Shown here: one piece after another, positions 1-64,000 of the stretch
Layout: each line of letters starts with the position of its first letter
Position numbering within the stretch: the first letter of the stretch is position 1
NCBI GenBank assembly: GCA_048886685.1
Contig: JBHLKM010000016.1
Coordinates: 1 to 64,000 of the forward strand
Direction of reading: 5' to 3'
DNA length: 64,000 bases
Source: Candidatus Hodarchaeota archaeon
GTDB lineage: Archaea; Asgardarchaeota; Lokiarchaeia; Sigyniarchaeales; SOKP01
Made by a program: the position numbers and the translations under genes
The notes under the pieces: model-generated
Seen by the model: the letters and a program-made list of their open reading frames with translations, nothing else
Told to the model about the DNA's origin: nothing
Databases searched by the model: none

Positions 1-321
1 TCTTATGCTCAAGGTTCAGCTGGAGGAATTTTTATGTTTGATCTTACTAATTATGAAAGTTTAATTGCTTTAAATGAGTGGCTTCCAGAATTTGGGAAGA
101 CAGTTAGATATATACCTCTCATAATGGTTGGTGGTAAACTAGACCTTGAACAACAAAGGGTTTGTAAAAAAGATGAAGTGTTAGATATAATGAAACCATA
201 TAAATTCCATAAATATATTGAATGTTCATCAAAAACAGGAGAGAATGTAGAATCAGTATTTAGGGTTTTATTATCTAAAATTCTTGAAGATAAAGGACAT
301 AAATACATAAAATTTAAGTGA
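1..321 (+). CDS. Small Ras/Rab-like GTPase, 5'-truncated by window edge
   Basis: Frame open from base 1 (SYAQGSAGGIFMFDLT); G4-like GGKLD and G5 ECSSKTGENV motifs. Confidence 0.85.
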   Translation, partial: SYAQGSAGGIFMFDLTNYESLIALNEWLPEFGKTVRYIPLIMVGGKLDLEQQRVCKKDEVLDIMKPYKFHKYIECSSKTGENVESVFRVLLSKILEDKGHKYIKFK

Positions 322-590
322 ATTAATATTTTTTTTTTCTTATTAATTTTTGCTTAAAAAACCAAATATTTAAAATCCTCATCAAATAATAACCAAGCTA
401 CCATAAGAAAGGAATTACAAGTTTAAAATTTTCTCTCATAGCAAGAATAAAATGCTAGAAATGTACTTCAATACAAATCCCATTACCTATATATATATTT
501 TTTTGATAAAAATGTAAAAATTTTTATTCGGAACTATCTATTCGTGCTATGTAATTTTATAAAAATTTTTAAAAAGAGAGAGGATGATTA

Positions 591-917
591 ATGTATATAT
601 TGATATCTGTATGGTACCCCCCAACCAAGTCTATGGAGGTTGGAAAAAAGTATATAGAAGCTACACAAAAATTTCCGGACGATGAAACAATATCAAAAAC
701 AATTTTAGAGGGGGGTGTAATGAGAACTAAAAATGGTATAAAAGCAATTCAAATACATGAAATAATGGAAGGTAAACTTGAAGAAGCCTTCGCCCGATTC
801 AATGAAGTACTTCAATTTTTCGCAGAAATCGAAGGTTTTAACAGCAGAATTGATACCATGGGAACAGTGGCAGAAGCTATGGAGCTAATAGGTCTCGCAA
901 TACCCGCACCTGCCTAA
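591..917 (+). CDS. Hypothetical protein, small alpha/beta type
   Basis: 108-aa ORF with AGAGGA-type RBS, followed by a T-rich tract; no motif assigned with confidence. Confidence 0.7.
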   Translation: MYILISVWYPPTKSMEVGKKYIEATQKFPDDETISKTILEGGVMRTKNGIKAIQIHEIMEGKLEEAFARFNEVLQFFAEIEGFNSRIDTMGTVAEAMELIGLAIPAPA

Positions 918-978
918 AAAATCTAAATTCTTCCTTATTTTTTTATTTTTGTTATCAATTTCTGTTTAATGATCATCA

Positions 979-1302
979 TTACCCTTCTTCACAGATGACT
1001 ATGATGATGATAATTGTAGGAACTACAAATCCTATTAGGAATCCTATCAGACCTAAAGTCCAAAGATCCCCCCAATTATACGCTGAATGAAGCCAAATAC
1101 CAATTCCTGCTCCGATAGTTCCTGTAATCAAATTAACTATTAACTTTATAATTATTTTAGTATTACGTTTTAAGGTCTTTGGGAGGGTGATATTCCTAGA
1201 TCCACAGCTTACACATTGTATAAACTTTTCAGTTTTAACATCTTTCGCCTCAATATCTATCCATAAAAAACCACAATCATTACATTCGTATCTAGGACTC
1301 AC
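979..1302 (-). CDS. Zn-ribbon membrane protein
   Basis: CNDC...CVSC pair followed by two hydrophobic helices. Confidence 0.7.
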   Translation of the reverse strand: MSPRYECNDCGFLWIDIEAKDVKTEKFIQCVSCGSRNITLPKTLKRNTKIIIKLIVNLITGTIGAGIGIWLHSAYNWGDLWTLGLIGFLIGFVVPTIIIIIVICEEG

Positions 1303-1464
1303 GTGATATATATTTCCTTATGCTTTTTAATATTTTTTGAGTTCTTGAGATAGATGAAGTGTATCATATAAGGCATCGGATTAAAATTTAATATTATAAG
1401 TAGGAATTTTTTAAAAACAATAAAAAAAAGGGTAAATAAAAAAACTTTAAGATTTTTCGCTGAA

Positions 1465-2610
1465 TTAGAAGCAGCGGTGAATAACTTGCGGACCCATCTC
1501 TTTATACTCGCGTCTGGTTACCCACATGCGATGGAATGTTTTGAGTGAGCTTAAAATTGAACCGCCAATCCATACGGAGTACATACGTTCTGGTGGGGCA
1601 ATAATTTTTACGTCAACGCTCTCTGGGATTTGTTCCTTTATTTCTTTGGTTAATCGTTCCTTTATCCCGGGAAACATTGTACTTCCACCCGAGAGAACGA
1701 TGTTTGCATAAAGATCTCGGCGGAGGTCGACATCACATTCAGAGATAGCTCCAACAATCACGTCGTCAAGTGGCTCCAACTCTTTCCCGATGACACTTGG
1801 ATTAAAGAAGCATTCAGGAGCCAAAAATCGTTCTACGCCGACGTTGATGGTCTCTCCGTCAGGGAGCATGTAGCTTTTCTCCATTCCGGCAACCTTTTTG
1901 CTCAGCATCATTTCTTTCTCAGGGTCAATCGCGACATAGCACAATTTCTCTTTTATATCCCTAACAATCTGTTTTTCCGCAGAGGTGGTAAAAGAGTATC
2001 CTTTTTGTCTTAAAAGTCTTTGTAAGTAGGTGGTAATATCTCGACCTGCAAGATCAATTCTCTGGATAGCATGGCTTAAAGCGAATCCTTCGAAAATTGG
2101 CACGACGTGAGAAACACCGTCACCAATATCAATAACACACCCGGTAGTACGACCAGAAGCATATAGTGATAAGACTGCTTGCATTGCTACATATAAAGCA
2201 GGTGTGTTGAATGTCTCAAACATAATTTCAGCCATTTTTTCTCTATTTGGACGTGGATTTAATGGTGCTTCAGTCAAAAGTACTGGATGTTCGCTAGGAT
2301 CAATACGAAGATCTGTATAGAAGGTATAATGCCAGATCTTTTCCATAGCGGTCCAATCTTCTATGATACCATGTTCAACAGGGAACATGAGTTTCAAAAC
2401 ACCTTTTAGCTGCATGGCTTCTTCTCCAATATAGTATTCCCGTGTATAATGCTCGACATCGGTCATTATAGACTCATATTTTGGATAACCAATAAGAGTT
2501 GGGAAAACAGAACGAGGTTGGTCTTCTCCAGCGAAACCATTTTTCGAGATTCCTGTACCGTTATCCACCACAAGGGCCTTGGCGTTTAAAAAGCTTTCTT
2601 CTTCTGCCAT
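1465..2610 (-). CDS. Lokiactin (eukaryote-like actin)
   Basis: [60 protein letters not shown] and C-terminal IHRCF. Confidence 0.97.
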
Positions 2611-3068
2611 ATTTTATTATCAGCCTATATTTTTAATTTTAATTATTTTGGATTATATTTTTAGGTGTATATTACATATTACTTGTGGTAATTTTAATTT
2701 TTATATTTTTATCAAAAAATTGTTTTTTTTGATTGTAAAATACAAAATTTAATAATCTAATAAATTATGTATTTATAAATTTTTTTAAACCAGAAACAAA
2801 AAGTACTCTATTTTTAAAGCCTTTATAAATAAAGTACGAAATCTCGTAAAGTATTTGATTGGTAAATTGACGTATTACATTCTAATCATATTTCCGTCAT
2901 ATTATGATTTTACAACAAATAGAGTAAAAATTTTTTGAAATCGAAAAGAATTGTTATAAAAAGTTGAAGTTTCTAACTTTGTAATTCATAGTTCAATCCT
3001 CTAAAAGATATTTATTTCACAAAATAAATACTAAAATAATTAGGTAAAAATTATTAGTTATTATTGTA

Positions 3069-4502
3069 ATGGAATTAAATCCTGATTATATCAAAGAGAA
3101 TTTATCTGAAATTGGAAAAAAAGAGGGTTTAAATCTATTAAGAGAGCTTATTAATAGTTCGAATGATTCTAATATCCGTAAAAAAGCACTAGAAAACTTT
3201 GGAATGTTAGAAGGGGGTAATAATTTCTCATTTTTAGAACAATTATTTCTTTCTGACGAGGATCTTGATATAAGATTAATTGCTGGTATGATACTACAAG
3301 AAAAATATCCAACACATAAGAAACTCCTTCGTCTTTTAGAATATTCATTAAGGAAACTAGACAATGTAGCCCAAAAAATCTTTTCTATAAAAACTCTAAA
3401 CTCCATAGAAAATATAAAAGCCCGAAAAATTCTGACAGAATATTTAAGAGAATATTTAAAGAAAAAATTTAAAGATAAGAAACATGATTTACAGCTTACT
3501 TACGATTACAAATTAGTTATTCCTGAAAACATTATTGAGATTTTTATTAACTTAATTCTAAGCGACTTTTATGAATATAAATGCAGGTATCTTATTACGC
3601 TTAGAAGAGGGAAGATTGTCGCATTAAATTGTGAAAGTTCTAATTTAGAAAATATTTCAGATATATACGGGTTTTGTTTACTTAATGATTTAGAACATCT
3701 TTCTTTACAAAGAAATAACATTAAAATAATTTTAAATCTTAACCATTTAAGGAACCTGAAGTCTTTAGATTTATCTCACAATAAATTGGAAAAGATCCAA
3801 AATCTTGAGAACTTGGGTAAATTAGAAGAATTAAGTTTATCAAATAATGGAATCTGGAGAATAGAAAATTTAGAATTATTGCATAATTTAAAAAAATTGA
3901 ACCTTAGTGACAACTCAATAAAAATTATCGAAAACTTAAATTCTTTGAGTTCGTTGGAGATTTTGGATTTGAGCCATAATAGCATATCACATATCAGCAA
4001 TCTAGATAAATTAGAGAATTTAAAAAGATTAAACCTTTCTTTTAATCAAATTGAAAAAATAGAGGGCCTTATTCAGTTAAAGAACTTAATGTGGTTATAC
4101 TTAAATGATAATAAAATTTCTCAGCTTGAAGGCTTATCAACGCTAAATAAATTGAAGGGATTATATCTTTCAAATAATTTTATCGAAAGAATCAAATCAT
4201 TAGAGAGCTTATTGAGTTTAAAGAAATTAGAATTGTCAAATAATAAAATTTACAAACTGGAAGGATTACAAGAATTGTTAGAACTACAGGAACTATATCT
4301 AGATAATAATCTAATACAAAAAGTAGATGGTCTCGAAGGATTAGATAATTTAATAATGCTACATATAGGGAGAAATAAAATACAAGAATTTAGAAAGGAG
4401 AACGTTGAACATTTGAAGAATCTGAATTTTTTATTCTTAAATGAAAATCCTTTAGATAAAAAGAGTTTTGTGGAATATCAGAAAAGAATTAGATTTCCAT
4501 AA
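3069..4502 (+). CDS. Leucine-rich repeat protein (SDS22-like LRRs) with HEAT-like N-terminus
   Basis: About 12 tandem 22-aa repeats LxxLxLSxNxIxxIExL; helical N-terminal region. Confidence 0.9.
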   Translation: MELNPDYIKENLSEIGKKEGLNLLRELINSSNDSNIRKKALENFGMLEGGNNFSFLEQLFLSDEDLDIRLIAGMILQEKYPTHKKLLRLLEYSLRKLDNVAQKIFSIKTLNSIENIKARKILTEYLREYLKKKFKDKKHDLQLTYDYKLVIPENIIEIFINLILSDFYEYKCRYLITLRRGKIVALNCESSNLENISDIYGFCLLNDLEHLSLQRNNIKIILNLNHLRNLKSLDLSHNKLEKIQNLENLGKLEELSLSNNGIWRIENLELLHNLKKLNLSDNSIKIIENLNSLSSLEILDLSHNSISHISNLDKLENLKRLNLSFNQIEKIEGLIQLKNLMWLYLNDNKISQLEGLSTLNKLKGLYLSNNFIERIKSLESLLSLKKLELSNNKIYKLEGLQELLELQELYLDNNLIQKVDGLEGLDNLIMLHIGRNKIQEFRKENVEHLKNLNFLFLNENPLDKKSFVEYQKRIRFP

Positions 4503-4520
4503 AGATTAGTGGTTATAAGA

Positions 4521-5087
4521 CTATTTATTTTGGTTTAAGTAATCATCAATCCAGAGCTCCATCAAAACCTCATCATAATAGACAGAATCCATATAATATT
4601 GTTTTTTTCTTACTCCTACTACTTTAAATCCTATTTTTTTATAGATATGTAGTGCTCTTTCATTCGTAGAGAAACAACTCAATGTAATTTTCTCTTTATT
4701 ATTTAGCTTTTTCGATTCTCGAATGGCAATATCAATTAAACCAGTACCGATCCCTAAGTCTCGATATTTTTTCTTTACAATAATTCCTAAGATCCCAACA
4801 TGTAAACCAGCATCCCATTCCGAATTGGAAATTTCGCATTGTCCAATGATGTTATAGGGAGATTTTAATTTTTTATCTTCTGCTACAATACAAATTTCCT
4901 TTTCATTTTTAATTTTGCGATACCAAGAATCTTTTTCTAGACGAGATCTTACAGGAAAAAATACAGGTAAATATATTCCTTCTTCTACTACCTCATTAAA
5001 ATTATTCCAGACACCTTCAATATCAGATTTATCTAAATGTCTGATGATGATTTTTTCTCCCGTTTTTAACTCTAAAGTCCTATTCAT
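4521..5087 (-). CDS. GNAT family N-acetyltransferase
   Basis: YRDLGIG motif A, N.RAL.IYKKIGF; start moved to ATG 5087 because the upstream extension overlaps the opposite-strand gene. Confidence 0.88.
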   Translation of the reverse strand: MNRTLELKTGEKIIIRHLDKSDIEGVWNNFNEVVEEGIYLPVFFPVRSRLEKDSWYRKIKNEKEICIVAEDKKLKSPYNIIGQCEISNSEWDAGLHVGILGIIVKKKYRDLGIGTGLIDIAIRESKKLNNKEKITLSCFSTNERALHIYKKIGFKVVGVRKKQYYMDSVYYDEVLMELWIDDYLNQNK

Positions 5088-5132
5088 TACTTGAATATAA
5101 ATTTTTATAATTAAATTCCTTATGGTAATATT

Positions 5133-5567
5133 ATGAAAAATAAAGATGATGAATCCGTTAAAAAAGAAAAAGAAGAAAAGGAAAAAGATCACCAAAAAGA
5201 GAAGCCTGTTGCTAAAGATTTAGTTACATTAAAGCATGTGGAAACCAAAAAACAAGAAATCAGTGCAGAAACAAGAGATCTTGCTCAAACTCTAAAAGAA
5301 AGGTATATTGAACATGATCAATTTGAGAGACTTACAAATGATGAACTTACTATCCTTGAAACCTTTATGGGTAAGAGACTTTTTTTGGAACGGATAGCGA
5401 TAATTGCCAACCAATCAAGGATTCCATTAGGGATTCCTGGGTTTAAAAAAGCGGAATTAGAAGAGATCTTAGAACGCCTTGTCTCTAAAGGCTACATTGA
5501 GTTTGATGTAGTTGGAGATAAAAAGGTATATTTCCTTACAGAGAGAGGAAAATATCGAGTTCAATAA
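5133..5567 (+). CDS. Hypothetical protein with C-terminal winged-helix-like domain
   Basis: Charged N-terminus; C-terminal LERLVSKGYIEF...VYFLTERG typical of wHTH. Confidence 0.7.
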   Translation: MKNKDDESVKKEKEEKEKDHQKEKPVAKDLVTLKHVETKKQEISAETRDLAQTLKERYIEHDQFERLTNDELTILETFMGKRLFLERIAIIANQSRIPLGIPGFKKAELEEILERLVSKGYIEFDVVGDKKVYFLTERGKYRVQ

Positions 5568-5582
5568 TTTCTACAATCAAGA

Positions 5583-5885
5583 CTACTCTTTTTTTAGAAT
5601 CAATTTATTTATTGGAATATCTTGATATTCTTCGTTTGGATTTTCTCTTCTAATTGTTAATGGTAAAATTTTTGACCGTAATTCCACTTGTGCGATTTTT
5701 ATTGGATCTATCATACCTTTTGGCTTCTCTACGAGGATAGGTGCACCAAAGCTGATTTGTAATGCACGAGCACCTACGATCCTGGCTTTCTCGTATCTCG
5801 TTAAAAAGATTGGTCCAATCTTAACGTACTCTCTAACTTGTTTGTAAAGTTTGCGTAATTCTCGAGATTCTAAAAAACTAGACAT
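5583..5885 (-). CDS. rpo6: DNA-directed RNA polymerase subunit K (Rpo6)
   Basis: [21 protein letters not shown] and LPLTIRR; likely start ATG 5885. Confidence 0.95.
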
Positions 5886-5964
5886 GGTTGAGGTAACCAA
5901 AAAATCAGTAATTAGATTTTTAAAATGCAGAATATCATATAACTTTTTCGATCTATAAAACAAA

Positions 5965-6059
5965 TGCGCGAGAGGGGAGTCGAACCCCTGATCTACACGG
6001 TTTACTCCTTAGTTTTTCTAAGTGTGAGCGTGTCGTTATAGCCACTAAACCACTCGCGC
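5965..6059 (-). tRNA. tRNA-Val(CAC) with 22-nt anticodon-loop intron (about 6001-6022); CCA not encoded
   Basis: Acceptor GCGCGAG/CTCGCGC, anticodon stem ACACG/CGTGT with loop CT-CAC-AC after intron removal, T arm AGGGG-TTCGACT-CCCCT; intron hairpin CTTAG-AAAAA-CTAAG. Confidence 0.93.
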
Positions 6060-6249
6060 ATATATGTAAGTAAGTATAATGCGCGATATGAATTAAATCT
6101 TTTCTTACTCTATTATTAAATCTAATTTATTAAAATATTAGTAATTCGATTTAAGAACTTGAGCATTTTTTATTGATCTTATTAAGTCTTATAGTTTATA
6201 TATTTTATTTCAATTTTATAGTTCAAAGCGATAAAAAGTAATTCTTCTG

Positions 6250-8562
6250 GTGATATCAGTCTCAACAAATAATGATTTCATTTCTCATCCTTTAATAAAA
6301 CCAAATCTTGTGTCACGTAGAGAATATCAAGAAACCATTTTTATCAATTGTTTGAATAATAATTGTTTAGTTGTAATTCCAACTGGTTTAGGAAAAACTG
6401 TTATTGCCTTAATGCTTGCTGTTCACAGATTAACAAAAATGCCAACATCGAAAGTTATTTTTTTAGCACCTACAAAACCTTTAGTAGAACAACACAATAA
6501 ATCATTTCTAGATCTCACATTGATTCCGTCAGATTCATTGCAGTCTCTTACTGGTGCGATATCTCCTGAAAAAAGAGAGGGTATCTGGAACCAAATAAAA
6601 GTAGCTTTCATGACACCCCAAGTTCTCCAGAATGACATAATTTCGAACTTATACTCAATTAAGGATGTTTCATTAATTATATTTGATGAGTGCCATAGAG
6701 CAATAGGAGATTATGCATATTGTTTTATTGCAAAGAAATACATGGAGACAACGGGAATCCACCAGATATTAGGCCTTACGGCTAGCCCTGGTTCCACTTT
6801 AGATAAAATAAATGAAATAAAAGAAAATCTATTCATAGATCATGTGGAAATAAGAACGGATAAAGATATTGACGTAAAACATTATGTTCAGAAAGTAGAT
6901 AATGAATGGATCAAAATTACTTTACCTAGTGAATTTCTGGAAATTAAGAGAATATTAGAACTGAAATTGAAAGAGATTTACAAATGGCTGAAAGAAAAGG
7001 AATTAATTAATTCAATTGATCTCAATAAAATTACTCGAAAAGATCTGCTTCAACTAAATAATACCATTAATAGAAGGATATCAGCTTCACAAACCGATGC
7101 TGAGAAATTTGACATGTTTTACGCTAAAAAACTGCAAGCTAATGCTATAAGGATATCTCACATGTTAGAACTTCTTGAAACTCAAGGAGTTAATGCGTTA
7201 AAAGATTACTTAGAAAAAAATGAAGAAAAGATCAAAAATAACAGTGCAAATAAATCTCTCATGGAATTATTTGCTGATAAAAATTTTAAGAAAGTACAGG
7301 AATTAACATATCAGATTCAATCTAAAGGTATTGTTCATCCTAAACTTGAGTATTTAAAAGATATATTAACTACCCAAGTACAGGAAAATAAGGAGTCAAG
7401 AATTTTGGTTTTTGCCCATTTTCGAGATTCTGTTAATAACATTGTACGGTATTTTAAAGAGGATAACATTATTAAGGCACATAAATTTGTTGGTCAAGCA
7501 CATAAAGGATCTGATAAAGGATTAACACAAAAAACACAAATTAAACTTCTTGAAGATTTCAGAGAAGGGATTTATAATACCCTTATAGGTACTAGCGTTG
7601 CTGAAGAAGGTTTAGATATAGCAGAATGTGATTTAGTTGTGTTTTATGATGTTGTACCTAGTGCTATTCGCTCAATTCAGAGACGGGGTCGAACAGGTCG
7701 GAAAAAAGAAGGGAAGGTTCTTATATTAATGGCAGAAGGAACCAGAGATGAAGGGTATTATTGGGCTGAAAAGGCAAAAGAAAGAAATATGAGAGAAAGC
7801 CTGAAAAAAATAAAATCGTCTGAACATGACACCAAAAATGGCCAATCAAATCTCCTTAACTTCATTGAAAAAGCAGAACATGATATTGCGTCCACTCAAA
7901 AAGTTACAAACGTTGAGCAATTTGAAATAGTATGTGATAATAGAGAAACAGCTTCCTCAGTTGTTAGGAATTTATCATTAATGGGTGTTAATTTAAGGTT
8001 AGAACAACTCTACGTTGGTGATTATGTAATTTCAAATCGCGTGGGTATTGAGAGAAAAAGTTCACAAGATTTTACTGACTCAATAAAAGATGGAAGACTG
8101 TTTAAAGAATTGAAGGATTTAACAGATAACTATGATAGAGCTATATTAATATTAGAAGAAGATCCATTTGAGAATTCAAGTCTTAGTGAAAATGCTATTT
8201 ATGGCGCAATAACGTCAATAATTTTAAACTTAGGAATAACAATATATAAAACAAAGGATGCGAAAGAAACTGCGATGTTCTTATATCAGTTAGCTAAAAA
8301 AGAACAATCAGATAGTGATACAACATTAAAATTAAGGTTTGATAAAGCCCCAATTGAAACTTCTCGTCTTTTAGAATATCTTATTGCCGGGATCCCAGGA
8401 ATTAATACACTTAGAGCTAAAAATCTATTAAAAGAATTTAAAACACTTCAAAATATATTCTTAGCAGATATACCTGACTTAACGAAAATTGAGAACATTG
8501 GAAAAAAAATTGCTCAAGAAATATACAAAATTGGCAGATATAGATACAAGAATGATCATTAG
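6250..8562 (+). CDS. hef: Hef helicase-nuclease (FANCM/XPF-like)
   Basis: PTGLGKT, DECH, QRRGRTGR helicase motifs; GDY...ERKS ERCC4 nuclease; C-terminal HhH repeats. Confidence 0.95.
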   Translation: MISVSTNNDFISHPLIKPNLVSRREYQETIFINCLNNNCLVVIPTGLGKTVIALMLAVHRLTKMPTSKVIFLAPTKPLVEQHNKSFLDLTLIPSDSLQSLTGAISPEKREGIWNQIKVAFMTPQVLQNDIISNLYSIKDVSLIIFDECHRAIGDYAYCFIAKKYMETTGIHQILGLTASPGSTLDKINEIKENLFIDHVEIRTDKDIDVKHYVQKVDNEWIKITLPSEFLEIKRILELKLKEIYKWLKEKELINSIDLNKITRKDLLQLNNTINRRISASQTDAEKFDMFYAKKLQANAIRISHMLELLETQGVNALKDYLEKNEEKIKNNSANKSLMELFADKNFKKVQELTYQIQSKGIVHPKLEYLKDILTTQVQENKESRILVFAHFRDSVNNIVRYFKEDNIIKAHKFVGQAHKGSDKGLTQKTQIKLLEDFREGIYNTLIGTSVAEEGLDIAECDLVVFYDVVPSAIRSIQRRGRTGRKKEGKVLILMAEGTRDEGYYWAEKAKERNMRESLKKIKSSEHDTKNGQSNLLNFIEKAEHDIASTQKVTNVEQFEIVCDNRETASSVVRNLSLMGVNLRLEQLYVGDYVISNRVGIERKSSQDFTDSIKDGRLFKELKDLTDNYDRAILILEEDPFENSSLSENAIYGAITSIILNLGITIYKTKDAKETAMFLYQLAKKEQSDSDTTLKLRFDKAPIETSRLLEYLIAGIPGINTLRAKNLLKEFKTLQNIFLADIPDLTKIENIGKKIAQEIYKIGRYRYKNDH

Positions 8563-8688
8563 ATTAAAATAAGTATATCATCTCTAATTGATTAAAACGA
8601 TAAAAAAGATTTTTAACGTTTTTAATAATTATTAATTATATTATTGAATTTAATTCATGAAAAAAATATCACCAGAGCGAAAATATAT

Positions 8689-9273
8689 ATGATAAAGTTC
8701 AAAGTCGTTGTTGCTGGGGCTAAAAATGTAGGAAAAACTTCACTAATTCGTCGATTTGCTACAGGTAAATTTGAAATCTCTACGTTATCAACTATAGGAG
8801 TAGATTTTGAGACAAAAAAAGTGATTGTTGATGGTACAGAGATATTGCTAAATATTTGGGATTTCGCAGGTGAAAAGAAATTCCGTCTTTTATTTCCCTC
8901 TTATGTTTCAGGTGCTTCTGGAGCTTTAATGTTATATGATGTTACTAATGAAGATTCATTAAAGGATCTTTATGATTGGATAAATGTTATCTCATCTGTT
9001 CCTAATTCACCCAAAACAAAGATATTGATTGAAGCAAAATGCGATTTAAAAAGAAAAGTGAAAAAAGAGGAAGCACAGGAAATTTTTGAAAAGTTCAATT
9101 TTCAAGGAGACTTAATAAGTACATCTGCTAAAACGGGTGAAAATGTTGAAAAAGCATTTGAGATGTTAGGACGCGAGATATTAAAGAAATCCCTACAAAA
9201 ATGCACAAATTGTGGAGAATTGTATCCAATTGAACTAAAATTCTGTCAATATTGTGGTTCAAAGACAGCCTAA
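8689..9273 (+). CDS. Rab-like small GTPase with C-terminal Zn ribbon
   Basis: GAKNVGKT, TIGVDF, WDFAGE, TSAK; C-terminal CTNC...CQYC. Confidence 0.9.
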   Translation: MIKFKVVVAGAKNVGKTSLIRRFATGKFEISTLSTIGVDFETKKVIVDGTEILLNIWDFAGEKKFRLLFPSYVSGASGALMLYDVTNEDSLKDLYDWINVISSVPNSPKTKILIEAKCDLKRKVKKEEAQEIFEKFNFQGDLISTSAKTGENVEKAFEMLGREILKKSLQKCTNCGELYPIELKFCQYCGSKTA

Positions 9274-9388
9274 ATGTCTTAATTATTGAATAATTTGCTC
9301 TCTTTCTTTCTATATGATTAGAAATATCTGAAATTAAGAAAAATTTATTTACAAATATAGATTTGAAGAACTATATTGATTATCATGA

Positions 9389-10462
9389 GTGGATTTTATT
9401 ATGCATTACGAAATTAGTCAGGATGTTGAGGAAATTAATGAAAGACTGAAAAAAGAGGGCATTACATTTGAGGGTAAAACAATTTTAGTTACAGGTGGTG
9501 CAGGTTTTCTTGGTAGTTGGGTATGTGATGTGTTGGTTAAACAGAACGCATATTGTATATGTTTAGATAATTTAACTTCAGGTCAACCGAAAAATATAAT
9601 GCATCTAATGGAAAAAGATAATTTTCGATTTATTAATCATGATATTTCTTATCCAATATATTTTGGAATGAGTTATCATCCATTGGGCATCTGTATAGGT
9701 GATATTAAAAAAATAGATATTGTAATGCATATGGCTAGCCGAGCATCCCCATTTGAATTCAAAGATAATCCAATCTCTATTTTGAGGAGCAACACTCTAG
9801 GAACTTTGAATTCTTTAGGAATCGCAAAATTCCATAATGCTATATTTTTTTATACAAGTACTTCTGAGGTTTATGGAAATCCCCCTATAGAAGCAGTACC
9901 CTCACCAGAAAGTTATTTTGGAAATGTTAATCCTGTTGGACCCAGAAGTTGTTATGATGAATCTAAAAGGGCCGGAGAGGCTTTTATTAAAGCTTATGAG
10001 CTTCAACATCAAATGAGAACAAAGATAGTGAGAATTTTTAATACTTCTGGACCTAGAATACGCCATGGTCCTGAGTTTGGGAGGGTAGTTCCAAATTTCA
10101 TTCACCAAGCTTTGAATGATAGTGATATAACTATTTTTGGGGATGGATCCCAAACGAGGTCATTTATATATATAGTAGATGAAATCGAGGGTATTCTAAA
10201 AATCGTTTATAAAGATGAAGCAAATGGAGAAGTTATAAATTTAGGTAATGATAAAGAATACACCATTTTAGAATTAGCAAATATTATCAAAGATTTGACA
10301 AACTCTAATTCTAAAATTGTTTTTAAACCATTACCTATAGATGACCCAGTGCGTAGATGTCCCGATATTACCAAAGCAAAAAAAATCTTAAATTGGAAAC
10401 CAACTACTTCATTGAAAGATGGATTACAAAAAACAATTGCATGGTTCAGAGATTATGGATAG
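9389..10462 (+). CDS. UDP-glucuronate decarboxylase-like NAD-dependent epimerase/dehydratase
   Basis: TGGAGFLG, STSEVYG, GNVNP.GPRSCYDESKR, DDP.RRCPDI. Confidence 0.9.
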   Translation: MDFIMHYEISQDVEEINERLKKEGITFEGKTILVTGGAGFLGSWVCDVLVKQNAYCICLDNLTSGQPKNIMHLMEKDNFRFINHDISYPIYFGMSYHPLGICIGDIKKIDIVMHMASRASPFEFKDNPISILRSNTLGTLNSLGIAKFHNAIFFYTSTSEVYGNPPIEAVPSPESYFGNVNPVGPRSCYDESKRAGEAFIKAYELQHQMRTKIVRIFNTSGPRIRHGPEFGRVVPNFIHQALNDSDITIFGDGSQTRSFIYIVDEIEGILKIVYKDEANGEVINLGNDKEYTILELANIIKDLTNSNSKIVFKPLPIDDPVRRCPDITKAKKILNWKPTTSLKDGLQKTIAWFRDYG

Positions 10463-10973
10463 AACCAACAGCGAGATAAAAGAGATCGATAAATCAAGTA
10501 AAAAGGAATTTAATATTTTATTAAAAATCTGTCTAATTACTGGAATTATAATTATATCAGGTTTTATTATTTATGAAGTTTTAAAACCTGAACCTGGCTA
10601 TGTTACTTTTGGTATCCTAAATGAGAACCAAGCAGCAGAGAATTACCCTACTGAAGCCTTTATAAATGAAAATATTTCTTTTTATCTTACAGTTGAGAAT
10701 TATTTAGATCGCAATTTTTCCTATCAAATCCAGATAAAAAAAGGAGATAATATGACAATTATGAATCCCAATATTGGTTCTAATGGCACTCTTAATTATA
10801 CAATAGGGAATTTCACTTTAAAAAAAAAACAGAGTTGGCTTTCAGAAAAGTTGGATGTTTCATTCTCTGTGATAGGAGAAAATCAAATAATAATAGCAGA
10901 ATTATGGCAAATTAAAGAAACAAAAGTAAAATTTTACAATATTCTTTGGTTACGACTTAATATAACCTCTTAA
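10455..10973 (+). CDS. DUF1616-like membrane-anchored protein
   Basis: One TM helix followed by F.ILNE..AENYP motif and beta-rich domain. Confidence 0.65.
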   Translation: MDRTNSEIKEIDKSSKKEFNILLKICLITGIIIISGFIIYEVLKPEPGYVTFGILNENQAAENYPTEAFINENISFYLTVENYLDRNFSYQIQIKKGDNMTIMNPNIGSNGTLNYTIGNFTLKKKQSWLSEKLDVSFSVIGENQIIIAELWQIKETKVKFYNILWLRLNITS

Positions 10974-12346
10974 GTTTCTCCCCCAATAATTTGTACATCC
11001 TTAACCCTTACATAGGGGGCTTGAAAGGCGCCATAAATTTTGAATTCTTTAGATACCGCATCGATATTCCTAAATAAATCTAATAGGTTTACACCAATCA
11101 TAGTTTCATTCAATGGATCTTTAATTTCTCCATTTATAATTAAATTTCCATGAAGTATCAAGCCAGAAAAATCGCCAGTTGAAATATTAGGAGTATCTCC
11201 GGTATAATCAAATAATATTCCTTCTTTTACTCCTCTTATCATTTCTTTTATGGTTATATCACCATTTTGCATTATGAAATTTGTAGCCCCTATAGAAGGA
11301 ATAGAACTATATGAACTTCGAGCAGCATTTCCTGTACTCTCAACACCTTCTTTACCTGCAGTATAACTATTGTGTAATAAACCTGTTTTCAGAAATCTTC
11401 CATTTTCCAAGATTTTTTTATTTTTACAAGGGACACCTTCTCCATCAAATATTGCAGATCCAACAGCACCATCAATCAGTCCATTATCTTCAACATTTAA
11501 ATATTTTGAACCAATAATTTCATCTCTTTTATCTACAAGAAAAGTTCTTTTGTATTGGAAGGATTCCCCATTTATAGCTGAAGCAATTGGTCTCATTATT
11601 AGCTGTATAGTGCCTTTAGGGGTTAGAATGACGGGAACTTTCATGTTTTTTATTTTTTTCCTATTGAGATTTCTTTTAGCTTCTTCGAGAGCTGTTTTAG
11701 CTAATTCAGAGGCGTTAAGTTTTTTTAAAGATCGTTCAGATTGCCATTCATAACCAAATGATGTTTCTTTACTTACTTTATCTTTAACAATGATATGTGA
11801 AGAGAGTGAACAACTTGTATCTTTTCCTGAAACTTCTAAACCGTTAGAGTTTAATATATTAGTTTTAGTATAATTAGATATAAAACTTCCAGATTGTGAG
11901 ATTGCGGTTTCGTCCTGTTCACAAACTTTAATTAAAGCGTTGATATAACTCAAAGAGTCTTCTAATTGTAAAACTTTTAGATCTCTATCGAATAAACCGT
12001 TTACTTTTGGATAATTTTGATAAGAGCTGGGTAAATCATAAAAATCAGGATCAGGAGTGCTTACATTCATCATTTTTAGAGCAGTGATGCAAAGGTCATT
12101 AACAGTTTTTTTTTCTAATTTATTTGAGAATGCAAATCCTAAAGCACCTCTTTTATTAATAACTCGAACAGAAACTCCATTGTCTTCTCCAATTTCACTA
12201 TTTTTCACTGAATTTTCTTCAATTTCAATACTGATATACTTATTCTTCTCAAAAAAAATTTCAGCACATTTTAATTCATGAGAGCTTTGCTCAATTAGCC
12301 TTAAACCATATCTTGCTAATCCAAATACATCAACATCACCTTCCAT
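10970..12346 (-). CDS. pmbA: TldE/PmbA family protein
   Basis: FDGEG, TGNAAR, TGDFS motifs; lacks HExxH; coupled to tldD. Confidence 0.88.
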   Translation of the reverse strand: MEGDVDVFGLARYGLRLIEQSSHELKCAEIFFEKNKYISIEIEENSVKNSEIGEDNGVSVRVINKRGALGFAFSNKLEKKTVNDLCITALKMMNVSTPDPDFYDLPSSYQNYPKVNGLFDRDLKVLQLEDSLSYINALIKVCEQDETAISQSGSFISNYTKTNILNSNGLEVSGKDTSCSLSSHIIVKDKVSKETSFGYEWQSERSLKKLNASELAKTALEEAKRNLNRKKIKNMKVPVILTPKGTIQLIMRPIASAINGESFQYKRTFLVDKRDEIIGSKYLNVEDNGLIDGAVGSAIFDGEGVPCKNKKILENGRFLKTGLLHNSYTAGKEGVESTGNAARSSYSSIPSIGATNFIMQNGDITIKEMIRGVKEGILFDYTGDTPNISTGDFSGLILHGNLIINGEIKDPLNETMIGVNLLDLFRNIDAVSKEFKIYGAFQAPYVRVKDVQIIGGET

Positions 12347-13792
12347 TTAATTCAGCCCTCCTACTGTAATATCTTCTATACGAATATAAGGTCCACCGTC
12401 ACAAACCCTAACACTTTGACCTCCTTTTCCGCACATTCCATCAGAGTAATCGACTTCTTTTCCAATTGCGGAAATTTTATTTAATACTTCAAGAATCATT
12501 CCACTTAAAGATACATCTCTCATTAATTCTTTTTTCTCTCCATTTTCAATCTTGTAAGAAAATTTACATTTAAATTGAAAATTTCCAGTAGACGGATCGG
12601 TATATCCATATTGGAAATCCTCACATAGAATACCATTTTTAGTATCATGAATAATTTCATCTATACTCCAATCTCCCGGTTCTATCAAGGTAAATCCCAT
12701 ACGAACTTGAGGTCTGGAAGAAAAGGATGATGATCTTCCATGACCATTCGGAAGGGTGTTCATTCTCGAGGAAGTTTCCAAATTATGTAAGTAACTTTTA
12801 AGAATTCCATCTTCAATAATGATAGTTTTTTGGGAAGGAATTCCTTCATCATCGACGAAGTAACAACCAAACAATTCGTAAGGGATATTAAAATTTTTCC
12901 CTTGACCCATAGTTGGATTATCGACTATATTAACTTTTTCTGAAGCGACTTTCTCACCAATTTTCCCTTTCAATATACTATCATTGTTCAAAACTAAATC
13001 TGCTTCGACAGCATGCCCAAATGCTTCGTGGATTAACGTCCCTGTTAACTTTGGATCAGTTATGATTGTGAATTTACCTCCAATTGGAGATTTTGCTTTT
13101 AACAAATCGACAGCTTCTTTTGCGGTTTTTATACTTAGATTTTCTGCTTTTTCTGTTTTAGTAATTTCAAATCCCCCAATACCTCCAACAGAATTTATAG
13201 CTCTTTGAAGTATTCCATTTTCCTGGGTATAAACCAAACTGAACAATCTTAAAAAGGATAAATCCTGAAAGATGTGGTTATTAAAAGAATTGATTAATAG
13301 GCAATTAGCATGACCATCGATATATAGGGTATGCGTATTTTTAACTTTTGAAGAGTATTCAGATGCCGTTTTTTCATGGTTTTTAACTAGGTTTATCTTA
13401 TCTTCAATATCAACATTCTCTAAATCTTCATTGGGCTGCACTTTGAATTTTTTAATTAAAGGATCACGTGGTACCATCTTGAATTTATTCTTGCATAAAG
13501 ATTCAGATAATCTTGCTAGTTTAATTGCATTCCGAAATCCATTTATTATTGCTTTTCTATTAAGATCCTTTAAAACGCAAAATCCCCACCCTCCATTAAT
13601 AAACGCTCTGATTCCGCATTCAGTTATATAATGAGAAGATATTTCCTTACTCCTTAAATCTGTAAAATCTAATGTTGCTCCACGACTTACACCTGTTCTT
13701 ATATCCCAATATTCAATTTTATCTTTAGATATGCTATTTAGTTCTCTTATTAGTTTATCATCTATTACCTTTAAATCATCGTCGAAATCCAT
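12347..13792 (-). CDS. tldD: TldD family metalloprotease
   Basis: HEAFGH, DDEG, CGKGGQ motifs. Confidence 0.93.
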   Translation of the reverse strand: MDFDDDLKVIDDKLIRELNSISKDKIEYWDIRTGVSRGATLDFTDLRSKEISSHYITECGIRAFINGGWGFCVLKDLNRKAIINGFRNAIKLARLSESLCKNKFKMVPRDPLIKKFKVQPNEDLENVDIEDKINLVKNHEKTASEYSSKVKNTHTLYIDGHANCLLINSFNNHIFQDLSFLRLFSLVYTQENGILQRAINSVGGIGGFEITKTEKAENLSIKTAKEAVDLLKAKSPIGGKFTIITDPKLTGTLIHEAFGHAVEADLVLNNDSILKGKIGEKVASEKVNIVDNPTMGQGKNFNIPYELFGCYFVDDEGIPSQKTIIIEDGILKSYLHNLETSSRMNTLPNGHGRSSSFSSRPQVRMGFTLIEPGDWSIDEIIHDTKNGILCEDFQYGYTDPSTGNFQFKCKFSYKIENGEKKELMRDVSLSGMILEVLNKISAIGKEVDYSDGMCGKGGQSVRVCDGGPYIRIEDITVGGLN

Positions 13793-13941
13793 ATTGTTTT
13801 CTCAGTTTTATTCTATTTCTAATTAATTGTAATGTATCTTGGTTAAAGATATTTCTTAAAAGAATTGTAGAAAAATATCTTAAATACCTTTGTTTTTTAA
13901 GTCAGCTACTTAACATATAATATAACTTCTCAAAAAATGAT

Positions 13942-14139
13942 TCAAGGGATTGTCTTCAGCTCTTTGATAAGACTAATTGCTCCTCTTATGGTACATATTT
14001 TAGAAAATTTTGTAGAATTTTTGAATGAAAATGAATGATTACATTTCCAACATTTTTTTGTTTTAATAACTCGATTTGTGTAATACCACTCCCCACATCT
14101 ATAACATCGAAAAAAAAAATATTTTTGTTTATTGTACAT
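13942..14139 (-). CDS. Small Zn-ribbon protein (DUF1922-like)
   Basis: FRCYRCG...KKCWKCNH. Confidence 0.6.
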   Translation of the reverse strand: MYNKQKYFFFRCYRCGEWYYTNRVIKTKKCWKCNHSFSFKNSTKFSKICTIRGAISLIKELKTIP

Positions 14140-14354
14140 ACAAAAAGGATTGAGTGAATAAAAAAATTTAATTTTAATTAGCCAAAAGATTTACTGATTT
14201 CTAATTCTTCTTTTAAAAAAGTATCATTTACCTAATTTTTAAAAAAATTGAGATATTTAATATTAATTCAAATTATTTTATCTTAAATAAAATAAGATAT
14301 ATGTCTTAACCAATCATTATTTTAATTATAAGTAATAAAAAAAAAGAAGAAATT

Positions 14355-15713
14355 ATGGATCATAAATTTATTCATCCCATCGAAACTAGGTACCGTACCG
14401 ATATTGCTAATTTATTTACTGAGGAGAAAAAGTTAGAAAATTGGTTGAAGGTTGAGGGTGTTTTAGCAGAAGTGCATGCAGAATTGGGTAATATTCCTAA
14501 AGAAGCAGCCAAAGAAATATGTAAGAAAGCTAGTTTAGATTATGTTAAATTAGAGAGAGTGAAAGAGATTGATAAAGAAATCCATCATGATTTAATGGCA
14601 ATGGTAAAAGCACTAGATGAACAATGTGAAGACGGTGCTGGGAAATACGTTCACCTAGGAGCAACTAGTTATGATATAGAAGATACCGCAACTTCTTTAC
14701 AGTTAAAAGAAGCTTTAAACTATATTAAAACCTCATTATTGGAATTATTGAAAAATTTAATTAGAATTACAGAAGAAAGAAAAGATCTCGTGTGCATTGG
14801 AAGAACCCATGGACAACATGCGGTCCCTACGACCTATGGAATGAGATTTGGGGTATGGGCATATGAGATAAATAGACATCTTGATAGGATATCAGAAGTC
14901 ATAGAACGTATATCTTATGGTAAAATGTCTGGTGCTGTTGGTACCATGGCAAGTTTCGGAGAGAAGGGGATTGAAATACAAAAATTAGTTATGAAAAAAC
15001 TTGATTTAAGTCCGGTTCTTATTGCAAACCAGATAGTTCAAAGAGATCGTCATGCAGAAGTAATATTATTAACTTCATTAGTAGGGCAAACTTTAGCTAA
15101 AATCGCAAGAGAAAATCGAGTACTTCAGAGAAATGAAATAGCCGAGATGTTTGAACCATTCAAAGAAAAGCAAGTAGGGAGCTCTACAATGCCACATAAG
15201 CGAAATCCTCATAAATCAGAGAGAATTTGTAGTATAGCAAGAATAATTAAATCAAATGTCATCCCCGCTTTAGATAATATGGTTTTAGAGGATGAAAGAG
15301 ATATTACAAACTCAGCATCAGAAAGAGTAATTATTGGTGAAAACTTTATTTTATTGGACTATATAATTAAAGAATTAGTGAAAAATCTTGAAGGTATTGA
15401 GTTTGATGAGGTTAGAATTGAAGAAAATCTAAATCTTACAAAAGGGGCATGTTTGACTGAAAAAGTAATGGTTCAACTTGTCAATAAGGGAATAGGAAGA
15501 CAGGAAGGGCATGAAATTTTAAGACAAGCTGCAATTTTAGCAAGAAAAGAAAATCGGTATATGAAAGACATTTTATTTGAAAACAAAAAAGTCGCAAATT
15601 TATTCTTAAAAGAAGAACTTTCTGATTTATTTGATGCTCATAAATATATTGGAAAAGCAATTGAACAGGTTGAGAATCTAATTAAATATCTTAAAAATAA
15701 ATACAATTGGTAG
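14355..15713 (+). CDS. purB: Adenylosuccinate lyase
   Basis: HLGATS.DI.D, GRTHGQHA, GSSTMPHKRNP signature. Confidence 0.96.
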   Translation: MDHKFIHPIETRYRTDIANLFTEEKKLENWLKVEGVLAEVHAELGNIPKEAAKEICKKASLDYVKLERVKEIDKEIHHDLMAMVKALDEQCEDGAGKYVHLGATSYDIEDTATSLQLKEALNYIKTSLLELLKNLIRITEERKDLVCIGRTHGQHAVPTTYGMRFGVWAYEINRHLDRISEVIERISYGKMSGAVGTMASFGEKGIEIQKLVMKKLDLSPVLIANQIVQRDRHAEVILLTSLVGQTLAKIARENRVLQRNEIAEMFEPFKEKQVGSSTMPHKRNPHKSERICSIARIIKSNVIPALDNMVLEDERDITNSASERVIIGENFILLDYIIKELVKNLEGIEFDEVRIEENLNLTKGACLTEKVMVQLVNKGIGRQEGHEILRQAAILARKENRYMKDILFENKKVANLFLKEELSDLFDAHKYIGKAIEQVENLIKYLKNKYNW

Positions 15714-15722
15714 CCAAATAAT

Positions 15723-16904
15723 ATGGCAGAACATGATAATATTTATTCTAAACTTGGTGTTTCCTCTAAAAAAGAAGACATTCATAAAGCAATTGAAAAT
15801 TTAGATAAAGGACTCTTTCCAGGGGCATTCTGTAAAATTGTAGAAGATATAAATTGTCGAAAAGATTATTGCTCAATTTTTCATGCAGATGGAGCAGGTA
15901 CTAAATCAAGTTTAGCTTATATGTATTATAAGGAAACGGGTGATATATCTATATTCAGAGGGGTTGTTAGAGACGCTGTTATAATGAATATAGACGATAT
16001 TTTATGTGTAGGGGCAACTGGGAATATGTTCTTATCAAATAATCTTGGTAGAAATAAATCTTTTATTACAGGAGAGATATTATCAACGATTATCGATGAA
16101 TATTATTCCTATAGCGAAAAATTGACTGATCTTGGATTAAAGGTTATAATGTGTGGTGGAGAAACCGCTGATGTGGGTGATGTGGTTAAGACAATCCTCT
16201 TAGACGCATCAGTTTTCACTAGTATGAAAAGAGAGGATGTTATAAATGCTAGTAATATTAAAAAAGAGGATGTTATAATTGGATTAGCAAGCTCAGGAAA
16301 AGCTTCCTATGAGGAGGAATTCAATAGTGGAATTGGGAGTAATGGATTAACTTTAGCGAGGCATGGAATGCTTTCACATGAATATTATAATAAGTATCCA
16401 GAATGTTATAATCAAAATTTAGATGAAAAATTGGTTTTTTTCGGTAGAAATAAATTAACAGATCCAATAAAAGGTCTAAATTTAAATGTAGGAAAGGCGT
16501 TGTTATCACCCACAAGAACATATGCGCCAATTATAACAGAGGTTTTAAAAAGATATAGAACAAAAATTCATGGAATCATTCATAATACTGGAGGAGGTCA
16601 AACAAAAAACTTAAATTATGGGAAAGGAATCAAATATATCAAAAATAATCTATTTTCTTTACCTAAAATCTTTGAAATTATTCAAAATTCATCAGAAACA
16701 CAATGGAAAGAAATGTTTTGCGTTTTTAATATGGGACATAGAATGGAATTATATTGTGAAGAAGCAATTGCAAAAGAAATTATAAAAATTGCCAAAAAGT
16801 ACAATGTTGAATCTAAAATTATTGGCCATTGTGAGAAATCACCAATGAAAGATAAAAATATTGTAGAGATTAATTCTGAATTTGGTTCATTCAAATATAG
16901 TTAA
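15723..16904 (+). CDS. purM: Phosphoribosylformylglycinamidine cyclo-ligase (AIR synthetase)
   Basis: DGAGTK, GGETAD, GIGSNG, HNTGGG, FNMG motifs; adjacent to purB. Confidence 0.92.
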   Translation: MAEHDNIYSKLGVSSKKEDIHKAIENLDKGLFPGAFCKIVEDINCRKDYCSIFHADGAGTKSSLAYMYYKETGDISIFRGVVRDAVIMNIDDILCVGATGNMFLSNNLGRNKSFITGEILSTIIDEYYSYSEKLTDLGLKVIMCGGETADVGDVVKTILLDASVFTSMKREDVINASNIKKEDVIIGLASSGKASYEEEFNSGIGSNGLTLARHGMLSHEYYNKYPECYNQNLDEKLVFFGRNKLTDPIKGLNLNVGKALLSPTRTYAPIITEVLKRYRTKIHGIIHNTGGGQTKNLNYGKGIKYIKNNLFSLPKIFEIIQNSSETQWKEMFCVFNMGHRMELYCEEAIAKEIIKIAKKYNVESKIIGHCEKSPMKDKNIVEINSEFGSFKYS

Positions 16905-16915
16905 CCTTACTAAAA

Positions 16916-17866
16916 ATGACTAAAATTTTTGATGTTATCTGTATTGGAGCCGCCTTAGTTGATATGGTTGCTCAAGTCGAAAGATATCCAGAAGATGATG
17001 ACGAAGTTTTTGTTTCTGATTTGAAATTATTCTCTGGAGGAGCTGCTGCCAATACAGCTTATGCTTGTGCAAAATTAGGTTTAAAAACTGCTTTTATTGG
17101 AAAGTTGGGAAGAAATGACGTATTTGGATTAAAAATTATAAATGATTTTAATGAAGTAAAGGTAGATACAAAATTACTTAAATACTCAGGTGATTATAGA
17201 ACAGGATCCGCATATGTAGCATTGAATAAAGAAGGAGATAGAAGAATTTATGCTCATAGTGGTGCTGCGAATTACCTCTCAAAAGAAGATATCAATGAAG
17301 ATGAACTTTCTTTCACAAATGTCATATATTTAAGCAGTTTGAAAAATATTGAGCCTTTTATTCAGGCGGCCACAATTGGAAGAAATAGAAAAATACTAGT
17401 TATTCTAAATCCAGGTATGTTAGTAATTGAACAGGGCTTTAATAACATTAAAATCCTATTAGAAAAAATAGATGTACTCATTATGTCTCAGAAAGAATTT
17501 AGAGTCCTTTTTAATCTTCAGAAGAAAAATTTAATTACTAATACAATGGAAGAAAAAGCATCTATTTTGTTTTCTTTAGGAATAAATGTGCTTGTAATAA
17601 CTAAAGGTAAGGAAGGTGCATTATTATTAACACCGGAAAATATTGAGTTAATTTCACCTATTAAAACAATTAAAGTTGTAGATACCACAGGGGCAGGAGA
17701 TGCGTTTTCAGCCGGATTTATATATGGATTTATTCACAATAAAAGCTTAAAATTTGAAGATCTCAAACGAAATGTAAGATTTGGTAATTTTATAGCAGGA
17801 AAATGTATTGAGAAATTAGGCGCTAGAAATGGAATTCCCAACGAGGAAGATCTAGAATTAGGATAA
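16916..17866 (+). CDS. PfkB family carbohydrate/nucleoside kinase
   Basis: GGAAANTA and DTTGAGDAF signatures. Confidence 0.92.
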   Translation: MTKIFDVICIGAALVDMVAQVERYPEDDDEVFVSDLKLFSGGAAANTAYACAKLGLKTAFIGKLGRNDVFGLKIINDFNEVKVDTKLLKYSGDYRTGSAYVALNKEGDRRIYAHSGAANYLSKEDINEDELSFTNVIYLSSLKNIEPFIQAATIGRNRKILVILNPGMLVIEQGFNNIKILLEKIDVLIMSQKEFRVLFNLQKKNLITNTMEEKASILFSLGINVLVITKGKEGALLLTPENIELISPIKTIKVVDTTGAGDAFSAGFIYGFIHNKSLKFEDLKRNVRFGNFIAGKCIEKLGARNGIPNEEDLELG

Positions 17867-17938
17867 TTTAGGTAATTAATCATAAAGTTTTTAATTTTTC
17901 AATTTAATAATTTTTTATCAAAATTATTATGAATAGAT

Positions 17939-19012
17939 ATGATTTTTTCCGAAGAAAAGAAAAGAATAGCGAAAAAAAGAGCGATTTTCTTTTTTTATGA
18001 TATCATACTTATATTTGTATTTGTATTTGTAATGCTTTTAATTCCTCTATTTATAATCCCAATGATAACCGAGGAGCGATCTGTTCTCTATGGGATTCTT
18101 TTCTATATAATGAGAGCAGTGTTCATTTTCATAGGAATCCCTTTAATGATATATGTGACTAATCTAATATATGAACCCCAGAAGAAAAAAGTGATAATCG
18201 AGGAAGATATTACTCCAGCAATGGGTCACTTAAAATTATTTAGGATAACCAAAAAAAATTACAAATATCAAATCTTTTATGGTTTTTTACTCTTCTTTAT
18301 AGTCTTCTTGCCAATAGATTTTTTTACATATCTTTTCATTCCTGAAGTTCTTGAATACCAGGCATGGGTCATAGGTGCAAGAGAGACTAATTATTATTTA
18401 TCCCCTTTTATAGATGATTATTTCATATTTTTAATTTCTGCAATCATAATCCAGATATCAGTATCGGTTACCGAAGAAACGATTGCAAGAGGTTTATTAA
18501 CCAAGAGGGGTAGTGAGTATTTTATGAAAATGTCGGCGGTGATTATATCTTCGCTCTATTGGGGATTAGGTCATTTAGCTTATATACTTGATATTCGTTC
18601 TTGGTACCCTGTTTTATGGTTTTTTCAATCATTTATAATAGGGATTATCTTATCATTAATGGTATTAAGGAAAATGTGGATCCTCCCCGCAATTATAGCA
18701 CACGCACTGAATAATATTGTCGCTGCCCATACAATGTGGAATTTTTGGCAAGGTAACAGTTTTCAAGCAGTAACTTTTTTCATGTATATACCATTATTTA
18801 TAATTGGTATTTTGTTTGTTACTGTTTGTTTATTATTAGTATGGCCATTCTCGAGTGTTAAAAGAAGTATTTCAAATGGATTTGCACTTTTCAAAACATA
18901 TTTTAAGAAAGATTCCGAAGAAAAAAAAATAGGAGATACTCTATTTCGTATATTTTTTGATATCCTAATAGGAGGTTTGATCTTTCTTATGGGCTTTTTA
19001 ATTGCAATTTGA
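17939..19012 (+). CDS. CPBP (Abi/Rce1-like) intramembrane glutamic protease
   Basis: Multi-TM protein with EETIARG, LGHL and HALNN motifs. Confidence 0.85.
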   Translation: MIFSEEKKRIAKKRAIFFFYDIILIFVFVFVMLLIPLFIIPMITEERSVLYGILFYIMRAVFIFIGIPLMIYVTNLIYEPQKKKVIIEEDITPAMGHLKLFRITKKNYKYQIFYGFLLFFIVFLPIDFFTYLFIPEVLEYQAWVIGARETNYYLSPFIDDYFIFLISAIIIQISVSVTEETIARGLLTKRGSEYFMKMSAVIISSLYWGLGHLAYILDIRSWYPVLWFFQSFIIGIILSLMVLRKMWILPAIIAHALNNIVAAHTMWNFWQGNSFQAVTFFMYIPLFIIGILFVTVCLLLVWPFSSVKRSISNGFALFKTYFKKDSEEKKIGDTLFRIFFDILIGGLIFLMGFLIAI

Positions 19013-19026
19013 AGGAGTGTCGTTTA

Positions 19027-19545
19027 ATGAAGTTAGGGATAATTTCTGACACTCATATAACCTCTGAAACAGAAGAAGATCAAATAGCTGCTCTAATCGA
19101 ACAATTAAATAATGTTTTCATAGGTGCTGATAAAATTGTTCATGCTGGAGATGTTTGTGAGGATTTATTTTTAGATAAGCTCGAAATTATAGCTCCAGTT
19201 TCTTGTGTAAAGGGAGATGCTGATCTAATTGAGGATTTAGAAATATTTATTAAGATCTCCGCTAGTCGTTATAATATCGGAGTAGTTCATATCTTACCTG
19301 AGAATCTTGAAGAATTCATGAAAGATCATGACTTGCACATTATTATTTTTGGTCATACACATATCCCCCTTATACAGGGAACTAAGTTTAATACTTTGCT
19401 TTTAAATCCAGGATCTCCTACTAAACCAAACGTACCTCCTAAAAAACCGGGATTTCTTAAGCCTGTAGCAAGACCTACTGTTATAACATTAAAAATTGAT
19501 AAGAATGACGTTCTGTCTACATTCATTATAACATTGAAACTCTAG
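19027..19545 (+). CDS. YfcE/Vps29-like metallophosphoesterase
   Basis: ISDTH, HAGD, GHTH, LNPGS. Confidence 0.88.
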   Translation: MKLGIISDTHITSETEEDQIAALIEQLNNVFIGADKIVHAGDVCEDLFLDKLEIIAPVSCVKGDADLIEDLEIFIKISASRYNIGVVHILPENLEEFMKDHDLHIIIFGHTHIPLIQGTKFNTLLLNPGSPTKPNVPPKKPGFLKPVARPTVITLKIDKNDVLSTFIITLKL

Positions 19546-19794
19546 AAAGTCTTTTAATTCATTAATTTGAAAATCCGATGGATTTGGTTTGTATAAATAA
19601 ACCCTAGAAGTAGAATGTAAATTACACGGGCGAAATTATGATAATAAAAATAATTTTAAATGTTATTCAACTCATATTAATTATACAAGGAAAGTTTATG
19701 CTTAAAGATTATTTTTAAAGAATTATAAAGTAGAAATCAACATTTCTATTGTTAAAATTACTAATCAATAACTTTTATAAGAGCGTGTGTTAAA

Positions 19795-20193
19795 TTGGTA
19801 AGTAGACTCGGTTTAGTATTGAAAGAACTTAATGAAAATGGGAATTTTCGTGCCTCACTTTTTGCTACATCAGCAGGTTTGGTGCTTGCTTCCCAAAAAG
19901 AAGAAAAAATAGATGAAAGAGTAGTAGCAGCAATGGGATCTTTATTAAGCGATGCTGCATATAAGGCTGCTGAGGAAATGGACTTATCTGAAGTTATGAG
20001 TATGAAGATTAAATATAAAGATGACTATATAATAATGAGAAATATTATTATGAAAGATTCAAAAACTCAATTTCTTTTAGCAATTCTAACTAAGCTCCCG
20101 GAAAGCGAGGAAATTGAAAAGTATATTGATCAACTTTTGGATTGGGCAGAAGAAAATAGTAAAGGAGATTTGGAAAAACTCTCTTCACTTTAG
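19795..20193 (+). CDS. Roadblock/LC7-like protein
   Basis: Size and pattern L.ATSAGLVLAS...VAAMGS.L...A..A.EEM typical of the roadblock fold. Confidence 0.75.
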   Translation: MVSRLGLVLKELNENGNFRASLFATSAGLVLASQKEEKIDERVVAAMGSLLSDAAYKAAEEMDLSEVMSMKIKYKDDYIIMRNIIMKDSKTQFLLAILTKLPESEEIEKYIDQLLDWAEENSKGDLEKLSSL

Positions 20194-20269
20194 TTATATT
20201 TTTACACTTATTTTTTATTTTTTATAAGAAAGTAGGTTAAATTCCATTAATCAATTTGAGAAGCTGTTT

Positions 20270-20899
20270 TTAGAAAGTGTGTAAAAAATTTAGCACTTCT
20301 TCAGCAATTTGCCCCTCGTAACCCCAGTAGAAGTGATCAGCACCATCTATGATTTTGCTTTTTTTAGGATCCATGTAAAATTCATAATTTTTCTGAAAGT
20401 TGTCAAATCGTGCAACATCATCTCGATTTCCTTGAATAAATAATTTTGATTTTGAAGTTTGGGATTTTTCCTTATATATTCCCATAAATCCCCATGGAAA
20501 AGAAATAGAGATGAATCCAATAATTTTTTCAGAGTAATTTACAGCTGAACATCCTATTGCTGCCCCATAAGAATATCCACATATGATTATTCCCTCAAAA
20601 CTTTCTTTTATTAAATAATCGATACAAGCATGAACATCACTTAATTCTCCCGTTCCATCTGAGTAAGATCCTGTTGATGCTCCGACACCTCTATAATTAA
20701 ACCTTAAACAAGAAAGATCATTTTCAATTAATTTGTTGAATACTCCAGAAACAACATTATTATACATATTACCCCCAAACTGAGGATGGGGGTGACATAT
20801 TAACACAATAGGTTTTAATTTACTTGAATTTGATTGAAAAAATTCAGCCTCTAGTTTAATTTCACCATTTGGTATAAATAGTTTTTCTGTCGCAACCAT
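20270..20899 (-). CDS. Alpha/beta hydrolase
   Basis: CHPHPQFGGNM, RFNYRGVG, GYSYG nucleophile, GADHF. Confidence 0.9.
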   Translation of the reverse strand: MVATEKLFIPNGEIKLEAEFFQSNSSKLKPIVLICHPHPQFGGNMYNNVVSGVFNKLIENDLSCLRFNYRGVGASTGSYSDGTGELSDVHACIDYLIKESFEGIIICGYSYGAAIGCSAVNYSEKIIGFISISFPWGFMGIYKEKSQTSKSKLFIQGNRDDVARFDNFQKNYEFYMDPKKSKIIDGADHFYWGYEGQIAEEVLNFLHTF

Positions 20900-20946
20900 A
20901 TTATTTATTTAATTTTTAACTTATAATAATTATACCATAAATAAAT

Positions 20947-21810
20947 GTGCGAAACATGAGTTATTATAATCGACTTATCATACAAAGAAAACTTAAGGAA
21001 TTTATTGAAGAAGATTGTAACTATGCAGATGTCTCCTCAAGCATTATCCCAGATTTCGCTGAGACAACAGCAAAAGTTATTGCTAAAAGTTCAGGGTATA
21101 TATCAGGATTAGAAGAATTAAGAATGCTTTTTGATCTATTAAATGTGTCAACTGTTATTAAAAAAAAAGATGGAGATGAGTTTAATAAAGGAGATATCAT
21201 CGCTGAATTGAAAGGGAAAACTAAAGATATTTTATTAGGAGAAAGAGTTGGACTCAATCTTATAACTCATATGAGTGCGATAACTTCAACGACTAAAAAA
21301 TTCGTAGAAATAATAAAAAATGCGGGAAAAAATGTAAAGATAGCATGTACACGTAAAACTACACCAGGGATAAGGATTTTGGAAAAAAAATCAGTTGAAA
21401 TTGGAGGTGGCGATACTCATAGATTTTCCTTAGATGAATTCCTCCTAAAAGATACTCATTTGAGATATTATAACGGAGATGTAGAAAAAATGTTAAAAGA
21501 TGTAAATAATATCGCTAGTTTTACAAAAAAAATTGAAATTGAAGTTGAAAAAGTGGAAGATGTGTTAGTTGCTGCGAAAAATGGAGCAGATATCATCATG
21601 ATGGACAATTTTAGTCCTGATCAAGTAGAAGACGCCATCAATTTATTAAAGCAGAATAACCTTCGAGATAATGTAATCATTGAGGTTTCAGGTGGGATTC
21701 ATCCAGAAAATATAGTTGATTATTTACTTTCAGAACCTGATGTTATAAGTTCAAGTCAATTAACTCAATTTCCATCTGAAACGGTGGATTTTTCACTCCG
21801 ATTTGACTGA
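20947..21810 (+). CDS. nadC: Quinolinate phosphoribosyltransferase
   Basis: TRKTTPG, HRFSL, KD.H, EIEVE, MMDNF, SGGI. Confidence 0.95.
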   Translation: MRNMSYYNRLIIQRKLKEFIEEDCNYADVSSSIIPDFAETTAKVIAKSSGYISGLEELRMLFDLLNVSTVIKKKDGDEFNKGDIIAELKGKTKDILLGERVGLNLITHMSAITSTTKKFVEIIKNAGKNVKIACTRKTTPGIRILEKKSVEIGGGDTHRFSLDEFLLKDTHLRYYNGDVEKMLKDVNNIASFTKKIEIEVEKVEDVLVAAKNGADIIMMDNFSPDQVEDAINLLKQNNLRDNVIIEVSGGIHPENIVDYLLSEPDVISSSQLTQFPSETVDFSLRFD

Positions 21811-21818
21811 AATTAAGA

Positions 21819-22211
21819 TTAATCGATAATTATTTCCCGAATAGAACAGATAACATCTTTAACTTTAGCTAGTTCTTTAAATAGGTCCTTGATTAATTCA
21901 ATTTCACCAACTACTAAGATAATTTCAATTTTTTTTTCCGCTATACGCCAATCTGTTATAGTTTTAATGATTTGGTGAAATTGTGAATATATATCAGAGA
22001 TTTGATCAATGGTTATTTCCTTAAATGGATAAACAAGATTTATTGTCATTATTTTATATCCTTCCAAATTATCGAATTTTTCATGTTTTTCAATAAAATT
22101 TACTATGGAATCTCTTAAAGCTTCACTTTTAGAATTAAATCCACTTTGATTTCGTATTTTTTCAAATCTGTCTAACAAATCATCGCTTACTTGTAATGAA
22201 ATTATTGGAAT
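21819..22211 (-). CDS. NikR-like ribbon-helix-helix regulator, probable ATT start
   Basis: Extension to ATT 22211 adds the RHH strand (PIISLQVSDDLL...SKSEALRD); AGGTG RBS and in-frame TGA just upstream. Confidence 0.75.
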   Translation of the reverse strand: MPIISLQVSDDLLDRFEKIRNQSGFNSKSEALRDSIVNFIEKHEKFDNLEGYKIMTINLVYPFKEITIDQISDIYSQFHQIIKTITDWRIAEKKIEIILVVGEIELIKDLFKELAKVKDVICSIREIIID

Positions 22212-22285
22212 TTTTCACACCTTTTAGCTCACAAATTAAAGATCATTAAGACGATTTTAAATATAATTTTTATAATAATCATTAT

Positions 22286-23116
22286 TTATAGAAATTTGTT
22301 TATAAAATTAATGCTCTCAGGTAAGTCTTTTGCGGTAGATAACTCAATAATAATTGGTCCATGATAATCATGGTTTTTCATAACTTCAAAAATTATAGGA
22401 AAATTCACTTTTCCAGTTCCTAAAGGTGGATGGGTATCTGATGTTTTATTAAAATTTTCTACAAGATGAACATTTTTAATGATCTTTTCGAAATAGGTCC
22501 ACAATATATTCACATCTCCATCGCAGGTGAAAAAATGGCTTGTGTCATAAGTAAGATAAAGATCACTGCGATTAATTTTTGAGAAAGTATCTTTTATGTC
22601 ATTTTCATCTAGCATTATGTGAAAATTCTTTGGCATATTTTCTAAACAAACTTTAATATCTGAGTTATTTACAGAATTTAATAATTTATGAATAGAATGA
22701 GCTAATTGCAACTTATTATAATCTCTAATTGAATTTATCAGAAAATTTGCTAAACCAGGATGAATAGTTAGAAGATTGGCCCCGAGTTCTTCACATATTT
22801 CTGCTGATTTTAAATAAGATTTTACTGATGCGTTAGAGATGATGTCATTATGCGTACACAAATTCACATCTATAAATGGTCCATGAATTTGTTTTTTTAA
22901 AGAATAAGCATTAACAAGGTTAATGAATTTTTGTTTATTTTCATTATTAATAACATTTGGAGGATCTAGAACTAATTCAACAACTTTAATATCATTATCT
23001 TCAGCAAATTTGAGACAATCCTCAGAGGCTTTAAGTGTTAAATCAACTAAATTCTTGTAATTTTTGGAAAGTCCATACTCGATAATATGTCCCAGAGAGC
23101 TAATTCCCAATTCCAA
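22286..23116 (-). CDS. Sugar-phosphate isomerase/epimerase (xylose-isomerase-like TIM barrel)
   Basis: IHGPF.D.NL, IHPG, LENM, DTSH, H.PLG.G, IIE. Confidence 0.85.
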   Translation of the reverse strand: MELGISSLGHIIEYGLSKNYKNLVDLTLKASEDCLKFAEDNDIKVVELVLDPPNVINNENKQKFINLVNAYSLKKQIHGPFIDVNLCTHNDIISNASVKSYLKSAEICEELGANLLTIHPGLANFLINSIRDYNKLQLAHSIHKLLNSVNNSDIKVCLENMPKNFHIMLDENDIKDTFSKINRSDLYLTYDTSHFFTCDGDVNILWTYFEKIIKNVHLVENFNKTSDTHPPLGTGKVNFPIIFEVMKNHDYHGPIIIELSTAKDLPESINFINKFL

Positions 23117-23128
23117 TTATTTCACTCC

Positions 23129-23827
23129 TTATGGTGTATTTGATTCCGTTTCTTTTTTTCGCCTACTACGTGGATAATTAGCAAATAAGTTTTCGTATAA
23201 CTTTTCAAATCTCTCAAGGTTTTCCTTAGAAAACGTTTTAGGTTCTCCTATTTGTAAAGCTCCCCAGTAAATTTTTGCTAACTTTTCCACTAACTCTGCA
23301 AATTTCACAGCATGATCAACAGATTTGCCACAGACAATGACACCATGATTCGCTAACAAAGCCGCATTTTTTGTTTTAAGTGCATCAAGAGCGACTTGTC
23401 CAATTTCGTCTGTGTGAGCTATTCCAAAATCAGAAACATCTATAGATCCCCCAAGAAAAATGTACATCTCTTCCATAATGACTGGAATATCTTTTCGGAT
23501 GGTTGAGAACATAGATGCGAAAGTTGAGTGTGTATGAATTACTGATTGAACTTTAGGACGGGATTTATAGATTGCTATATGCATTTTTGCCTCTGTAGAA
23601 GGTAGTTTTCCAGCACTCAAGGGGATTCCCTTAAAATTTAAATGTACCACTTCTTCCTTTGTAAGTGTGGAATATTGATTGAATGATGGAGTAATAAATA
23701 ATTCTTCTTTCTTACCATTTCTTATGCTTACATTACCTTCACCTGCTTCTACCAAGCCTTTATTAAAAATTGCTTTTGCTCCATCAACCACTTGCATCCG
23801 AAGTTGATCTTCTTTAGCTAATGACAT
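23129..23827 (-). CDS. Class II aldolase/adducin family protein (FucA-like)
   Basis: GNVS.R, PSTE..MH, IHTHS, LLANHG. Confidence 0.9.
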   Translation of the reverse strand: MSLAKEDQLRMQVVDGAKAIFNKGLVEAGEGNVSIRNGKKEELFITPSFNQYSTLTKEEVVHLNFKGIPLSAGKLPSTEAKMHIAIYKSRPKVQSVIHTHSTFASMFSTIRKDIPVIMEEMYIFLGGSIDVSDFGIAHTDEIGQVALDALKTKNAALLANHGVIVCGKSVDHAVKFAELVEKLAKIYWGALQIGEPKTFSKENLERFEKLYENLFANYPRSRRKKETESNTP

Positions 23828-23998
23828 AACATAAATAATTAAGAGTAGGTTAAAAATATATTTCGAACTGAAAACAATGTTAAATTGTAAAATGAGCTGT
23901 TGTTTAATAATTCAAAATACTCTAATATTATATATAAAATATAAAAATATCAAATATGATAATTTAAGATATTATCTTTAGCTCAAGTTTCTCTAAAA

Positions 23999-25090
23999 AT
24001 GAATAGAATTATATTACATTGCGATTTAGACTGCTTTTTTGCGGCTGTAGAAATAAGAGATAATCCAGAATACCAAGGCAAGCCAGTAATAATAGGAGCT
24101 GATCCAAGAGAAGGAAAGGGAAGAGGAGTTGTCTCAACTTGTTCTTATGAGGCAAGAAAATTTGGACTTCATTCTGGAATGCCTATTTCTCAAGCTTACT
24201 TAAGATGTCCTCATGGGATTTATTTGAGACCTAATTTTAAAAAATATTCCAAGACATCGAAAGAAGTTATGGAAATATTAAGGGGATATTCAAATGAATT
24301 TCAACAATTAGGGAATGATGAGGCATATCTTGATCTTACTGAATCCTGCTTAAACTATGAGAAAGCACAAAAAACTGCAAAAATAATTCAAAAGGATATT
24401 AGTGAAAGTATAGGAATAACAATTTCGATTGGTATAGCTCCTACAAAATCTCTAGCTAAAATTGCATCCGATTACAACAAACCAAATGGAATTACTCTAT
24501 TTAAACCAGAAAATTTTAAATCTGTTTTAAAGGAAATGGATATCACACGTGTTCCAGGCATAGGAAAAAAAACTAAGGTTTATTTCTATAAAAAAGGAAT
24601 AAAGAAGATCGGTGATATCCTTAATATATCAGTATCTAAAATGGTTAATTTATTTGGGCAACATGGTAAATGGATCTGGAAGGTAGTTAATGGTTTTGAC
24701 AATCGTAAAGTAAAGCAATTTCAAGAAGAGCGAAAATCAATCAGTGCAGAAAGAACATTTTTTGAAGATACAAACGATTTTGAATTTATTTTATCAAAAT
24801 TAGGGGATATTAATGATAGAATACATAAAACAGTTTATAAGCATCAGATCGCCTATAAAACAATTTCACTAAAAATAAGATTTGAAGGATATCATACATA
24901 CACACGTGCTAAAACATTACCTTTTCATATCCAAGATAAGGATAGAGTAATGGAAGTAATTTTGGAACTATTTAGAGAATTTTCAACCAATTTGAAAAAA
25001 GTTAGACTTGTAGGTATTAAACTTTCTAATTTAGAAAGAAATCATAAAGTTAGACAGTCTAACCTTTTAAATTATGTTTATGCAAGTTAA
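23999..25090 (+). CDS. dinB: Y-family DNA polymerase IV
   Basis: HCDLDCFFAAVE, SYEARKFG, DEAYLD, AKIASD..KP.G; PIP-like C-terminal QSNLLNY. Confidence 0.95.
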   Translation: MNRIILHCDLDCFFAAVEIRDNPEYQGKPVIIGADPREGKGRGVVSTCSYEARKFGLHSGMPISQAYLRCPHGIYLRPNFKKYSKTSKEVMEILRGYSNEFQQLGNDEAYLDLTESCLNYEKAQKTAKIIQKDISESIGITISIGIAPTKSLAKIASDYNKPNGITLFKPENFKSVLKEMDITRVPGIGKKTKVYFYKKGIKKIGDILNISVSKMVNLFGQHGKWIWKVVNGFDNRKVKQFQEERKSISAERTFFEDTNDFEFILSKLGDINDRIHKTVYKHQIAYKTISLKIRFEGYHTYTRAKTLPFHIQDKDRVMEVILELFREFSTNLKKVRLVGIKLSNLERNHKVRQSNLLNYVYAS

Positions 25091-25094
25091 TAAT

Positions 25095-26015
25095 TCAGAT
25101 AGATTCTTGCTTGATTAATCTCAATATTTTTTCTTGGACTATTCCATTGGAAGCAATAATTCCAGGTCCAGTCCATAGACACTTATTTTCTCTAAATTCT
25201 AAACGAACACCGTTGAGATCTGTTACGGTTCCTCCAGCTTCTCTTACTAATAAATCTCCAGGCATAAAATCCCAGGAGTTGGTAGGGTTTAAATCTAAAG
25301 GTTTTATATAAAGATCGGCACTTCCATCAGCTACCATACAAAATTTTGCCATACTATCAATTTGGAGGAATTCCTTAATGCCAATTTTTCTTGCGAATTC
25401 TATAACCCAAGGTTTATCATAATGTAGAGAGTGGCAAAAACGTATAGATTTTAAATCTTCTTGTTGGCTCACATTAATTGGACTAAAATCTTCTTTATCA
25501 AATGCGACTTGAGCTCCTTTACCCTCTACAGCTGAAAAAATCGCTAGGGATTTTCCATTATAATTTGGAACAGATATAGTACAAACTTTTGGTATAGAAT
25601 TTACCATAAATCCAATTCCTACGGCATAGTGCAATCCTTTTTGGAATCCCATAGTTCCATCAACGGGATCTATTGTCCATTGTCGCTGAGAAGGTTTCCC
25701 TCGATAATCCAGTTTCTCTTTTATATCAATCAAATCACCTAAATTTAATTCATTAAAACATTTGTTAATCTGATTTTCGGTCATATTATCAATAAATTCT
25801 GTATTTTCCTCTTCTGCTATCATCATATCTTCTGAAAAATGATTTCTTAATTCTGATATTATATATATTTGAGATGCAAGATCAGCTAAAGTCACCGGTG
25901 AACGATCATCTTTCAAAAATGAATTAAATCCTCTTTTTCTAAACCATTCTGTAATTTCTGTGGCCTTACGTACTAACTCGACAGCAATTTTTAATTCTCT
26001 ATTGAAATTGGACAA
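25095..26015 (-). CDS. 3'(2'),5'-bisphosphate nucleotidase (HAL2/CysQ-like, inositol monophosphatase fold)
   Basis: KDD.SPVT.AD, EE, DPVDGT.GF, DS.AK, WD..G. Confidence 0.85.
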   Translation of the reverse strand: MSNFNRELKIAVELVRKATEITEWFRKRGFNSFLKDDRSPVTLADLASQIYIISELRNHFSEDMMIAEEENTEFIDNMTENQINKCFNELNLGDLIDIKEKLDYRGKPSQRQWTIDPVDGTMGFQKGLHYAVGIGFMVNSIPKVCTISVPNYNGKSLAIFSAVEGKGAQVAFDKEDFSPINVSQQEDLKSIRFCHSLHYDKPWVIEFARKIGIKEFLQIDSMAKFCMVADGSADLYIKPLDLNPTNSWDFMPGDLLVREAGGTVTDLNGVRLEFRENKCLWTGPGIIASNGIVQEKILRLIKQESI

Positions 26016-26142
26016 GAAAATCTAAATTTTTATATTCGATTAATTACTTACATACAATCAGTAAGTTATTTAAACTGCATTATTCTGGATGCTTCAAAAG
26101 ACTTTCCTTTATATAAATATCTTCAAAAAAAAACTTATGACT

Positions 26143-28227
26143 TTACTTTATTATAGCCTGTATTTCAAAAAGATAATTGTCTAATGAGGCTGAAGTTCTA
26201 CTTGTAAGATTAATTTGGTGTGCTTTTCTTTTTAATTCTGATTCAAAATTATATTCACTCAGAAGCCATAATAATTTATGCATCTCAATAGTATTCTTGA
26301 AATCATTATCTATTTCATAATATTTTGAATATGCATTATAGAAAGCATTGTAAAAAGATGGGATATTTAGAGGTTTTAGAATTAGGTAATCTATCTTAAT
26401 GAAGTCTTGAGCTCTGCTTCCAACACACCAATCATCAAAATCTACTAATCCATTCAAATTAATTAAACCCTGTTCTTCCTTCACGATAACATTTTGACTA
26501 CGAAAATCATTATGTAATAAGACAAATTCATTTTCATCTTCTATTAATGCCTTTTTATCTTTATAATAATCCCTTATATCATTTCCAAAATCAATTTTAT
26601 TCTTTTTAGCTTCTTGTAATTCATTTTCTAATTGATTAGTAAAATATTCGGAATATGATACTTTTGGTTTTTTTCCTATATTGCTAACACTTCTGAAATA
26701 TGATTCAAATTTAATATTATGTAAATTTCCTAAATGTTCTCCCAAAGTATCAAAAATATTTATAAAATTTTTAGTATTCAAATTTCTTCCCTCGCTAATA
26801 TACTTTTTAAGGAGCTGAAATAAAGGTTTTCCACGAATATATTCTTGTACTGAGAAAATGTAAGGAACTATTTCCTTAGTCTCATCATAATAGATTAAAT
26901 TACTTACTGGAATAATCGGAGGTTTATCTCTATCAAAGATATAAGCCCCTGTTTTAGTATTTATTATTTTTTTTACTCTTTCTCTTAGATTAGGATCTTC
27001 AGGTGTTAGGCTTTTATCTAAAAATGGAAACAAAAGTTTTTGTTTAATTAAATTTTCAAATTGAAAGAATATATTAGTACGAAATCTGAAAACTAATTGG
27101 CTATTTTCGAACTTTACTTTGTAAATTGTATTAGTATCTGCTCTATAAGGTCTTGATATTTTTCTTACTTTACCTTGCTGAACTAAAATATCTATTTTTG
27201 AAAATGTCTCAATAATATCTTGAAATTGATACAAATCTTTTATACCAATAGAATATAATTGGTAAATTTGCTTATTATTAATTAAGTAATTAACAGTAGC
27301 TTCAATTCTTTCCTTACTTATAGGATCAATTTCAGTTTGTAATTTTGAGAGGATTAAATTAACCTCTTCATTAGTATTTGATAAAATTTCTCTATATAAG
27401 TGTAAAAAAGCATACATTAAACCACATCTCTCTTTACCTTCCTCAATTTTAATATTATAAATCTTAGCTCTAATATCGTTAATTTGGTCTTGTAATTGTA
27501 GAAGCTCTAAAAGATTATCGTTCACGGCGTAATAATATAATTTTGAACACATATTAACCAAGTTACTTATATTCGATACAATACCACTATATTTTCTCTG
27601 ATTTAAAGGAATTAGCTGAAAAAAGTTTTGAGAATTTTCTTCCAATCCGCAGAAAACTGAGAAATTTTCATTTATTAATTGCAGGTATAACTTACAGGTT
27701 TTAATATTATAAAATGAATCATTTAAACCTCTTAAATTAGGGAATTCTGTTAATTTTGTTAACCAATTCGGGTCAATCTCATTTTTAACAAATTGAAGAG
27801 GATTATTGTATAAATATATCTGATTTCTAGGATTAATAGATCCCAAGATATTTTCAAAATATGATCTTATTTCCTCTGATGATAAATTATCCGAAATGGG
27901 GGGAGGTATCAAATAATTAAGTTCGTTAAAATTTTTTCCTATATTTTCAATTTGCTCTATTATTTCCTCTGCATCAGCGCCATAAATTCCAACAAGAATA
28001 GGAATTTTTTTTGTGGTTAATTCCATGGCAATATCAATAAGTTTAATTTTTTCTTCTATTTTACTTGAAAATAGAGGTCTATCCCCCATACTCCCGAAAA
28101 GCAGGAGAGCGTTGGCGTCATTTGTAAGAATATGACGGATAAGGAGTGAATTTAAATTTTTAATAATTTTATTATTTTTATCGTAGAAAGTTATAAGGTC
28201 ACATATAACTCCATTGATTTGTTGCAT
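26143..28227 (-). CDS. Fusion of DHDPS/NAL-like barrel and APH/choline-kinase-like phosphotransferase
   Basis: N-terminal INGVI...GSMGD...YLYNNP...GLNDS; C-terminal LLHNDF...NVIV and LVDFD. Confidence 0.8.
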   Translation of the reverse strand: MQQINGVICDLITFYDKNNKIIKNLNSLLIRHILTNDANALLLFGSMGDRPLFSSKIEEKIKLIDIAMELTTKKIPILVGIYGADAEEIIEQIENIGKNFNELNYLIPPPISDNLSSEEIRSYFENILGSINPRNQIYLYNNPLQFVKNEIDPNWLTKLTEFPNLRGLNDSFYNIKTCKLYLQLINENFSVFCGLEENSQNFFQLIPLNQRKYSGIVSNISNLVNMCSKLYYYAVNDNLLELLQLQDQINDIRAKIYNIKIEEGKERCGLMYAFLHLYREILSNTNEEVNLILSKLQTEIDPISKERIEATVNYLINNKQIYQLYSIGIKDLYQFQDIIETFSKIDILVQQGKVRKISRPYRADTNTIYKVKFENSQLVFRFRTNIFFQFENLIKQKLLFPFLDKSLTPEDPNLRERVKKIINTKTGAYIFDRDKPPIIPVSNLIYYDETKEIVPYIFSVQEYIRGKPLFQLLKKYISEGRNLNTKNFINIFDTLGEHLGNLHNIKFESYFRSVSNIGKKPKVSYSEYFTNQLENELQEAKKNKIDFGNDIRDYYKDKKALIEDENEFVLLHNDFRSQNVIVKEEQGLINLNGLVDFDDWCVGSRAQDFIKIDYLILKPLNIPSFYNAFYNAYSKYYEIDNDFKNTIEMHKLLWLLSEYNFESELKRKAHQINLTSRTSASLDNYLFEIQAIIK

Positions 28228-28422
28228 TTTATACTCCTCTTTTGTTAGTATAAAGATAACTTGAATTTCAATAACGATATATGTATATCAGTCTATAAGT
28301 ATTAATATGATTTTTGAAAAATATTATTATTCGGATTATACCTAAAAATTTATAATTTTCTTAATAATAATCACTTATTAAATTTAAATAAATTTGATAT
28401 AATCATTAAAGGAGGAGTTAAA

Positions 28423-29148
28423 ATTTTTTGTAAGATTGATGATATTGATATCCCCTCAGTTTCCACTGGAACTTCTCCTTTCATTGGAGCCGGACAATTC
28501 GGATTAAAAGCATTTGAATGGCGAAAGAAATTCTTAAACAACCCAGAAGCCATTTTAGAGATTTTGGAAGCTAGTTATTCAGTAGGGGCACGCGGAATTG
28601 AAATTATACCATATAAAGGAATTTTAGAGGCTGCTCGAACTATGACAGAATTACATAGTGATTATATAATAACTGGTTCTACTTATCCCGGGAAAAATCC
28701 TGGTATTGAAGCTTTAGTAGATGTTGGAGCAAAGTTAATATTCGTCCATGGTATAGTATCAGATAATAAAGGGAAAACATTATTAAAACTCTTAGATGAA
28801 ATCTCTAGCAGAGGTATTATTCCTGGTATTGCAACACACGAGCCGATTACTACAATAAAATTTAGTATTGAAAATTCCTTAAATGTAAAAGTTTTCTTAA
28901 TACCCTTTAATGCAAATGGATTTTTAATAGGGAACGTAAGAAAGTTAGAAGAAATTGTTGATAATACAAAAAATTTCTATTATATAGGCATGAAAACTCT
29001 AGCAGCAGGAGAAATAAAACCAGATATAGCGTTTAAATACATAGCCAACCATAATATATGCGCGGTAACAATAGGAATGGTTACAGTTAAACAAGCAATA
29101 GAATCAACTAATCTTGCCTTAAAGTCGTTGGCGATTAAGTCTTCATGA
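28423..29148 (+). CDS. Aldo/keto-reductase-like TIM barrel protein, probable ATT start
   Basis: Frame open upstream of 28564 including GTSPFIGAGQFG; PGIATH, GMKTLAAG; GGAGG RBS before ATT 28423. Confidence 0.7.
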   Translation: MFCKIDDIDIPSVSTGTSPFIGAGQFGLKAFEWRKKFLNNPEAILEILEASYSVGARGIEIIPYKGILEAARTMTELHSDYIITGSTYPGKNPGIEALVDVGAKLIFVHGIVSDNKGKTLLKLLDEISSRGIIPGIATHEPITTIKFSIENSLNVKVFLIPFNANGFLIGNVRKLEEIVDNTKNFYYIGMKTLAAGEIKPDIAFKYIANHNICAVTIGMVTVKQAIESTNLALKSLAIKSS

Positions 29149-29159
29149 ACTTTATCATG

Positions 29160-30833
29160 TTATATTTTCTTAGATTCTTTAAATACTTCAAAAATATCCA
29201 TTTCATAATCAACTGTGTCTTCTGGTAATAAATTTGGATCTTTAACAAGTTTAGCTAAATAATAGATTCTTGCTCCCCTTTCAAGGTATTGTAAAACTGT
29301 GTAAGCTCCGTCTAAATGACTTCCACAACATAGATTGCCATGATTAGAAAGCAAAACAGCATTTCTCTCAGCTAAATCTTTTATAACACCTTCAGCTAAT
29401 TCAATTGTTCCTGCTTCCCCATATTCAGCACATAGTACTTCACCGCCAAGATATGGAACTAATTCTTCCATTATTGGAGGCAAAGAAAGATTTAAAGTGC
29501 TGAGAACAGTCGAATAGATACTATGGGCATGAATAATAGCATTTACATCATTCCTTTCCTTATAAACGCTTAGATGCATTTGTTTTTCTACCGATGGATT
29601 TCTATCTCCTTCGATAACTTTACCTTCCATATCAATGATAAGAATATCTTCTGGTTTCATTTCTGTGTAAATAATATTGCTTGGTGTTATGAGTACAAAT
29701 TCATCTTCATCATTTTTTATTCTTACACTCACGTTTCCTGCAGAGCCAATCACATGTTCCTCTTTTACCAGAATTTTGCATAAATCGACTATTGATTTTT
29801 TCAAATTATTAGTTTTAGCACTATTGGTAACTATCTTGTCTGTTAGGACTTCAGGATTCAATATATTCTTAGGGATCTTGTTATTTAACCATAATTTAAT
29901 ATCATCTAAAAGCAATTTTGACTGTCGTTCAATTATTTCATATGTATCTCCTCCTATATGAGGAGAAACAATAACGTTTTCAAATTCTAAGAATTCATTA
30001 TCTTCATCAATAGGTTCTAATGGGAAGACATCTAATGCTGCTCCTGCTATTTTTTTCTCTTCCAATGCTCTCTTTAATGCTTCATAATCAACTAAACTCC
30101 CTTTAGCAGTATTTATTAGATAAGCAGTTTCTTTCATTGAATATATAAGATTTTCATTGAGGAGATTATCATTTTCATCAGTTGCGACTGCATGAATTGT
30201 TATAAAGTCTGAATTCCTTACGAGAGTATCAAGATCAACTTTATCCCCATATATTTTAATAAATTCATTAGGAACGTATGGATCATAAATAAGATATTTA
30301 ACACCATAAGGTTTTAACCTTTCTGCTACCCTTCGACCAATTTCACCAAAACCTATAATTCCAACCTTTTTTCCTCCCAATTCAGTACCTCTAAATCTTT
30401 CAAAATACTCTACCCAGTTTTCAAAATCTACAACTTCAAAATCTTCAGAATGAAGGGTTCTAACTATTTCATGCACTTTACGGGCGAGCATTATAATATA
30501 GCATACAGTTAAATCTGCAACTGCATCAACATTCCTTAAAGGTGTATTCAAGACAGGCAATCCCTTTTCTGTGGCAGCTTTCAGATTAACATTGAAAGGA
30601 TCTCCCCTGCATGAGATAAGTAATTTTATATCGGTTAGCTCGTAAAATTCTTTTTTCTTTACATCATCAATTTCGGTAATGAAAATATCGATACCCTCAA
30701 GCTTTTCTGCTAATTCCTTAGAATCAAAATAAATTTCACGAGTCTTAACCCATGGTTCATAAACAACTTCCATTAAACTTTTTAATTCTTTTAGAACTTC
30801 TGGACTTAAATTTGCTGTTACAAAAGCTTTCAT
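29160..30833 (-). CDS. Fusion of D-2-hydroxyacid dehydrogenase and class II aldolase
   Basis: GIIGFGEIG, INTAKG, ALDVF..EP, SPHIGG, then GNVSVR, PSVE..MH, IHAHS, LSNHG. Confidence 0.88.
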   Translation of the reverse strand: MKAFVTANLSPEVLKELKSLMEVVYEPWVKTREIYFDSKELAEKLEGIDIFITEIDDVKKKEFYELTDIKLLISCRGDPFNVNLKAATEKGLPVLNTPLRNVDAVADLTVCYIIMLARKVHEIVRTLHSEDFEVVDFENWVEYFERFRGTELGGKKVGIIGFGEIGRRVAERLKPYGVKYLIYDPYVPNEFIKIYGDKVDLDTLVRNSDFITIHAVATDENDNLLNENLIYSMKETAYLINTAKGSLVDYEALKRALEEKKIAGAALDVFPLEPIDEDNEFLEFENVIVSPHIGGDTYEIIERQSKLLLDDIKLWLNNKIPKNILNPEVLTDKIVTNSAKTNNLKKSIVDLCKILVKEEHVIGSAGNVSVRIKNDEDEFVLITPSNIIYTEMKPEDILIIDMEGKVIEGDRNPSVEKQMHLSVYKERNDVNAIIHAHSIYSTVLSTLNLSLPPIMEELVPYLGGEVLCAEYGEAGTIELAEGVIKDLAERNAVLLSNHGNLCCGSHLDGAYTVLQYLERGARIYYLAKLVKDPNLLPEDTVDYEMDIFEVFKESKKI

Positions 30834-30878
30834 AAACACCACTAAATTAAAATAAATCAAAATAAAATAAAAAAATGT

Positions 30879-31229
30879 TTAGAATAATAGACTCTTCAAT
30901 TTGAGTAAATTACGTATTTTTCCTTCAACTACTTTTATTTCACCTGAACTATATGCTTTCACAGCACCAATATCTTTATTGAATAAATCAATTAGAGTTT
31001 TTTCGGTTATAAATTCAATTCTTACAGGTGTGTTTTCATCTCCAGAACTATTTTCTATTTTAATTCCTTTATCTCCGTTTACTAAAATAGATATCGAATA
31101 TCCAGTATCTAAAAAGGTTACTTGTATTGGTTCGTTGTAATTAGCTAATTTTTTTCTAATTTTTTCAGTATTATTGTATCTATCTTCAATCTCCTTTAAG
31201 CAACTTTGAATATCTTCGAATTTTGGCAT
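30879..31229 (-). CDS. SCP2 sterol/lipid-binding domain protein
   Basis: 116 aa ending AVKAYSSGEIKV.EG..RNLLKL typical of SCP2. Confidence 0.72.
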   Translation of the reverse strand: MPKFEDIQSCLKEIEDRYNNTEKIRKKLANYNEPIQVTFLDTGYSISILVNGDKGIKIENSSGDENTPVRIEFITEKTLIDLFNKDIGAVKAYSSGEIKVVEGKIRNLLKLKSLLF

Positions 31230-31321
31230 CTTTTTAATATCCCCATTTGAATTATAATTTTACTCTGTAGTTAATATATATGTTAAATGAGTTTTAAAGA
31301 ATTCTTGGGGTCAAAAAAAAT

Positions 31322-32827
31322 TTAAAGATCATCAACTTTCTTTTTAAAATTCTTCCATTTAATAAAAATGCTATTATATTTTTCTGCTATTGTTGGATCT
31401 ACTTCGAATGTTTTATATTTAATAATTTCATTAATAATGCTCTTATAATCTGGGTAAAGATTTAGTCCTACTAACGTATTTATGGCATTACCTATATATG
31501 CTGAATCTTTCACATTTGGCACTTTTATTTCCGTTTTTAATATATTTGTTAAGATTTTACAGAACTCCTCTGATTTTGACATACCGCCTGCGCAAAATGT
31601 TATATTTTCTGATTGTGTAAAATATTGCAAAGCTTGAAAATTTTCAAGAATCGCAAAGCATATACCTTCAATAATACTCTGAGTGAAGTGTTCCAACCTG
31701 GGTAATTCTTCCCCAATCATACTAGGTGGTTGAAAAATAAAAATTCCTCTCTTTATAGAAGTTTGATCTTTTACTGCCATTAGTTCCGGACCTAAATATG
31801 CATAAGTTGCTCCTGCACCGGGTTTACCTTTAGATAAATAATGATCAATAATTTTATTTTTATCGCCTTGGGACTCTAAAATAAAGGCTTCCTTAAACCA
31901 ATCATATGCTCTTCCGGTACCACCCGCATTGGCTTCAATTAACCATTTATCTTTAACTGCGTGACATTCTGTCCAAAAATTCAGGTTGGGATCAATTAAA
32001 GGTTTATTTACTACTAAATGTACAGGAGCTGTTGTTCCCAAACTAATTCCGATGTTGTTTTGCTCAATTGCACCCATCCCTAATAAATTTGCTTGAGTAT
32101 CTCCACATCCTTTTACAACAGGAATCTCTTTTTGGTTTAATCCGAATTCTTTCATTAAATCAGATTTTAAGTCGCCGATTATTGTTCCTGGATCAATGAT
32201 TTTAGGAAGAATTTCTGAATTAATGTTAAAAGCTTCAATGATTTCCTTACTCCATTTTTTTTTTTTAACATCAAAGAGTTGAGACTCCCCAATAGAAGTG
32301 TAATCAGTATAGAACATTCCGGTAAGTCTATAGCCAATCCAATCATCTAACATTAATATTTTGTTTATATTATTATATTGGTCTTCTTGCTCTTCCTGAA
32401 ACCATAATAAACGAGCTAATGTAAACATTAAAGAAGGACTATGTGCAGTTATATTGAATAGCTTTTCTTCTGTAAATTTATCTTCAATAAGATAAGCTGA
32501 GTCGATACCCCTCATGTCAGTGTTAGGCCCACCATATATCTCATTACCCTTACTATCTAAAAAAACCGTTGCTATTCTTTGACCACATGAAGATATACCA
32601 ATAATTTTTTCAGGCTTATTCTCTTTTAATACATTCTTTATGCAAATTTTAATTTTATTCCATATTTCATCCATGTTTAATTTCTTTACAAAACCATGAA
32701 TATCTTCATCAATGATTTTATATTCTTGAGTTGAAACAGATTCCAGTTCTAATTTATCGGAAATAATACCAACTTTAACTATTTTTGAAGATATATCAAT
32801 CGATATTATTTTATCTGGATTTGCCAT
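31322..32827 (-). CDS. FGGY family carbohydrate kinase
   Basis: GD(T)QA, LGTT, AGGMSKS; divergent N-terminal DISS motif. Confidence 0.85.
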   Translation of the reverse strand: MANPDKIISIDISSKIVKVGIISDKLELESVSTQEYKIIDEDIHGFVKKLNMDEIWNKIKICIKNVLKENKPEKIIGISSCGQRIATVFLDSKGNEIYGGPNTDMRGIDSAYLIEDKFTEEKLFNITAHSPSLMFTLARLLWFQEEQEDQYNNINKILMLDDWIGYRLTGMFYTDYTSIGESQLFDVKKKKWSKEIIEAFNINSEILPKIIDPGTIIGDLKSDLMKEFGLNQKEIPVVKGCGDTQANLLGMGAIEQNNIGISLGTTAPVHLVVNKPLIDPNLNFWTECHAVKDKWLIEANAGGTGRAYDWFKEAFILESQGDKNKIIDHYLSKGKPGAGATYAYLGPELMAVKDQTSIKRGIFIFQPPSMIGEELPRLEHFTQSIIEGICFAILENFQALQYFTQSENITFCAGGMSKSEEFCKILTNILKTEIKVPNVKDSAYIGNAINTLVGLNLYPDYKSIINEIIKYKTFEVDPTIAEKYNSIFIKWKNFKKKVDDL

Positions 32828-32896
32828 TTCTTACTATCTCAAAATGTTTCAAATTTTTGAATAAAAATGCTAATGATAAACAAATAAAGATATATT

Positions 32897-33529
32897 CTAT
32901 GTGAGATACTTTCGAGAGATTTCTCCTCTAGGCGATTCTTCTTCGAATAATATGGCTTGAAAAGAATAAATTTTGGTGTCTAAATCTTTCCAAGCGTCTG
33001 CTGGGAGCATAGATTTTTGACAAGTATGATTGAGAAAAGTTTCTACATCCCAATTCCTATCATGATCTATAGGAACTTGAGGAAGAAGTAATCCCCTTCG
33101 CCACCCTTTTTCTGCAATAAGTCCATCTCTTCCGATTACGATTTTATCAAGATATTCTTTGGGATCATTGACGATAATTAATTCTGGGGGTGTCAATATT
33201 GATAATTCGATAACAATTTCATCCATTTCTTCAAGAGTTACAGAAGGGAATCTAGGATCTTCAATAGCGGAGCTGATTGAGACTTTATGGATAACGTCAT
33301 AAAGAGAATATTTAGGTTCAATATAACCGATGCAACCTCTTAATGGATTACCCCATACTTCATATCTATTTAAGGTAACAAAAGCCCCATACTTATCATT
33401 GAACTTTTCTTTTATATATTCGGGAATAGGCTTTGCTCTATCGTTTTCTAGAAAAAATTCAATGTTGTCTCGAGCAAATTCAACTAGCAATTGACCATCT
33501 TTTAGACTAAATTTCTCTTCATAAGACAT
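32897..33529 (-). CDS. AMMECR1 domain protein
   Basis: GAFVTL, LRGCIG, EDPRF, GLLLPQV. Confidence 0.92.
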   Translation of the reverse strand: MSYEEKFSLKDGQLLVEFARDNIEFFLENDRAKPIPEYIKEKFNDKYGAFVTLNRYEVWGNPLRGCIGYIEPKYSLYDVIHKVSISSAIEDPRFPSVTLEEMDEIVIELSILTPPELIIVNDPKEYLDKIVIGRDGLIAEKGWRRGLLLPQVPIDHDRNWDVETFLNHTCQKSMLPADAWKDLDTKIYSFQAILFEEESPRGEISRKYLT

Positions 33530-33582
33530 AATCTGATTCCTATAATCGATTTGAGTTATGTATTATTATATTGCTTAGACAT

Positions 33583-34983
33583 TTATACTTTATAACTCGC
33601 TTTTAAAATTTTTCCATTTGAAGTACTTTTTTCATTATTTATTTCATTTCCACTTAAAAATACTTTCCAAATCTGAACAGTTGAATTACAATTTTCAAAT
33701 GGGGAGTATTTTGCTTTTGTTTTAAAGTTTTGAGATCTAATTGGAAATTTAGGGATCTTATCAATTATCGTTAAATCAGCATCATACCCGTCTTTAATAA
33801 AGCCTTTATTTTTTAAATTGAAAGTTTTAGCGGGATTTTCAGAAGAAATTTTAACGAAATTTTCTAATGAAAGGTTGAAATTAAAGATTTTATTTATTAT
33901 CATTAATGGGTAAGTCTCAAAACCAGGGAATCCAGAGGGGGCATCGAAATAATCTTGAGATTTTTCTTTTAAAGTATGAGGTGCGTGATCGGTTCCAATT
34001 AAAGATACATTACCTTTCTTAAGTTCATTAAATAAAAATTGACTATGTTCAGAACTTCTTAAAGGAGGTAATACCTTGCCATGATTTTTTTCATTTAACA
34101 TAATTTCATTCGACAGAAGTAGATGATGAGGAGTAATTTCAAAAGAAATTTTTAAGCTGTGTTCTGATTTTAATGCCTTTTGTATCGCCTTATAGCCTTG
34201 AATGCAGCTTACATGGCAAAAATGGACAATTGGATAATTATCTGGGGTTAATTTATTAATGGTGATATGTTTTTTATAATTTTCAATTATAAATTCAATG
34301 TATTTTTCTTCCATTTCGACCGGATTTAATTTATCGTGTAATTCTAAAGTATTAAATTTCTGGATTTTGAATCCATTAAGAATTTGTTCTTTTTCTTTAT
34401 CAGAGATTGAAAAACCAGCATGAATAAATAAGGGAATTTGGTATATAGAAGAGATAGTAAGAATTTTCTGAATATTATCGGTATTATTCCAATTTATATT
34501 GCTTAAGGGATTAAGTGGGTAAATTTTGAATCCAATTACTCCTAAGTTAATAATTTTTTTTATTTCGTTCTCGTCAATTTCTTTTGGAATCCCTGCTATA
34601 AATCCAACATCCACGTTAATACTAGATTGTGCTTTTTCCATCCAGCTCTTTACTTGATCTTCTGAAATTGCGGGAGGTTTTGTATTTGGCATATTAAATA
34701 CAGTTGTTATCCCAGAATAAGCAGCTGCTTTTGTTCCGGTAAAAAAGGTTTCTTTCTCACTTTGTTCCATATCACGCAGATGAGAATGAATATCAATTAT
34801 TCCTGGTAAAACTAATTTATTTTGACAATCTAATACCTTGTTATCCTCGTTCATTTCTAATAATCTTTTAAAATCATTCTCCTCAGGTTCATATTTAACT
34901 TCTACAATAATACCATTTTTGATAAGGATAGCTCCTTCATGTACTAAACCTTCAGAAAAGATTTTCGCGTTTTTTAGAATCAT
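33583..34983 (-). CDS. pyrC: Dihydroorotase
   Basis: DIHSHLRD, MPNTKP, CHVS, TDHAPH, SG.PG.ET. Confidence 0.9.
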   Translation of the reverse strand: MILKNAKIFSEGLVHEGAILIKNGIIVEVKYEPEENDFKRLLEMNEDNKVLDCQNKLVLPGIIDIHSHLRDMEQSEKETFFTGTKAAAYSGITTVFNMPNTKPPAISEDQVKSWMEKAQSSINVDVGFIAGIPKEIDENEIKKIINLGVIGFKIYPLNPLSNINWNNTDNIQKILTISSIYQIPLFIHAGFSISDKEKEQILNGFKIQKFNTLELHDKLNPVEMEEKYIEFIIENYKKHITINKLTPDNYPIVHFCHVSCIQGYKAIQKALKSEHSLKISFEITPHHLLLSNEIMLNEKNHGKVLPPLRSSEHSQFLFNELKKGNVSLIGTDHAPHTLKEKSQDYFDAPSGFPGFETYPLMIINKIFNFNLSLENFVKISSENPAKTFNLKNKGFIKDGYDADLTIIDKIPKFPIRSQNFKTKAKYSPFENCNSTVQIWKVFLSGNEINNEKSTSNGKILKASYKV

Positions 34984-34997
34984 AAATCTATTTACTT

Positions 34998-35627
34998 TTA
35001 TAGAGTCTCTTGATGATCTTTTTGAAAATTAATATATAAAATTTTATTTTCTATTGGTTTAATTTTAGAAAGAGATAAAAAATTTATATTTTTCATTTGT
35101 CTAAACATATGGATAAGATCAGATTTTTCAGTAGAACTAGTAAAAGTTGGAATTACATAGAAATCTGATTCTTTAATAACTACCAGATCCTCTTTTATAG
35201 GTTCAATATCATCTACTATGAGATGAACATTTCCTTCTATGATAGATTTAAAATAGTGAATAAATGAAGAATCCCCCAAAAACCTTCTAACATAAATGCC
35301 TGGTGTAGATTTCATTGTATTTGTTTCTTTTGAATCATCTCTTCCCCTCATAAGAGATAAAGCTTTTAGAAGAAGTAAAGCTTGAGATCTTTCATCAGGA
35401 CCTAAATATCTTAATTTATTTCCTAGAAAACTTATAAGAAAATGCGCATCTTGGAAATACACATGCAAGTTATTATTTTTTCGAAAGGAATAAGATAGAC
35501 AAAAAGTTTCTCTTATACATGAGCACAACTCATAAACTTTTTGAGGAGTAAGGCCTTTATCAATATCTTTTTTTGTATAATAAATGATTTTTTCAAAGAG
35601 TAATAAGAAATTTACCAATCTAATCAA
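34998..35627 (-). CDS. TrmY-like SPOUT methyltransferase (divergent)
   Basis: LSYSFR, L.PDERS..LL, STPGI motifs; upstream srp54 context. Confidence 0.6.
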   Translation of the reverse strand: MIRLVNFLLLFEKIIYYTKKDIDKGLTPQKVYELCSCIRETFCLSYSFRKNNNLHVYFQDAHFLISFLGNKLRYLGPDERSQALLLLKALSLMRGRDDSKETNTMKSTPGIYVRRFLGDSSFIHYFKSIIEGNVHLIVDDIEPIKEDLVVIKESDFYVIPTFTSSTEKSDLIHMFRQMKNINFLSLSKIKPIENKILYINFQKDHQETL

Positions 35628-35652
35628 ACATAATATAAGTAAAATCTAAATT

Positions 35653-37026
35653 CTAAAATTTACCCAACTTCTTCATGAAGTCAGCACCTGCTTTCCCTCC
35701 AGGTAAACCTGGCATTCCCGGAAAACCCTTACCTTTTTTCTGCATTTGGAGGAATTTCTTCATGAATCGCTTCATCTGGCTATACTGGTCAAGCATTTTG
35801 TTTATTACTGAATAGTCTGTGCCCGAACCAATTGCAATCCGTCTTTTTCTTGTTTTTTTAATGATTTTCGGTTCCATTTTTTCTTCATGTGTCATAGAGT
35901 CTAAAACTATTCTCCATCTTTCGAGATTTCTCTCAGCATCATCTTTTAAAGCATCAGGTATGTTTCCTCCACCCATCATAGATAATATTTGTTGGAATTT
36001 TCCTACTTTTTTAATTGAAGCAAGCTGCTGATAAAGGTCCTCAAGCGTAAATCGTCCATGAATCATACGTTTAATGGTTTCTTCATCTGGGGTAATTTCA
36101 GCTTCTTCAACTTTTTGGACTAATGATTCAATATCGGGTACACCAAGTAGAGTTCCTACGAATTTAGATGGTTCAAATTCTTCAAGATCATCAATTTTTT
36201 CTCCAACACCTATGAAACGAATCCCCGCATTCGTAGCGGCACATGCGGATAAAGCACCACCGCCTTTAGCAGTTCCATCTAATTTTGTAACAATAATACT
36301 CCCGAGACTTGTAGTATTATCGAATTCAGTTGCTTGGTTGAATGCTTGTTGGCCTAAGGTTCCATCAACAACCAAAATTACTTCATTCGGCTTCAATTTT
36401 TGTTCAAGGATTGCCATTTCTTTCATTAATTCTTTTTCTTCTTTATGTCTTCCTGCTGTGTCTGCGATAATTAAATCATTTCCATCATTTATTGCTTTTT
36501 TAGTCTCTTGAATCGCAATTTTAATAGCATTTTTTTCATTTGGATTTCCATAGCACTTTACTCCAATTTGTTCAGTGAGTTGAACTAGCTGTTCGTAAGC
36601 ACCAGGTCGCCAAGTATCAGTTGTTAAAGCAGCTACTTTATATCCTTTGCTTTTGTAATATTTAGCTAATTTACCGATTGTAGTTGTTTTACCAGAACCT
36701 TGAATTCCAACAAGTAAAATCACATTCTTTTTTCCAGGCTTGATTCGAATTGGGGTTGGTTTTCCACCTAATAAGTTGATAAGCTCATCATGAACTAATT
36801 TTATTACAAAATCTTTCCGTTTTGCCTTCTGTAGCTTTGTGTTCATGGCTTCTTTTTTGATATTTTCTGTCATCTGGAAAACTAACTCAACTTTTACATC
36901 AGCACTCAAGAGACTTCGTTGAAGATCTTGAATAAGTGCACTTATTGCGTCCTTATCCACTATTGGAAGTCGTCTAATTCTACGGATCGCACTGTCTAAT
37001 TGTCTTCCAAGTTTTTCTAAGACCAT
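35653..37026 (-). CDS. srp54: Signal recognition particle protein SRP54
   Basis: GIQGSGKTT, DTAGRH, TKLDG.AKGGG, Met-rich M domain. Confidence 0.97.
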   Translation of the reverse strand: MVLEKLGRQLDSAIRRIRRLPIVDKDAISALIQDLQRSLLSADVKVELVFQMTENIKKEAMNTKLQKAKRKDFVIKLVHDELINLLGGKPTPIRIKPGKKNVILLVGIQGSGKTTTIGKLAKYYKSKGYKVAALTTDTWRPGAYEQLVQLTEQIGVKCYGNPNEKNAIKIAIQETKKAINDGNDLIIADTAGRHKEEKELMKEMAILEQKLKPNEVILVVDGTLGQQAFNQATEFDNTTSLGSIIVTKLDGTAKGGGALSACAATNAGIRFIGVGEKIDDLEEFEPSKFVGTLLGVPDIESLVQKVEEAEITPDEETIKRMIHGRFTLEDLYQQLASIKKVGKFQQILSMMGGGNIPDALKDDAERNLERWRIVLDSMTHEEKMEPKIIKKTRKRRIAIGSGTDYSVINKMLDQYSQMKRFMKKFLQMQKKGKGFPGMPGLPGGKAGADFMKKLGKF

Positions 37027-37178
37027 TAAAACTTTGCTCTAATTTTTTGTAATGTATTTGGAATAGTTCTCAAAAACTAATATTTTTTTTTGAAAAAATA
37101 TAATATATCATAAAAGAAATGTCAAAATTAATTAAAAATATTTTGAATAAGAACAAACAAACTAAGGTGGTAATGTAA

Positions 37179-37607
37179 TTGTCTATTAGAAGAACAGAGA
37201 TACAAAAATTAAAATCTGGGCATTATATAATGATCGACGAGGAACCCTGTATTATTAAGTCAACAGAGAGAAGTAAAAGCGGGAAACATGGTCATGCTAA
37301 AGTTAGGGTCGTTTGTGTAGGTCTTTTCGATAATAATAAACGTTCATTAACCTTTCCAAGTGGTTCAATGGTTGATATTCCCGAGATTGTTAAGGGAAAC
37401 GCCCAAATCAATTTCATAGAAGATGCTTCGATCAATATTATGGATTTAGAATCTTATGAGTCTTTCGATGTTGATTGGCCGAAAGAAGAAGACTTATCAA
37501 AGAAATTGAAAGAACTCCAGGCAAATCCTGATAAGATATCAACAGCTCAAGTGGATTATTGGCAATTAGCTGGAAAAACTCTAATTAACAGAGTTTTTAC
37601 TAACTAG
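37179..37607 (+). CDS. eif5a: Translation factor aIF5A
   Basis: Hypusine motif SKSGKHGHAK; TTG start after AAGGTGG RBS. Confidence 0.95.
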   Translation: MSIRRTEIQKLKSGHYIMIDEEPCIIKSTERSKSGKHGHAKVRVVCVGLFDNNKRSLTFPSGSMVDIPEIVKGNAQINFIEDASINIMDLESYESFDVDWPKEEDLSKKLKELQANPDKISTAQVDYWQLAGKTLINRVFTN

Positions 37608-37711
37608 ACAAACTAAATATATATTGTATTAATATTATTTTGAAAAAAAATATTTATTTTTTTGATAGTTATATGAAAAGTTAAGATTTAATTAAGGAAA
37701 GGCGCGGAATC

Positions 37712-38608
37712 ATGGAGAAAAAACCTATTGCTATTGCTTGTAGGCTAGATTCAGAAAGAGCAATCAAATTAGCCAAGAGAATTTTTGAATTTTTGGTAAA
37801 AAAAGGGGAAGTCATCTATTTAGAAACTAGAATTGCTCCGAAAATTTTTCTACATAATGGCATGGATTTAGCGGAGATGAGTGCTGATAATATTAAGTTC
37901 ATAATTACAATAGGTGGGGATGGATCAATTTTACGAGTTGCTAGTGGTTTATCACAAAAGGATCCTCCTCCTATTTTAGGCGTAAATGTGGGCTCTATAG
38001 GATTTTTAGATGAGTCCAATGAACGAACAATCTTTAAAGATCTAATACAAGCATTAAACGGTGATTTTGAATATGAAGTATGTTCAAAAATTACTCCTTA
38101 TATAGTTAAAGACTCTGAAGAAATCAGGTTGAATAATGCTTTGAATGAGATTTTAATAGTGTCTTCAAAGAGTTCTAAAGTACTCCAAGTATCGATAAGA
38201 ATTAATGGTATTTTCCTAAATCGTAGCTATTTAGATGGTGTAATAATCTCTACATCAACAGGATCCACTGCTTATAATTTAAGTGCTGGAGGTGCAATCG
38301 TTAATCCAAATATGGATATTATGCAAATAACACCGTTAAATAGTTTTGCTGGGTCAGGATTAAAGCCAATTATACTCCCAATTGATTCTCTAATTGAAAT
38401 TCAGCTCCTAAGACCCCGATTAGATGCAAAGATAGTTATAGATGGCCAAAGAACTATTAAAAAAATAGCTCCTAATACCAGAATCAGAATTCGTAAGGCA
38501 AATTCTCATAATAAATTCATTCGGTTTAGTAAAAGTTATTATACACGTTTAAGGAAGAAAATTCTTTCTACAGTAAGAACACCTATTGATGATTCACCAG
38601 AAGAATAG
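37712..38608 (+). CDS. nadK: NAD kinase
   Basis: GGDGS, LNE, DG...STSTGSTAYNLSAGG. Confidence 0.93.
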   Translation: MEKKPIAIACRLDSERAIKLAKRIFEFLVKKGEVIYLETRIAPKIFLHNGMDLAEMSADNIKFIITIGGDGSILRVASGLSQKDPPPILGVNVGSIGFLDESNERTIFKDLIQALNGDFEYEVCSKITPYIVKDSEEIRLNNALNEILIVSSKSSKVLQVSIRINGIFLNRSYLDGVIISTSTGSTAYNLSAGGAIVNPNMDIMQITPLNSFAGSGLKPIILPIDSLIEIQLLRPRLDAKIVIDGQRTIKKIAPNTRIRIRKANSHNKFIRFSKSYYTRLRKKILSTVRTPIDDSPEE

Positions 38609-38612
38609 CATT

Positions 38613-39149
38613 ATGAATGAAAAATCACCGATTTATATTTTTGATACTAATATTTTCCTCACTGGTATTGATTTTAATTTGATTGAGGGAAAAATCTACA
38701 CAACCCCAAAAATAATCGATGAAATTACAGTAAGAAAATATAAGGATAAAAATAGAAATATTTTAAATAAAATAGACGCTGCAATCAACAGTAAAAAATT
38801 AATTCTAACTATACCCTCAGAAGAATTTATTTATAGAGTAGAACAAAAATCCAAATCTACAGGGGATTATAAAGCATTATCAAAGGCAGACACAGAATTA
38901 ATAGCATTATCCTTAGAGTTATTAGAAAACCAAAATGAGAACGTTAAAATGTATTCCAATGATTATTCAATTGAGAATATATGTTCTGAACTAAGTATCC
39001 CTTTCTCTCCCTTACATAAGGAGGGTATTAAATCAAAAATCGTTTGGGAAGTATATTGTCCTTTTTGCAAAAGCATACATAAAGCTGAAGATTTAAATAA
39101 AATATGCGAAAAATGTGGATCCAAATTAAAAAGAAGACCTAAAACCTAA
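38613..39149 (+). CDS. nob1: Nob1 endonuclease (PIN plus Zn ribbon)
   Basis: FDTN, TGD..LS.AD, SNDYSI.N, CPFC...CEKCG. Confidence 0.9.
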   Translation: MNEKSPIYIFDTNIFLTGIDFNLIEGKIYTTPKIIDEITVRKYKDKNRNILNKIDAAINSKKLILTIPSEEFIYRVEQKSKSTGDYKALSKADTELIALSLELLENQNENVKMYSNDYSIENICSELSIPFSPLHKEGIKSKIVWEVYCPFCKSIHKAEDLNKICEKCGSKLKRRPKT

Positions 39150-39233
39150 AAGTAATATAATATATTAGTGGTAATTATATAAATTGTATCATATATTAAT
39201 ATCGAAGGTGTATAAAAAGGATAACTTGCAAAA

Positions 39234-40286
39234 ATGGGCGTTAAAATAAATGAATTAGTAAATGAAGTCAAACGAACGATAACATTTGAAAATCTTTTTA
39301 AAAAAAATATAGCAATCGACGCATTTAATACAATTTATCAATTTTTGGCTATAATTCGGCAACGAGATGGGACTCCATTAAAAGATTTTCAGGGAAAGAC
39401 AACTTCACATTTATCTGGATTGTTTTATAGGAGTATTAACTTTTTAGAGCATAATATAAGACCAATTTACGTTTTTGATGGTATTCCTTCTGAATTAAAA
39501 CTTGATACAATAAAAACGCGGAAAAAAGTTAAGGAAGAAGCTCAACAAAAGATGATTGAAGCTCAAGATGCAGAAGATTTTAAAGAAGCTAAAAAATTTG
39601 CCCAATTTACTTCAAAACTTGATGAGGATATGGTAGAAGAAAGTAAGAAATTAATTGAATCCATGGGCATCCCGATAATTCAAGCTACTTCTGAAGGAGA
39701 GGCTCAAGCTGCTTATATGGTTGAAGTTGGAGACGCTTGGGCATGTGCTTCTCAAGATTATGATGCCCTATTATTTGGCGGAGAACGTTTAGTTCGTAAT
39801 TTTGCGATTAGTCGGAGTAGGAAAGTAAAAGATACGACAGTAACTTTAGATATAGAGTATGTTTCGTTATCAAAATTCTTAAAAAATTTAGGAATTACTC
39901 GAGAACAGCTAGTTGAAATGGGTATCTTAATAGGGACCGATTTTTTTCCTGGAATTAAAGGTATTGGTCAGAAAACCGCCCTGGATTTAATTAAAAAACA
40001 CGATTCTATAGAAAATATCTTAAAAAACAATGTTAAGGTTGGAAATAAAGATATTCTATTGGATCTAGAACTAGTAGAGCACATTAAAAATATATTTCTA
40101 AATCCTGACGTTAATAATAATTATAATACACCAAAACCCAAGAAGATCGACTTTGAAAAGATAGAAGAATTATTAATTGAGCAGCATAATTTTTCTAAAC
40201 AAAGAGTTGAAAATGCTTTAGAAAGATTAAGAAAATTGGATTCTAAGAAAACTCAAGTTTCATTAGACGATTTTCTTAAGATTTAA
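39234..40286 (+). CDS. fen1: Flap endonuclease 1
   Basis: MGV start, IDAFN..YQFL, EGEAQAA, SQDYD, GTDF..GIKGIG, PIP box QVSLDDFL. Confidence 0.97.
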   Translation: MGVKINELVNEVKRTITFENLFKKNIAIDAFNTIYQFLAIIRQRDGTPLKDFQGKTTSHLSGLFYRSINFLEHNIRPIYVFDGIPSELKLDTIKTRKKVKEEAQQKMIEAQDAEDFKEAKKFAQFTSKLDEDMVEESKKLIESMGIPIIQATSEGEAQAAYMVEVGDAWACASQDYDALLFGGERLVRNFAISRSRKVKDTTVTLDIEYVSLSKFLKNLGITREQLVEMGILIGTDFFPGIKGIGQKTALDLIKKHDSIENILKNNVKVGNKDILLDLELVEHIKNIFLNPDVNNNYNTPKPKKIDFEKIEELLIEQHNFSKQRVENALERLRKLDSKKTQVSLDDFLKI

Positions 40287-40367
40287 ATGTTTAACGAAAA
40301 GGAAAAACTTTTACAAAATTAATAATTTGTATAATTTAGTATAATATTTTCTTAGAAATGAAAAATC

Positions 40368-42611
40368 ATGTCGTCTAATGACAATAATAATGAAGGAGAC
40401 AAACCAAAGAGTGGAAGTAATACTCCAAGTGTAGTGTTACGAGTACAGAAAGCTAAAAAGAGAGATATAAATAAGTCGATTATAAGAATTGATCAAAAAA
40501 CAATGGAAAAATTAAACATTCAAACTGGCGATGTTATTGAGGTTGTTGGTAAGAAGCAAAGCGCTGGAATTGCGTGGCCAAGTTATCCTCAAGATAATGG
40601 TTTGGGTATTGTACGTATTGATTCCAGATTACAGAAGAATACAGGAACCCGGATTGATGATACACTGGAAATTCGCAAAGTGAAGGCCGAAGCTGCCCAA
40701 AATATAGTTTTAGCACCATCTAATGTTAAATTTAGGAAAAATCCTCTTTTCGAGAGTTTTGTGAAAAGAAAACTAAATAATTATCCAGTTACACTCGATG
40801 ATTATATTTTCATATCCATAGGAATTAGCAGAGAAATTACTTTTAAAGTTATTAGTATGAGACCTAATGATGTTTGTATAATAAAACAAGACACAGTACT
40901 GAATATAAGCGAAAAAATTACTGAAGATGTTGAAGCTGGTGTTGGTTATATAACGTATGAGGATGTTGGTGGATTAGATAGAGAAATCCAGCGAGTACGA
41001 GAAATGGTTGAATTACCTTTACGACATCCCTCTTTATTTAAACGATTGGGGATTGATCCCCCAAAAGGAGTATTATTAAGAGGACCACCCGGTTGTGGGA
41101 AGACTCTATTAGCTAGGGCAGTTGCTAATGAAAGTGAAGCACATTTCATATCTATTAATGGTCCAGAAGTTATGAGTAAATTTTATGGAGAATCTGAGAA
41201 AAAATTACGTAAAATCTTTATTGAAGCAGAAGAAAAAAGTCCATCAATTATCTTTATTGATGAAATTGATGCAATTGCTCCAAAGAGAGAAACAGTTACT
41301 GGTGAAGTAGAACGACGAGTTGTTGCTCAACTTTTAGCTCTAATGGATGGCCTACATGGTAGAGGAAAAGTAATTGTAATTGGTGCGACTAACAGACCAA
41401 ATAGTTTGGATCCGGCTTTGAGACGACCTGGTAGATTTGATCGTGAAATTGAAATAAAAGTGCCTAATGAAAAAGGAAGATTAGAAATATTCCAAATACA
41501 TACACGGAACATGCCTCTTGATAAGAAAATTTCATTAAATGAGTTTGCCCAAATAACTCATGGATTTGTTGGGGCAGACATTTCTGCTGTGTCTCGAGAA
41601 GCAGCTATGTCAGCTTTACGAAGATATTTACCTAAGATAGATCTAGAATCAGAAATAATAGATCCAGAATTATTAGAAGAAATCGAGGTTACTAAAAATG
41701 ATTTTGAAGAAGCTTTAAAAGAGGTCTTACCTTCTGGAATAAGGGAAGTATTTGTAGAAGTACCGAATGTTACATGGGATCAAGTAGGCGGCTTAGAAAA
41801 TTTGAAACAGAAGTTGGTCGAGGCAGTAGATTGGCCTCTATCGAATCCATCTATATTTAGTCGTATGGGAATAAGGCCTCCGAAGGGAATTTTACTGTAT
41901 GGTCCACCTGGTTGTGGGAAAACGCTATTGGCAAGAGCTGTGGCAACTGAGAGTAAAGCCAATTTTATTTCTATAAAAGGACCAGAACTTTTATCAAAAT
42001 GGGTTGGAGAAAGTGAGAAAGCTATAAGAGAAGTTTTTAGAAAAGCAAAGATGGCAGCACCTTGTATTGTCTTTTTTGACGAATTTGATTCAATAGCACC
42101 GAGCCGAGGTAGACATACTTCTGATTCTGGAGTATCAGAAAAAGTCCTTTCACAATTTTTAACAGAATTAGATGGATTAGAAGTGATGAAAGATATTGTT
42201 GTAATTGCTGCGACAAATCGACCTGATATTTTAGATCCTGCGTTGATTAGACCAGGAAGAATTGATCGAATATTATTAGTTCCTGCTCCAGAAAAAAATG
42301 CAAGACTTGAGATCTTAAAAATATTTACCCAAGAGATGCCCCTTGGCGCAAATATGAAAATCGAACAATTGATAGAAATGACTGAAGATTTTTCTGGAGC
42401 CGATATAGAGACGTGGTGTCGTGAAGCCGCTATGATTGCTCTTAGAGAGAATATCAGAGCAAGAAAAGTTACACTGGAACATTTTAAAGAAGCTAGAGAA
42501 GATATTCATCCTACTATAACAAAAGATCTTATAGAATGGTATGAAAAATTCGGTGAGAAATTGAAAAGTCGAAGAATTGAAGAATCAAAAGAAGATAGGT
42601 TGTTCGTATAA
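40368..42611 (+). CDS. cdc48: CDC48/VCP family AAA+ ATPase
   Basis: N domain plus two AAA modules (GPPGCGKT twice, DEID/DEFD, RPGR); C-terminal RLFV tail. Confidence 0.96.
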
Positions 42612-42689
42612 ATTTCACAAAATTAATTAGAAAAGTATTATTATTATCTACATTACTCTATTTTTTATATATACTTTAGGTGGTTTAAT

Positions 42690-42956
42690 ATCGAACGTTG
42701 GAATCAAAAACCAATAGTAAATTCATTGATAGATATCCTTCTTAAAAATAAAGGGGAAATTTTGGATAAACGTCTCGAAGAACTTCTTAAGAAAGAATTT
42801 CCTTATATTAATTCCTTAATCTTAGAAGAGTTATTTATGAAATTGGAAAGTATGTCAATAATTAACGTATTTCGCGTCTCAAAGAATAAAAAAATGATAG
42901 TTTATAATAAACAAAACAGTGCGATAAGAGAAGGGCTATCTTCTGATTTACTTTAA
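42690..42956 (+). CDS. Small winged-helix-like hypothetical protein (start uncertain: ATC 42690 or TTG 42726)
   Basis: LFMKLES.SII.V wH pattern downstream of cdc48; AGGTGG RBS before ATC. Confidence 0.55.
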   Translation: MERWNQKPIVNSLIDILLKNKGEILDKRLEELLKKEFPYINSLILEELFMKLESMSIINVFRVSKNKKMIVYNKQNSAIREGLSSDLL

Positions 42957-44474
42957 TTGCTTTTTTTCCCAATTTAGACAAATTTGAGCTAAAGAAATTT
43001 CTTCTGTATCAGAAATGTATTCCCTCTCTCTAATATCTACAAAAATAGGATAATTTACAGCAGTCCCCATCAATAGCATTTCGCCAACACCTAAACTTGA
43101 TATCATATTTGCATAGTCCTTTGTAATTGCTTCAGAACTATCCATAAGATGCTTCAAATCATATGGATTTTTTATATTTAGAACCATTTTTGAGTTACAT
43201 TGGGATAGAGCCGTAGTACTCAATCTTTTTGGTCTCTGACTTATTAAACATAAACAAGACATGAATTTTCTTCCTTCTCTGGCAATCATTTCGATTATAG
43301 GTTTAGAAATTGCTTTTGAGTGAGCAGCCTCAGGAGAAAATTGATGTGCTTCTTCAATAATCAGCAAAAAAGGAGGAATTTTATTTAATCTCCTTAAATT
43401 AAATAAGCGATTACAAATATAATCTACAATAATTTGTTTCTTTCTAATACTTATTTCTTTTTGAAGATTAAAAATTGTAATTTTCTGTTGTTCAATAATA
43501 TTATCCAAGTTTGGGTTCTCTTGGGAACCAAATAAAAACAGACGCTCTAAATCAGATAACCATCCTATCAATGCTTGTCGTGTGCTTTTATTTCCATTTA
43601 ATTCACGTTCAATTTGTTCAATTATATCGCTTATTGTGTACTGATTTTTCTTATTCTCATCCTTCTTCAACTTTTTGATAAATTTTGCGAGTTCTCTTAC
43701 TTGAACGTTTGATATATCTTCTTGATATTTCTTAAATGAATATATAGGCATTTTAGGGACAGATATTTGAAAATATGAGATATCTTGAATGCTTACTTTC
43801 TCGTTTAATTCAGGTACCTTCTTCAAATATAAATATTCTCCATGAACATCAAACAGGATTATTGCTGGGGTACCATAATCCTCATTTCTTTTCAATAGTT
43901 CTTCGATGAGAATTGATGTGAGATAACTTTTTCCACCTCCCGAAATTGATAGAATTGCAAAATGTTTATTTAATAATCGATTCATATTGATTTTAGCATT
44001 AGTGTTAGTAACTTTTACTTTACCTAAATTTAATCCTGTTTCTTTGTCAAATCCTATAAATTCATTGAGAAGATCTTCTTCTACAATATAAACTTCTCTA
44101 CCTGGACTTGCGGGGTAAGTCATCCTTAAAATTTTTTCAATATTAGTTTTTGAATTGTTCTTGAATTGTATTATCCCAAGACATTTCACAATAGCTATAG
44201 CGAATTCAAAATCTTCGCTTGGAAAAAGGCCCTTTAATATATTGGGATTATTATTAGTATTATAAGCTTTAATTGTTAAAGCGTCGCTAAAATATTCATT
44301 TAATAATATAATTTGTTCAATTATTCCAATTAAAAACCCTTCATTAGATTCTGTATAAACAAATAATCCCTTTTGAACGAAGTAATTATCCGTTCTTTTG
44401 CTAATAACAAAAGGGAACTGTGATACATCTGGTAGTTGTAGATAATTAAAAACTATTCCAGCTTTAATTGCCAT
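42948..44474 (-). CDS. HerA/FtsK-like ATPase
   Basis: HFAILSISGGGKS Walker A, FDVHGEY, IEEAH, AREGRKF, ISQRP. Confidence 0.9.
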   Translation of the reverse strand: MAIKAGIVFNYLQLPDVSQFPFVISKRTDNYFVQKGLFVYTESNEGFLIGIIEQIILLNEYFSDALTIKAYNTNNNPNILKGLFPSEDFEFAIAIVKCLGIIQFKNNSKTNIEKILRMTYPASPGREVYIVEEDLLNEFIGFDKETGLNLGKVKVTNTNAKINMNRLLNKHFAILSISGGGKSYLTSILIEELLKRNEDYGTPAIILFDVHGEYLYLKKVPELNEKVSIQDISYFQISVPKMPIYSFKKYQEDISNVQVRELAKFIKKLKKDENKKNQYTISDIIEQIERELNGNKSTRQALIGWLSDLERLFLFGSQENPNLDNIIEQQKITIFNLQKEISIRKKQIIVDYICNRLFNLRRLNKIPPFLLIIEEAHQFSPEAAHSKAISKPIIEMIAREGRKFMSCLCLISQRPKRLSTTALSQCNSKMVLNIKNPYDLKHLMDSSEAITKDYANMISSLGVGEMLLMGTAVNYPIFVDIREREYISDTEEISLAQICLNWEKKQLK

Positions 44475-44615
44475 TTCTTTATTTAGGTATAATTTAATTA
44501 GTAAACAAATTAAATTAATCATATAAATGAACTAAAGAGCATAAAAAAAAGATAAGAGCAAAAGATTTCTGATTTAAAAAAATCAAAAGATAAAGACTTT
44601 AGGTTTCTAATACTT

Positions 44616-45230
44616 TCACTCATCTTCTTTTTCTAAGCTACCCAAAAGTCTTAAAATTAAATAATAACCGTTTTTCCAAAAATATATCATAAAGAGAGAA
44701 ACACCAATTATTACAAAAAGCCCAGTGCCCACTAATAATACCCACGGTCCGGTACTTCCTAAAAATGTAAAAAATTTACCTGAATCTCCTGATTCTGTTA
44801 TTATAAGGTTCCAAATAGGAACAAGTATGAATCCAATTATAATACCTATCAAACTTATTAATAATCCCCCTGCAGCGATTTTCACGCCAGTTCGATTTTT
44901 ATATTTTGCCTCAAGTTCTCTTTTTTTGTAAATAAATACCATTAATGACCTTGATGTTTTTTTGAACAATCCATAAAAGAAAACTAATAAGAAGAATAAT
45001 CCCGCTAAAAGGCCTCCAACTAAAGCTATTTGATATCCTAGATTTAGGTCTAAGAATAGTTCCCATTTATCAGTGGGGTCAATAAATATGTCAGCAGCAG
45101 TCCAAACAGCTCCTCCGATAGTAATCAGACTAGCTAAAACAATCAAAATATAGAAAGCTCCTGAAACCTTTTTCTGCGTTTTATTATATTCGCTAGTAGG
45201 GCCTGAAGAAAGTTCCTCCATATCATTCAC
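44616..45230 (-). CDS. Hypothetical membrane protein (4 TM)
   Basis: Four hydrophobic segments with apparent internal two-fold repeat. Confidence 0.7.
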   Translation of the reverse strand: MNDMEELSSGPTSEYNKTQKKVSGAFYILIVLASLITIGGAVWTAADIFIDPTDKWELFLDLNLGYQIALVGGLLAGLFFLLVFFYGLFKKTSRSLMVFIYKKRELEAKYKNRTGVKIAAGGLLISLIGIIIGFILVPIWNLIITESGDSGKFFTFLGSTGPWVLLVGTGLFVIIGVSLFMIYFWKNGYYLILRLLGSLEKEDE

Positions 45231-45374
45231 AACTCATTTATTATTTTTTTATACAAGAGATGAAAATTTCGTCAGAATAACACTATGTATTTATAATTAA
45301 AAAAAAAATAACAATTAAGATATATAAAATTGATGATTATGAGCTAGATATATTTATAAAATAAAATTAGGTAT

Positions 45375-46913
45375 CTATTTTATATCTAAATTATTAGATA
45401 AATCATTTAGCCTTTTATAAAGATTGTTCTTTTCTAAAAAATTGTACAATTCATTTGAGTATTTATAGAGTTCTTCATAGTGTTTATGACGGTCCACATT
45501 AGAAACCCATTTTTTATCGATTTTACATAGACTTTCAGCAGCTTCTGATATATCTGGAAAAATTCCTGCCCCTGAAGCAGCAAGTATGGCAGCACCAAGC
45601 GAGGTTGCTTCTTCTATAATATTTCTTACACATGTTATTCCTAAAACATCAGCATATATTTGATTCCATAAATCTGAACGAGATCCACCACCAGTTAATT
45701 TTAATTCTTTTGGTTCAATTCCGATCTCTTTAAAAACTTCTATATTTTTTCGAATTTCAAACGCAATACCTTCTAATGCGGCTCTATATAAATCCTTACG
45801 CTCATGTCCTAAAGCCAAACCAAATAAGACGCCTCTAGCATGAGGATTCCAGTGTGGTGCTCCTGCTCCTACTAAATGCGGTATTAATAGTAACCCATTT
45901 GCACCCATTGGAGATTCTTCAGCTTCAGCAATCATGATATCATAAGGGTCTTGTCCTTTTTCTTTTGCAATCTCACTTTCAGCCAAGCCAACTTGATCTC
46001 TAAACCATCTAAGAGTTGCTCCAGAAGTAAAAATACTTGCTTCTTGAACCCATGTCCCAGGAACAGCATGGCAACTACATAATACACGCTTTTGGGGATC
46101 GAAATTTGGTTTCTCTAAAAATGCTAGAATAAAGCTTCCTGTTCCAGTTGTGCATTTAATTTCACCTGGAGAAACAACTCCAACACCCAAAGCAGCAGAT
46201 TGTTGATCTCCTGCACCAGTAACTACTAATGTTTTTTTATCAAACAAAGTTTCATCTGTTGTCATTTCTCCTATATCTATTCCACTCTCTAATGTTTCTG
46301 GCATTTTATCTAAATCAATTTCTAATTCAGAGGCAATTTTGTCTGAATATTTCAAATTAGAAATATCAAACAACATTGTTCGTGAAGCGTTTGAGAAATC
46401 GGTACAAAATTTACCTGTTAATTTGTGAATGATGAAATCTGAGACAAGGAGAAATTTATGAGTTTTTTGATAAATTTCTGGTTTTTTATCCTTAAACCAT
46501 AAAATTTTAGTTGCTGAAAAGTAAGGGTCGATTGTTAAACCTGTAGTTTTATAAATTTTATCTATCCCAACTTTGGTATTAATAAATTCTACTTGATCAA
46601 TCGTTCTTCTATCTTGCCAGACTATAGCATTATGAAGAGGATTGCCCTCTTTATCAACGGGTACAATAGTTTCTCTTTGGTTGGTTACAGAAAGGCTAAC
46701 AATATCAGTTTTATCAATTCCACTTTTTTTGATCGCTCGTTCTATAGTTTTTTTAAGGGAATCCCACCATACATTAGCATCTTGTTCTACAAAAGAGGGA
46801 GAAGGGTAAAAACTTTGCCACTCTTGATAATCACTAGCAATTATTGTCCCTACTAAATCAAATATATACGTTCTACAACCCGTTGTACCTAAATCTAATG
46901 CGGCTACAAACAT
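45375..46913 (-). CDS. FGGY kinase (xylulokinase/glycerol kinase-like)
   Basis: DLGTT, TNQRET, WQDRR, GDQQSA, TGTG, TGGGSRS. Confidence 0.9.
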   Translation of the reverse strand: MFVAALDLGTTGCRTYIFDLVGTIIASDYQEWQSFYPSPSFVEQDANVWWDSLKKTIERAIKKSGIDKTDIVSLSVTNQRETIVPVDKEGNPLHNAIVWQDRRTIDQVEFINTKVGIDKIYKTTGLTIDPYFSATKILWFKDKKPEIYQKTHKFLLVSDFIIHKLTGKFCTDFSNASRTMLFDISNLKYSDKIASELEIDLDKMPETLESGIDIGEMTTDETLFDKKTLVVTGAGDQQSAALGVGVVSPGEIKCTTGTGSFILAFLEKPNFDPQKRVLCSCHAVPGTWVQEASIFTSGATLRWFRDQVGLAESEIAKEKGQDPYDIMIAEAEESPMGANGLLLIPHLVGAGAPHWNPHARGVLFGLALGHERKDLYRAALEGIAFEIRKNIEVFKEIGIEPKELKLTGGGSRSDLWNQIYADVLGITCVRNIIEEATSLGAAILAASGAGIFPDISEAAESLCKIDKKWVSNVDRHKHYEELYKYSNELYNFLEKNNLYKRLNDLSNNLDIK

Positions 46914-47016
46914 AATTGATTTACAGTTTATGATTCATAATTATAATAATAAGTTATAGATTGAATTATTGAATAAAATCCTTTTTGAAGGTTTTAATAA
47001 AATAGTCTTTTTTACA

Positions 47017-47694
47017 TCATGTTTCATACCCGCAATAGGGACACTTAAATTTTAGAAGTCCTACATTAAAGCCTTTTATTTGTGCGATCAGCTTATTACA
47101 ATTTGAACAACGTGGAGAATACTCGGGAAACCACTGTCCTTTAATGTTTGGCATTTGTTTAAGCCTATCAATAAACTTCAGTTTTACCAATTCCTTCCTA
47201 TCTACTTGGATTAATTGCTGTTCTTCAGCGATTGATTTTCCTTTAGGGGCTAAAACCATTACGAATTTCATTTTTTGTGGATTATTGAGTAAAGACAACG
47301 TTCTTAAAATAGCTTCTTTTTTATATTCTTTGAATAGTTTTCCCAATTCTGGAGGTGCTAAAGCTACTAAGGTTGCTTGTGAATCTTTAAATTCATTTTT
47401 AACTTTTTGAAATAAAAATTGAAAAATTCTTCTTTCAATGTCCATTCCCCATACAAGATTCCATGGTTTGATATCGTAATCTTCGCCACTTGGACCCACA
47501 ATTCGTTTGATACTTTCAACCCACGAATAATGTTTGAACTTATAAAGATTTGAGAGTGTATCATCAAAATATTCTGGTTCAATTACAGGAAATGTTTTAA
47601 AGATATTTTTTAATGAATATAATTTCACTTCAGTTAAAGATTTTAAATTAAGCGAATCCCATGGTGTTAAAGTGAAAATACTAAAGAAATCCAT
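47017..47694 (-). CDS. Hypothetical protein with C-terminal Zn ribbon
   Basis: CSNC...CPYCG at the C-terminus. Confidence 0.65.
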   Translation of the reverse strand: MDFFSIFTLTPWDSLNLKSLTEVKLYSLKNIFKTFPVIEPEYFDDTLSNLYKFKHYSWVESIKRIVGPSGEDYDIKPWNLVWGMDIERRIFQFLFQKVKNEFKDSQATLVALAPPELGKLFKEYKKEAILRTLSLLNNPQKMKFVMVLAPKGKSIAEEQQLIQVDRKELVKLKFIDRLKQMPNIKGQWFPEYSPRCSNCNKLIAQIKGFNVGLLKFKCPYCGYET

Positions 47695-47812
47695 TTGTTT
47701 TCATTTTTTTTTCATATAATAGAATATATTATCAATAGAGTCCATGTTTAAAAATTAATTTTATATTTTAAATTAACAATTTTTAAAAATTACATTCAAT
47801 ATAATATCTCGT

Positions 47813-48964
47813 ATGACTTCGATTTGGGATATTAAGGCTGATGTTGTTCAAAAAGGAGATAGATTAAGAGATGTCTCTCCTTTACATGATAAAACTATTG
47901 TGGATGAAATAGGTTTTACCCACTATATATTCAGTAAAACTTTATTTAATAATCCATGGTATAAAATACCTGATAATGACTTAGAATTGTTTAAAAACTT
48001 TTTAGATGGGGGATCACGAACATATCCTTCTGATGGGAGTATCCCATGTGATATAATAGCGGGAGAGGCAAGAAAAATACTTAATAGAATTGTAGATATT
48101 TCTAATGAACCTAATAATGTATTCTATAATGATGCGTGTGAAACACTTAAGGAAGGTAAATTTAATTTAGTCCGCGGTACTCTTAAATTATATTTAGGTA
48201 AATATACTACTAGAGATTGGAGGAGGAAAAGATTCACGGATGACATTGATTTCTGGGTCTTCAAAGTACACTTATTAGACCATGTTTTAAGAGAAATGGG
48301 TTGGGTTAAAAATAAAGAAACTGGAGAATTTGAAAAAAGTGTAGATTGGGTTAATCCAGATACGGGAGAAACCAGACATGAAGCTCTTTGTGCTGCAAAT
48401 AATCTAAATCAATTACTTGATTTCGGTGCTGGAAGTTATTTAGAAGGAACCAAGTTAAAAGAGATCTTTAATAAGAAGTTGAAAAGAGGTCATGATGTTG
48501 ATCTAAGTGATATAATAAATGTGGCTTTGTACAATGATGAATCAATTGGGAGAAATAAAGATGAATGGAATGATGTTTGGGAATCATTTGAAGCCGCTAC
48601 TAATACTAGAAATTCTAGAATTACTTCAAATATAATCAGTTTATGTCGTTATTCAATAGGTATTGCGGATCATTTAGAAAGGGTTAGTAGTGCTATAGCT
48701 AAATATCATGATAAAATTTTAGATAAAAATGAATATCCTGATGAAATATTAAAAAGAATCTGTAGAACATCAATCCATTGGATAGATTATCTCAAAAGTA
48801 ATGGTCCAGATGCGACCAGAAATATGTTACATGAATTCTTACTTGAACAAAAAGATGAAAAGGTTAGTCATGTGAAAAATTTAAGGTCATTTGTCGAAAA
48901 AATCCTTAGATTACTTAATTCCAAATATGAATATCTCAAAATTATATTTGAAATTGAGAATTAA
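47813..48964 (+). CDS. Hypothetical protein, possible nucleotidyltransferase fold
   Basis: VRGTL...RFTDDIDFW and KRGHDVDLSD patterns. Confidence 0.6.
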   Translation: MTSIWDIKADVVQKGDRLRDVSPLHDKTIVDEIGFTHYIFSKTLFNNPWYKIPDNDLELFKNFLDGGSRTYPSDGSIPCDIIAGEARKILNRIVDISNEPNNVFYNDACETLKEGKFNLVRGTLKLYLGKYTTRDWRRKRFTDDIDFWVFKVHLLDHVLREMGWVKNKETGEFEKSVDWVNPDTGETRHEALCAANNLNQLLDFGAGSYLEGTKLKEIFNKKLKRGHDVDLSDIINVALYNDESIGRNKDEWNDVWESFEAATNTRNSRITSNIISLCRYSIGIADHLERVSSAIAKYHDKILDKNEYPDEILKRICRTSIHWIDYLKSNGPDATRNMLHEFLLEQKDEKVSHVKNLRSFVEKILRLLNSKYEYLKIIFEIEN

Positions 48965-50217
48965 TCATATAATATAATCAATTCTTCCTTTATTGGTTCT
49001 ATTTCTTTTAATAAGCGACGTTTAGTAGCACCATGAAGTAACCAAAATCCTGTCATTGATATTAGACACAGAATTCCGGCCAAATACCATACCCAGTTCG
49101 GACCAAGACGATCTATAATTAATCCCGCAGCTATAACCCCAAAAAGATTTGGTATCGCCCATTGGAAACCAAAAATAGCCATATATCGTCCACGTTTATC
49201 TTCAGGAGCAAAAGACACTGCGGCCGCTTGAGAAACTGGTGTTACAATCATTTCTCCTACTGTGATAATTACCATTGCGACAAAAAACAGGTATACAGCA
49301 GAGATAAAACCATACATTCCGAATCCAATCATATAAAAAAAAGTTCCAAGTATCATCATCTTCATCGGAGCATACTTTGAAATCCTCTTGGTTATCCAGA
49401 ATTGAAATAACACCACCATAAATGCATTCATGCTCAATAAGAAACCAAAATTCTGCGCTGAGAATTCATGAACATCCCGTAGAAATACTGAAAGCGTACT
49501 ATTCATCTGTATATATACTAACACAGTTATCGCAGAGACTATGAGGAATAACATATATACCCAGTCCTTTAACACTTCTTTATATCCGATAAGAGTTTTA
49601 ATTACTGTTTCTTCTGGCTCATCATCTTGTCTTAGAGGTTTTGTCTCCGGAATAACAAGATATACAATAATAGCAGTGATTATACTGCTCACAGCATCCG
49701 CAATGAATAGAAGAATAAACGACCGAGTTGCTAAAAATCCCCCAAAAATCGGACCGATAGCCGCTGAAAGATTAAATGCCACCCGTAGAATTCCAAATCC
49801 CTCCGCTTGCTTCTCTGTCGGAAGTAAATCTGCTACCATAGCTTGCCGTGCAGGTCTTCCAAAATTACCTACTAGCCCTAAAAATCCCGCGATAAGGTAA
49901 AAGAGATTCAAATTATCAACTAATCCCATTGAAATATTACCTATCCCGCTAGCAACTAAACCCATTATCACCATCGCGCGACGTCCATATTTATCGGCTA
50001 AGGCCCCTCCTATCATGCCACCAAATATATTTCCTGCTGAAAAGATTGAAAAGAGGATTCCCACTTGGGTCATCCCTACGCCAAAATGCTCAGTAATATA
50101 CAACGCATAAAAGGGATGTAATAAAAAGGATCCTAGCATATCAATGAAAGTAGCTAGAGCTAGCACTTTAAATGCATTAGGGTATTCTTTAAACGCACAT
50201 CGAATTTTTGTGAACAT
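48961..50217 (-). CDS. MFS transporter
   Basis: GGALADKYGRR motif A; about 12 TM segments. Confidence 0.92.
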   Translation of the reverse strand: MFTKIRCAFKEYPNAFKVLALATFIDMLGSFLLHPFYALYITEHFGVGMTQVGILFSIFSAGNIFGGMIGGALADKYGRRAMVIMGLVASGIGNISMGLVDNLNLFYLIAGFLGLVGNFGRPARQAMVADLLPTEKQAEGFGILRVAFNLSAAIGPIFGGFLATRSFILLFIADAVSSIITAIIVYLVIPETKPLRQDDEPEETVIKTLIGYKEVLKDWVYMLFLIVSAITVLVYIQMNSTLSVFLRDVHEFSAQNFGFLLSMNAFMVVLFQFWITKRISKYAPMKMMILGTFFYMIGFGMYGFISAVYLFFVAMVIITVGEMIVTPVSQAAAVSFAPEDKRGRYMAIFGFQWAIPNLFGVIAAGLIIDRLGPNWVWYLAGILCLISMTGFWLLHGATKRRLLKEIEPIKEELIILYD

Positions 50218-50407
50218 GTTGATATCATCTGTTAATAAGATTGTAATTACAACGTATAGAGTTATAATATATTCTATAATTATGTTGAAAAGTATGTTTA
50301 GTAATGAATTTTGGATATTTATAGATGAAAAAGTTGAACTTCTATTGAAGTTTGAACTTAAGAAATTATTGTAACCAAATAAAAATCGACCTAATCGTTA
50401 TTTTGGT

Positions 50408-50440
50408 AAAAAAAAATCTTCGTGAAAGATGCGTTTCACG
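50408..50440 (-). terminator. Hairpin plus poly-T, possible terminator of the pfk transcript
   Basis: Perfect inverted repeat CGTGAAA-N6-TTTCACG (50421-50440) followed on the minus strand by AAGA and T9. Confidence 0.4.
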
Positions 50441-50591
50441 TACTATTTACTACAAGCATTACCTCAAAACTCTTCTCATTGTCTTTTGATGAATGCATTT
50501 AATAAACTCATTCCGATAGTGTTCTTTTTCGTTTTATGATAGCAAAAAGAATTCCTCTGATTTCACCCATAATCTAACCTCACGTGATTAA

Positions 50592-51801
50592 CTATTTTTG
50601 CTTTGAAAGGTATCTAATTTTTACGAGTAAATCTCGAAGTTCCATTTTATCATTGTCAGATGTTATGTATTTCTTTTTTACTCCTTCTGAAAGCGGGATT
50701 GTTTCAATTTTATTTCCTTGGAGAGATACCATATTCCCAAATTTACCTTCTAAAACAAGTTTCATTGCTGCTAATCCAAACCTTAATCCTAAAATCCTAT
50801 CAAATGAATTAGGTGGTCCGGCACGCATGGTGTGACCAAGAACTACACTTCGACATTCGAAATCTACTCCATTTTTCTCAAATTCTTGTTTTAAATCGTC
50901 TCTTAAGTTTAATTCTTCAACAATTATTTGGGACATATTCAATTTTACTAATAATGGATTACCAAATGTATCCTTAGGTAATTTATCAATTGTTTCTTTA
51001 GATATGGTTTTAAAATCTCGGTTAAGAGATTCTAAATTCGGATAGGCTCCCTCTGATGTAGCAATTATATGATATTTATAGCCAGCATTAACTCTTTTTT
51101 TCAAAACATCAATAACATCTTTTTCTAAGTCAAATGGCGTTTCTGGGATTAATATTATATCTGCTCCAGCAGATATTCCGCTATACATTGTTAAAAAACC
51201 TGCATCTCTGCCCATTACTTCTACAACAAATACTCTTTGATGCGATCGAGCCGTGGTTGTAAGATTATCCATCGCGTTAGAGGCTAGTTGTGTCGAACTC
51301 CAGAAGCCAAACGTATAATGTGTTCCCTGCAGGTCATTATCAATAGTTTTTGGCACTCCTACTACTTTAGCATCAGCGAATCTATACAAATTATCAGCCA
51401 CTCCAAGAGTATCGTGTTCAGTTTAAAACAGAAGTTATTCTAAAACTCCACCGATAGCAATTAGAGCATCTATTCCTAATTCTTCAAACTTTTTGGTTAA
51501 TTCTTTAGCTTTTTCCTCTTTTGCACTTACTCCCTTAAATGGATTCGTCCTACTTGTATATAGGATAGTCCCCCCCACAGTATGTAGGTCATCATGTTCT
51601 GCTATATTAAGTGGAATTGTTTGGTTTTCCACAAATCCTTTCCATCCCTTAAGGATGCCAACACATTCAATCCCAGTATCATAAGCTTTAAGCATGATTC
51701 CATAAAGTACGGAATTTAAACCGGGACAGTGTACGACAGTTAAGGAAACCTTTAGACATGGCTCCGCCGCCCGTGAGAATTCCAACTTTTTTAATTGCTA
51801 T
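50592..51801 (-). CDS. pfkA: PPi-type 6-phosphofructokinase, three exons (51801-51762, 51730-51446, 51415-50592), 382 aa after splicing, probable ATA start
   Basis: Joined exons read IAIKKVGILTGGGDCPGLN...GGTILYTSR...IGGDDTLG...PKTIDND...EVMGR...LGH; GGDD plus PKTIDND indicate PPi dependence. Confidence 0.88.
51416..51445 (-). other. Putative BHB-type mRNA intron 2 of pfk (30 nt)
   Basis: Insert TTTTAGAATAACTTCTGTTTTAAACTGAAC splits GGA G^AC GAT and carries in-frame TAA; 9-bp inner hairpin; exon-exon helix TATCG/CGATA. Confidence 0.8.
51731..51761 (-). other. Putative BHB-type mRNA intron 1 of pfk (31 nt)
   Basis: Insert CCATGTCTAAAGGTTTCCTTAACTGTCGTAC splits GGA G^AC TGT and shifts the frame; central helix GCGG/TCGT with bulges AG^C and AC^A. 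Confidence 0.8.
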
Positions 51802-51935
51802 TTATAATCACCTTCATTAATTTTTATTTTTTTGACTAATTAATTAAGCCATTTTTGATTAAAAATGTTATTATGAAGTTATATTTAAAAAGATATAAAT
51901 GAAATTATCTTTCCATTCCTTTTTTTTTTAAAAAT

Positions 51936-52337
51936 CTATTCATTTTCATTATTTCCTAACCATTCTTTAAATGTTTTTTGAGGGATCATTTCCTGTATTG
52001 ATATACCTGTCTGTTCTTTAAATTGCTTTTCTATCTCCCTCGTCCATAGCTTCTTATCTATCTGATCATTCAGCTTTATTAAGACTATACCTCCTCTTGC
52101 ATCAAAAGCATCACGTTTAAATGAATCTCTTTGCCTTGTTTTGTATTTACTATGCCAATACATCTCCCAAAACTCATATAATACCTCATATTTCTTTCCA
52201 TTTATCAAAACACTGTTATATCCATCTACATGAGATCTCGGGTGAACTTTTTTATTCACTCCCTTAATTTTTATTTGATTTCCTACAATATTGCGTAAAT
52301 GTGTATGATCAAATTTTACGCCAAATATTTTTTCCAA
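51936..52337 (-). CDS. Small Vsr/PD-(D/E)xK-like endonuclease domain protein
   Basis: HVDGY...LYEFWEMYWH...RDSFKR...IVLIKL pattern resembling DUF559/Vsr-like nucleases. Confidence 0.55.
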   Translation of the reverse strand: MEKIFGVKFDHTHLRNIVGNQIKIKGVNKKVHPRSHVDGYNSVLINGKKYEVLYEFWEMYWHSKYKTRQRDSFKRDAFDARGGIVLIKLNDQIDKKLWTREIEKQFKEQTGISIQEMIPQKTFKEWLGNNENE

Positions 52338-52345
52338 TAGTAGGT

Positions 52346-52915
52346 TTATTCTGATTCTTTTTTTTCAAATTTTTCAAATTTATATTTTGATTTATCTTTT
52401 GGGATTATATAGCTCCCTCCTTCAGAATCAATAATTTTTAATGTAAATTCGAATTTTCCTTCTAATGCGTTTTTCAAATTATTTAAAAGATCTTCAATCT
52501 CAGGTATTTCTGGGTCTCCTTCTTTGAGATTCTTCCTATATATTGAAACGGCACTTTCAAATCTATATAAAATACCTTCTACATTAGTATAATAAAAATT
52601 GGCTCTGGGACCTGGTTCTACAATTAATTCGAGCTCAGGAATTTCTAATTTTCCTACAGGGGAACGGTAAATCTTTGATTTAAGGTCTTCTTCAGTTGTC
52701 ACTTTCAAGGTCATAATTCCTGGATCCATATTTGTTGTTAAAGGAATTACATCATTTTTATGAAAGCTGCAAGTATCGCATTCGAACTTCAATATGAGCA
52801 TCTTGTCTCCATCAGGTAAATCATAGACATTCTTAATGATGTCTATTGTGCCATTTTCACATGAGGGACATTTAAATGAATATAAAATTTCACTATTTTT
52901 TTTCTCAGTAGACAT
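52346..52915 (-). CDS. zpr1: ZPR1 zinc-finger protein
   Basis: CPSC...CDTC, IPEL.L..EPGP, TNVEG.L, D.EGGSYI. Confidence 0.9.
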   Translation of the reverse strand: MSTEKKNSEILYSFKCPSCENGTIDIIKNVYDLPDGDKMLILKFECDTCSFHKNDVIPLTTNMDPGIMTLKVTTEEDLKSKIYRSPVGKLEIPELELIVEPGPRANFYYTNVEGILYRFESAVSIYRKNLKEGDPEIPEIEDLLNNLKNALEGKFEFTLKIIDSEGGSYIIPKDKSKYKFEKFEKKESE

Positions 52916-53157
52916 AAGGATAATAAAAATTTCAAATTAGCTTAAATTTAATCTCAACTTATTTTAAAGTTACTCAATATTAATTTAAAATAAAGCAATT
53001 TCGAAAATAAACTATATATTAGAACCTTATTTTTAGATATAATAATTATAATTAAAAACTCTATATTATTGTTTAATATTGCAATTATAGGAGAAAAATC
53101 AAAAGAACTATCATTGATTAATTACAAAAGAACTCAATAATAAAAAGTTGGTTAAAT

Positions 53158-53736
53158 TTGTCTCTAGAAGAAAAAATAGTAGAAATCTCTATGCATTGTA
53201 GAGGCGGTCAAACATGTATAACTGCTAGTCAATTACTAGCTGAAATGGCATTCGAGGAAGGCTTTAAGGACACAATAGCGATTCCCATAATTGGGGCTGA
53301 GCGAAGGGGCGCTCCTATCCAAGCATTTTCAAAAATTTCAAGAAGTAAATCGATTAAAACATACGATAGTGTAGTAAATCCAGATTATATTTTGATGTTT
53401 GATACCTCATTGCTGGAGATCCCGAGAATTAAAGAAAGCATAAAGGAAGGTGCAACATTAATAGCAAATAGCCCAAATCCAATCGATACTACTGACTTTC
53501 CTAAAAACATAAAGATTTTTATTGTCGATGCTACAGGAATTTGCATCGAAAAAGATTTTATGCATTCTAGTGGTCCTATCCTAAATATTCCTATGTTAGG
53601 TGCTTTTGGAAAGGTTACAGGGTATTATGATCTTAAAAGCATGGAAAAAGTTATTAAAAAAGAATTTGGGGAAGGGAGATTGGAAAAAAATATGAGCGTC
53701 GCAAGAGCAGCTTATGAAACAGTAAAGGAGGTATAA
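53158..53736 (+). CDS. porC: 2-oxoacid:ferredoxin oxidoreductase gamma subunit
   Basis: [17 protein letters not shown]. Confidence 0.9.
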
Positions 53737-53738
53737 TA

Positions 53739-54086
53739 TTGACAAAATCTAAAAAATGGAAGAATATCAACAAGTCTGTTGAAGAGCGTCCAAAAGTCCA
53801 AGAGTATAAAGATTGGGAGGAATTGCCGCCTATTCCAATATCTTTGCCCATAGATGGAAGCATTGGTACCACTGGGGATTGGAGAACTTTTAGGCCTATT
53901 ATCAAAGAAGGATGTAATCAATGTGGTATCTGTTGGATGTATTGCCCAGAAGGAGTAATAAAAAGGAAGCAAGATGGTTCTTTTGAAATAGATCTTAACT
54001 ATTGTAAAGGTTGTGGGATTTGTGCGAAAGAATGCCCATCAGATAATATAGAAATGGTAAGAGAGAGTGATATAAAAGATGGTTGA
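53739..54086 (+). CDS. porD: 2-oxoacid:ferredoxin oxidoreductase delta subunit
   Basis: TGDWRTFRP; two 4Fe-4S motifs ([24 protein letters not shown]). Confidence 0.92.
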
Positions 54087-55335
54087 AGCTCAACAAGATT
54101 TTATTCAGGAAAGAGAAACAAAAATAATTAAAGGAAATGTAGCTGCTGCGTATGCTGCAAAATCAGCTCGAGTTCAAGTAATCAGCGCATATCCAATTAC
54201 ACCACAAACTACTGTGGTTGAAAAGTTATCTGAATTTGCAGATAATGGAGAAATGCCAGGAACTCAATATATAAAAATGGAATCAGAACATAGCGTTTTT
54301 GCTGCTGTAATAGGTGCAAGTAAAGCAGGCACTCGAACATTTACAGCAACATCCGGTCAAGGTATATTTTATGCACATGAAATGATTCATTGGGCAGCAG
54401 GTGCCAGACTTCCTATTATTGTTGCTATTGCTTCAAGAGGACCAGCACCACCTTGGAATATTTGGGCAGATTTTACCGATGTGTTAAGTCAACGTGATAC
54501 AGGATGGATGAGTTCGTTTTGTGCTTCTCATCAAGAAATATATGATGAAATCCTGATGTCATATAAAGTTTGTGAAGATCATGAGGTTTTACTTCCCAAA
54601 TTTGTTGCTTATGGTGGTTTTATATTATCTCATACTTCAAAACCAGTGATAATTGAAGACCAGGATCTTGTTGATAAATATTTACCCTCATTGCCTGGTG
54701 AAGAAGGGTGGCCCCATATTTGGATGGATCCTAAGAGACCGATGATGTTTGGTAATCTTATTATGCCTTCGGGATTTTATTACGAATTTAGAATGAAAAT
54801 TCATGACTCCTTTATTCGAGCCAAAGAAAAGATCAAAAATGCAGCAAAAGAGTTTGAGAATGTTTTTGGGAGAAGTTATGGAAATGGATTAATTCAAGAA
54901 TACCATATGGATGATTCGAAGGTGGGTGTTGTAATTTATGGTGATTTAGCATTACAAATGGAACAGGCTATAGATGATTTAAGAGAAGAAGGATATAAGG
55001 TAGGCATGGTGAAATTAAGACATTTCCGACCGTTTCCTGTAGAAGATATCCTCAATTCTATTAAAAAAGTGAAACTTATAGGAGTTATTGATAGAGCGAC
55101 AGCGTTTGGATCACAAACTGGAGGCCCAGTTAGCTGTGAGGTTAAAGCCGCTTTGCATGAAACAAAAAATACCCCTACTGTATTGCCTATAATAAATGGC
55201 TTGGGTGGAAGAGAAGTATCTTTAGAACAACAAAAAGATCAATTAAAAATGTTAATTAAATTAGAAGAAATTGGAGAATTACCCAAAGATATGATACATG
55301 GAACTCTCTGGGATGGACTATTGGAGGTTGAATAA
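54079..55335 (+). CDS. porA: 2-oxoacid:ferredoxin oxidoreductase alpha subunit
   Basis: [29 protein letters not shown]. Confidence 0.93.
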
Positions 55336-55338
55336 CAA

Positions 55339-56280
55339 ATGGTTAAATTAAAAGAAGCATTAGATTCATGCCAAGAAGAATATTTCCTTCCAGGAAATTC
55401 TTGCTGTGCTGGTTGTGGTCTTGAAATTGCTCTTCGTTGGGCAATGAAAGCTTTAGGACCTAATACAGCATTGGTTACTCCAGCTTCATGTTTGAATGTA
55501 GTAATTGGGTTATGGCCAAAAACAGCACCAAATTTTCCTTTTACTAATATGGCTTTTGCAGCAGGAGCAGCGGCAGCCACTGGTATGGAAGCGGCTTTCA
55601 AGGCTAAAGCATATAAGTTCCCTAATAAAGGATGGGATGAAATAACAACTTTAGTATTTGCTGGAGATGGAGGTACTGCAGATATAGGTATTCAAGGTCT
55701 CAGTGGAGCTGCAGAAAGAAATTCAAACATTATATATACTTGTTACGACAATGAGGCATATATGAACACTGGGATCCAACGATCTTCGAGTACACCTCAT
55801 GGGGCAATTACAACAACAACGACTCTTGGAAAGGAAAGATATAAGAAAAATCTTCCAGGTATTCTAGTTGCACATGACATACCTTATGTTGCAACATGTA
55901 GTATAAGCGAACCACTTGATTTGTATGATAAATTTAAAAAAGCTAAATCAATTAAAGGTTGTAAATATATACACATTTTAGCTCCTTGTCCTCCAGGTTG
56001 GGGATTCGGTTCCGAAGAAGCAATAGAAATTGCTCGTTTAGCTGTTAAATCAGGCTCATGGATATTATATGAAGTTGAAAATGGTATTATGAAATTATCA
56101 AAAAAGAGCAAGTCTTTATTAGAACCTTCTAAAAGAGTTCCATTAGTTGAATACCTTTCCAAACAAAAACGTTTTTCACAGATTTCTGAGAAGGATTTAA
56201 TAGAACTTCAAGAACGCCTAGATCATAATTGGGAGCGAATAAATGTTGAATTAAGTTGTCAAGAACAATATCCAAAATAA
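55339..56280 (+). CDS. porB: 2-oxoacid:ferredoxin oxidoreductase beta subunit
   Basis: CAGCG, GDGGTADIG TPP motif, DNEAYMNTGIQRS, PCPPGW. Confidence 0.93.
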   Translation: MVKLKEALDSCQEEYFLPGNSCCAGCGLEIALRWAMKALGPNTALVTPASCLNVVIGLWPKTAPNFPFTNMAFAAGAAAATGMEAAFKAKAYKFPNKGWDEITTLVFAGDGGTADIGIQGLSGAAERNSNIIYTCYDNEAYMNTGIQRSSSTPHGAITTTTTLGKERYKKNLPGILVAHDIPYVATCSISEPLDLYDKFKKAKSIKGCKYIHILAPCPPGWGFGSEEAIEIARLAVKSGSWILYEVENGIMKLSKKSKSLLEPSKRVPLVEYLSKQKRFSQISEKDLIELQERLDHNWERINVELSCQEQYPK

Positions 56281-56376
56281 TTTTACAATTCTTTTCCTAA
56301 TGCAGTTGATTTCAGAATGAAAATATAATAGAAGAAAACCTTAGAGTACAATAAGGAAAAAATATTATATTTATTA

Positions 56377-57036
56377 ATGGGATTTTTAGTAAAATTAGCA
56401 GGAAAAGAACTAAAAGAGATTGAGTTTTATCTAAAAATTGCGGTTGATTTTATAATTCAAGGAAAAGTGATTAGCTTCCCAACCGACAGTGTTTATGGTA
56501 TTGGAGGAAATCCTTTAAATTTAGATGTTGTTAATAGATTATATGATATCAAATTTCGAGACAGAGCTAAAGGGTTTCTTCTATTAGTCTCCGATTTTGA
56601 AGAGGCTTTAAAAATTGCAGAGTTTAATGAATTAGCTAAAAAATTAGCTAAACGATATTGGCCAGGTCAATTAACATTAATTTTAAGAAAAAAGGAACGA
56701 AGTATAATTCCACCAGAAATAACTGCTTTTAAGAATACAATTGGCTTACGAGTCCCAGAGAACGAGATTATCTTGAAAATTTTGAGCCTTTTGAAAGCAG
56801 ATGGACATCTCGGAGTTATAATAGGAACTTCCGCAAATTATTCTGGTGAACCTCCTTGTATTAGTGGAGAGGAAGTTGCAAAGAAATTATTAAGCCCTAT
56901 TGATTTAATCATTGATGCGGGTAAATCTAAATCACAATTATCAACAACTATAGTTGATTGTACTACGTCAGAACCAAAATTTTTAAGAATAGGGATGATG
57001 CCTGAAGAAGAGATTTTGGATTTTTTATCAAAATAA
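56377..57036 (+). CDS. tsaC: L-threonylcarbamoyladenylate synthase (TsaC/Sua5 YrdC domain)
   Basis: PTDSVYG, K.R, WPGQLT, TSANYSG, STTIVD. Confidence 0.92.
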   Translation: MGFLVKLAGKELKEIEFYLKIAVDFIIQGKVISFPTDSVYGIGGNPLNLDVVNRLYDIKFRDRAKGFLLLVSDFEEALKIAEFNELAKKLAKRYWPGQLTLILRKKERSIIPPEITAFKNTIGLRVPENEIILKILSLLKADGHLGVIIGTSANYSGEPPCISGEEVAKKLLSPIDLIIDAGKSKSQLSTTIVDCTTSEPKFLRIGMMPEEEILDFLSK

Positions 57037-57569
57037 TGAGGAAGGTATATATGAAAAATTTTAATTTACTAATCTCAACATCTAGATTTAATGAGACTAA
57101 TGCCGCTACCGAAATGTGGTTTACCCTATTAATGTGTGGTGATAATTATCCTATTATTTCAAAATTAACGTTTCCTGGACTAATTTCTGCTTTATCTAAC
57201 ATAGATGCCAAAAAAGTAATTCTAAAAATACAACAAATATTGAAAAAAGATCCTCATTTTTTCCAATTTATCTTAAATATTATTCCCATTGATTTTATTT
57301 GTGAAACTAATATAAAAATATTAGCAAATCTAATACAAGAAAATTCAAAAACTTATATAAAAGAAGGAGATTCTTTCAAAATAGTATTAAAAAGAAGAAA
57401 GCATGAAAAAATAGAAAGGAATAATGCAATTGAACGAATTGCCAACCGAATAAATAATAAGGTTGATCTTGAAAATCCAGATAAAGTTATTAGAATTGAG
57501 GTACTAGGTAATTTTTGTGCCGTGTCTTTTCTAAAACGAGATGATATTATTAAAATAGGGAATCTCTAA
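57036..57569 (+). CDS. THUMP domain RNA-binding protein
   Basis: SFKIVLKRR...KVDLENPD..IRIEV. Confidence 0.85.
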   Translation: MRKVYMKNFNLLISTSRFNETNAATEMWFTLLMCGDNYPIISKLTFPGLISALSNIDAKKVILKIQQILKKDPHFFQFILNIIPIDFICETNIKILANLIQENSKTYIKEGDSFKIVLKRRKHEKIERNNAIERIANRINNKVDLENPDKVIRIEVLGNFCAVSFLKRDDIIKIGNL

Positions 57570-57586
57570 AAGTTTTTTTTAATTAT

Positions 57587-58267
57587 TTATGTCTTTTCTA
57601 TGTTTACCAGAGCCATTTTCTCACAAATTAAATCAAATATTGCTCTAGACAAAGATTCTAAATCGTTTTTGAACTCTACTAAATCTTTTTCCTTATTCCC
57701 ATAAGATTTTAAAACAGATTTGATTTGTGATGAATTTATATCAAATTTATCTATGATCGTGTTGATTTTTTCAATTCTTAAGTTATTTATTGTTAAATCT
57801 ATCTCTTTGACGTCTAAAATTTGTATGAGCTCCTCATTAATTTTATATAGGTTATCATATGGTGAAACAATACAGATTATAATGTTTCCTTCCTTTAAAT
57901 CATAATAATCAATTCCGAAGGATTCAATAGCTTTACTGATTTGCCGATTTGAAGATAGATATAACAATAATTCAATATTTTTTTTATTTGATATATGTGT
58001 TTTATGAAAAAAAGCTTTTTGCATGTAATAACACGCAATAAAGATATGGTCTTGATTTAAAAGATATTTATCGCTAATAAATTGTATAGTTGACTCTTCA
58101 TATTTATTTTGGAGTTCCTCAATTATGTTAAATAAATAATTTAGAACTTTATCTTCACCATCTATGTCATTAGCTTTTAAAAATTGATTTAAGTCAAATT
58201 TAATTTGATTTACTCCAACAAAATATCTTAATTCTATTGTATCAAAATAAAAACTTCTTACAATCAT
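57587..58267 (-). CDS. cgi121: KEOPS subunit Cgi121
   Basis: H...A, IELLLYLS..RQISKAI..FG, C-terminal EKMAL. Confidence 0.85.
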   Translation of the reverse strand: MIVRSFYFDTIELRYFVGVNQIKFDLNQFLKANDIDGEDKVLNYLFNIIEELQNKYEESTIQFISDKYLLNQDHIFIACYYMQKAFFHKTHISNKKNIELLLYLSSNRQISKAIESFGIDYYDLKEGNIIICIVSPYDNLYKINEELIQILDVKEIDLTINNLRIEKINTIIDKFDINSSQIKSVLKSYGNKEKDLVEFKNDLESLSRAIFDLICEKMALVNIEKT

Positions 58268-59031
58268 ACAGGGAGTCTCCAAGTAAACCAATCTGGCATT
58301 AAACTATATTGGATTCTAATGAAAATGAATGTTATAAGAAATAATATTAAATAAATTGTAAAAATCCAATCTTTTACTAAAAATTTAATTGTATAATAAA
58401 ATGACCTTTCTTTCTCACTTCCAAAGGCTCTTGATTCTAAAGCTTCTGCTACATTAAAAGCCCTTCTAATTGAGCATATGATTAATGGGATTAATAAAGG
58501 AAAGAGGTTTTTGATTTGATTAATAAGCCCTTTTTTTTCCATTTCATATCCTCTACTTTGTTGAGCATCGATGATATTTTGGGCTTCAGTAGCAATGGTT
58601 GGTACAAATCTAAACGCTAAAGAAAAAGAAAAAGCAAATTCGTATGGAAATTTCATAGATATCAAAGAAAGAGCTAAGTCGTTAGGATCCACTGTTAAAA
58701 AAAAGATTGAAAAGGCGGAAACCATGATACAAATTCTCAGTATCATAGCAATAGCAAACGATAAGGATAAGAATAATGTGTTTAATATAATTATAAAAAC
58801 AACTAAAAATGATAAACCCCGAATACTCTTTATCCACTGTTTGAGGATTTTGCCAATGATAACTAAAGGGATTAAACTCAAAAAAATTATGAGTAAAGGA
58901 ATAATTTGATTGAATAATAAAGCACTTATAGTGTATATTAGTGCAAATACCAGTTTAGCTCTTGGATCTAAATTATGTAAAAAAGAGTCCTTTTTCATAA
59001 ATTTAAAAGCATTGAGAAATTCTAAAGACAT
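58264..59031 (-). CDS. ecfT: ECF transporter transmembrane component T
   Basis: LDPRAK, RFVP, AQQSRG, ALESRAF. Confidence 0.92.
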   Translation of the reverse strand: MSLEFLNAFKFMKKDSFLHNLDPRAKLVFALIYTISALLFNQIIPLLIIFLSLIPLVIIGKILKQWIKSIRGLSFLVVFIIILNTLFLSLSFAIAMILRICIMVSAFSIFFLTVDPNDLALSLISMKFPYEFAFSFSLAFRFVPTIATEAQNIIDAQQSRGYEMEKKGLINQIKNLFPLLIPLIICSIRRAFNVAEALESRAFGSEKERSFYYTIKFLVKDWIFTIYLILFLITFIFIRIQYSLMPDWFTWRLPV

Positions 59032-59046
59032 ATACTTTTACTCCTC

Positions 59047-59913
59047 CTAAACACTAGTAGTTTTTTTTCTCAAAAATTTAATTAGATATTCAGTAATTTC
59101 GCTTTTTGAAAAATACTTATTGATACCTTGGAATCCTATTTCTTGCAAAACTAAAGATAACTGCCGAGTTTGCGGGAGAATTAAAGATGATCTTTCAGTT
59201 AAAAATCCATTACTTAATACATTATGAGTTGGACCATCTGCAATAATTTCTCCGCCCTCCATTAAAATTGTCCTAGGGATAAATTCATAAGCAAATTCAA
59301 TATTATGAGTGATAATTATGATTGTTTTGCCTTGTTTCTTCTCATTATTGATTAGTCTTATAAAAGATTCAATTTCTCTAGCATCTTGACCTAGTGTAGG
59401 TTCATCAAATACTAAGATTTCAGGGCCTCTGCAAATTATTGAAGCAATAGCTAATTTTTTAGATTCCCCTCCTGATAAATTTAAAGGAGATCTATCGCGG
59501 TATTTGTCAAGGTTAAAATTTTTTAAGATTTCATTTGTTTTTAATTCAAGCTCCTCCTTGTTCATATTTAGATTTTTTAAAGAGAATTCAATCTCATCTT
59601 CAACAGTGTTAGCAAATAGCTGATGAGAAGGATTTTGAAAAATTAAACCTACTTTTTTAGATAACTCGGCTATACTTTTAGAACCAATGTTTTTATTGTT
59701 AATGTAAATATTACCTGATGTTGGTCTTATTAATCCATTCAAGGTTCGAATAAGAGTCGTTTTACCAGCTCCATTTTTACCCATTATTCCTAATAACTCT
59801 CCTTTATAAACATTTAAATTGATATCTTTCAATGCTATAGTACCATTTGGATAAGTATATTCGACATTTTCAATAATTATTAATGGAAAATCCTTCGATA
59901 TCGTAATCACCAT
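59047..59913 (-). CDS. ecfA2: ECF transporter ATPase A2
   Basis: GKNGAGKTT, FQNP, LSGGE, FDEPT. Confidence 0.9.
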   Translation of the reverse strand: MVITISKDFPLIIIENVEYTYPNGTIALKDINLNVYKGELLGIMGKNGAGKTTLIRTLNGLIRPTSGNIYINNKNIGSKSIAELSKKVGLIFQNPSHQLFANTVEDEIEFSLKNLNMNKEELELKTNEILKNFNLDKYRDRSPLNLSGGESKKLAIASIICRGPEILVFDEPTLGQDAREIESFIRLINNEKKQGKTIIIITHNIEFAYEFIPRTILMEGGEIIADGPTHNVLSNGFLTERSSLILPQTRQLSLVLQEIGFQGINKYFSKSEITEYLIKFLRKKTTSV

Positions 59914-60758
59914 TAGTCCGATTGTAATTTTTTCATAGAATCTATTGCAGCTGGAATTGAGGCCGGAATTTTTCCAGAAAATAAGTTTTCATTTTTTAAT
60001 CTATTGAATATCGTATAAATTACAGGTTTATTTAACATTAAATTTTGAAAATGTTTCCCATTGAGCACATCATCACGAGAACCATATTCAACAACTTCTC
60101 CGTTACTTATCAAGACCATTTGATCTGCAAAAGGAAGTACTAAGTCTAATCGATGTTCGCTTATCAGAATTGTAAGATTTCTCTCAACTTGAATTTCTTT
60201 TATCAAATTAATGATTTTTTTTGCCATATAAGGGTCTAATAAAGCTGTTGGTTCATCCAATATTAGAATTTTGGGTTCTAAGACAAGGATTGAAGCAATC
60301 GCAACACGTTGCTGTTCTCCACCACTTAATTCGAATGGTGCTTTATCCAAAATATGTTCAATTTCGGTTAATGAGGCACTTTCTTTTATCCTTTTTGAAA
60401 TTTCTTTTGAAGGTATACCTAAATTTTCCAGTCCAAATGCAATTTCATGTTCAACATTCATAGCGATTAATTGATTCTCCGGATTTTGAAAAACTATGCC
60501 AACATCAGTGGATAATTCAGCAATAGGGGTATTACTTGTATCTTTTTCATTTATAAATACTTTTCCCTTATAAAAACCAGAATAAAATTGGGGGATTAAA
60601 CCGTTCATGCATCTAATTAAGGTTGTTTTTCCAGAACCAGTTTCCCCACATAACAAAATAAAGTTATCTTCTTCTATTATTAAATTAATGTTATTTAGGG
60701 CATATTCTTCATTTCCTTTATAACGATAAGAAAATCCTTCAAATCTTATTAAATCCAT
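59913..60758 (-). CDS. ecfA1: ECF transporter ATPase A1
   Basis: GETGSGKTT, FQNPENQ, LSGGEQQR, LDEPT. Confidence 0.9.
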   Translation of the reverse strand: MDLIRFEGFSYRYKGNEEYALNNINLIIEEDNFILLCGETGSGKTTLIRCMNGLIPQFYSGFYKGKVFINEKDTSNTPIAELSTDVGIVFQNPENQLIAMNVEHEIAFGLENLGIPSKEISKRIKESASLTEIEHILDKAPFELSGGEQQRVAIASILVLEPKILILDEPTALLDPYMAKKIINLIKEIQVERNLTILISEHRLDLVLPFADQMVLISNGEVVEYGSRDDVLNGKHFQNLMLNKPVIYTIFNRLKNENLFSGKIPASIPAAIDSMKKLQSD

Positions 60759-60821
60759 ACTTAAAATGCATCCTTAATTCAGCCTTGAATAATAATAATG
60801 TGTAATGATTTAAAATTTAGA

Positions 60822-61826
60822 TTATAAAAATTGTTTTATTCTTTCAACGACTTTAAGAAGAACAGATTCTAAATCCGCATTAAAGGTTAAAGATGCTGCA
60901 CCATCGTGTCCCCCACCACTTCCATTAGAATCTTCTGATATTTCTTCTAATATTTTCCCTAGATGTAATCCAGTTTTCATACAAATACTTTTTTTTGCTC
61001 TACTATTAATTAAATTCTTACTTTTTTCCTTTGTATAAATAATACTTATATCACATCCAGTTTTTATTAACATTGATGCAACACTGGCGCCAAAACTACT
61101 GACATTACTAATTCCAATTAAATAATCTCCTTTACGTATTAACTCAACTCTCTGTAGTCCTTTTATTTTAGCGATCTTTTCTGAAATATCCACTTCAGTT
61201 TTTAACATTAACTTTAGCTCCTGGAAATTTACTTCTCCATCTAATAAATCGCTTACTTTTTTAATTGTTTCATTATTTCCATATTTAAAAAAACCAGAAT
61301 CAGTTAAAATGGCAGCAACTATTAAATTTTTATAGGGGGGTGTTATATTCTGGTTGTAATAATTAAATAAATCTAAAATAATTTCAGATGTTGAAATAGC
61401 ATTATCATTAATTAAATTTAGTGAAGCTATGTTTCCGTTTTGTAATTTATTTTTATTAAAATGGTGATGATCTATAAACACATAAGGAATTTCTAATTTA
61501 ATGACTTCACTACAACTGAATTGTATTTGACTCAGATCGTTTGTGTCTGTTATTATACATACATCAAATTCGGAAAATTTTACCTCACTTTTATAATTAA
61601 AATTGAATTCAGGCAACTTTTCTGAGAAATTAAGCATAAAATTTTTTGTATGGTTCGAAAGTTCTGATAGTAAGATTGATATTGGTTTGTTGGTGTGCTG
61701 GAGTAAAAAGAATTTTAAAGCAAAACAAGATACAAACCCATCAATATCGGCTAAATCATGAGTTGTAATAAGGATTTTTTTACCTTTTAAGAAGGTTAAA
61801 AAATCTTCATATTTTGAATGCAACAT
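60822..61826 (-). CDS. DHH family phosphoesterase
   Basis: THDLADIDG, IDHH, TDSG, GGGHDGAA. Confidence 0.9.
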   Translation of the reverse strand: MLHSKYEDFLTFLKGKKILITTHDLADIDGFVSCFALKFFLLQHTNKPISILLSELSNHTKNFMLNFSEKLPEFNFNYKSEVKFSEFDVCIITDTNDLSQIQFSCSEVIKLEIPYVFIDHHHFNKNKLQNGNIASLNLINDNAISTSEIILDLFNYYNQNITPPYKNLIVAAILTDSGFFKYGNNETIKKVSDLLDGEVNFQELKLMLKTEVDISEKIAKIKGLQRVELIRKGDYLIGISNVSSFGASVASMLIKTGCDISIIYTKEKSKNLINSRAKKSICMKTGLHLGKILEEISEDSNGSGGGHDGAASLTFNADLESVLLKVVERIKQFL

Positions 61827-61834
61827 GAAGCTGT

Positions 61835-62197
61835 TTAGGCGCTTTTATTTTGAAGATCAGCTTGAATTGAATTACTTAAAGTTGTAATTTGATTTTCTAA
61901 TCTTGATTTTTTTTGATCTAAGGTTTTTAATCTCATTTCGAGAGTTACTTTTAAGCTTTTTTTCTCATCAAGGAGCTTATTCTTTTCACTTTTTACCAGT
62001 ATTCCCCCAATTGACTTAAAAACCGGTGTATCCGCTTCTATTTTTTCCAATTCTTCTATTGCAAATTCGGTTTCTCTTAGATGGGATTCTGTCTGATTTT
62101 TTTGGGAATTAATAATTTCATAGGTTTGTTGTAGGTTTGCTAAATTTTGGATTTTATTTCTTTGTTCCTCATCAAGATTATTTAAATTGATTGACAT
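61835..62197 (-). CDS. pfdB: Prefoldin beta subunit
   Basis: Coiled coils flanking VFKSIGGILVK hairpin; conserved gene context. Confidence 0.92.
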   Translation of the reverse strand: MSINLNNLDEEQRNKIQNLANLQQTYEIINSQKNQTESHLRETEFAIEELEKIEADTPVFKSIGGILVKSEKNKLLDEKKSLKVTLEMRLKTLDQKKSRLENQITTLSNSIQADLQNKSA

Positions 62198-62261
62198 TTT
62201 ATTTACTTCTTCTTATTCTCTACTTTATTTTATAATTGAATTGTACTAATATTTCTTTACT

Positions 62262-62534
62262 TTAAGAAATTTCTGCTATTTTTATGGTGCTATCAATGAC
62301 TTTTCCAAAACTAATAATTTCATTCATACTAGCTCGAAATGCCGTGATATCACAAGATTCAACTTTAAAAACTAACTTACTATCATCTTGTTTGTTTACC
62401 AATACTTTAGATCGATAAGTTTGTAATTTTTTAATTTCTGGAATAAAGGAGTTATATGATATATCTCTTATTTGAGAATCATTAAAATTTAATTCTATTA
62501 TTGATTTAATGGTAAAAGGTTTATTTATTTTCAT
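62262..62534 (-). CDS. pcc1: KEOPS subunit Pcc1
   Basis: S..PE...RS, D.TAFRASMN; position between rpl37ae and pfdB. Confidence 0.85.
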   Translation of the reverse strand: MKINKPFTIKSIIELNFNDSQIRDISYNSFIPEIKKLQTYRSKVLVNKQDDSKLVFKVESCDITAFRASMNEIISFGKVIDSTIKIAEIS

Positions 62535-62815
62535 TATTCTTCAATTGTTTCTAATTCTCTTTGCTTACGTTTTGCGATTCTAAAAGATTCGGCACCTCTA
62601 GGAGTTTCAATAAAATATGCACCTCCTGTAAATCGAGCATCACATTTTCTGCAATGCCAAATGCCCGTTGATATTCTATGTATAGATCCTCTAGTTTCAC
62701 ACCTAGGGCATTTAGTATCTCCTTTCATTTTTTCTAAAATTAAACGAGTTCTTTTGCGTAAGGTACTCCCATAACGAGCACCGTATTTACCTGTGATTCC
62801 TGTTCGTTTTCCCAT
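62534..62815 (-). CDS. rpl37ae: 50S ribosomal protein L37ae (eL43)
   Basis: GKYGARYG..LRK, CPRC, GIWHCRKC, FTGGAY. Confidence 0.96.
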   Translation of the reverse strand: MGKRTGITGKYGARYGSTLRKRTRLILEKMKGDTKCPRCETRGSIHRISTGIWHCRKCDARFTGGAYFIETPRGAESFRIAKRKQRELETIEE

Positions 62816-63012
62816 TTTAGTTCAAAATTAGTTTTTAATAATCGATGTTATATTAAAACTTAGGGTAAACTATAAATTTTTCTAAACAACAAGAGAACTT
62901 TTAGGGAGAATTTTATTTTTTCCCCGAGTAAAACAAATTACAAAGGAAATTTATAAATAAATAAGAATTTAACAATTAAATTAATTATAATTTCTAATTT
63001 TTATTGTCGTTT

Positions 63013-64000
63013 ATGTTAAACAAGGTATCTTTTATTGCAGATTTAACTCAATTAGATATTGATAATGTAGAACTAGGAAATAAGGCTACAAATTTAAGTA
63101 AATTAATTCAATATAATTTCTCTGTTCCTAAAGGTTTTGTTATTAAAACTAATGCATATGACGAATTTGTTAATTTTAATAATCTTGATGGTATAATACA
63201 AGATTCCTTGGTAAAAATTGTGTTTGATAATTTTGAGACTATTGAAACGTGCTCTAAAACGATCCAAGACTCAATTGAAAATGGTGAATTTCCCTTAGAA
63301 ATAGCTAATGAATTGGAATTGAAATATAGAGAATTTTCATCTTATAATGTTGCTGTACGATCATCAGCCATAGCTGAGGATCTACCATCTGCTTCGTTTG
63401 CTGGACAATATGACACATATTTGAATTTAGGGGATTTTGCCCAAATTCTTAAGTATATAAAGAAATGTTATGCGTCGTTATGGACAAGTCGGGCGATTGT
63501 GTATAGATATAAAAACAAAATCCCTCATGAGAAGGTTAAAATTGCAGTTATTGTGCAAAACATGATAGATGCGAAATTTGCTGGTGTTCTATTTACTTTA
63601 AATCCAATAACTTCAAAGAATAACGAATTATTAATTGAGTCAAATTATGGATTAGGAGAGTCAATTGTATCAGGAAAAAGTAGCCCAGATCAATTTTTCA
63701 TTCAAAAGTTAAGGAGGGGATCACTTAAAATCCTCAATAGGCGAATTGGCCGAAAAAAGTTAGCAGCATATCCTAAATATAAAGGGAATGATGAGGGTAT
63801 TGAGTATAAGGAATTGTCTGAAGAATTAGCTCAACAATCGTCTCTTTCTGATGAAGCTATTATAAAAATTGCTAAATTAGGACTTCAAATAGAAAAAAAA
63901 TTCAACGGAATTTCTCAAGATATTGAATGGGCTATAGATAAGGATAATCGAATTAATATTCTGCAAACACGGCCTATCACAGCATTTAAAGCTGAAAGCA
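63013..64000 (+). CDS. PEP synthase / PEP-pyruvate-binding domain protein, 3'-truncated by window edge
   Basis: Not in the ORF track; ATG 63013 reads MLNKVSF...GNKATNL...VAVRSSAIAEDL..ASFAGQYDT...QDIEWA...LQTRP. Confidence 0.88.
   Translation, partial: MLNKVSFIADLTQLDIDNVELGNKATNLSKLIQYNFSVPKGFVIKTNAYDEFVNFNNLDGIIQDSLVKIVFDNFETIETCSKTIQDSIENGEFPLEIANELELKYREFSSYNVAVRSSAIAEDLPSASFAGQYDTYLNLGDFAQILKYIKKCYASLWTSRAIVYRYKNKIPHEKVKIAVIVQNMIDAKFAGVLFTLNPITSKNNELLIESNYGLGESIVSGKSSPDQFFIQKLRRGSLKILNRRIGRKKLAAYPKYKGNDEGIEYKELSEELAQQSSLSDEAIIKIAKLGLQIEKKFNGISQDIEWAIDKDNRINILQTRPITAFKAES

What the first reader, a model, noticed from the sequence alone, without database searches (positions are those of the whole stretch)
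50592..51801. Phosphofructokinase gene split by two short tRNA-type (bulge-helix-bulge) introns: candidate mRNA splicing in an Asgard archaeon
Seen: the gene appears as fragments, but removing 51761-51731 (31 nt) and 51445-51416 (30 nt) gives one 1149-nt frame (40+285+824) encoding 382 aa with all PFK motifs intact (GGGDCPGLN, GGTIL, GGDDT, PKTIDND, MGR). No other lesion is visible. Both inserts fit the geometry 4-nt helix strand, 3-nt bulge cut after nt 2, hairpin, 4-nt helix strand, 3-nt bulge cut after nt 2, and these cuts coincide with the frame-restoring junctions. Established: archaeal EndA cleaves BHB motifs this way and RtcB ligates the exons; mRNA introns of this type are known mainly from crenarchaeal cbf5. 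Inference: a glycolytic mRNA needs two splicing events, giving a multi-exon protein gene and a possible splicing-level control point in the archaea closest to eukaryotes.
Basis: partly seen in the sequence, partly recalled or inferred. Interest (0 to 1): 0.96.

Follow-up and report, generated by a model that had tools for sequence, protein, structure and literature searches.

The report
Two tRNA-type introns in Asgard pfk
The only phosphofructokinase gene of this Asgard archaeon is broken by two 30-31-base inserts shaped like tRNA introns, and relatives show they are conserved RNA structures in a gene still under strong selection, so its mRNA very probably has to be spliced twice, something the papers I could search report inside an archaeal coding sequence only for cbf5.

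Summary
Confirmed. Removing 51761-51731 and 51445-51416 gives one 382-codon PPi-type PFK frame. Each junction is fixed to the base because it splits an invariant Asp codon (D in 83/83 orthologues). Both inserts are present unchanged in DNA-run contigs. Among about 90 orthologous loci, insert 1 (30-32 nt) lies at the same base in 32 and insert 2 (30 nt) in 22. All 40 carriers are dead unspliced and open spliced; dN/dS is about 0.05-0.08, as in intronless copies. Insert 1 is a canonical BHB (central helix 99% paired, exon-intron compensatory change). Insert 2 is a relaxed one (2-3 of 4 central pairs, near-perfect outer helices). The genome has two EndA-family genes and RtcB. No RNA run was available, so splicing itself is inferred (about 0.9). 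Corrections: the start is ATA, not ATG (11 loci have such starts), and a regulatory role is unsupported, since most congeners lack the introns and they appear to move by recombination. The scan has found these pfk introns, and similar ones in other Asgard genes, before on other DNA. In print I found only cbf5 and one 5'-UTR case.

The parts
51808..51812 (-). Shine-Dalgarno-like GGTGA, 6 nt before the ATA start
   Evidence: sequence; same spacing before the non-ATG starts of 10 other loci
51762..51801 (-). pfk exon 1 (40 nt): ATA start at 51801-51799, ends in the first base of Asp14; supplies central-helix strand GCGG (51767-51764)
51731..51761 (-). intron 1, 31 nt, frameshifting; canonical HBh'-class BHB (central helix 4/4, intron strand 51736-51733)
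51446..51730 (-). pfk exon 2 (285 nt), ends in the first base of Asp109; supplies central strand GTGG (51451-51448) and exon-helix strand (51456-51452)
51416..51445 (-). intron 2, 30 nt, in frame but with a stop codon; relaxed BHB (3/4 central pairs, 9-bp intron stem, 5-bp exon helix)
50592..51415 (-). pfk exon 3 (824 nt), holds PKTIDND and MGR, ends at TAG

Best explanation
This is a functional, single-copy, PPi-type phosphofructokinase gene of a Promethearchaeota (Loki-type Asgard) archaeon with two archaeal BHB-class introns. In the pre-mRNA each insert folds with its flanking exon bases into a bulge-helix-bulge. The two-subunit tRNA splicing endonuclease cuts after the second base of each 3-nt bulge and RtcB joins the exons, rebuilding the Asp codons of the GGGD and GGDD motifs. 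Translation starts at an SD-led ATA. The introns are old, persist because precise splicing makes them nearly harmless and only exact loss is tolerated, and are gained and lost by lineages largely through local homologous recombination. Shown: inserts, frame rescue, conservation, covariation, selection, presence of the enzyme genes. Inferred: actual cleavage and ligation, the identity of the enzymes, use of ATA, and the mode of spread.
For: Exact frame and Asp rescue only at the BHB cut sites. Same insertion points in 32 and 22 loci; insert 1 in 5 genera, 30/31/32 nt long. All 40 carriers stop early unspliced (by codon 15-50, or 111-115 if only insert 2); 34 reach 381-393 aa spliced and 6 run to a contig end without a stop. 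dN/dS median 0.082 (frameshifting insert 1 carriers), 0.067 (insert 2), 0.061 (intronless) at dS about 1.2; G000 branch 0.051. Site-1 central helix 99.1% paired, with an exon-intron C-G to U-A change in 3 sequences; 8 pairs change on both sides against 0-5 in slid controls. Mean central pairs 3.96 at the true register against 0.5-1.6 at most shifts, and 3.25 at -3 where the GGC repeat recurs. Site-2 outer helices 98-99% paired. Synonymous exon codons are frozen only in carriers: GGA 31/31 vs 23/51, GAC 29/31 vs 9/51; ATC 21/22 vs 7/55, GAC 22/22 vs 7/55. Two EndA-family genes and RtcB are intact. No other full pfk is in the assembly. A purA insert in the same genome behaves the same way. cbf5 precedent, also cut after the first base of an Asp codon (PMC2738675).
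Against: No spliced RNA or peptide was observed. Insert 2 never forms the outermost central pair (0/19) and has only 2 of 4 pairs in 4 of 19 distinct sequences; the relaxed class alone arises often by chance (10.64898/2026.10.13.758758). Site 2 shows little two-sided covariation (1 pair). The minimum-energy fold of each junction is not exactly the BHB. Relatives are not independent, so counts overstate. The start codon is non-canonical.
Confidence: 0.9

Rival explanations
1. The gene is a pseudogene: the inserts and the ATA start are inactivating lesions.
For: Unspliced frame stops at codon 37; there is no ATG/GTG/TTG start; most congeners have clean genes.
Against: The same inserts sit in dozens of genomes separated by dS above 1 with no further stop or frameshift and dN/dS 0.05-0.08. 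It is the only full pfk in a genome scored 100% complete. Non-ATG starts recur at this position in 11 loci, 2 of them intronless.
Confidence: 0.02
2. The inserts are skipped at translation (ribosomal bypass, frameshift or readthrough) rather than spliced.
For: Short hairpin-containing inserts with stop codons resemble bypass signals in general terms (own knowledge: T4 gene 60).
Against: Both inserts split a codon after its first base, so a hop would give His rather than the invariant Asp in this genome. Insert 1 occurs in all three length classes mod 3. Conserved pairing between exon and the intron's 3' end is not needed for hopping.
Confidence: 0.03
3. The inserts are removed from RNA, but at least one (most likely insert 2) by a different route: another nuclease, or a helper factor that remodels the weak central helix.
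For: Insert 2 has an invariant G.A at the outer central position and as few as 2 of 4 central pairs.
Against: Spacing is exactly BHB. Two-subunit EndA enzymes are reported to cleave relaxed motifs (PMC2738675), and the genome has two EndA-family genes. No GT-AG ends; far too short for group I or II introns.
Confidence: 0.04
4. Assembly artefact, or DNA-level excision of small mobile elements.
For: Metagenome assembly with 8.4% contamination; intronless alleles exist in the same sediments (table 5).
Against: Inserts are present with 0 differences in contigs of other runs and in many other genomes. No target duplication, and no other copy in the genome apart from a stray pfk fragment.
Confidence: 0.01

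Closest known systems
BHB intron of the cbf5 (pseudouridine synthase) pre-mRNA of Crenarchaeota (Watanabe 2002; Yokobori 2009, PMC2738675)
   Same: Short intron inside a coding sequence; cut after the second base of BHB bulges; unconventional BHB forms; splits an Asp codon between its first and second letter; patchy, with gains and losses; hetero-oligomeric EndA.
   Different: Asgard rather than crenarchaeal; a central-metabolism enzyme rather than an RNA-modifying one; two introns in one mRNA; cbf5 splicing is shown by cDNA and in vitro cleavage, this one is not.
BHB intron in the 5' UTR of Haloferax volcanii HVO_1309 (PMC7714728)
   Same: mRNA substrate of the splicing endonuclease, short intron (46 nt).
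   Different: Lies in the untranslated leader, so the protein does not depend on exact splicing.
Canonical and relaxed BHB introns of Asgard tRNA genes (bioRxiv 10.64898/2026.10.13.758758)
   Same: Same motif classes (insert 1 canonical HBh', insert 2 relaxed by that paper's rules), similar size, same phylum-level group, two-subunit EndA background, splicing not yet shown in an Asgard cell.
   Different: Those are in tRNA genes; the terms I searched turned up nothing on mRNA introns in that paper.
PPi-dependent PFK of Ca. Prometheoarchaeum syntrophicum (PDB 9CIR, 44XA)
   Same: Best PDB match to an intronless congener protein, E 1.8e-145, same GGGDCPG, GGDDT and PKTIDND motifs.
   Different: That protein is longer (424-residue construct); loci from other families of the order, which resemble it, carry neither insert.

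Membership tests
Archaeal BHB (EndA-type) intron | Two 3-nt bulges separated by a 4-nt central helix, with the junctions after the second bulge base | tested here: met
   Frame- and Asp-restoring junctions coincide with that register for both inserts
Archaeal BHB (EndA-type) intron | [quoted passage not shown] | tested here: met
   4/4 here and in 27 of 28 distinct relatives, compensatory exon-intron change
Archaeal BHB (EndA-type) intron | Canonical class: all four central pairs (intron 2) | tested here: not met
   3/4 here, outer pair never formed in 19 of 19; it is filed as relaxed class only, with both outer helices 98-99% paired
Archaeal BHB (EndA-type) intron | Host encodes EndA and an RNA ligase | tested here: met
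   Two PF01974 genes (198 and 200 aa) and one PF01139 gene, no stops
Archaeal BHB (EndA-type) intron | Removed from RNA in vivo and cleaved by EndA in vitro | not testable with these tools
   No RNA holder listed; no bench assay
Spliceosomal intron | GT...AG ends | tested here: not met
   Ends are CC...AC and TT...AC at the only Asp-restoring register
Group I / group II self-splicing intron | Ribozyme core of several hundred bases | tested here: not met
   30-32 nt only
PPi-dependent PFK (PfkA superfamily) | GGDD in place of GGDG, with PKTIDND; homology to characterised PPi-PFKs | tested here: met
   Motifs in the spliced frame; GGDD signature per PMC12203962; best PDB match 9CIR, called a PPi-PFK; TIGR02483 best family, below its cut-off. 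The Lys signature is from my own knowledge.
PPi-dependent PFK (PfkA superfamily) | Measured use of PPi as phosphoryl donor | not testable with these tools
   needs an enzyme assay

The most novel reading that the evidence does not exclude
Loki-type Asgard archaea run a standing population of endonuclease-spliced mRNA introns in core metabolic genes (pfk twice, purA, probably more). These favour a Gly-Asp context (exon ending AG, next exon starting AY), spread between lineages by recombination, and make multi-exon protein genes a normal feature of the archaeal relatives of eukaryotes, so their gene catalogues are systematically mis-annotated. A splicing-based metabolic switch is the least supported extension (about 0.1).
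Probability: 0.7. Interest if true: 0.85.

Novelty: new variant of a known kind. Interest (0 to 1): 0.76.

Why it matters
In the papers I could search, endonuclease splicing of an archaeal coding sequence rests on one gene, cbf5. A two-intron, three-exon central-metabolism gene in Asgard archaea, with comparative evidence from dozens of genomes, extends this to multi-intron mRNAs in the lineage nearest to eukaryotes, which use related enzymes for tRNA splicing and RtcB for XBP1 mRNA. It means apparent Asgard pseudogenes and missing pathway steps may be intact spliced genes. It also gives tiny, fully defined substrates (one canonical, one relaxed) for the open question of what Asgard EndA can cut. 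It says nothing direct about the origin of spliceosomal introns.

Tried and rejected
RNA evidence: no RNA holder listed for the stretch, so nothing for or against expression. An ab initio genome-wide scan for BHB plus frame rescue recovered both pfk inserts and the purA one, but had no discrimination: 3195 hits for the canonical geometry against 3123-3213 for wrong geometries (a first run timed out). A motif-free comparison with 400 kb of a congener was swamped by intergenic indels at DNA level. A motif search for the cobO intron noted earlier found nothing (not pursued). No further copies of either intron sequence in the genome beyond the C5 fragment. The C5 fragment was too little diverged to serve as a pseudogene control. 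Literature searches for Asgard mRNA introns and for Asgard non-AUG starts found nothing relevant; the library lacks most subscription journals. One search failed on an out-of-frame reference.

Full report
Observation. On the minus strand, deleting 51761-51731 (31 nt) and 51445-51416 (30 nt) gives a 1149-nt frame of 382 codons with every PFK motif intact. Any shift of either deletion keeps the frame but loses an Asp; only shift 0 gives GGGDCPG and GGDDT. Those Asp residues (codons 14 and 109) are invariant in 83 of 83 aligned orthologues, so both junctions are fixed to the base without using the RNA motif. Unspliced, translation stops at codon 37, and insert 2 carries its own in-frame stop. Contigs of DNA runs X1-X3 hold insert 1 and the start region with no differences, and X1 and X2 hold insert 2. 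These runs are one study, and one may be the source.

Organism and gene. A named Promethearchaeota record matches exon 2 at 91% and carries the same site sequences as a same-genus genome, so the host is a Loki-type Asgard archaeon. The assembly (4.4 Mb, scored 100% complete, 8.4% contaminated) has one full pfk and a 232-bp stray fragment on C5. The protein is PfkA superfamily. It has GGDD, the signature of PPi-dependent enzymes (PMC12203962), and its congener's best PDB match is 9CIR/44XA, described as the P. syntrophicum PPi-PFK. Such enzymes are reversible, so 'glycolytic' is only half the story.

Relatives. I collected about 90 orthologous loci. Insert 1 sits at the identical base in 32 loci of five genera (31 nt x24, 32 nt x7, 30 nt x1); insert 2 in 22 loci of three genera (always 30 nt). 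14 loci have both, 44 neither. This set was enriched for carriers by my choice; in the unselected first sample of congeners each insert was in 5 of 21-22. Neither was seen in the loci sampled from other families of the order. All 40 carriers are truncated unspliced; after removal 34 give 381-393 aa and 6 run open to a contig end. dN/dS is 0.082 among carriers of a frameshifting insert 1, 0.067 for insert 2 and 0.061 for intronless genes at dS about 1.2, and 0.051 on this genome's own branch. A dead gene would not keep that.

Structure. Site 1: the 4-bp central helix is paired in 99.1% of cells over 28 distinct sequences. Where the exon's GGC becomes GGT the intron partner changes G to A (3 sequences), and 8 of 17 pairs show two-sided changes, against 0-5 in slid controls and 0 of 500 shuffles (relatedness inflates the shuffle test, and I drew the structure from these sequences). 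Site 2: the exon helix (5 bp) and intron stem (9 bp) are 98-99% paired, but the central helix is 70% paired: the outer position is never a pair and 4 sequences have only 2 of 4. By the rules of the Asgard tRNA preprint, intron 1 is canonical and intron 2 relaxed. The most telling sign of RNA-level selection is in the exons: synonymous codons that form the motif are frozen in carriers and free in intronless genes (for example ATC 21/22 vs 7/55 and GAC 22/22 vs 7/55 at site 2).

Machinery. Two intact EndA-family genes and one RtcB are present, matching the two-subunit architecture reported for most Asgard genomes and the type that splices the unconventional cbf5 motifs. That these enzymes act on this mRNA is inference.

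Evolution. Presence changes at least 21 times (intron 1) and 14 times (intron 2) on a quick gene tree (unrooted counts, and the gene itself is mosaic). Close pairs that differ in state often diverge just at the site: L042 vs L048 differ by 25% in the first 20 codons and 0-6% elsewhere; L060 vs L061 by 27-31% around site 2 and mostly 3-17% elsewhere. This points to exchange by local recombination, though one intronless pair also differs by 23% at the 5' end. A few intronless copies keep the carrier-type codons (L060 at site 1; L006 and L098 at site 2), as precise loss would leave. Such patchiness fits near-neutral passengers better than a conserved control switch.

Beyond pfk. Following an earlier scan note, I checked purA on C2: a 30-nt insert again splits an Asp codon after exon bases GGAG. 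13 of 30 congener loci carry a 30-32-nt insert there, 12 with a 4/4 central helix, and all splice to the same open frame. Both pfk introns, purA and cbf5 thus cut an Asp codon after its G. Whether this reflects where introns land or where they cannot be lost imprecisely is untested. My two attempts at a genome-wide count were uninformative.

Start codon. ATA, ATT, ATC or ACG stands where others have ATG in 11 loci of several genera, always after an SD-like sequence, two of them intronless, and none with an early stop; two of the 11 have a GTG five codons further on. I read it as tolerated near-cognate initiation, not a lesion; this is inference.

Known and new. Searches found cbf5 (PMC2738675) and the HVO_1309 5' UTR (PMC7714728, which calls cbf5 the only other example) and no paper on Asgard mRNA introns. 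Earlier notes of this scan report the same pfk introns in other genomes and similar introns in other Asgard genes, one of them with RNA support that I could not check; I treat them as leads only. Verdict: a real feature, very probably two EndA/RtcB-spliced mRNA introns (0.9), a new variant of a known kind, with direct proof of splicing still missing.

Noticed in passing
window 51799-51801 (-) and L033, L034, L040, L042, L043, L046, L062, L065, L089, L090: pfk begins at a near-cognate codon (ATA, ATT, ATC or ACG) behind an SD-like sequence in 11 loci, with and without introns; suggests non-AUG initiation is tolerated in this family.
   Followed up: partly
G000 C5:244014-244245 (L039 about 1533-1764): Stray 232-bp intergenic copy of part of pfk exon 2, intron 2 and 14 nt of exon 3, 95% identical, with an intron variant matching another species (L003); its flanks also appear in runs X1 and X2, so it is real DNA and unspliced.
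   Followed up: partly
G000 C2:178201-178230 (-), L120/L122: 30-nt BHB insert splitting the Asp codon of purA WGDEGKGK; present in 13 of 30 congener loci with 30-32 nt length.
   Followed up: yes
   Followed up: partly
window 51936-52337 (-): 133-aa ORF (TTG start) with no NCBIfam match lies between the ZPR1-like gene and pfk; in most congeners pfk follows the ZPR1-like gene directly.
   Followed up: no
G000 whole genome: ARAGORN finds only 35 tRNA genes, many with 8-33-nt introns, several with odd anticodon calls, and none in this window; some tRNAs are probably missed because of multiple introns.
   Followed up: no
window 53158-56280 (+): Four-gene 2-oxoacid:ferredoxin oxidoreductase (gamma, delta, alpha, beta) operon, read from ORF translations; ordinary.
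   Followed up: no

What the first reader, a model, noticed from the sequence alone, without database searches (positions are those of the whole stretch)
51731..51761. pfk intron 1: 31-nt frameshifting insert in the GGGD loop
Minus strand reads ACGGGCG-GCGG-AG^C-CATGTCTAAAGG-TTT-CCTTAACTG-TCGT-AC^A-CTGTCCCG. Central helix GCGG/UCGU pairs at all 4 positions (two G-U) and both bulges are 3 nt. The inner hairpin has an AAGG/CCTT core; the exon-exon helix is imperfect. Unspliced translation ends at TAA after 37 codons. Splicing yields G-G-G-D-C-P-G.
Basis: partly seen in the sequence, partly recalled or inferred. Interest (0 to 1): 0.85.

Follow-up and report, generated by a model that had tools for sequence, protein, structure and literature searches.

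The report
tRNA-type mini-intron in Asgard phosphofructokinase
The only phosphofructokinase gene of this Asgard (Loki-type) archaeon is broken by a 31-base insert (and a second, 30-base one) shaped like a tRNA intron; comparison with about 110 relatives says it must be cut out of the messenger RNA, and that it spreads together with a neighbouring selfish DNA-cutting gene.

Summary
The insert is real: 31 nt (51731-51761, minus strand) inside the Asp codon (G^AC) of the GGGD motif of the genome's only PfkA-family gene. A second, 30-nt insert (51416-51445) splits the first Asp of GGDD. Removing both gives an intact 382-codon gene under purifying selection (dN/dS mostly 0.03-0.07). Thirty of 111 family genomes carry an insert at the same base (30, 31 or 32 nt; always lethal to the frame if kept). 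The bulge-helix-bulge central helix pairs in 107 of 108 cells, with exon-intron compensatory change. Single-sequence and consensus folding prefer a rival fold, and no RNA reads were available, so splicing is inferred, not seen. EndA (alpha and beta) and RtcB are present. A free-standing LAGLIDADG gene or remnant lies just upstream in 7 carriers and no non-carrier; 16 of 30 carriers (this genome included) and 0 of 80 non-carriers have the leader that goes with that gene; near-identical genome pairs differ by a short conversion tract around the intron. This points to collaborative homing. The papers searched report coding-sequence splicing in archaea only for cbf5. This scan has reported the same intron class, this pfk pair and the nuclease link before on other DNA.

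The parts
51731..51761 (-). pfk intron 1, 31 nt, BHB type, between G and AC of the Asp codon of GGGD; shifts the frame if retained
51762..51801 (-). exon 1 (40 nt), from an ATA start at 51801; last six bases give the central-helix strand GCGG and bulge bases AG
   Evidence: synonymous sites fixed in carriers
51446..51730 (-). exon 2 (285 nt), PFK profile positions 11-100
   Evidence: dN/dS
51416..51445 (-). pfk intron 2, 30 nt, in-frame stops, between G and AC of the first Asp of GGDD; 5-bp exon helix, 9-bp intron stem, central helix with a conserved G.A mismatch
   Evidence: (21 carriers, all with a stop)
50592..51415 (-). exon 3 (824 nt), rest of the PfkA-family enzyme with PKTIDND (PPi-type signature)
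51807..51812 (-). Shine-Dalgarno-like GGTGAT, 5 nt before the ATA start
   Evidence: sequence; same arrangement with ATA/ATT in relatives
51799..51944 (-). leader of the type found directly behind the LAGLIDADG gene in G036 and G129: scar of the homing cassette
   Evidence: 73% over 146 nt to G036, E 1e-18; hits only carriers
51936..52337 (-). 133-aa C-terminal remnant of a ~600-aa endonuclease-like protein (Vsr/EDxHD-like); full copies sit directly behind the pfk 3' end in other genomes
52346..52915 (-). ZPR1-like gene, the conserved upstream neighbour that abuts pfk (90-235 nt) in non-carriers

Best explanation
The insert is a protein-spliced bulge-helix-bulge intron of the pfk pre-mRNA. Shown: the sequence can form the motif, the motif is kept by selection across genera, the insert always destroys the frame, the gene is otherwise healthy and single-copy, and the cell encodes a two-subunit EndA and RtcB. 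Inferred: EndA cuts after AG at the 5' junction and after AC at the 3' junction, RtcB-type ligation joins G to AC and rebuilds the Asp codon; intron 2 is removed the same way, so the mRNA needs two splicing events. How it spreads (inferred, about 0.7): a free-standing LAGLIDADG endonuclease inserted 130-160 nt upstream cuts intron-less pfk alleles at or near the GGGD codons; repair copies the intron, a few flanking codons and often the nuclease cassette with a new leader and start codon; the intron shields the donor. The nuclease gene is later lost, as here, leaving the intron and the leader.
For: Same insertion base in 30 of 111 genomes, lengths 30/31/32 nt, all ending in an early stop. Central helix 107/108 paired; G.U/G-C exchange and C-G to U-A across the exon-intron pair; first bulge base A in 27/27 carriers against 12/23 non-carriers; third position of the paired Gly codon C/T in 27/27 against 8/23. 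dN 0.03-0.12 against dS 0.7-1.7 in exons 2 and 3. One full PF00365 gene. EndA with Tyr/His/Lys motif plus a His-less paralogue, and RtcB. LAGLIDADG gene or remnant upstream in 7 carriers, 0 of 81 non-carriers, and in 2 of 2 carriers, 0 of 2 non-carriers among independent loci. Cassette-type leader 16/30 against 0/80. G125 and G123 differ at 3% of codons overall but at 11 of the first 21 codons plus the leader and the intron. Cross-genus synonymous identity among carriers peaks only at the six codons at each intron (0.85 and 0.97 against 0.39-0.40). Carriers are scattered over the exon-3 tree as sisters of non-carriers. Three more inserts of this form checked in the same genome.
Against: No spliced read, cut site or protein was seen. 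The MFE and the RNAalifold consensus favour an exon-exon fold; in this genome the central pair has probability 0.01 in the computed ensemble. The central-helix compensatory change occurs in three genomes of one intron subfamily and may be one event. The exon-exon helix at intron 1 is weak, and in the main subfamily a second register (7 bp) can form. Genomes are related, so counts overstate independence. Nuclease target site and activity are untested; 14 carriers show no cassette trace; pairs of genomes do not by themselves give the direction (gain or loss) of the conversion.
Confidence: 0.88

Rival explanations
1. The insert is a parasitic or accidental insertion that kills the gene (pseudogene), helped along by a mutated ATA start.
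For: Frameshift and stop; ATA instead of ATG; a broken nuclease remnant upstream; an orphan fragment of pfk elsewhere.
Against: dN/dS mostly 0.03-0.07; no other lesion in any full-length spliced carrier; only PfkA gene in the genome; ATA/ATT starts behind GGTGAT recur in 7 genomes and two metagenome loci; structure conserved with compensatory change.
Confidence: 0.04
2. The ribosome gets past the insert by programmed frameshifting or hopping; no splicing.
For: A hairpin follows the GGA codon, as at known bypass sites (own knowledge of T4 gene 60); archaeal intron predictions have been confused with frameshifts (PMC2738675).
Against: Lengths 30, 31 and 32 need three different shifts; the Asp codon is split between the exons and cannot be made by a hop; no matching GGA landing codon; a frameshift would put ten residues in the phosphate-binding loop; pairing between exon and intron 3' end is what is conserved.
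Confidence: 0.03
3. The intron is removed at RNA level, but not by EndA at the canonical register (other nuclease or other fold), or it is excised from DNA in part of the population.
For: Computed folds prefer another structure; an alternative 7-bp register exists in the main subfamily (slide -3).
Against: Only the canonical register is kept by all subfamilies; G.U tolerance argues for RNA, not DNA; boundaries cannot slide and still give the Asp codon; two EndA subunits present.
Confidence: 0.05
4. On origin only: the intron is ancestral to the family and was lost many times; the nuclease gene is an unrelated passenger in an intergenic hotspot.
For: Two or three diverged intron subfamilies imply age; this LAGLIDADG family occurs at many other loci (57 of 133 genomes); 14 carriers have no cassette trace.
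Against: Nuclease never upstream of an intron-less pfk; the cassette leader is shared across three genera only by carriers; close non-carrier sisters lack the carrier-type flanking codons, which precise loss would leave.
Confidence: 0.25

Closest known systems
BHB intron of the cbf5 pre-mRNA in Crenarchaeota (PMC2738675; PMC7714728 names it the only coding-region case)
   Same: ORF-less intron of tRNA-intron size (cbf5: 16-44 nt), BHB at the junctions, placed between the first and second base of a conserved Asp codon, host with hetero-oligomeric EndA, patchy distribution.
   Different: Other phylum (Promethearchaeota relative); a central metabolic enzyme; two introns in one mRNA; several other genes of the same genome affected; linked to a free-standing nuclease, whereas cbf5 intron origin is unknown; splicing shown for cbf5, not here.
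Asgard tRNA introns (bioRxiv 10.64898/2026.10.13.758758)
   Same: Same lineage, same motif and enzyme architecture, repeated gains.
   Different: That study covers tRNA genes only (no mention of mRNA or cbf5) and found no general route of arrival; here the host is an mRNA and a candidate route is visible.
Collaborative homing in phages (free-standing endonuclease beside an ORF-less intron; T3/T7-like phages and a cyanophage, as described in PMC10448857)
   Same: Nuclease gene outside and next to the intron; intron and nuclease co-inherited; short conversion tract around the insertion site.
   Different: Phage cases use self-splicing group I introns (own knowledge); here a 31-nt protein-spliced intron in an archaeal chromosome, with a LAGLIDADG enzyme; cleavage not tested.
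Archaeal rRNA BHB introns that encode their own homing endonuclease (PMC2738675)
   Same: BHB intron plus homing nuclease in archaea.
   Different: The nuclease lies inside the intron there and the host is rRNA; here it is outside, 130-160 nt upstream, and the host is an mRNA.
Haloferax HVO_1309 5' UTR intron (PMC7714728)
   Same: EndA-processed BHB intron in an mRNA.
   Different: Untranslated region; does not interrupt a reading frame.

Membership tests
Archaeal BHB (EndA-spliced) intron | 4-bp central helix between exon -6..-3 and intron -6..-3 | tested here: met
   4/4 here; 107/108 across 27 distinct orthologues; one compensatory pair
Archaeal BHB (EndA-spliced) intron | Two 3-nt bulges, cut after the second base, first base usually A | tested here: met
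   AG^N in 27/27; A first in 23/27 of 3' bulges; boundaries fixed by the Asp codon. Cut itself not observed.
Archaeal BHB (EndA-spliced) intron | Intron-side outer helix (h') | tested here: met
   Pairs +2:-7 and +3:-8 kept in 93% of cells with C-G/U-A and A-U/U-A swaps; inner stem C-G/U-A swap
Archaeal BHB (EndA-spliced) intron | Exon-side outer helix (h) | tested here: inconclusive
   One closing pair in 27/27, then a bulge or shift; relaxed form. Intron 2 has a full 5-bp helix.
Archaeal BHB (EndA-spliced) intron | BHB is the fold the RNA adopts | tested here: inconclusive
   MFE in 4 orthologues, 0.6-4.7 kcal/mol above MFE in the others, 3.6 here; RNAalifold gives a rival fold
Archaeal BHB (EndA-spliced) intron | Host encodes splicing endonuclease and ligase | tested here: met
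   Two PF01974 genes (catalytic-type and His-less), one RtcB
Archaeal BHB (EndA-spliced) intron | Precise removal from RNA in vivo or in vitro | not testable with these tools
   No RNA run listed
Collaborative homing unit | Free-standing homing endonuclease gene next to the intron-bearing gene | tested here: met
   LAGLIDADG_3 over cut-off in G022, G036, G018, G153; L178, L179. In this genome only its leader remains.
Collaborative homing unit | Co-inheritance of intron, flanks and nuclease (conversion tract) | tested here: met
   7 of 30 against 0 of 81; leader 16/30 against 0/80; bounded tract G125/G123; kinship inflates the counts
Collaborative homing unit | Nuclease cuts the intron-less allele at the insertion site and spares the intron-plus allele | not testable with these tools
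   Needs a cleavage assay
PfkA family, PPi-type signature | PFK domain with GGDD and PKTIDND | tested here: met
   PF00365, best TIGR02483 PFK_mixed, contiguous profile coverage 11-103 and 105-323; donor specificity itself rests on established knowledge, not tested
EDxHD/Vsr-like homing endonuclease (133-aa remnant) | Similarity to the catalytic domain of a known member | tested here: inconclusive
   Profile hit to PDB 3R3P 'Mobile intron protein', E 0.0032; DUF559-like atlas neighbours at 0.91; no Pfam hit; model too poor to use

The most novel reading that the evidence does not exclude
In Lokiarchaeia, mRNA splicing by the tRNA machinery is routine: central genes such as pfk carry more than one 30-nt protein-spliced intron in catalytic codons, and these ORF-less introns invade by DNA homing driven by free-standing endonucleases (LAGLIDADG upstream for intron 1, possibly an EDxHD-like enzyme downstream for intron 2). 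This would give the archaeal relatives of eukaryotes multi-intron mRNAs and a route of intron gain independent of group II introns.
Probability: 0.6. Interest if true: 0.9.

Novelty: new variant of a known kind. Interest (0 to 1): 0.8.

Why it matters
Published evidence found here limits splicing inside an archaeal coding sequence to one gene, cbf5. A glycolytic gene with two such introns, kept across five genera and joined by at least three more genes in the same genome, means that mRNA splicing is a normal step of gene expression in a lineage close to the root of eukaryotes, and that gene callers truncate or miss these genes (here the called ORF starts at 51401 and lacks both catalytic loops). 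The nuclease link offers a testable answer to an open question that a 2026 preprint left open for Asgard tRNA introns: how ORF-less BHB introns arrive. It could also couple sugar metabolism to the capacity of the tRNA-splicing machinery, though no regulation is shown.

Tried and rejected
RNA evidence: no RNA holder was listed for window:50500-51900; this is no evidence either way, and read laying could not be used. Single-sequence folding and RNAalifold did not return the BHB. A first genome-wide motif scan did not beat slid controls (200 against 157 and 193 hits; a missing filter let intact genes through); a stricter scan separated only the top few (score 32 or more: 3 against 0, 0, 0, 1) and missed purA and cobO, so no genome-wide count is given. 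The label-change table of the tree compared the wrong groups and was not used; only the topology was. A Fisher test on the leader counts was computed with a mistyped table and overstates because of kinship; not used. The tblastn for pfk paralogues used a wrong frame; one search replaces it. AlphaFold on the 133-aa remnant gave pLDDT 51, so no fold search was run; Pfam, NCBIfam and PHROGs gave no useful hit for it. The sigma-70 promoter scan is at chance level and does not suit archaea. Other copies of the LAGLIDADG family were listed but their neighbours were not tested for introns. Literature searches found no paper on Asgard coding-sequence introns; the library lacks most subscription papers.

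Full report
Observation. On the minus strand the pfk gene reads LTGGG, then 31 extra bases (51761-51731), then the rest of the Asp codon and CPGLN. A second insert of 30 bases (51445-51416) sits inside the first Asp codon of GGDD. Both fall between G and AC. Deleting both gives one open frame of 40 + 285 + 824 nt from an ATA at 51801 to the stop at 50592; exons 2 and 3 cover consecutive parts of the PFK profiles. Kept, insert 1 leads to TAA after 37 codons. Folding alone does not support it: the MFE is a different, exon-exon fold (z 0.56), and forcing the BHB costs 3.6 kcal/mol.

Host. The window is G000:C16:1-64000 of a 4.4-Mb, 31% GC genome with many intron-bearing tRNA genes. A 91%-identical pfk lies on a contig titled Promethearchaeota archaeon, so the host is a Loki-type Asgard archaeon. 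It has two EndA-domain genes, one with the catalytic Tyr/His/Lys motif and one without the His, as in an (alpha beta)2 enzyme, and one RtcB. It has one full PfkA-family gene.

Orthologues. Of 111 scored loci in the family, 30 carry an insert at exactly the base of insert 1 (five genera) and 21 of 113 at the base of insert 2; 13 carry both. Insert 1 is 30, 31 or 32 nt long and always gives an early stop; insert 2 always holds an in-frame stop. With the inserts removed, no carrier shows another lesion except contig ends. Against seven relatives this genome's exons 2 and 3 have dN 0.03-0.12 and dS 0.7-1.7. The gene is alive, so the inserts must be bypassed somehow.

Structure by comparison. Across 27 distinct insert-1 junctions the central helix pairs in 107 of 108 cells; slid by one or two bases, 29-50. 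A slide of -3 gives 87, because the main subfamily repeats the pairing strand; only the canonical register is shared by all subfamilies. On a 22-sequence alignment the named structure has 93.8% of cells paired, 19 cells changed on both sides and a covariation score of 0.33, against 31-48% and at most 0.12 for slid partners. The exon-intron pair C-G becomes U-A in G036, G042 and G153 through a synonymous exon change; this may be one event. Synonymous exon positions that take part in the motif are fixed in carriers and free in non-carriers. RNAalifold still prefers the exon-exon fold, whose pairs show no two-sided change. Insert 2 has a full 5-bp exon helix, a 9-bp intron stem and a central helix with a conserved G.A mismatch. 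Hopping or frameshifting cannot rebuild a split Asp codon or serve three lengths; G.U tolerance points to RNA. The best reading is EndA cleavage and RtcB ligation. This step is inferred: no RNA run was listed.

How it moves. In non-carriers a ZPR1-like gene abuts pfk (78 of 81 within 90-235 nt). In carriers this gap is often opened (12 of 30 over 500 nt or no ZPR1 in reach). In G018, G022, G036, G129 and G153 it holds a two-motif LAGLIDADG gene ending 130-160 nt before the intron, in G042 and G145 a remnant; no non-carrier has one. Two further metagenome/genome loci with the intron have the nuclease, two without do not. The 146 nt before the start codon of this genome match the leader behind the nuclease of G036 (73%, E 1e-18) and those of other carriers in three genera; 16 of 30 carriers and 0 of 80 non-carriers have such a leader. 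Carriers are spread over the exon-3 tree, often as sisters of non-carriers, and across genera they share synonymous sites only in the six codons at each intron. G125 and G123 differ at 3% of codons overall, but at 11 of the first 21 codons, the leader, the start codon and the intron: a bounded conversion tract. This is the pattern of collaborative homing described for phages (PMC10448857). Kinship inflates the counts, direction is not proven, and cleavage is untested, so I put this part at about 0.7.

This genome has lost the LAGLIDADG gene at this place. Between ZPR1 and the leader sits instead a 133-aa remnant (51936-52337) of a ~600-aa protein, whose full copies lie head-on directly behind the pfk stop in three of four contigs with a neighbour and in G142, an intron-2 carrier. 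Its profile weakly matches PDB 3R3P 'Mobile intron protein' (E 0.0032; from my own knowledge the catalytic domain of the EDxHD-family homing endonuclease I-Bth0305I). So pfk seems to be the target of two nuclease families; a tie of the second to intron 2 is only a lead.

Not a single case. In the same genome a blind scan put a 31-nt BHB insert in a proteasome-assembly-chaperone gene first (G000:C2:6605-6635); four relatives have 30-31 nt at that base and 16 have none. Two candidates from earlier scan notes, in purA and cobO, were checked: each deletion restores the family motif and has a 4/4 central helix.

Comparison with the known. The cbf5 intron of Crenarchaeota is the same kind of object, also between the first two bases of a catalytic Asp codon (PMC2738675), and a 2020 paper names it as the only coding-region case, adding a Haloferax 5' UTR intron (PMC7714728). 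A 2026 preprint on Asgard tRNA introns does not treat mRNA and leaves the route of arrival open. I found no paper on Asgard coding-sequence introns or on free-standing nucleases that move BHB introns. Earlier notes of this scan report the same class, the same pfk pair in another genome and the nuclease link at other genes; they are unchecked notes, and the evidence above was computed here.

Verdict. Real feature; BHB mRNA intron with confidence 0.88; new variant of a known kind (cbf5-type intron, here doubled in a metabolic gene of an Asgard archaeon and tied to a free-standing homing nuclease); interest 0.8.

Noticed in passing
window 51799-51812 (minus): pfk starts at ATA behind a strong GGTGAT; ATA/ATT/ATC starts recur in six other intron-1 carriers and in L178 and L179, ACG in two non-carriers (G106, G108). 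The odd start comes with the cassette leader.
   Followed up: partly
window 51936-52337 (minus): Truncated EDxHD/Vsr-like endonuclease remnant, placed upstream and co-directional here, while full-length copies lie downstream of pfk and head-on (L064, L065, L066, G142).
   Followed up: partly
L172 (G000:C5:244014-244245): Orphan 232-bp copy (95% identical) of the end of exon 2, intron 2 and 14 nt of exon 3; the intron is retained and equals the G008 variant, not this gene's own: a piece of a foreign allele integrated elsewhere.
   Followed up: partly
L169 (G000:C2:6605-6635, minus): 31-nt BHB insert after codon 10 of a proteasome assembly chaperone gene (TIGR00161-like); 30-31 nt in G012, G013, G014, G023 (in frame and stop-free in two), absent in 16 relatives.
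   Followed up: yes
G000:C2:178201-178230 and G000:C17:95367-95399 (minus): BHB-shaped inserts in purA (30 nt, again G^AC of an Asp codon) and cobO (33 nt, Walker A), both with 4/4 central helix; orthologues not compared.
   Followed up: partly
window 50592-51801: The spliced enzyme has GGDD and PKTIDND, the signature of PPi-dependent PfkA enzymes.
   Followed up: no
G000:C16:73828-74412 and G000:C20:41722-42396: Two distant members of the same free-standing LAGLIDADG family in this genome; the family has matches in 57 of 133 family genomes. Neighbouring genes not tested for introns.
   Followed up: no
L066:908-1837 (minus) and intron-2 carriers G126, G127, G129, G137, G142, G151: After GGDD these alleles read T-L-S-V instead of T-L-G-V; L066 is intron-less, lies beside the EDxHD-like gene and is diverged right after GGDD. 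Possibly a conversion tract or resistance by sequence change.
   Followed up: no
window 50421-50440: 7-bp inverted repeat with T-rich tails on both strands between pfk and the downstream MFS transporter gene; terminator-like.
   Followed up: no
G000 whole genome: ARAGORN finds only about 35 tRNA genes, most with introns or odd calls, and a tRNA-Sec on C1.
   Followed up: no

What the first reader, a model, noticed from the sequence alone, without database searches (positions are those of the whole stretch)
51416..51445. pfk intron 2: 30-nt stop-containing insert in the GGDD motif
Minus strand reads TATCG-GTGG-AG^T-TTTAGAATA-ACTTC-TGTTTTAAA-CTGA-AC^A-CGATA. It has a perfect 5-bp exon-exon helix, a 9-bp inner stem with a 5-nt loop and two 3-nt bulges. 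The central helix GUGG/CUGA is relaxed (3 of 4 pairs, two wobble). It is in frame but holds two TAA stops, so it cannot be translated through. Splicing restores GGDDT, the motif that determines phosphoryl-donor specificity.
Basis: partly seen in the sequence, partly recalled or inferred. Interest (0 to 1): 0.85.

Follow-up and report, generated by a model that had tools for sequence, protein, structure and literature searches.

The report
tRNA-type mini-intron splitting Asgard phosphofructokinase
A 30-base insert breaks the active-site motif of the only phosphofructokinase gene of this Asgard (Loki) archaeon; it is conserved and shaped like an intron cut by the tRNA-splicing enzymes, so the messenger RNA very probably has to be spliced, which the papers I could search show for the coding part of only one other archaeal gene, and a neighbouring homing-type nuclease gene may be how such inserts spread.

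Summary
Observation confirmed. Removing exactly 51445-51416 (minus strand) is the only register that restores GGDDT; with intron 1 (51731-51761) removed, a 382-aa PPi-type PFK results. The genome is Promethearchaeota. The same 30-nt insert sits at the same phase in 13 of 81 related pfk genes. Carriers are scattered on the tree and show normal purifying selection. They fix six synonymous flank sites exactly across the predicted structure, a haplotype seen in 0 of 68 intron-less genes. The genome encodes an (alpha-beta)2 EndA with the broad-specificity loop, and RtcB. Caveats: the motif is relaxed (first central pair never forms), the cleavable fold is not the predicted lowest-energy fold, and no RNA run was listed, so splicing is inferred (about 0.87). 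The cut splits the first (Mg-binding) Asp, not the specificity Asp. Added: the upstream 133-aa ORF is a remnant of a Vsr/EDxHD-like nuclease whose close relatives abut pfk; free-standing LAGLIDADG genes lie beside such inserts (8/18 loci against 0/267 control windows). Collaborative homing is a plausible route of spread (about 0.5). This scan reported the same class, a pfk case and the nuclease link before on other DNA.

The parts
51416..51445 (-). pfk intron 2, 30 nt, relaxed BHB type, splits the first Asp codon of GGDD after its first base; two in-frame TAA
51452..51456 (-). 5' arm of the exon-exon helix; synonymous sites fixed in carriers
51410..51414 (-). 3' arm of the exon-exon helix
51448..51451 (-). 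exon strand of the central helix (pairs with 51421-51418; first pair open in 20 of 20 variants)
51422..51444 (-). inner 9-bp intron hairpin with a variable 5-nt loop
   Evidence: 98% of cells paired, one two-sided change A-U to G-C
51731..51761 (-). pfk intron 1, 31 nt, frameshifting, splits the Asp codon of GGGDC at the same phase
   Evidence: 15 of 78 informative loci; 31-32 nt
51762..51801 (-). pfk exon 1 (40 nt); probable non-ATG start (ATA) 6 nt behind a GGTGA ribosome-binding site at 51812-51808
   Evidence: the start is inferred
51446..51730 (-). pfk exon 2 (285 nt)
50592..51415 (-). pfk exon 3 (824 nt), holds PKTIDND
51936..52337 (-). 133-aa C-terminal remnant of a 600-741-aa zinc-finger plus Vsr/EDxHD-like nuclease; lacks the N-terminal domains and the first conserved helix, probably inactive

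Best explanation
The insert is an ORF-less archaeal intron of the relaxed bulge-helix-bulge class in a working pfk mRNA. In the transcript the exon-exon helix and the intron hairpin bring the two splice sites together (shown as a conserved pairing potential). The (alpha-beta)2 splicing endonuclease, whose L1/CSL loop tolerates imperfect motifs, binds, selects the register with 3-nt bulges and cuts after the second base of each bulge (inferred from known EndA chemistry). RtcB joins the exons, rebuilding the GAC codon of the Mg-binding Asp (inferred). With intron 1 also removed, the mRNA encodes a 382-aa PPi-type phosphofructokinase; unspliced RNA gives no enzyme. The intron persists because only exact loss is tolerated at an invariant codon. 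As a second, weaker step (about 0.5), it spreads between genomes with a free-standing homing-type nuclease beside pfk that would cut intron-less alleles; the window keeps only a remnant of that gene.
For: Unique register restoring GGDD, a motif present in 102 of 102 full-length relatives. Only full PFK-A gene of a 100%-complete genome. Carriers show pN/pS 0.16 (exon 2) and 0.13 (exon 3), equal to non-carriers (0.16, 0.12), and no extra stops. Third positions -11, -8, -2, +1, +4 are fixed in 13 of 13 carriers and -5 in 12 of 13, while -14 and +7 just outside the structure vary; 0 of 68 intron-less genes have the haplotype; 19 of 19 metagenome hits with carrier flanks hold the insert. In 20 distinct variants the outer helix is 100% and the inner stem 98% paired, the last two central pairs hold in 20 of 20, and changes fall in loop and bulges. 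The intron is 28/30 identical between genes whose synonymous sites differ at about 55%. EndA alpha with triad and K44-equivalent, a beta paralogue without the His, and RtcB are present. All 8 distinct frame-breaking inserts found against 2 Mb of a congener are 29-34-nt hairpins, 7 scoring 3-4 central pairs. For spread: carriers need at least 11 changes and are rejected as one clade (AU p 9e-9); five contigs picked by nuclease sequence alone all abut the pfk 3' end, and the one long enough carries both introns; LAGLIDADG neighbourhoods hold such inserts in 8 of 18 informative loci against 0 of 267 random windows.
Against: No spliced RNA seen. The motif is not a strict BHB: the first central pair is open in all 20 variants and three variants keep only two central pairs. 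The cleavable fold is never the predicted minimum; a slipped register that buries the 5' cut is preferred in 17 of 20 variants, and it scores almost as well on the alignment (91.7% against 92.8%), though its pairs 13-40 and 15-38 break in 3 and 10 variants. Two-sided changes are few (2 pairs) and come from related sequences. For homing: most carriers have no nuclease nearby (3 of 17 against 1 of 58 for LAGLIDADG, p 0.034); one intron-less pfk keeps a LAGLIDADG remnant (L115); the fold match to I-Bth0305I is modest (Z 5.8); mosaic tracts in pfk do not line up cleanly with the nuclease; an old gain with repeated losses also fits the patchy tree.
Confidence: 0.87

Rival explanations
1. The insert is a disabling insertion (small repeat or mobile-element footprint) and pfk is a pseudogene in carriers.
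For: Most relatives lack it (68 of 81); patchy distribution; a 232-nt orphan copy of exon 2 plus the insert lies on C5.
Against: Purifying selection and absence of other lesions equal those of intact genes across carriers with dS near or above 1; no target duplication; no other copy in the genome apart from the pfk fragment; fixed synonymous flanks; only full PFK-A gene.
Confidence: 0.04
2. The insert stays in the mRNA and is skipped by ribosomal bypassing or stop read-through.
For: A Gly codon followed by a stop and a hairpin recalls T4 gene 60 (own knowledge); length is a multiple of three; one variant (L221) has only one stop.
Against: The Asp codon is split, so landing in frame would put His, Tyr, Asn or Asp at an invariant Asp depending on the carrier; read-through would add 10 residues inside the active-site motif; an exon-exon helix is not needed for bypassing; intron 1 (31-32 nt) shifts the frame in two different ways.
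Confidence: 0.02
3. It is an intron, but removed by another route (a different nuclease, guide-assisted refolding, or DNA-level excision), because the RNA alone prefers a non-cleavable register.
For: Predicted probability of the last central pair is 0.02 or less in all 20 variants.
Against: Both splice sites fall at the canonical EndA spacing relative to two stable helices; CC variants break the slipped register but keep the BHB one; no intron-less copy with carrier flanks was found in DNA; relaxed motifs are known substrates of loop-bearing EndA (PMC5829648, PMC12397907).
Confidence: 0.06
4. On spread only: the intron was gained once in the ancestor of these genera and lost many times by ordinary recombination with intron-less alleles; neighbouring nucleases are passengers.
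For: Intron subtype ending in CC is confined to one pfk clade; four intron-less genes (L072, L079, L086, L130) keep the carrier-type 5' flank; recombination tracts occur in pfk without introns.
Against: Close intron-less sisters differ from carriers at most diagnostic flank sites; nuclease genes are strongly enriched beside such inserts in five different genes.
Confidence: 0.4

Closest known systems
cbf5 pre-mRNA intron of Desulfurococcales and Sulfolobales (Watanabe 2002, Yoshinari 2006; Yokobori 2009, PMC2738675)
   Same: Short ORF-less insert in coding sequence, between first and second base of an essential Asp codon, often with a relaxed motif, host with hetero-oligomeric EndA, patchy among relatives.
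   Different: Other phylum (Promethearchaeota); central-metabolism gene; two introns in one gene; at least six such inserts in this genome; linked to free-standing nuclease genes; splicing not yet shown here.
Non-canonical tRNA introns of Asgard archaea (bioRxiv 10.64898/2026.10.13.758758)
   Same: Same size range, motif and enzyme; repeated gains on the tree.
   Different: That study covers tRNA genes only (no occurrence of 'mRNA'), other Asgard classes, and found no general route of arrival.
Haloferax HVO_1309 5' UTR BHB intron (PMC7714728)
   Same: mRNA substrate of the splicing endonuclease.
   Different: Lies outside the coding sequence; different enzyme architecture.
Collaborative homing: F-CphI with the psbA group I intron of cyanophage S-PM2 (PMC6083498, PMC2988022)
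   Same: Free-standing nuclease gene next to a conserved gene with an ORF-less intron.
   Different: Here a 30-nt protein-spliced intron in a chromosomal archaeal gene; nucleases are Vsr/EDxHD-like and LAGLIDADG; target and protection untested.
PPi-PFK of Ca. Prometheoarchaeum syntrophicum (PDB 9CIR, 44XA, 44XF)
   Same: Best solved relative of the intact orthologue, E 4e-144, same GGDD and KTID motifs.
   Different: Its GGDD motif is contiguous in the solved chain; no intron 2 pattern was found in genomes of that part of the order.

Membership tests
Archaeal EndA-spliced intron (BHB or relaxed BHB/BHL) | Splice sites after the second base of two 3-nt bulges set four positions apart on opposite strands | tested here: met
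   Register fixed independently by the protein motif coincides with this spacing
Archaeal EndA-spliced intron (BHB or relaxed BHB/BHL) | Flanking intron helix and exon helix | tested here: met
   98% and 100% of cells paired in 20 variants; predicted pair probabilities mostly 0.9 or more
Archaeal EndA-spliced intron (BHB or relaxed BHB/BHL) | Exact removal restores a product under selection | tested here: met
   382-aa frame; pN/pS as in intact genes
Archaeal EndA-spliced intron (BHB or relaxed BHB/BHL) | Host has an EndA type that cuts relaxed motifs, and a ligase | tested here: met
   Alpha subunit with L1/CSL lysine and triad, beta subunit, RtcB; by sequence only
Archaeal EndA-spliced intron (BHB or relaxed BHB/BHL) | Cleavable conformation is populated | tested here: inconclusive
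   Prediction prefers a slipped register; conservation slightly favours the BHB register
Archaeal EndA-spliced intron (BHB or relaxed BHB/BHL) | Spliced RNA or cleavage by EndA observed | not testable with these tools
   No RNA run could be laid on the stretch
Strict hBHBh' intron | Complete 4-bp central helix | tested here: not met
   First pair open in 20 of 20 variants
Group I or group II self-splicing intron | Ribozyme core of hundreds of bases | tested here: not met
   30 nt; no such Rfam match
Collaborative homing unit | Free-standing nuclease gene adjacent to the gene with the ORF-less intron | tested here: met
   Remnant at 51936-52337; full-length relatives tail-to-tail with pfk; fold call modest
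Collaborative homing unit | Intron and nuclease move together between genomes | tested here: inconclusive
   Association and scattered carriers but no clean co-conversion tract
Collaborative homing unit | Nuclease cuts the intron-less site and the intron protects | not testable with these tools
   Needs a cleavage assay
PPi-dependent PFK-A | GGDD plus KTID signature | tested here: met
   activity not assayed

The most novel reading that the evidence does not exclude
Lokiarchaeia carry a mobile class of about 30-nt EndA-spliced mRNA introns at invariant codons of housekeeping genes, spread by free-standing homing nucleases parked beside the target gene. At pfk a LAGLIDADG gene partners intron 1 and a zinc-finger EDxHD-like gene partners intron 2, and the slipped versus cleavable fold could also make splicing a control point for glycolysis.
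Probability: 0.45. Interest if true: 0.9.

Novelty: new variant of a known kind. Interest (0 to 1): 0.77.

Why it matters
In the papers I could search, archaeal coding-sequence splicing rests on cbf5 alone. A conserved intron in a core metabolic gene of the closest archaeal relatives of eukaryotes means mRNA splicing by the tRNA machinery is routine there, and that many Loki genes annotated as fragments (the 265-269-aa PFK entries) are whole. The 54-nt substrate and its 20 natural variants give a direct test of how far EndA tolerates broken motifs. The nuclease link offers a testable answer to how BHB introns arrive, which a 2026 preprint on Asgard tRNA introns names as the central open problem.

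Tried and rejected
RNA evidence: no RNA holder listed; this is no evidence either way. A metagenome pattern allowing gap 0-30 found no joined form with carrier flanks. Five short Logan/ENA contigs with full-length PFK were ordinary intron-less alleles. Rfam gave nothing relevant. The second PFK hit on C5 is a 232-nt fragment, not a spare gene. Alternative splice registers give GGH, GGV or GEH, never GGDG, so a donor-specificity switch was rejected. Pfam and NCBIfam did not name the 133-aa ORF; Foldseek gave no match at E 0.001; the Atlas gave only leads. A script to score this genome's tRNA intron geometry returned no table, so no in-genome tRNA control for the relaxed motif was obtained. Segment-wise nearest neighbours did not show a clean nuclease-linked tract. 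The 30-nt in-frame coding insertion near column 585 in distant relatives is a protein loop, not an intron. Literature searches found no report of Asgard mRNA introns, but most subscription papers are not searched.

Full report
Observation. The minus strand at 51416-51445 holds the insert as described. Of 14 registers of a 30-nt excision only 51445..51416 gives GGDDT; the insert carries two in-frame TAA codons. A second insert at 51731-51761 (31 nt) restores GGGDC. Removing both gives 1149 nt and 382 residues, starting at an ATA codon behind a GGTGA site (inferred; ATA, ATT or ACG starts occur in four other loci). Only 7 of 8.83 million genome positions reach the same geometry score.

Host and gene. 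Relatives are Promethearchaeota. The gene is the only full PFK-A of a 100%-complete genome; the other hit is a 232-nt orphan copy of exon 2 with the unspliced insert on C5. All 102 full-length relatives have GGDD, and the nearest solved relative is the PPi-PFK of Prometheoarchaeum. In GGDD the first Asp binds Mg and the second serves PPi use (bioRxiv 10.64898/2026.03.28.715000). The insert splits the first, so it blocks all activity and does not switch specificity.

Comparative test. The insert is present in 13 of 81 genome loci, always 30 nt at the same phase; a pattern search found it in 21 of 133 family genomes from three genera and in none of 26 genomes of other families searched. Carriers have no further stops and the same pN/pS as intact genes (0.16 and 0.13 against 0.16 and 0.12), which speaks against a pseudogene. 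Five synonymous flank positions are fixed in 13 of 13 carriers and a sixth in 12 of 13; all lie inside the predicted structure, and the next third positions outside it vary. None of 68 intron-less genes has this haplotype, and all 19 metagenome matches to it contain the insert. Carriers are not a clade: at least 11 changes, AU p 9e-9 on a tree built without the junction region. Shared ancestry of the whole gene therefore does not explain the fixed flanks; selection on pairing or short co-conversion does.

Structure. In 20 distinct variants the exon helix is 100% paired and the inner stem 98%, with one A-U to G-C change; the last two central pairs hold in all, the second in 17, the first in none. 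So it is a relaxed motif (one good bulge, a 2-3-bp helix, a 1x4 loop), not a strict BHB. A real weakness: ViennaRNA never ranks the cleavable fold first. In the window it is about 7 kcal/mol above a fold in which the 5' bulge pairs with the intron end, and that slipped register is preferred in 17 of 20 variants. The slipped pairs are less well kept (13-40 broken in 3, 15-38 in 10, 9-44 in 13), so conservation leans to the BHB register, but the enzyme would have to select it.

Machinery. Two EndA paralogues exist. The C18 protein is closest to Aeropyrum EndA alpha, keeps Tyr, His and Lys of the triad and aligns a lysine with K44 of the Crenarchaea-specific loop. The C5 protein lacks the His and fits a beta subunit. 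PMC5829648 reports (alpha-beta)2 EndA with this loop in Asgard archaea and ties the loop to cleavage of relaxed motifs. RtcB is intact on C15. Shown: sequence, conservation, enzymes present. Inferred: cutting and joining. No RNA run was listed.

Context in the genome. Against 2.0 Mb of a congener (1573 matched ORFs), the frame-breaking inserts in conserved coding sequence were five in this genome and three in the congener, all 29-34-nt hairpins; in-frame indels were mostly 12-27 nt and lacked the pattern. This is a lower bound, since shared introns and those near starts are missed.

Possible route of spread. The 133-aa ORF between zpr1 and pfk is the C-terminal remnant of 600-741-aa proteins with zinc fingers. 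A model of the domain ranks the homing endonuclease I-Bth0305I first and Vsr-like nucleases next, at modest scores (Z 5.8, rmsd 4.6 over 91 residues). Five contigs chosen only by nuclease sequence all have the gene tail-to-tail with pfk; the one that reaches the site has both introns, and two show a second pfk fragment on the far side. With L217, L218, L232 and G136 every case where the site is visible carries intron 2, but these are about three lineages and several were picked by the intron. A second family, dual-motif LAGLIDADG, lies upstream of pfk in nine loci that all carry intron 1; in the unselected set it is 3 of 17 carriers against 1 remnant in 58 (p 0.034). Family-wide, 8 of 18 informative LAGLIDADG neighbourhoods hold a mini-insert within 1.5 kb against 0 of 267 random windows of this genome; without pfk loci it is 5 of 13, in four other genes. 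Kin are not independent and the control comes from one genome, so the p-values overstate. This matches collaborative homing as described for F-CphI (PMC6083498), but no target is shown, most carriers lack a nuclease, and recombination tracts in pfk do not track it cleanly. One old gain with many losses remains a fair rival.

Comparison. It works like the cbf5 intron, down to splitting an essential Asp codon after its first base (PMC2738675). A 2020 paper counts cbf5 as the one earlier mRNA case and adds a 5' UTR intron (PMC7714728). A 2026 preprint covers Asgard tRNA introns only and leaves their arrival open. It meets the sequence-level tests of a relaxed EndA intron, fails the strict BHB test and has not met the RNA test. 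Earlier notes of this scan describe the same class in other Asgard genomes, including a pfk case and the nuclease pairing; they are leads, and the numbers above are my own.

Verdict. A real, selected mini-intron in a working gene (0.87 for EndA splicing); a new variant of a known kind; spread by adjacent nucleases about even odds.

Noticed in passing
window:51799-51812 (-): pfk appears to start at ATA behind a GGTGA site; L088 and L097 (ATA), L105 (ATT) and L116 (ACG) show the same kind of non-standard start.
   Followed up: partly
L265 (G000:C5:244014-244245): Orphan 232-nt copy (95%) of pfk exon 2 plus unspliced intron 2 and 13 nt of exon 3 in an intergenic gap; its intron equals that of G008, not the window's.
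   Followed up: partly
G000 C20:41204, C40:3422, C3:215409, C18:88177: Further 29-34-nt frame-breaking BHB-like inserts (mannosidase-like, acyl-CoA-synthetase-like, glycoside-hydrolase-like genes and cdhA; names from motifs, not tested).
   Followed up: partly
L307 (G000:C20:41719-42396) and G000:C16:73771-74637: The genome's two LAGLIDADG matches lie about 500 nt from a mini-intron and beside intron-bearing tRNA genes.
   Followed up: partly
L286, L290, L294, L303, L304: Mini-inserts beside LAGLIDADG genes in an oxidoreductase gamma subunit, a RuBisCO-like gene, EF-2, an acyl-CoA synthetase and a mannosidase-like gene of relatives.
   Followed up: partly
L086, L094, L215, L216, L220, L221, L229: The intron 1 site holds at least two unlike sequence types (31 and 32 nt), which suggests separate gains or strong turnover at one site.
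   Followed up: no
L312:2-64, L317:1-57: A second pfk fragment lies on the far side of the nuclease gene, as if the cassette had displaced the old 3' part.
   Followed up: no
L104 against L217, L218, L232: Exon 3 is 93-95% identical while exon 2 is not: pfk is mosaic through recombination even in an intron-less genome.
   Followed up: partly
G005 (L059 genome) C1:337485, 1121957, 1505070: Three BHB-like frame-breaking inserts absent from G000, one in the DGNRR motif of a prenyltransferase-like gene.
   Followed up: no
G000 C1:221073-221165: ARAGORN calls a selenocysteine tRNA; many other calls look like mis-parsed multi-intron tRNAs.
   Followed up: no

Follow-up and report, generated by a model that had tools for sequence, protein, structure and literature searches.

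The PFK-family gene (pfk) of this Lokiarchaeial genome is interrupted by two short inserts, both of which are very probably spliced mRNA introns of the BHB (tRNA) type; their shape and conservation were observed, while their removal from the mRNA is predicted. The flank that they share can mostly be attributed to the Gly-Gly-Asp motif together with the requirements of the BHB fold, and they appear to spread as DNA patches, probably driven by endonucleases docked at pfk. We regard this explanation as rather probable as a whole. Throughout, the window denotes the entire 64,000-nucleotide stretch of contig JBHLKM010000016.1 that was analysed.

On the minus strand, positions 50592-51801 contain the three exons of a PFK-family protein, and a frame of 382 aa results once 51761-51731 and 51445-51416 are removed. 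Exon 1 (51762..51801) consists of 13 codons plus a G, followed by intron 1 (51731..51761; 31 nt, frameshifting; 29 orthologous alleles in five genera), exon 2 (51446..51730; Pfam PFK positions 11-100), intron 2 (51416..51445; 30 nt, with in-frame stops; 21 alleles in GTDB genomes and 8 metagenome contigs) and exon 3 (50592..51415; Pfam PFK positions 108-276). The probable start is a non-AUG codon, ATA at 51801, downstream of an SD-like GGTGA at 51812-51808; in-frame ATG, GTG and TTG are absent there (51812-51799, minus strand). A leader with the SD-like GGTGA and ATA, ATT, ATC or TTG is common to intron-1 alleles across genera, was also found in L029, L209, L289 and L295, and looks like a replacement first exon. 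Upstream on the same strand lie a nuclease remnant (51936..52346), which corresponds to the C-terminal 136 aa of a Vsr/EDxHD-like endonuclease and has no start codon, and a ZPR1-like gene (52346..52915), the usual upstream neighbour of pfk. On a different contig of the window genome (G000), a pfk fragment of 232 nt (C5:244014-244245, L157:415-646) lies close to a repeated element. It contains intron 2, is 95% identical to the window copy and ends after DDTLG; it is either a stray patch or bin contamination (8.4%).

Both inserts described in the initial annotation proved real. Their flanks are GGCGGAG^AC (intron 1) and GGTGGAG^AC (intron 2), the Asp codon is split after its first base (phase 1) in both cases, the bulges are AG^C or AG^T and AC^A, and target-site duplications are absent. 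The protein motifs TGGGDCPG and IGGDDTLG were both restored solely in the GGYGGAG^AC register, while slid borders gave GGH, GEH, GGA or GGV. The two inserts are also unrelated in sequence, as had been noted; their alignment score was -5, and 67% of unrelated Loki intron pairs scored as high. At the borders set by the protein, the BHB geometry was found, with a 4-bp central helix, a 3-nt bulge on each strand and the cut after bulge base 2. In intron 1, exon GCGG (51767-51764) and intron TCGT (51736-51733) form all four pairs of the central helix, between the bulges AG^C and AC^A, and the loop is GTTTC (51749-51745); 96% of this structure was paired, compared with 31-56% for slid controls. In intron 2, GTGG (51451-51448) and CTGA (51421-51418) form three of four pairs, a relaxed motif, accompanied by a 9-bp stem, the loop ACTTC (51435-51431) and a 5-bp exon helix. 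A search of window positions 51000-52500 against Rfam gave no relevant match.

The conservation of these structures suggests that the flanking helices of both introns are under selection. The central helix of intron 1 covaries, GCGG occurring with CCGY and GTGG with CCAY. Among intron-2 alleles, the 9-bp stem is near-invariant and the G-A mismatch of the central helix is constant, and closely related pairs showed 0 of 54 core wobble differences against 12.5 expected. Moreover, the window genome encodes alpha-like (catalytic-type) and beta-like (structural-type) EndA subunits as well as RtcB, and the relaxed BHB form should be acceptable to the (alpha-beta)2 type of EndA found in Asgard archaea (PMC5829648).

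Among the 148 genomes of the class with pfk, intron 1 was found in 29 and intron 2 in 21, and the remainder read straight through. All carriers belong to one family (five genera), and neither intron was found outside it among the groups searched. All 50 intron alleles of this search, like the metagenome alleles, measured 30-32 nt. Longer versions carrying an endonuclease ORF, which the initial annotation had proposed as ancestors, were sought in these 50 alleles, and neither such a version nor an ORF relic was found. The shared AC end to which it had drawn attention was incidental, being present in 8 of the 50 orthologous alleles (intron 1: AT 15, AG 5, AC 4, TT 4, AA 1; intron 2: AG 10, AA 5, AC 4, AT 2). 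The penultimate A is bulge position 1, which is nearly constant in pfk intron alleles and was A in all 22 tabulated intron sites. Ectopic copies were also absent: the intron-2 pattern matched eight metagenome contigs, all at pfk, and the intron-1 pattern matched seven of 250 genomes, once each and always at pfk.

Coding inserts outside pfk were gathered by comparison with intact orthologs from 1.6 Mb (48%) of the congener G005, taken as separate regions for a motif-free census, and from the uL10 region, purA and endonuclease loci; a few further sites were added where removal of the insert restores textbook motifs. The registers of the histone, C40 and RuBisCO-like inserts are uncertain, and the RuBisCO-like insert was excluded from all counts. 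A fixed target GGNGGAG^AC did not hold up, as none of the 24 other Loki coding inserts matched it and their phases were even (9/7/8). GGAG^AC was present at one of these 24 sites (purA, TGGGGAG^AC), and AG^AC in an Asp codon at two (purA and argG, the latter GGATTAG^AC) against 0.64 expected (P about 0.13). Features common to the insert sites are a helix strand of high GC content (64%, in a genome of 31% GC), either G or T at -3, A at -2 (88% of the 24 non-pfk sites) and a purine at +1; Gly made up 13 of the 44 residues preceding the split codon. In the window genome, six in-frame exact 9-mers were empty, compared with 5.1 expected. Inserts in conserved windows were weakly enriched relative to the detection filter (10.7 vs. 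10.1 of 12, P = 0.08). A de novo genome scan for a BHB with restored frame gave no excess over mirror-geometry decoys and was used for leads only, the sites kept having an intact ortholog or a textbook motif.

The likeness of the two pfk flanks is not plain chance, since they are more alike than any of the 231 pairs of other sites (best 7/9). GGYGGAG^AC is common to both introns because each lies in one of the two Gly-Gly-Asp loops of PFK. Six of the nine bases are dictated by Gly-Gly-Asp. Of the others, A at -2 follows the preference seen at bulges in general and C at +2 is the partner of G at -7, which leaves Y at -5 (chance about 0.17). A site profile trained on 22 non-pfk sites and applied to 1134 positions of intron-less pfk alleles ranked the two pfk sites 8th and 12th (top 1% or so), in the best register of each motif; when purA and uL11-A were omitted, they ranked 19th and 27th. 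All 50 intron-bearing pfk alleles read GGYGGAG^AY, while the exact 9-mer occurred at 0 of 79 intron-less pfk sites. In carriers, conservation of the flank was limited to about codons -7 to +1, and wobble conservation ended about where pairing ends. The absence of the exact 9-mer from intron-less alleles and this limit of wobble conservation suggest that the 9-mer is a by-product maintained by the intron. On statistical grounds, the shared 9-mer thus appears to be mostly Gly-Gly-Asp plus BHB requirements. Of the sequence- or structure-specific insertion proposed initially, a site preference linked to structure was retained, and a sequence-specific GGYGGAG^AC target was not supported (no match at the 24 sites, even phases, six empty copies). 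The same observations largely describe the outcome that the initial annotation had itself set against its proposal, namely no flank bias elsewhere and a shared site that follows from two Gly-Gly-Asp motifs.

The unrelated mini-introns have a loop in common. In 12 of 22 unrelated introns, three or more base pairs close an R-N-N-U-C loop, compared with 0.64 in shuffles, and the same holds for three of four held-out sites (shuffle rates 2-5%) and for 16 of 21 intron-2 alleles, with variable middle bases. This loop may either bind a splicing cofactor or reflect how the introns originated. The purA intron of the window genome (C2:178230-178201, minus strand; L176-L194), located at WG^DEGKG, occurs in 7 of 19 congeners, ends in AT or AA and mostly has RNNUC loops. 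In the uL11 gene (L161-L175), introns occupy three different positions in a stretch of about 60 nt, and all of them have an RNNUC loop. Further BHB coding inserts of the window genome lie in uvrB, dnaG, genes for Fe-S proteins, GH38, rnhB, cobO and a LURP-like gene and include a tandem pair (C3:215413, C1:28177, C18:88180, C20:41204, C4:207110, C40:3422, C3:76487 and 76537, C15:2954, C17:95399, C6:98861, C2:163723). G005, which is intron-less at pfk site 2, has seven BHB coding inserts, including those in uppS (at a D^GN motif) and a histone gene (C1 of G005: 337488, with a duplicate at 691071, 1121957, 1129379, about 1222999, 1505072 and two minus-strand sites). Many introns in the tRNA genes of the window genome have A at bulge position 1, and on a rough count a few have RNNUC-like loops.

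The distribution of the introns over the pfk tree, built from a sample of 73 alleles enriched for intron carriers, was without signal; 23 and 18 changes were required for the two introns, compared with 23.3 and 20.8 after shuffling. In close pairs of alleles with and without an intron, 76 of 108 core wobble sites differed against 32 expected, while in control pairs of intron-less alleles 40 of 96 differed against 26 expected. The intron state flips between near-identical alleles along with DNA patches of 170-500 nt. For example, identity between L209 and G117 is about 99% for pfk and about 95% for ZPR1, apart from a divergent patch that spans intron 1 from -135 to +34; between L211 and L213, the divergent stretch extends from -250 to +250. 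The patches take in untranslated upstream sequence, including the promoter region. Such co-conversion of flanking DNA with the intron was seen in close pairs only; long tracts across genera were not seen on average. Judged from these allele comparisons, gene conversion transfers the introns, within short patches of DNA, from lineage to lineage. The homing proposed initially is therefore supported in a broad sense, by patch conversion and docked free-standing endonucleases, whereas its version with loss of an intron-encoded ORF found no support because all 50 alleles were 30-32 nt long. Reverse ligation of intron RNA, the other proposed route, fared no better, as no copy of either intron was found at other sites and the intron state changes together with flanking and promoter-region DNA. 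A query with the reverse transcriptase family PF00078 gave no match in the window genome.

Two endonuclease families, unrelated to each other, were found docked at pfk. Since the ZPR1-like gene is the usual upstream neighbour of pfk, the nuclease remnant at 51936-52346 represents an insertion between the two. It matches the C-terminal end of a 616-aa protein of G136 with 77% identity; the latter is encoded tail to tail with pfk, beside a duplicated pfk tail. Full-length members of this Vsr-like family are free-standing proteins of 600-740 aa, and close homologs of the remnant adjoin pfk on every informative contig. Pfam, PHROGs and Foldseek gave no name for the nuclease. The best structural matches of its nuclease domain were I-Bth0305I (Z 9.3, rmsd 2.8, 93 aligned), Vsr (Z 9.1) and the RAP domain of FASTKD4 (8.8), which were tied. 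The invariant residues E18, D63, H87 and D96 probably correspond to the EDxHD catalytic motif (PMC3239194). The N-terminal part gave a treble-clef zinc-finger match only, below threshold. The nuclease gene lies beside pfk in five host alleles of known state, two of which are related, and all five have at least one intron (background about 30%). The family is bound to neither intron, as intron 1 is missing from G136 and intron 2 from L282. The pfk tails duplicated near the nuclease begin at residue 357 or 225, a long way from either intron, and the introns may therefore only hitchhike. Such tails (L235:4625-4708, residues 357-384; the starts of L271 and L282-L285, residue 225 onward; L251:4286-4387, residues 350-383), with the nuclease adjacent or absent, seem to mark former insertions into the 3' portion of pfk.

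The other family comprises double-motif LAGLIDADG genes, located directly upstream of pfk in G147, G018, G022, G105 and G123, that is, in 5 of the 29 genomes with intron 1 and in none of the 95 remaining genomes. When both families were considered, docked endonucleases occurred at 7 of 37 intron-bearing alleles and 0 of 87 intron-less alleles, counts that overstate significance because the genomes are related and fragmented. In the remaining 30 of the 37 intron-bearing genomes, no endonuclease was detected adjoining pfk. The presence of a free-standing endonuclease beside pfk is nevertheless associated with that of an intron, as collaborative homing would have it. By analogy, the mobility of the pfk introns most likely resembles the collaborative homing of phages, in which case the docked enzymes would do the cutting and pfk would hold the cut site. 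Distant relatives of the pfk-docked LAGLIDADG genes flank argG (intron at L^D, AG^AC; L290:2840-2875), a korC-like gene with a 29-nt intron (L292:2985-3013) and a RuBisCO-like gene (L293) whose insert register is uncertain. In the window genome, a double-motif LAGLIDADG-like gene with a Pfam match below cut-off (C20:41434-42612, plus strand) is divergent from the GH38 gene and lies 230 nt from the GH38 intron.

In the mechanism we favour, heteromeric EndA would excise both introns from the pfk mRNA and RtcB would join the exons. In a genome of 31% GC, Gly-Gly-Asp loops would supply the G-rich strand for the 4-bp helix, the A of bulge position 1 and the G-C pair closing the exon helix, and selection for pairing would then freeze the wobble bases. 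Gene conversion would carry the introns between lineages as short DNA patches, with free-standing homing endonucleases docked at pfk cutting intron-less alleles and the intron protecting the donor. A related reading, which we find doubtful, takes the Lokiarchaeial mini-introns as one class of element, defined by the RNNUC-loop hairpin and by four nucleotides that pair with the exon of the host gene. These introns would act as self-removing patches of immunity to free-standing homing endonucleases, the Vsr-like lineage using either Gly-Gly-Asp site and the 9-mer being the core of its DNA target. It is unlikely that both introns are simply old, with vertical inheritance in the family, repeated loss through recombination with intron-less alleles and endonucleases that cut elsewhere as bystanders. 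Confinement to five genera of one family among the groups searched, intron-2 distances that follow host distances (rho 0.38), a few intron-less alleles that retain the paired flank (L015, L011, L114) and the known retention of introns at conserved sites (PMC2814812) all fit such a history. However, it requires about 20 changes per intron in 73 alleles, and differing intron-1 types occupy the same site on scattered branches. Moreover, the docked endonucleases are restricted to intron-bearing alleles, and the replacement leader with GGTGA and a non-AUG start is common to intron-1 alleles of different genera.

Placement of both introns by sequence-specific machinery, or by one nuclease lineage recognising GGNGGAG^AC-like DNA or RNA, is quite unlikely. 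The uniform flank of the 50 intron alleles, the purA and argG sites and the occurrence of intron 1, intron 2 or both in carriers of the Vsr-like gene would agree with it, but the 24 other sites lack the motif, six exact sites are still empty as chance predicts, a profile made without pfk already predicts both sites, and the lack of the exact 9-mer at 79 intron-less sites points to a state kept by the intron. An RNA-level origin, in which an excised circle was ligated into a new mRNA site whose 4-nt helix strand was compatible, reverse transcription then fixed it and intron 2 arose from intron 1, is very unlikely, even though the helix strands of the two sites are cross-compatible (GYGG) and unrelated mini-introns share their size and the RNNUC loop. 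The two introns are unrelated, no copy of either was found elsewhere in the 250 genomes or in metagenomes, state changes accompany promoter-region DNA, and no general route of copying or reverse transcription emerged from a census of Asgard tRNA introns (10.64898/2026.10.13.758758); as a means of spread, the RNA-level route is disfavoured. Classical homing, in which long introns with their own endonuclease ORF entered both sites and then shrank, would match the typical insertion of group I introns and inteins in invariant motifs (PMC2814812). It is, however, extremely improbable, given that the 50 alleles from 148 pfk genomes and the metagenome alleles all read 30-32 nt and hold no relic of an ORF.

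Among known systems, the BHB introns of cbf5 in Sulfolobales and Desulfurococcales (PMC2738675) and of HVO_1309 in Haloferax (PMC10485636) are short, ORF-less and of the relaxed form, as in pfk. They also share the cut after the second bulge base, the split codon of a catalytic residue, a heteromeric EndA and patchy presence. Unlike them, the introns here occur twice in one metabolic gene and also in dozens of other genes; those of pfk flip between near-identical alleles with DNA patches, have endonuclease genes docked beside them and carry the RNNUC loop, and their splicing is predicted. The collaborative or trans homing of phages, namely F-CphI with the psbA intron of S-PM2 and MobE with nrdB of T4 (PMC2988022, PMC2814812), likewise pairs a free-standing endonuclease with an adjoining gene whose conserved motif is split by an ORF-less intron, and involves co-conversion of flanks. 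In contrast, pfk is chromosomal and archaeal, its 30-nt introns are predicted to be protein-spliced rather than being group I ribozymes, and two unrelated nuclease families are present, which would do the cutting. Like I-Bth0305I (PMC3239194), its best structural match, the pfk nuclease has a Vsr-like fold at its C-terminus, where invariant E, D, H and D follow in matching order; it is, however, a free-standing protein of 600-740 aa whose N-terminal part may be zinc-finger-like instead of consisting of NUMOD repeats, and its copy in the window is truncated. Asgard tRNA introns (10.64898/2026.10.13.758758) resemble those of pfk in repeated gains at BHB-compatible sites and the lack of general copying. 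No route of arrival emerged from that study, which was confined to tRNA genes, whereas pfk indicates a route of spread at the DNA level.

In the literature searched, EndA-type mRNA splicing was documented for two archaeal genes, and the arrival of Asgard introns was left open. The pfk locus offers a testable route of spread, endonuclease-linked DNA conversion, and a site rule based on a G-rich helix strand and a bulge A instead of a fixed sequence. Moreover, the signature of the RNNUC loop can be used in gene finding. The locus also shows that gene callers split core genes that are in fact intact, in archaea that are the closest prokaryotic relatives of eukaryotes.
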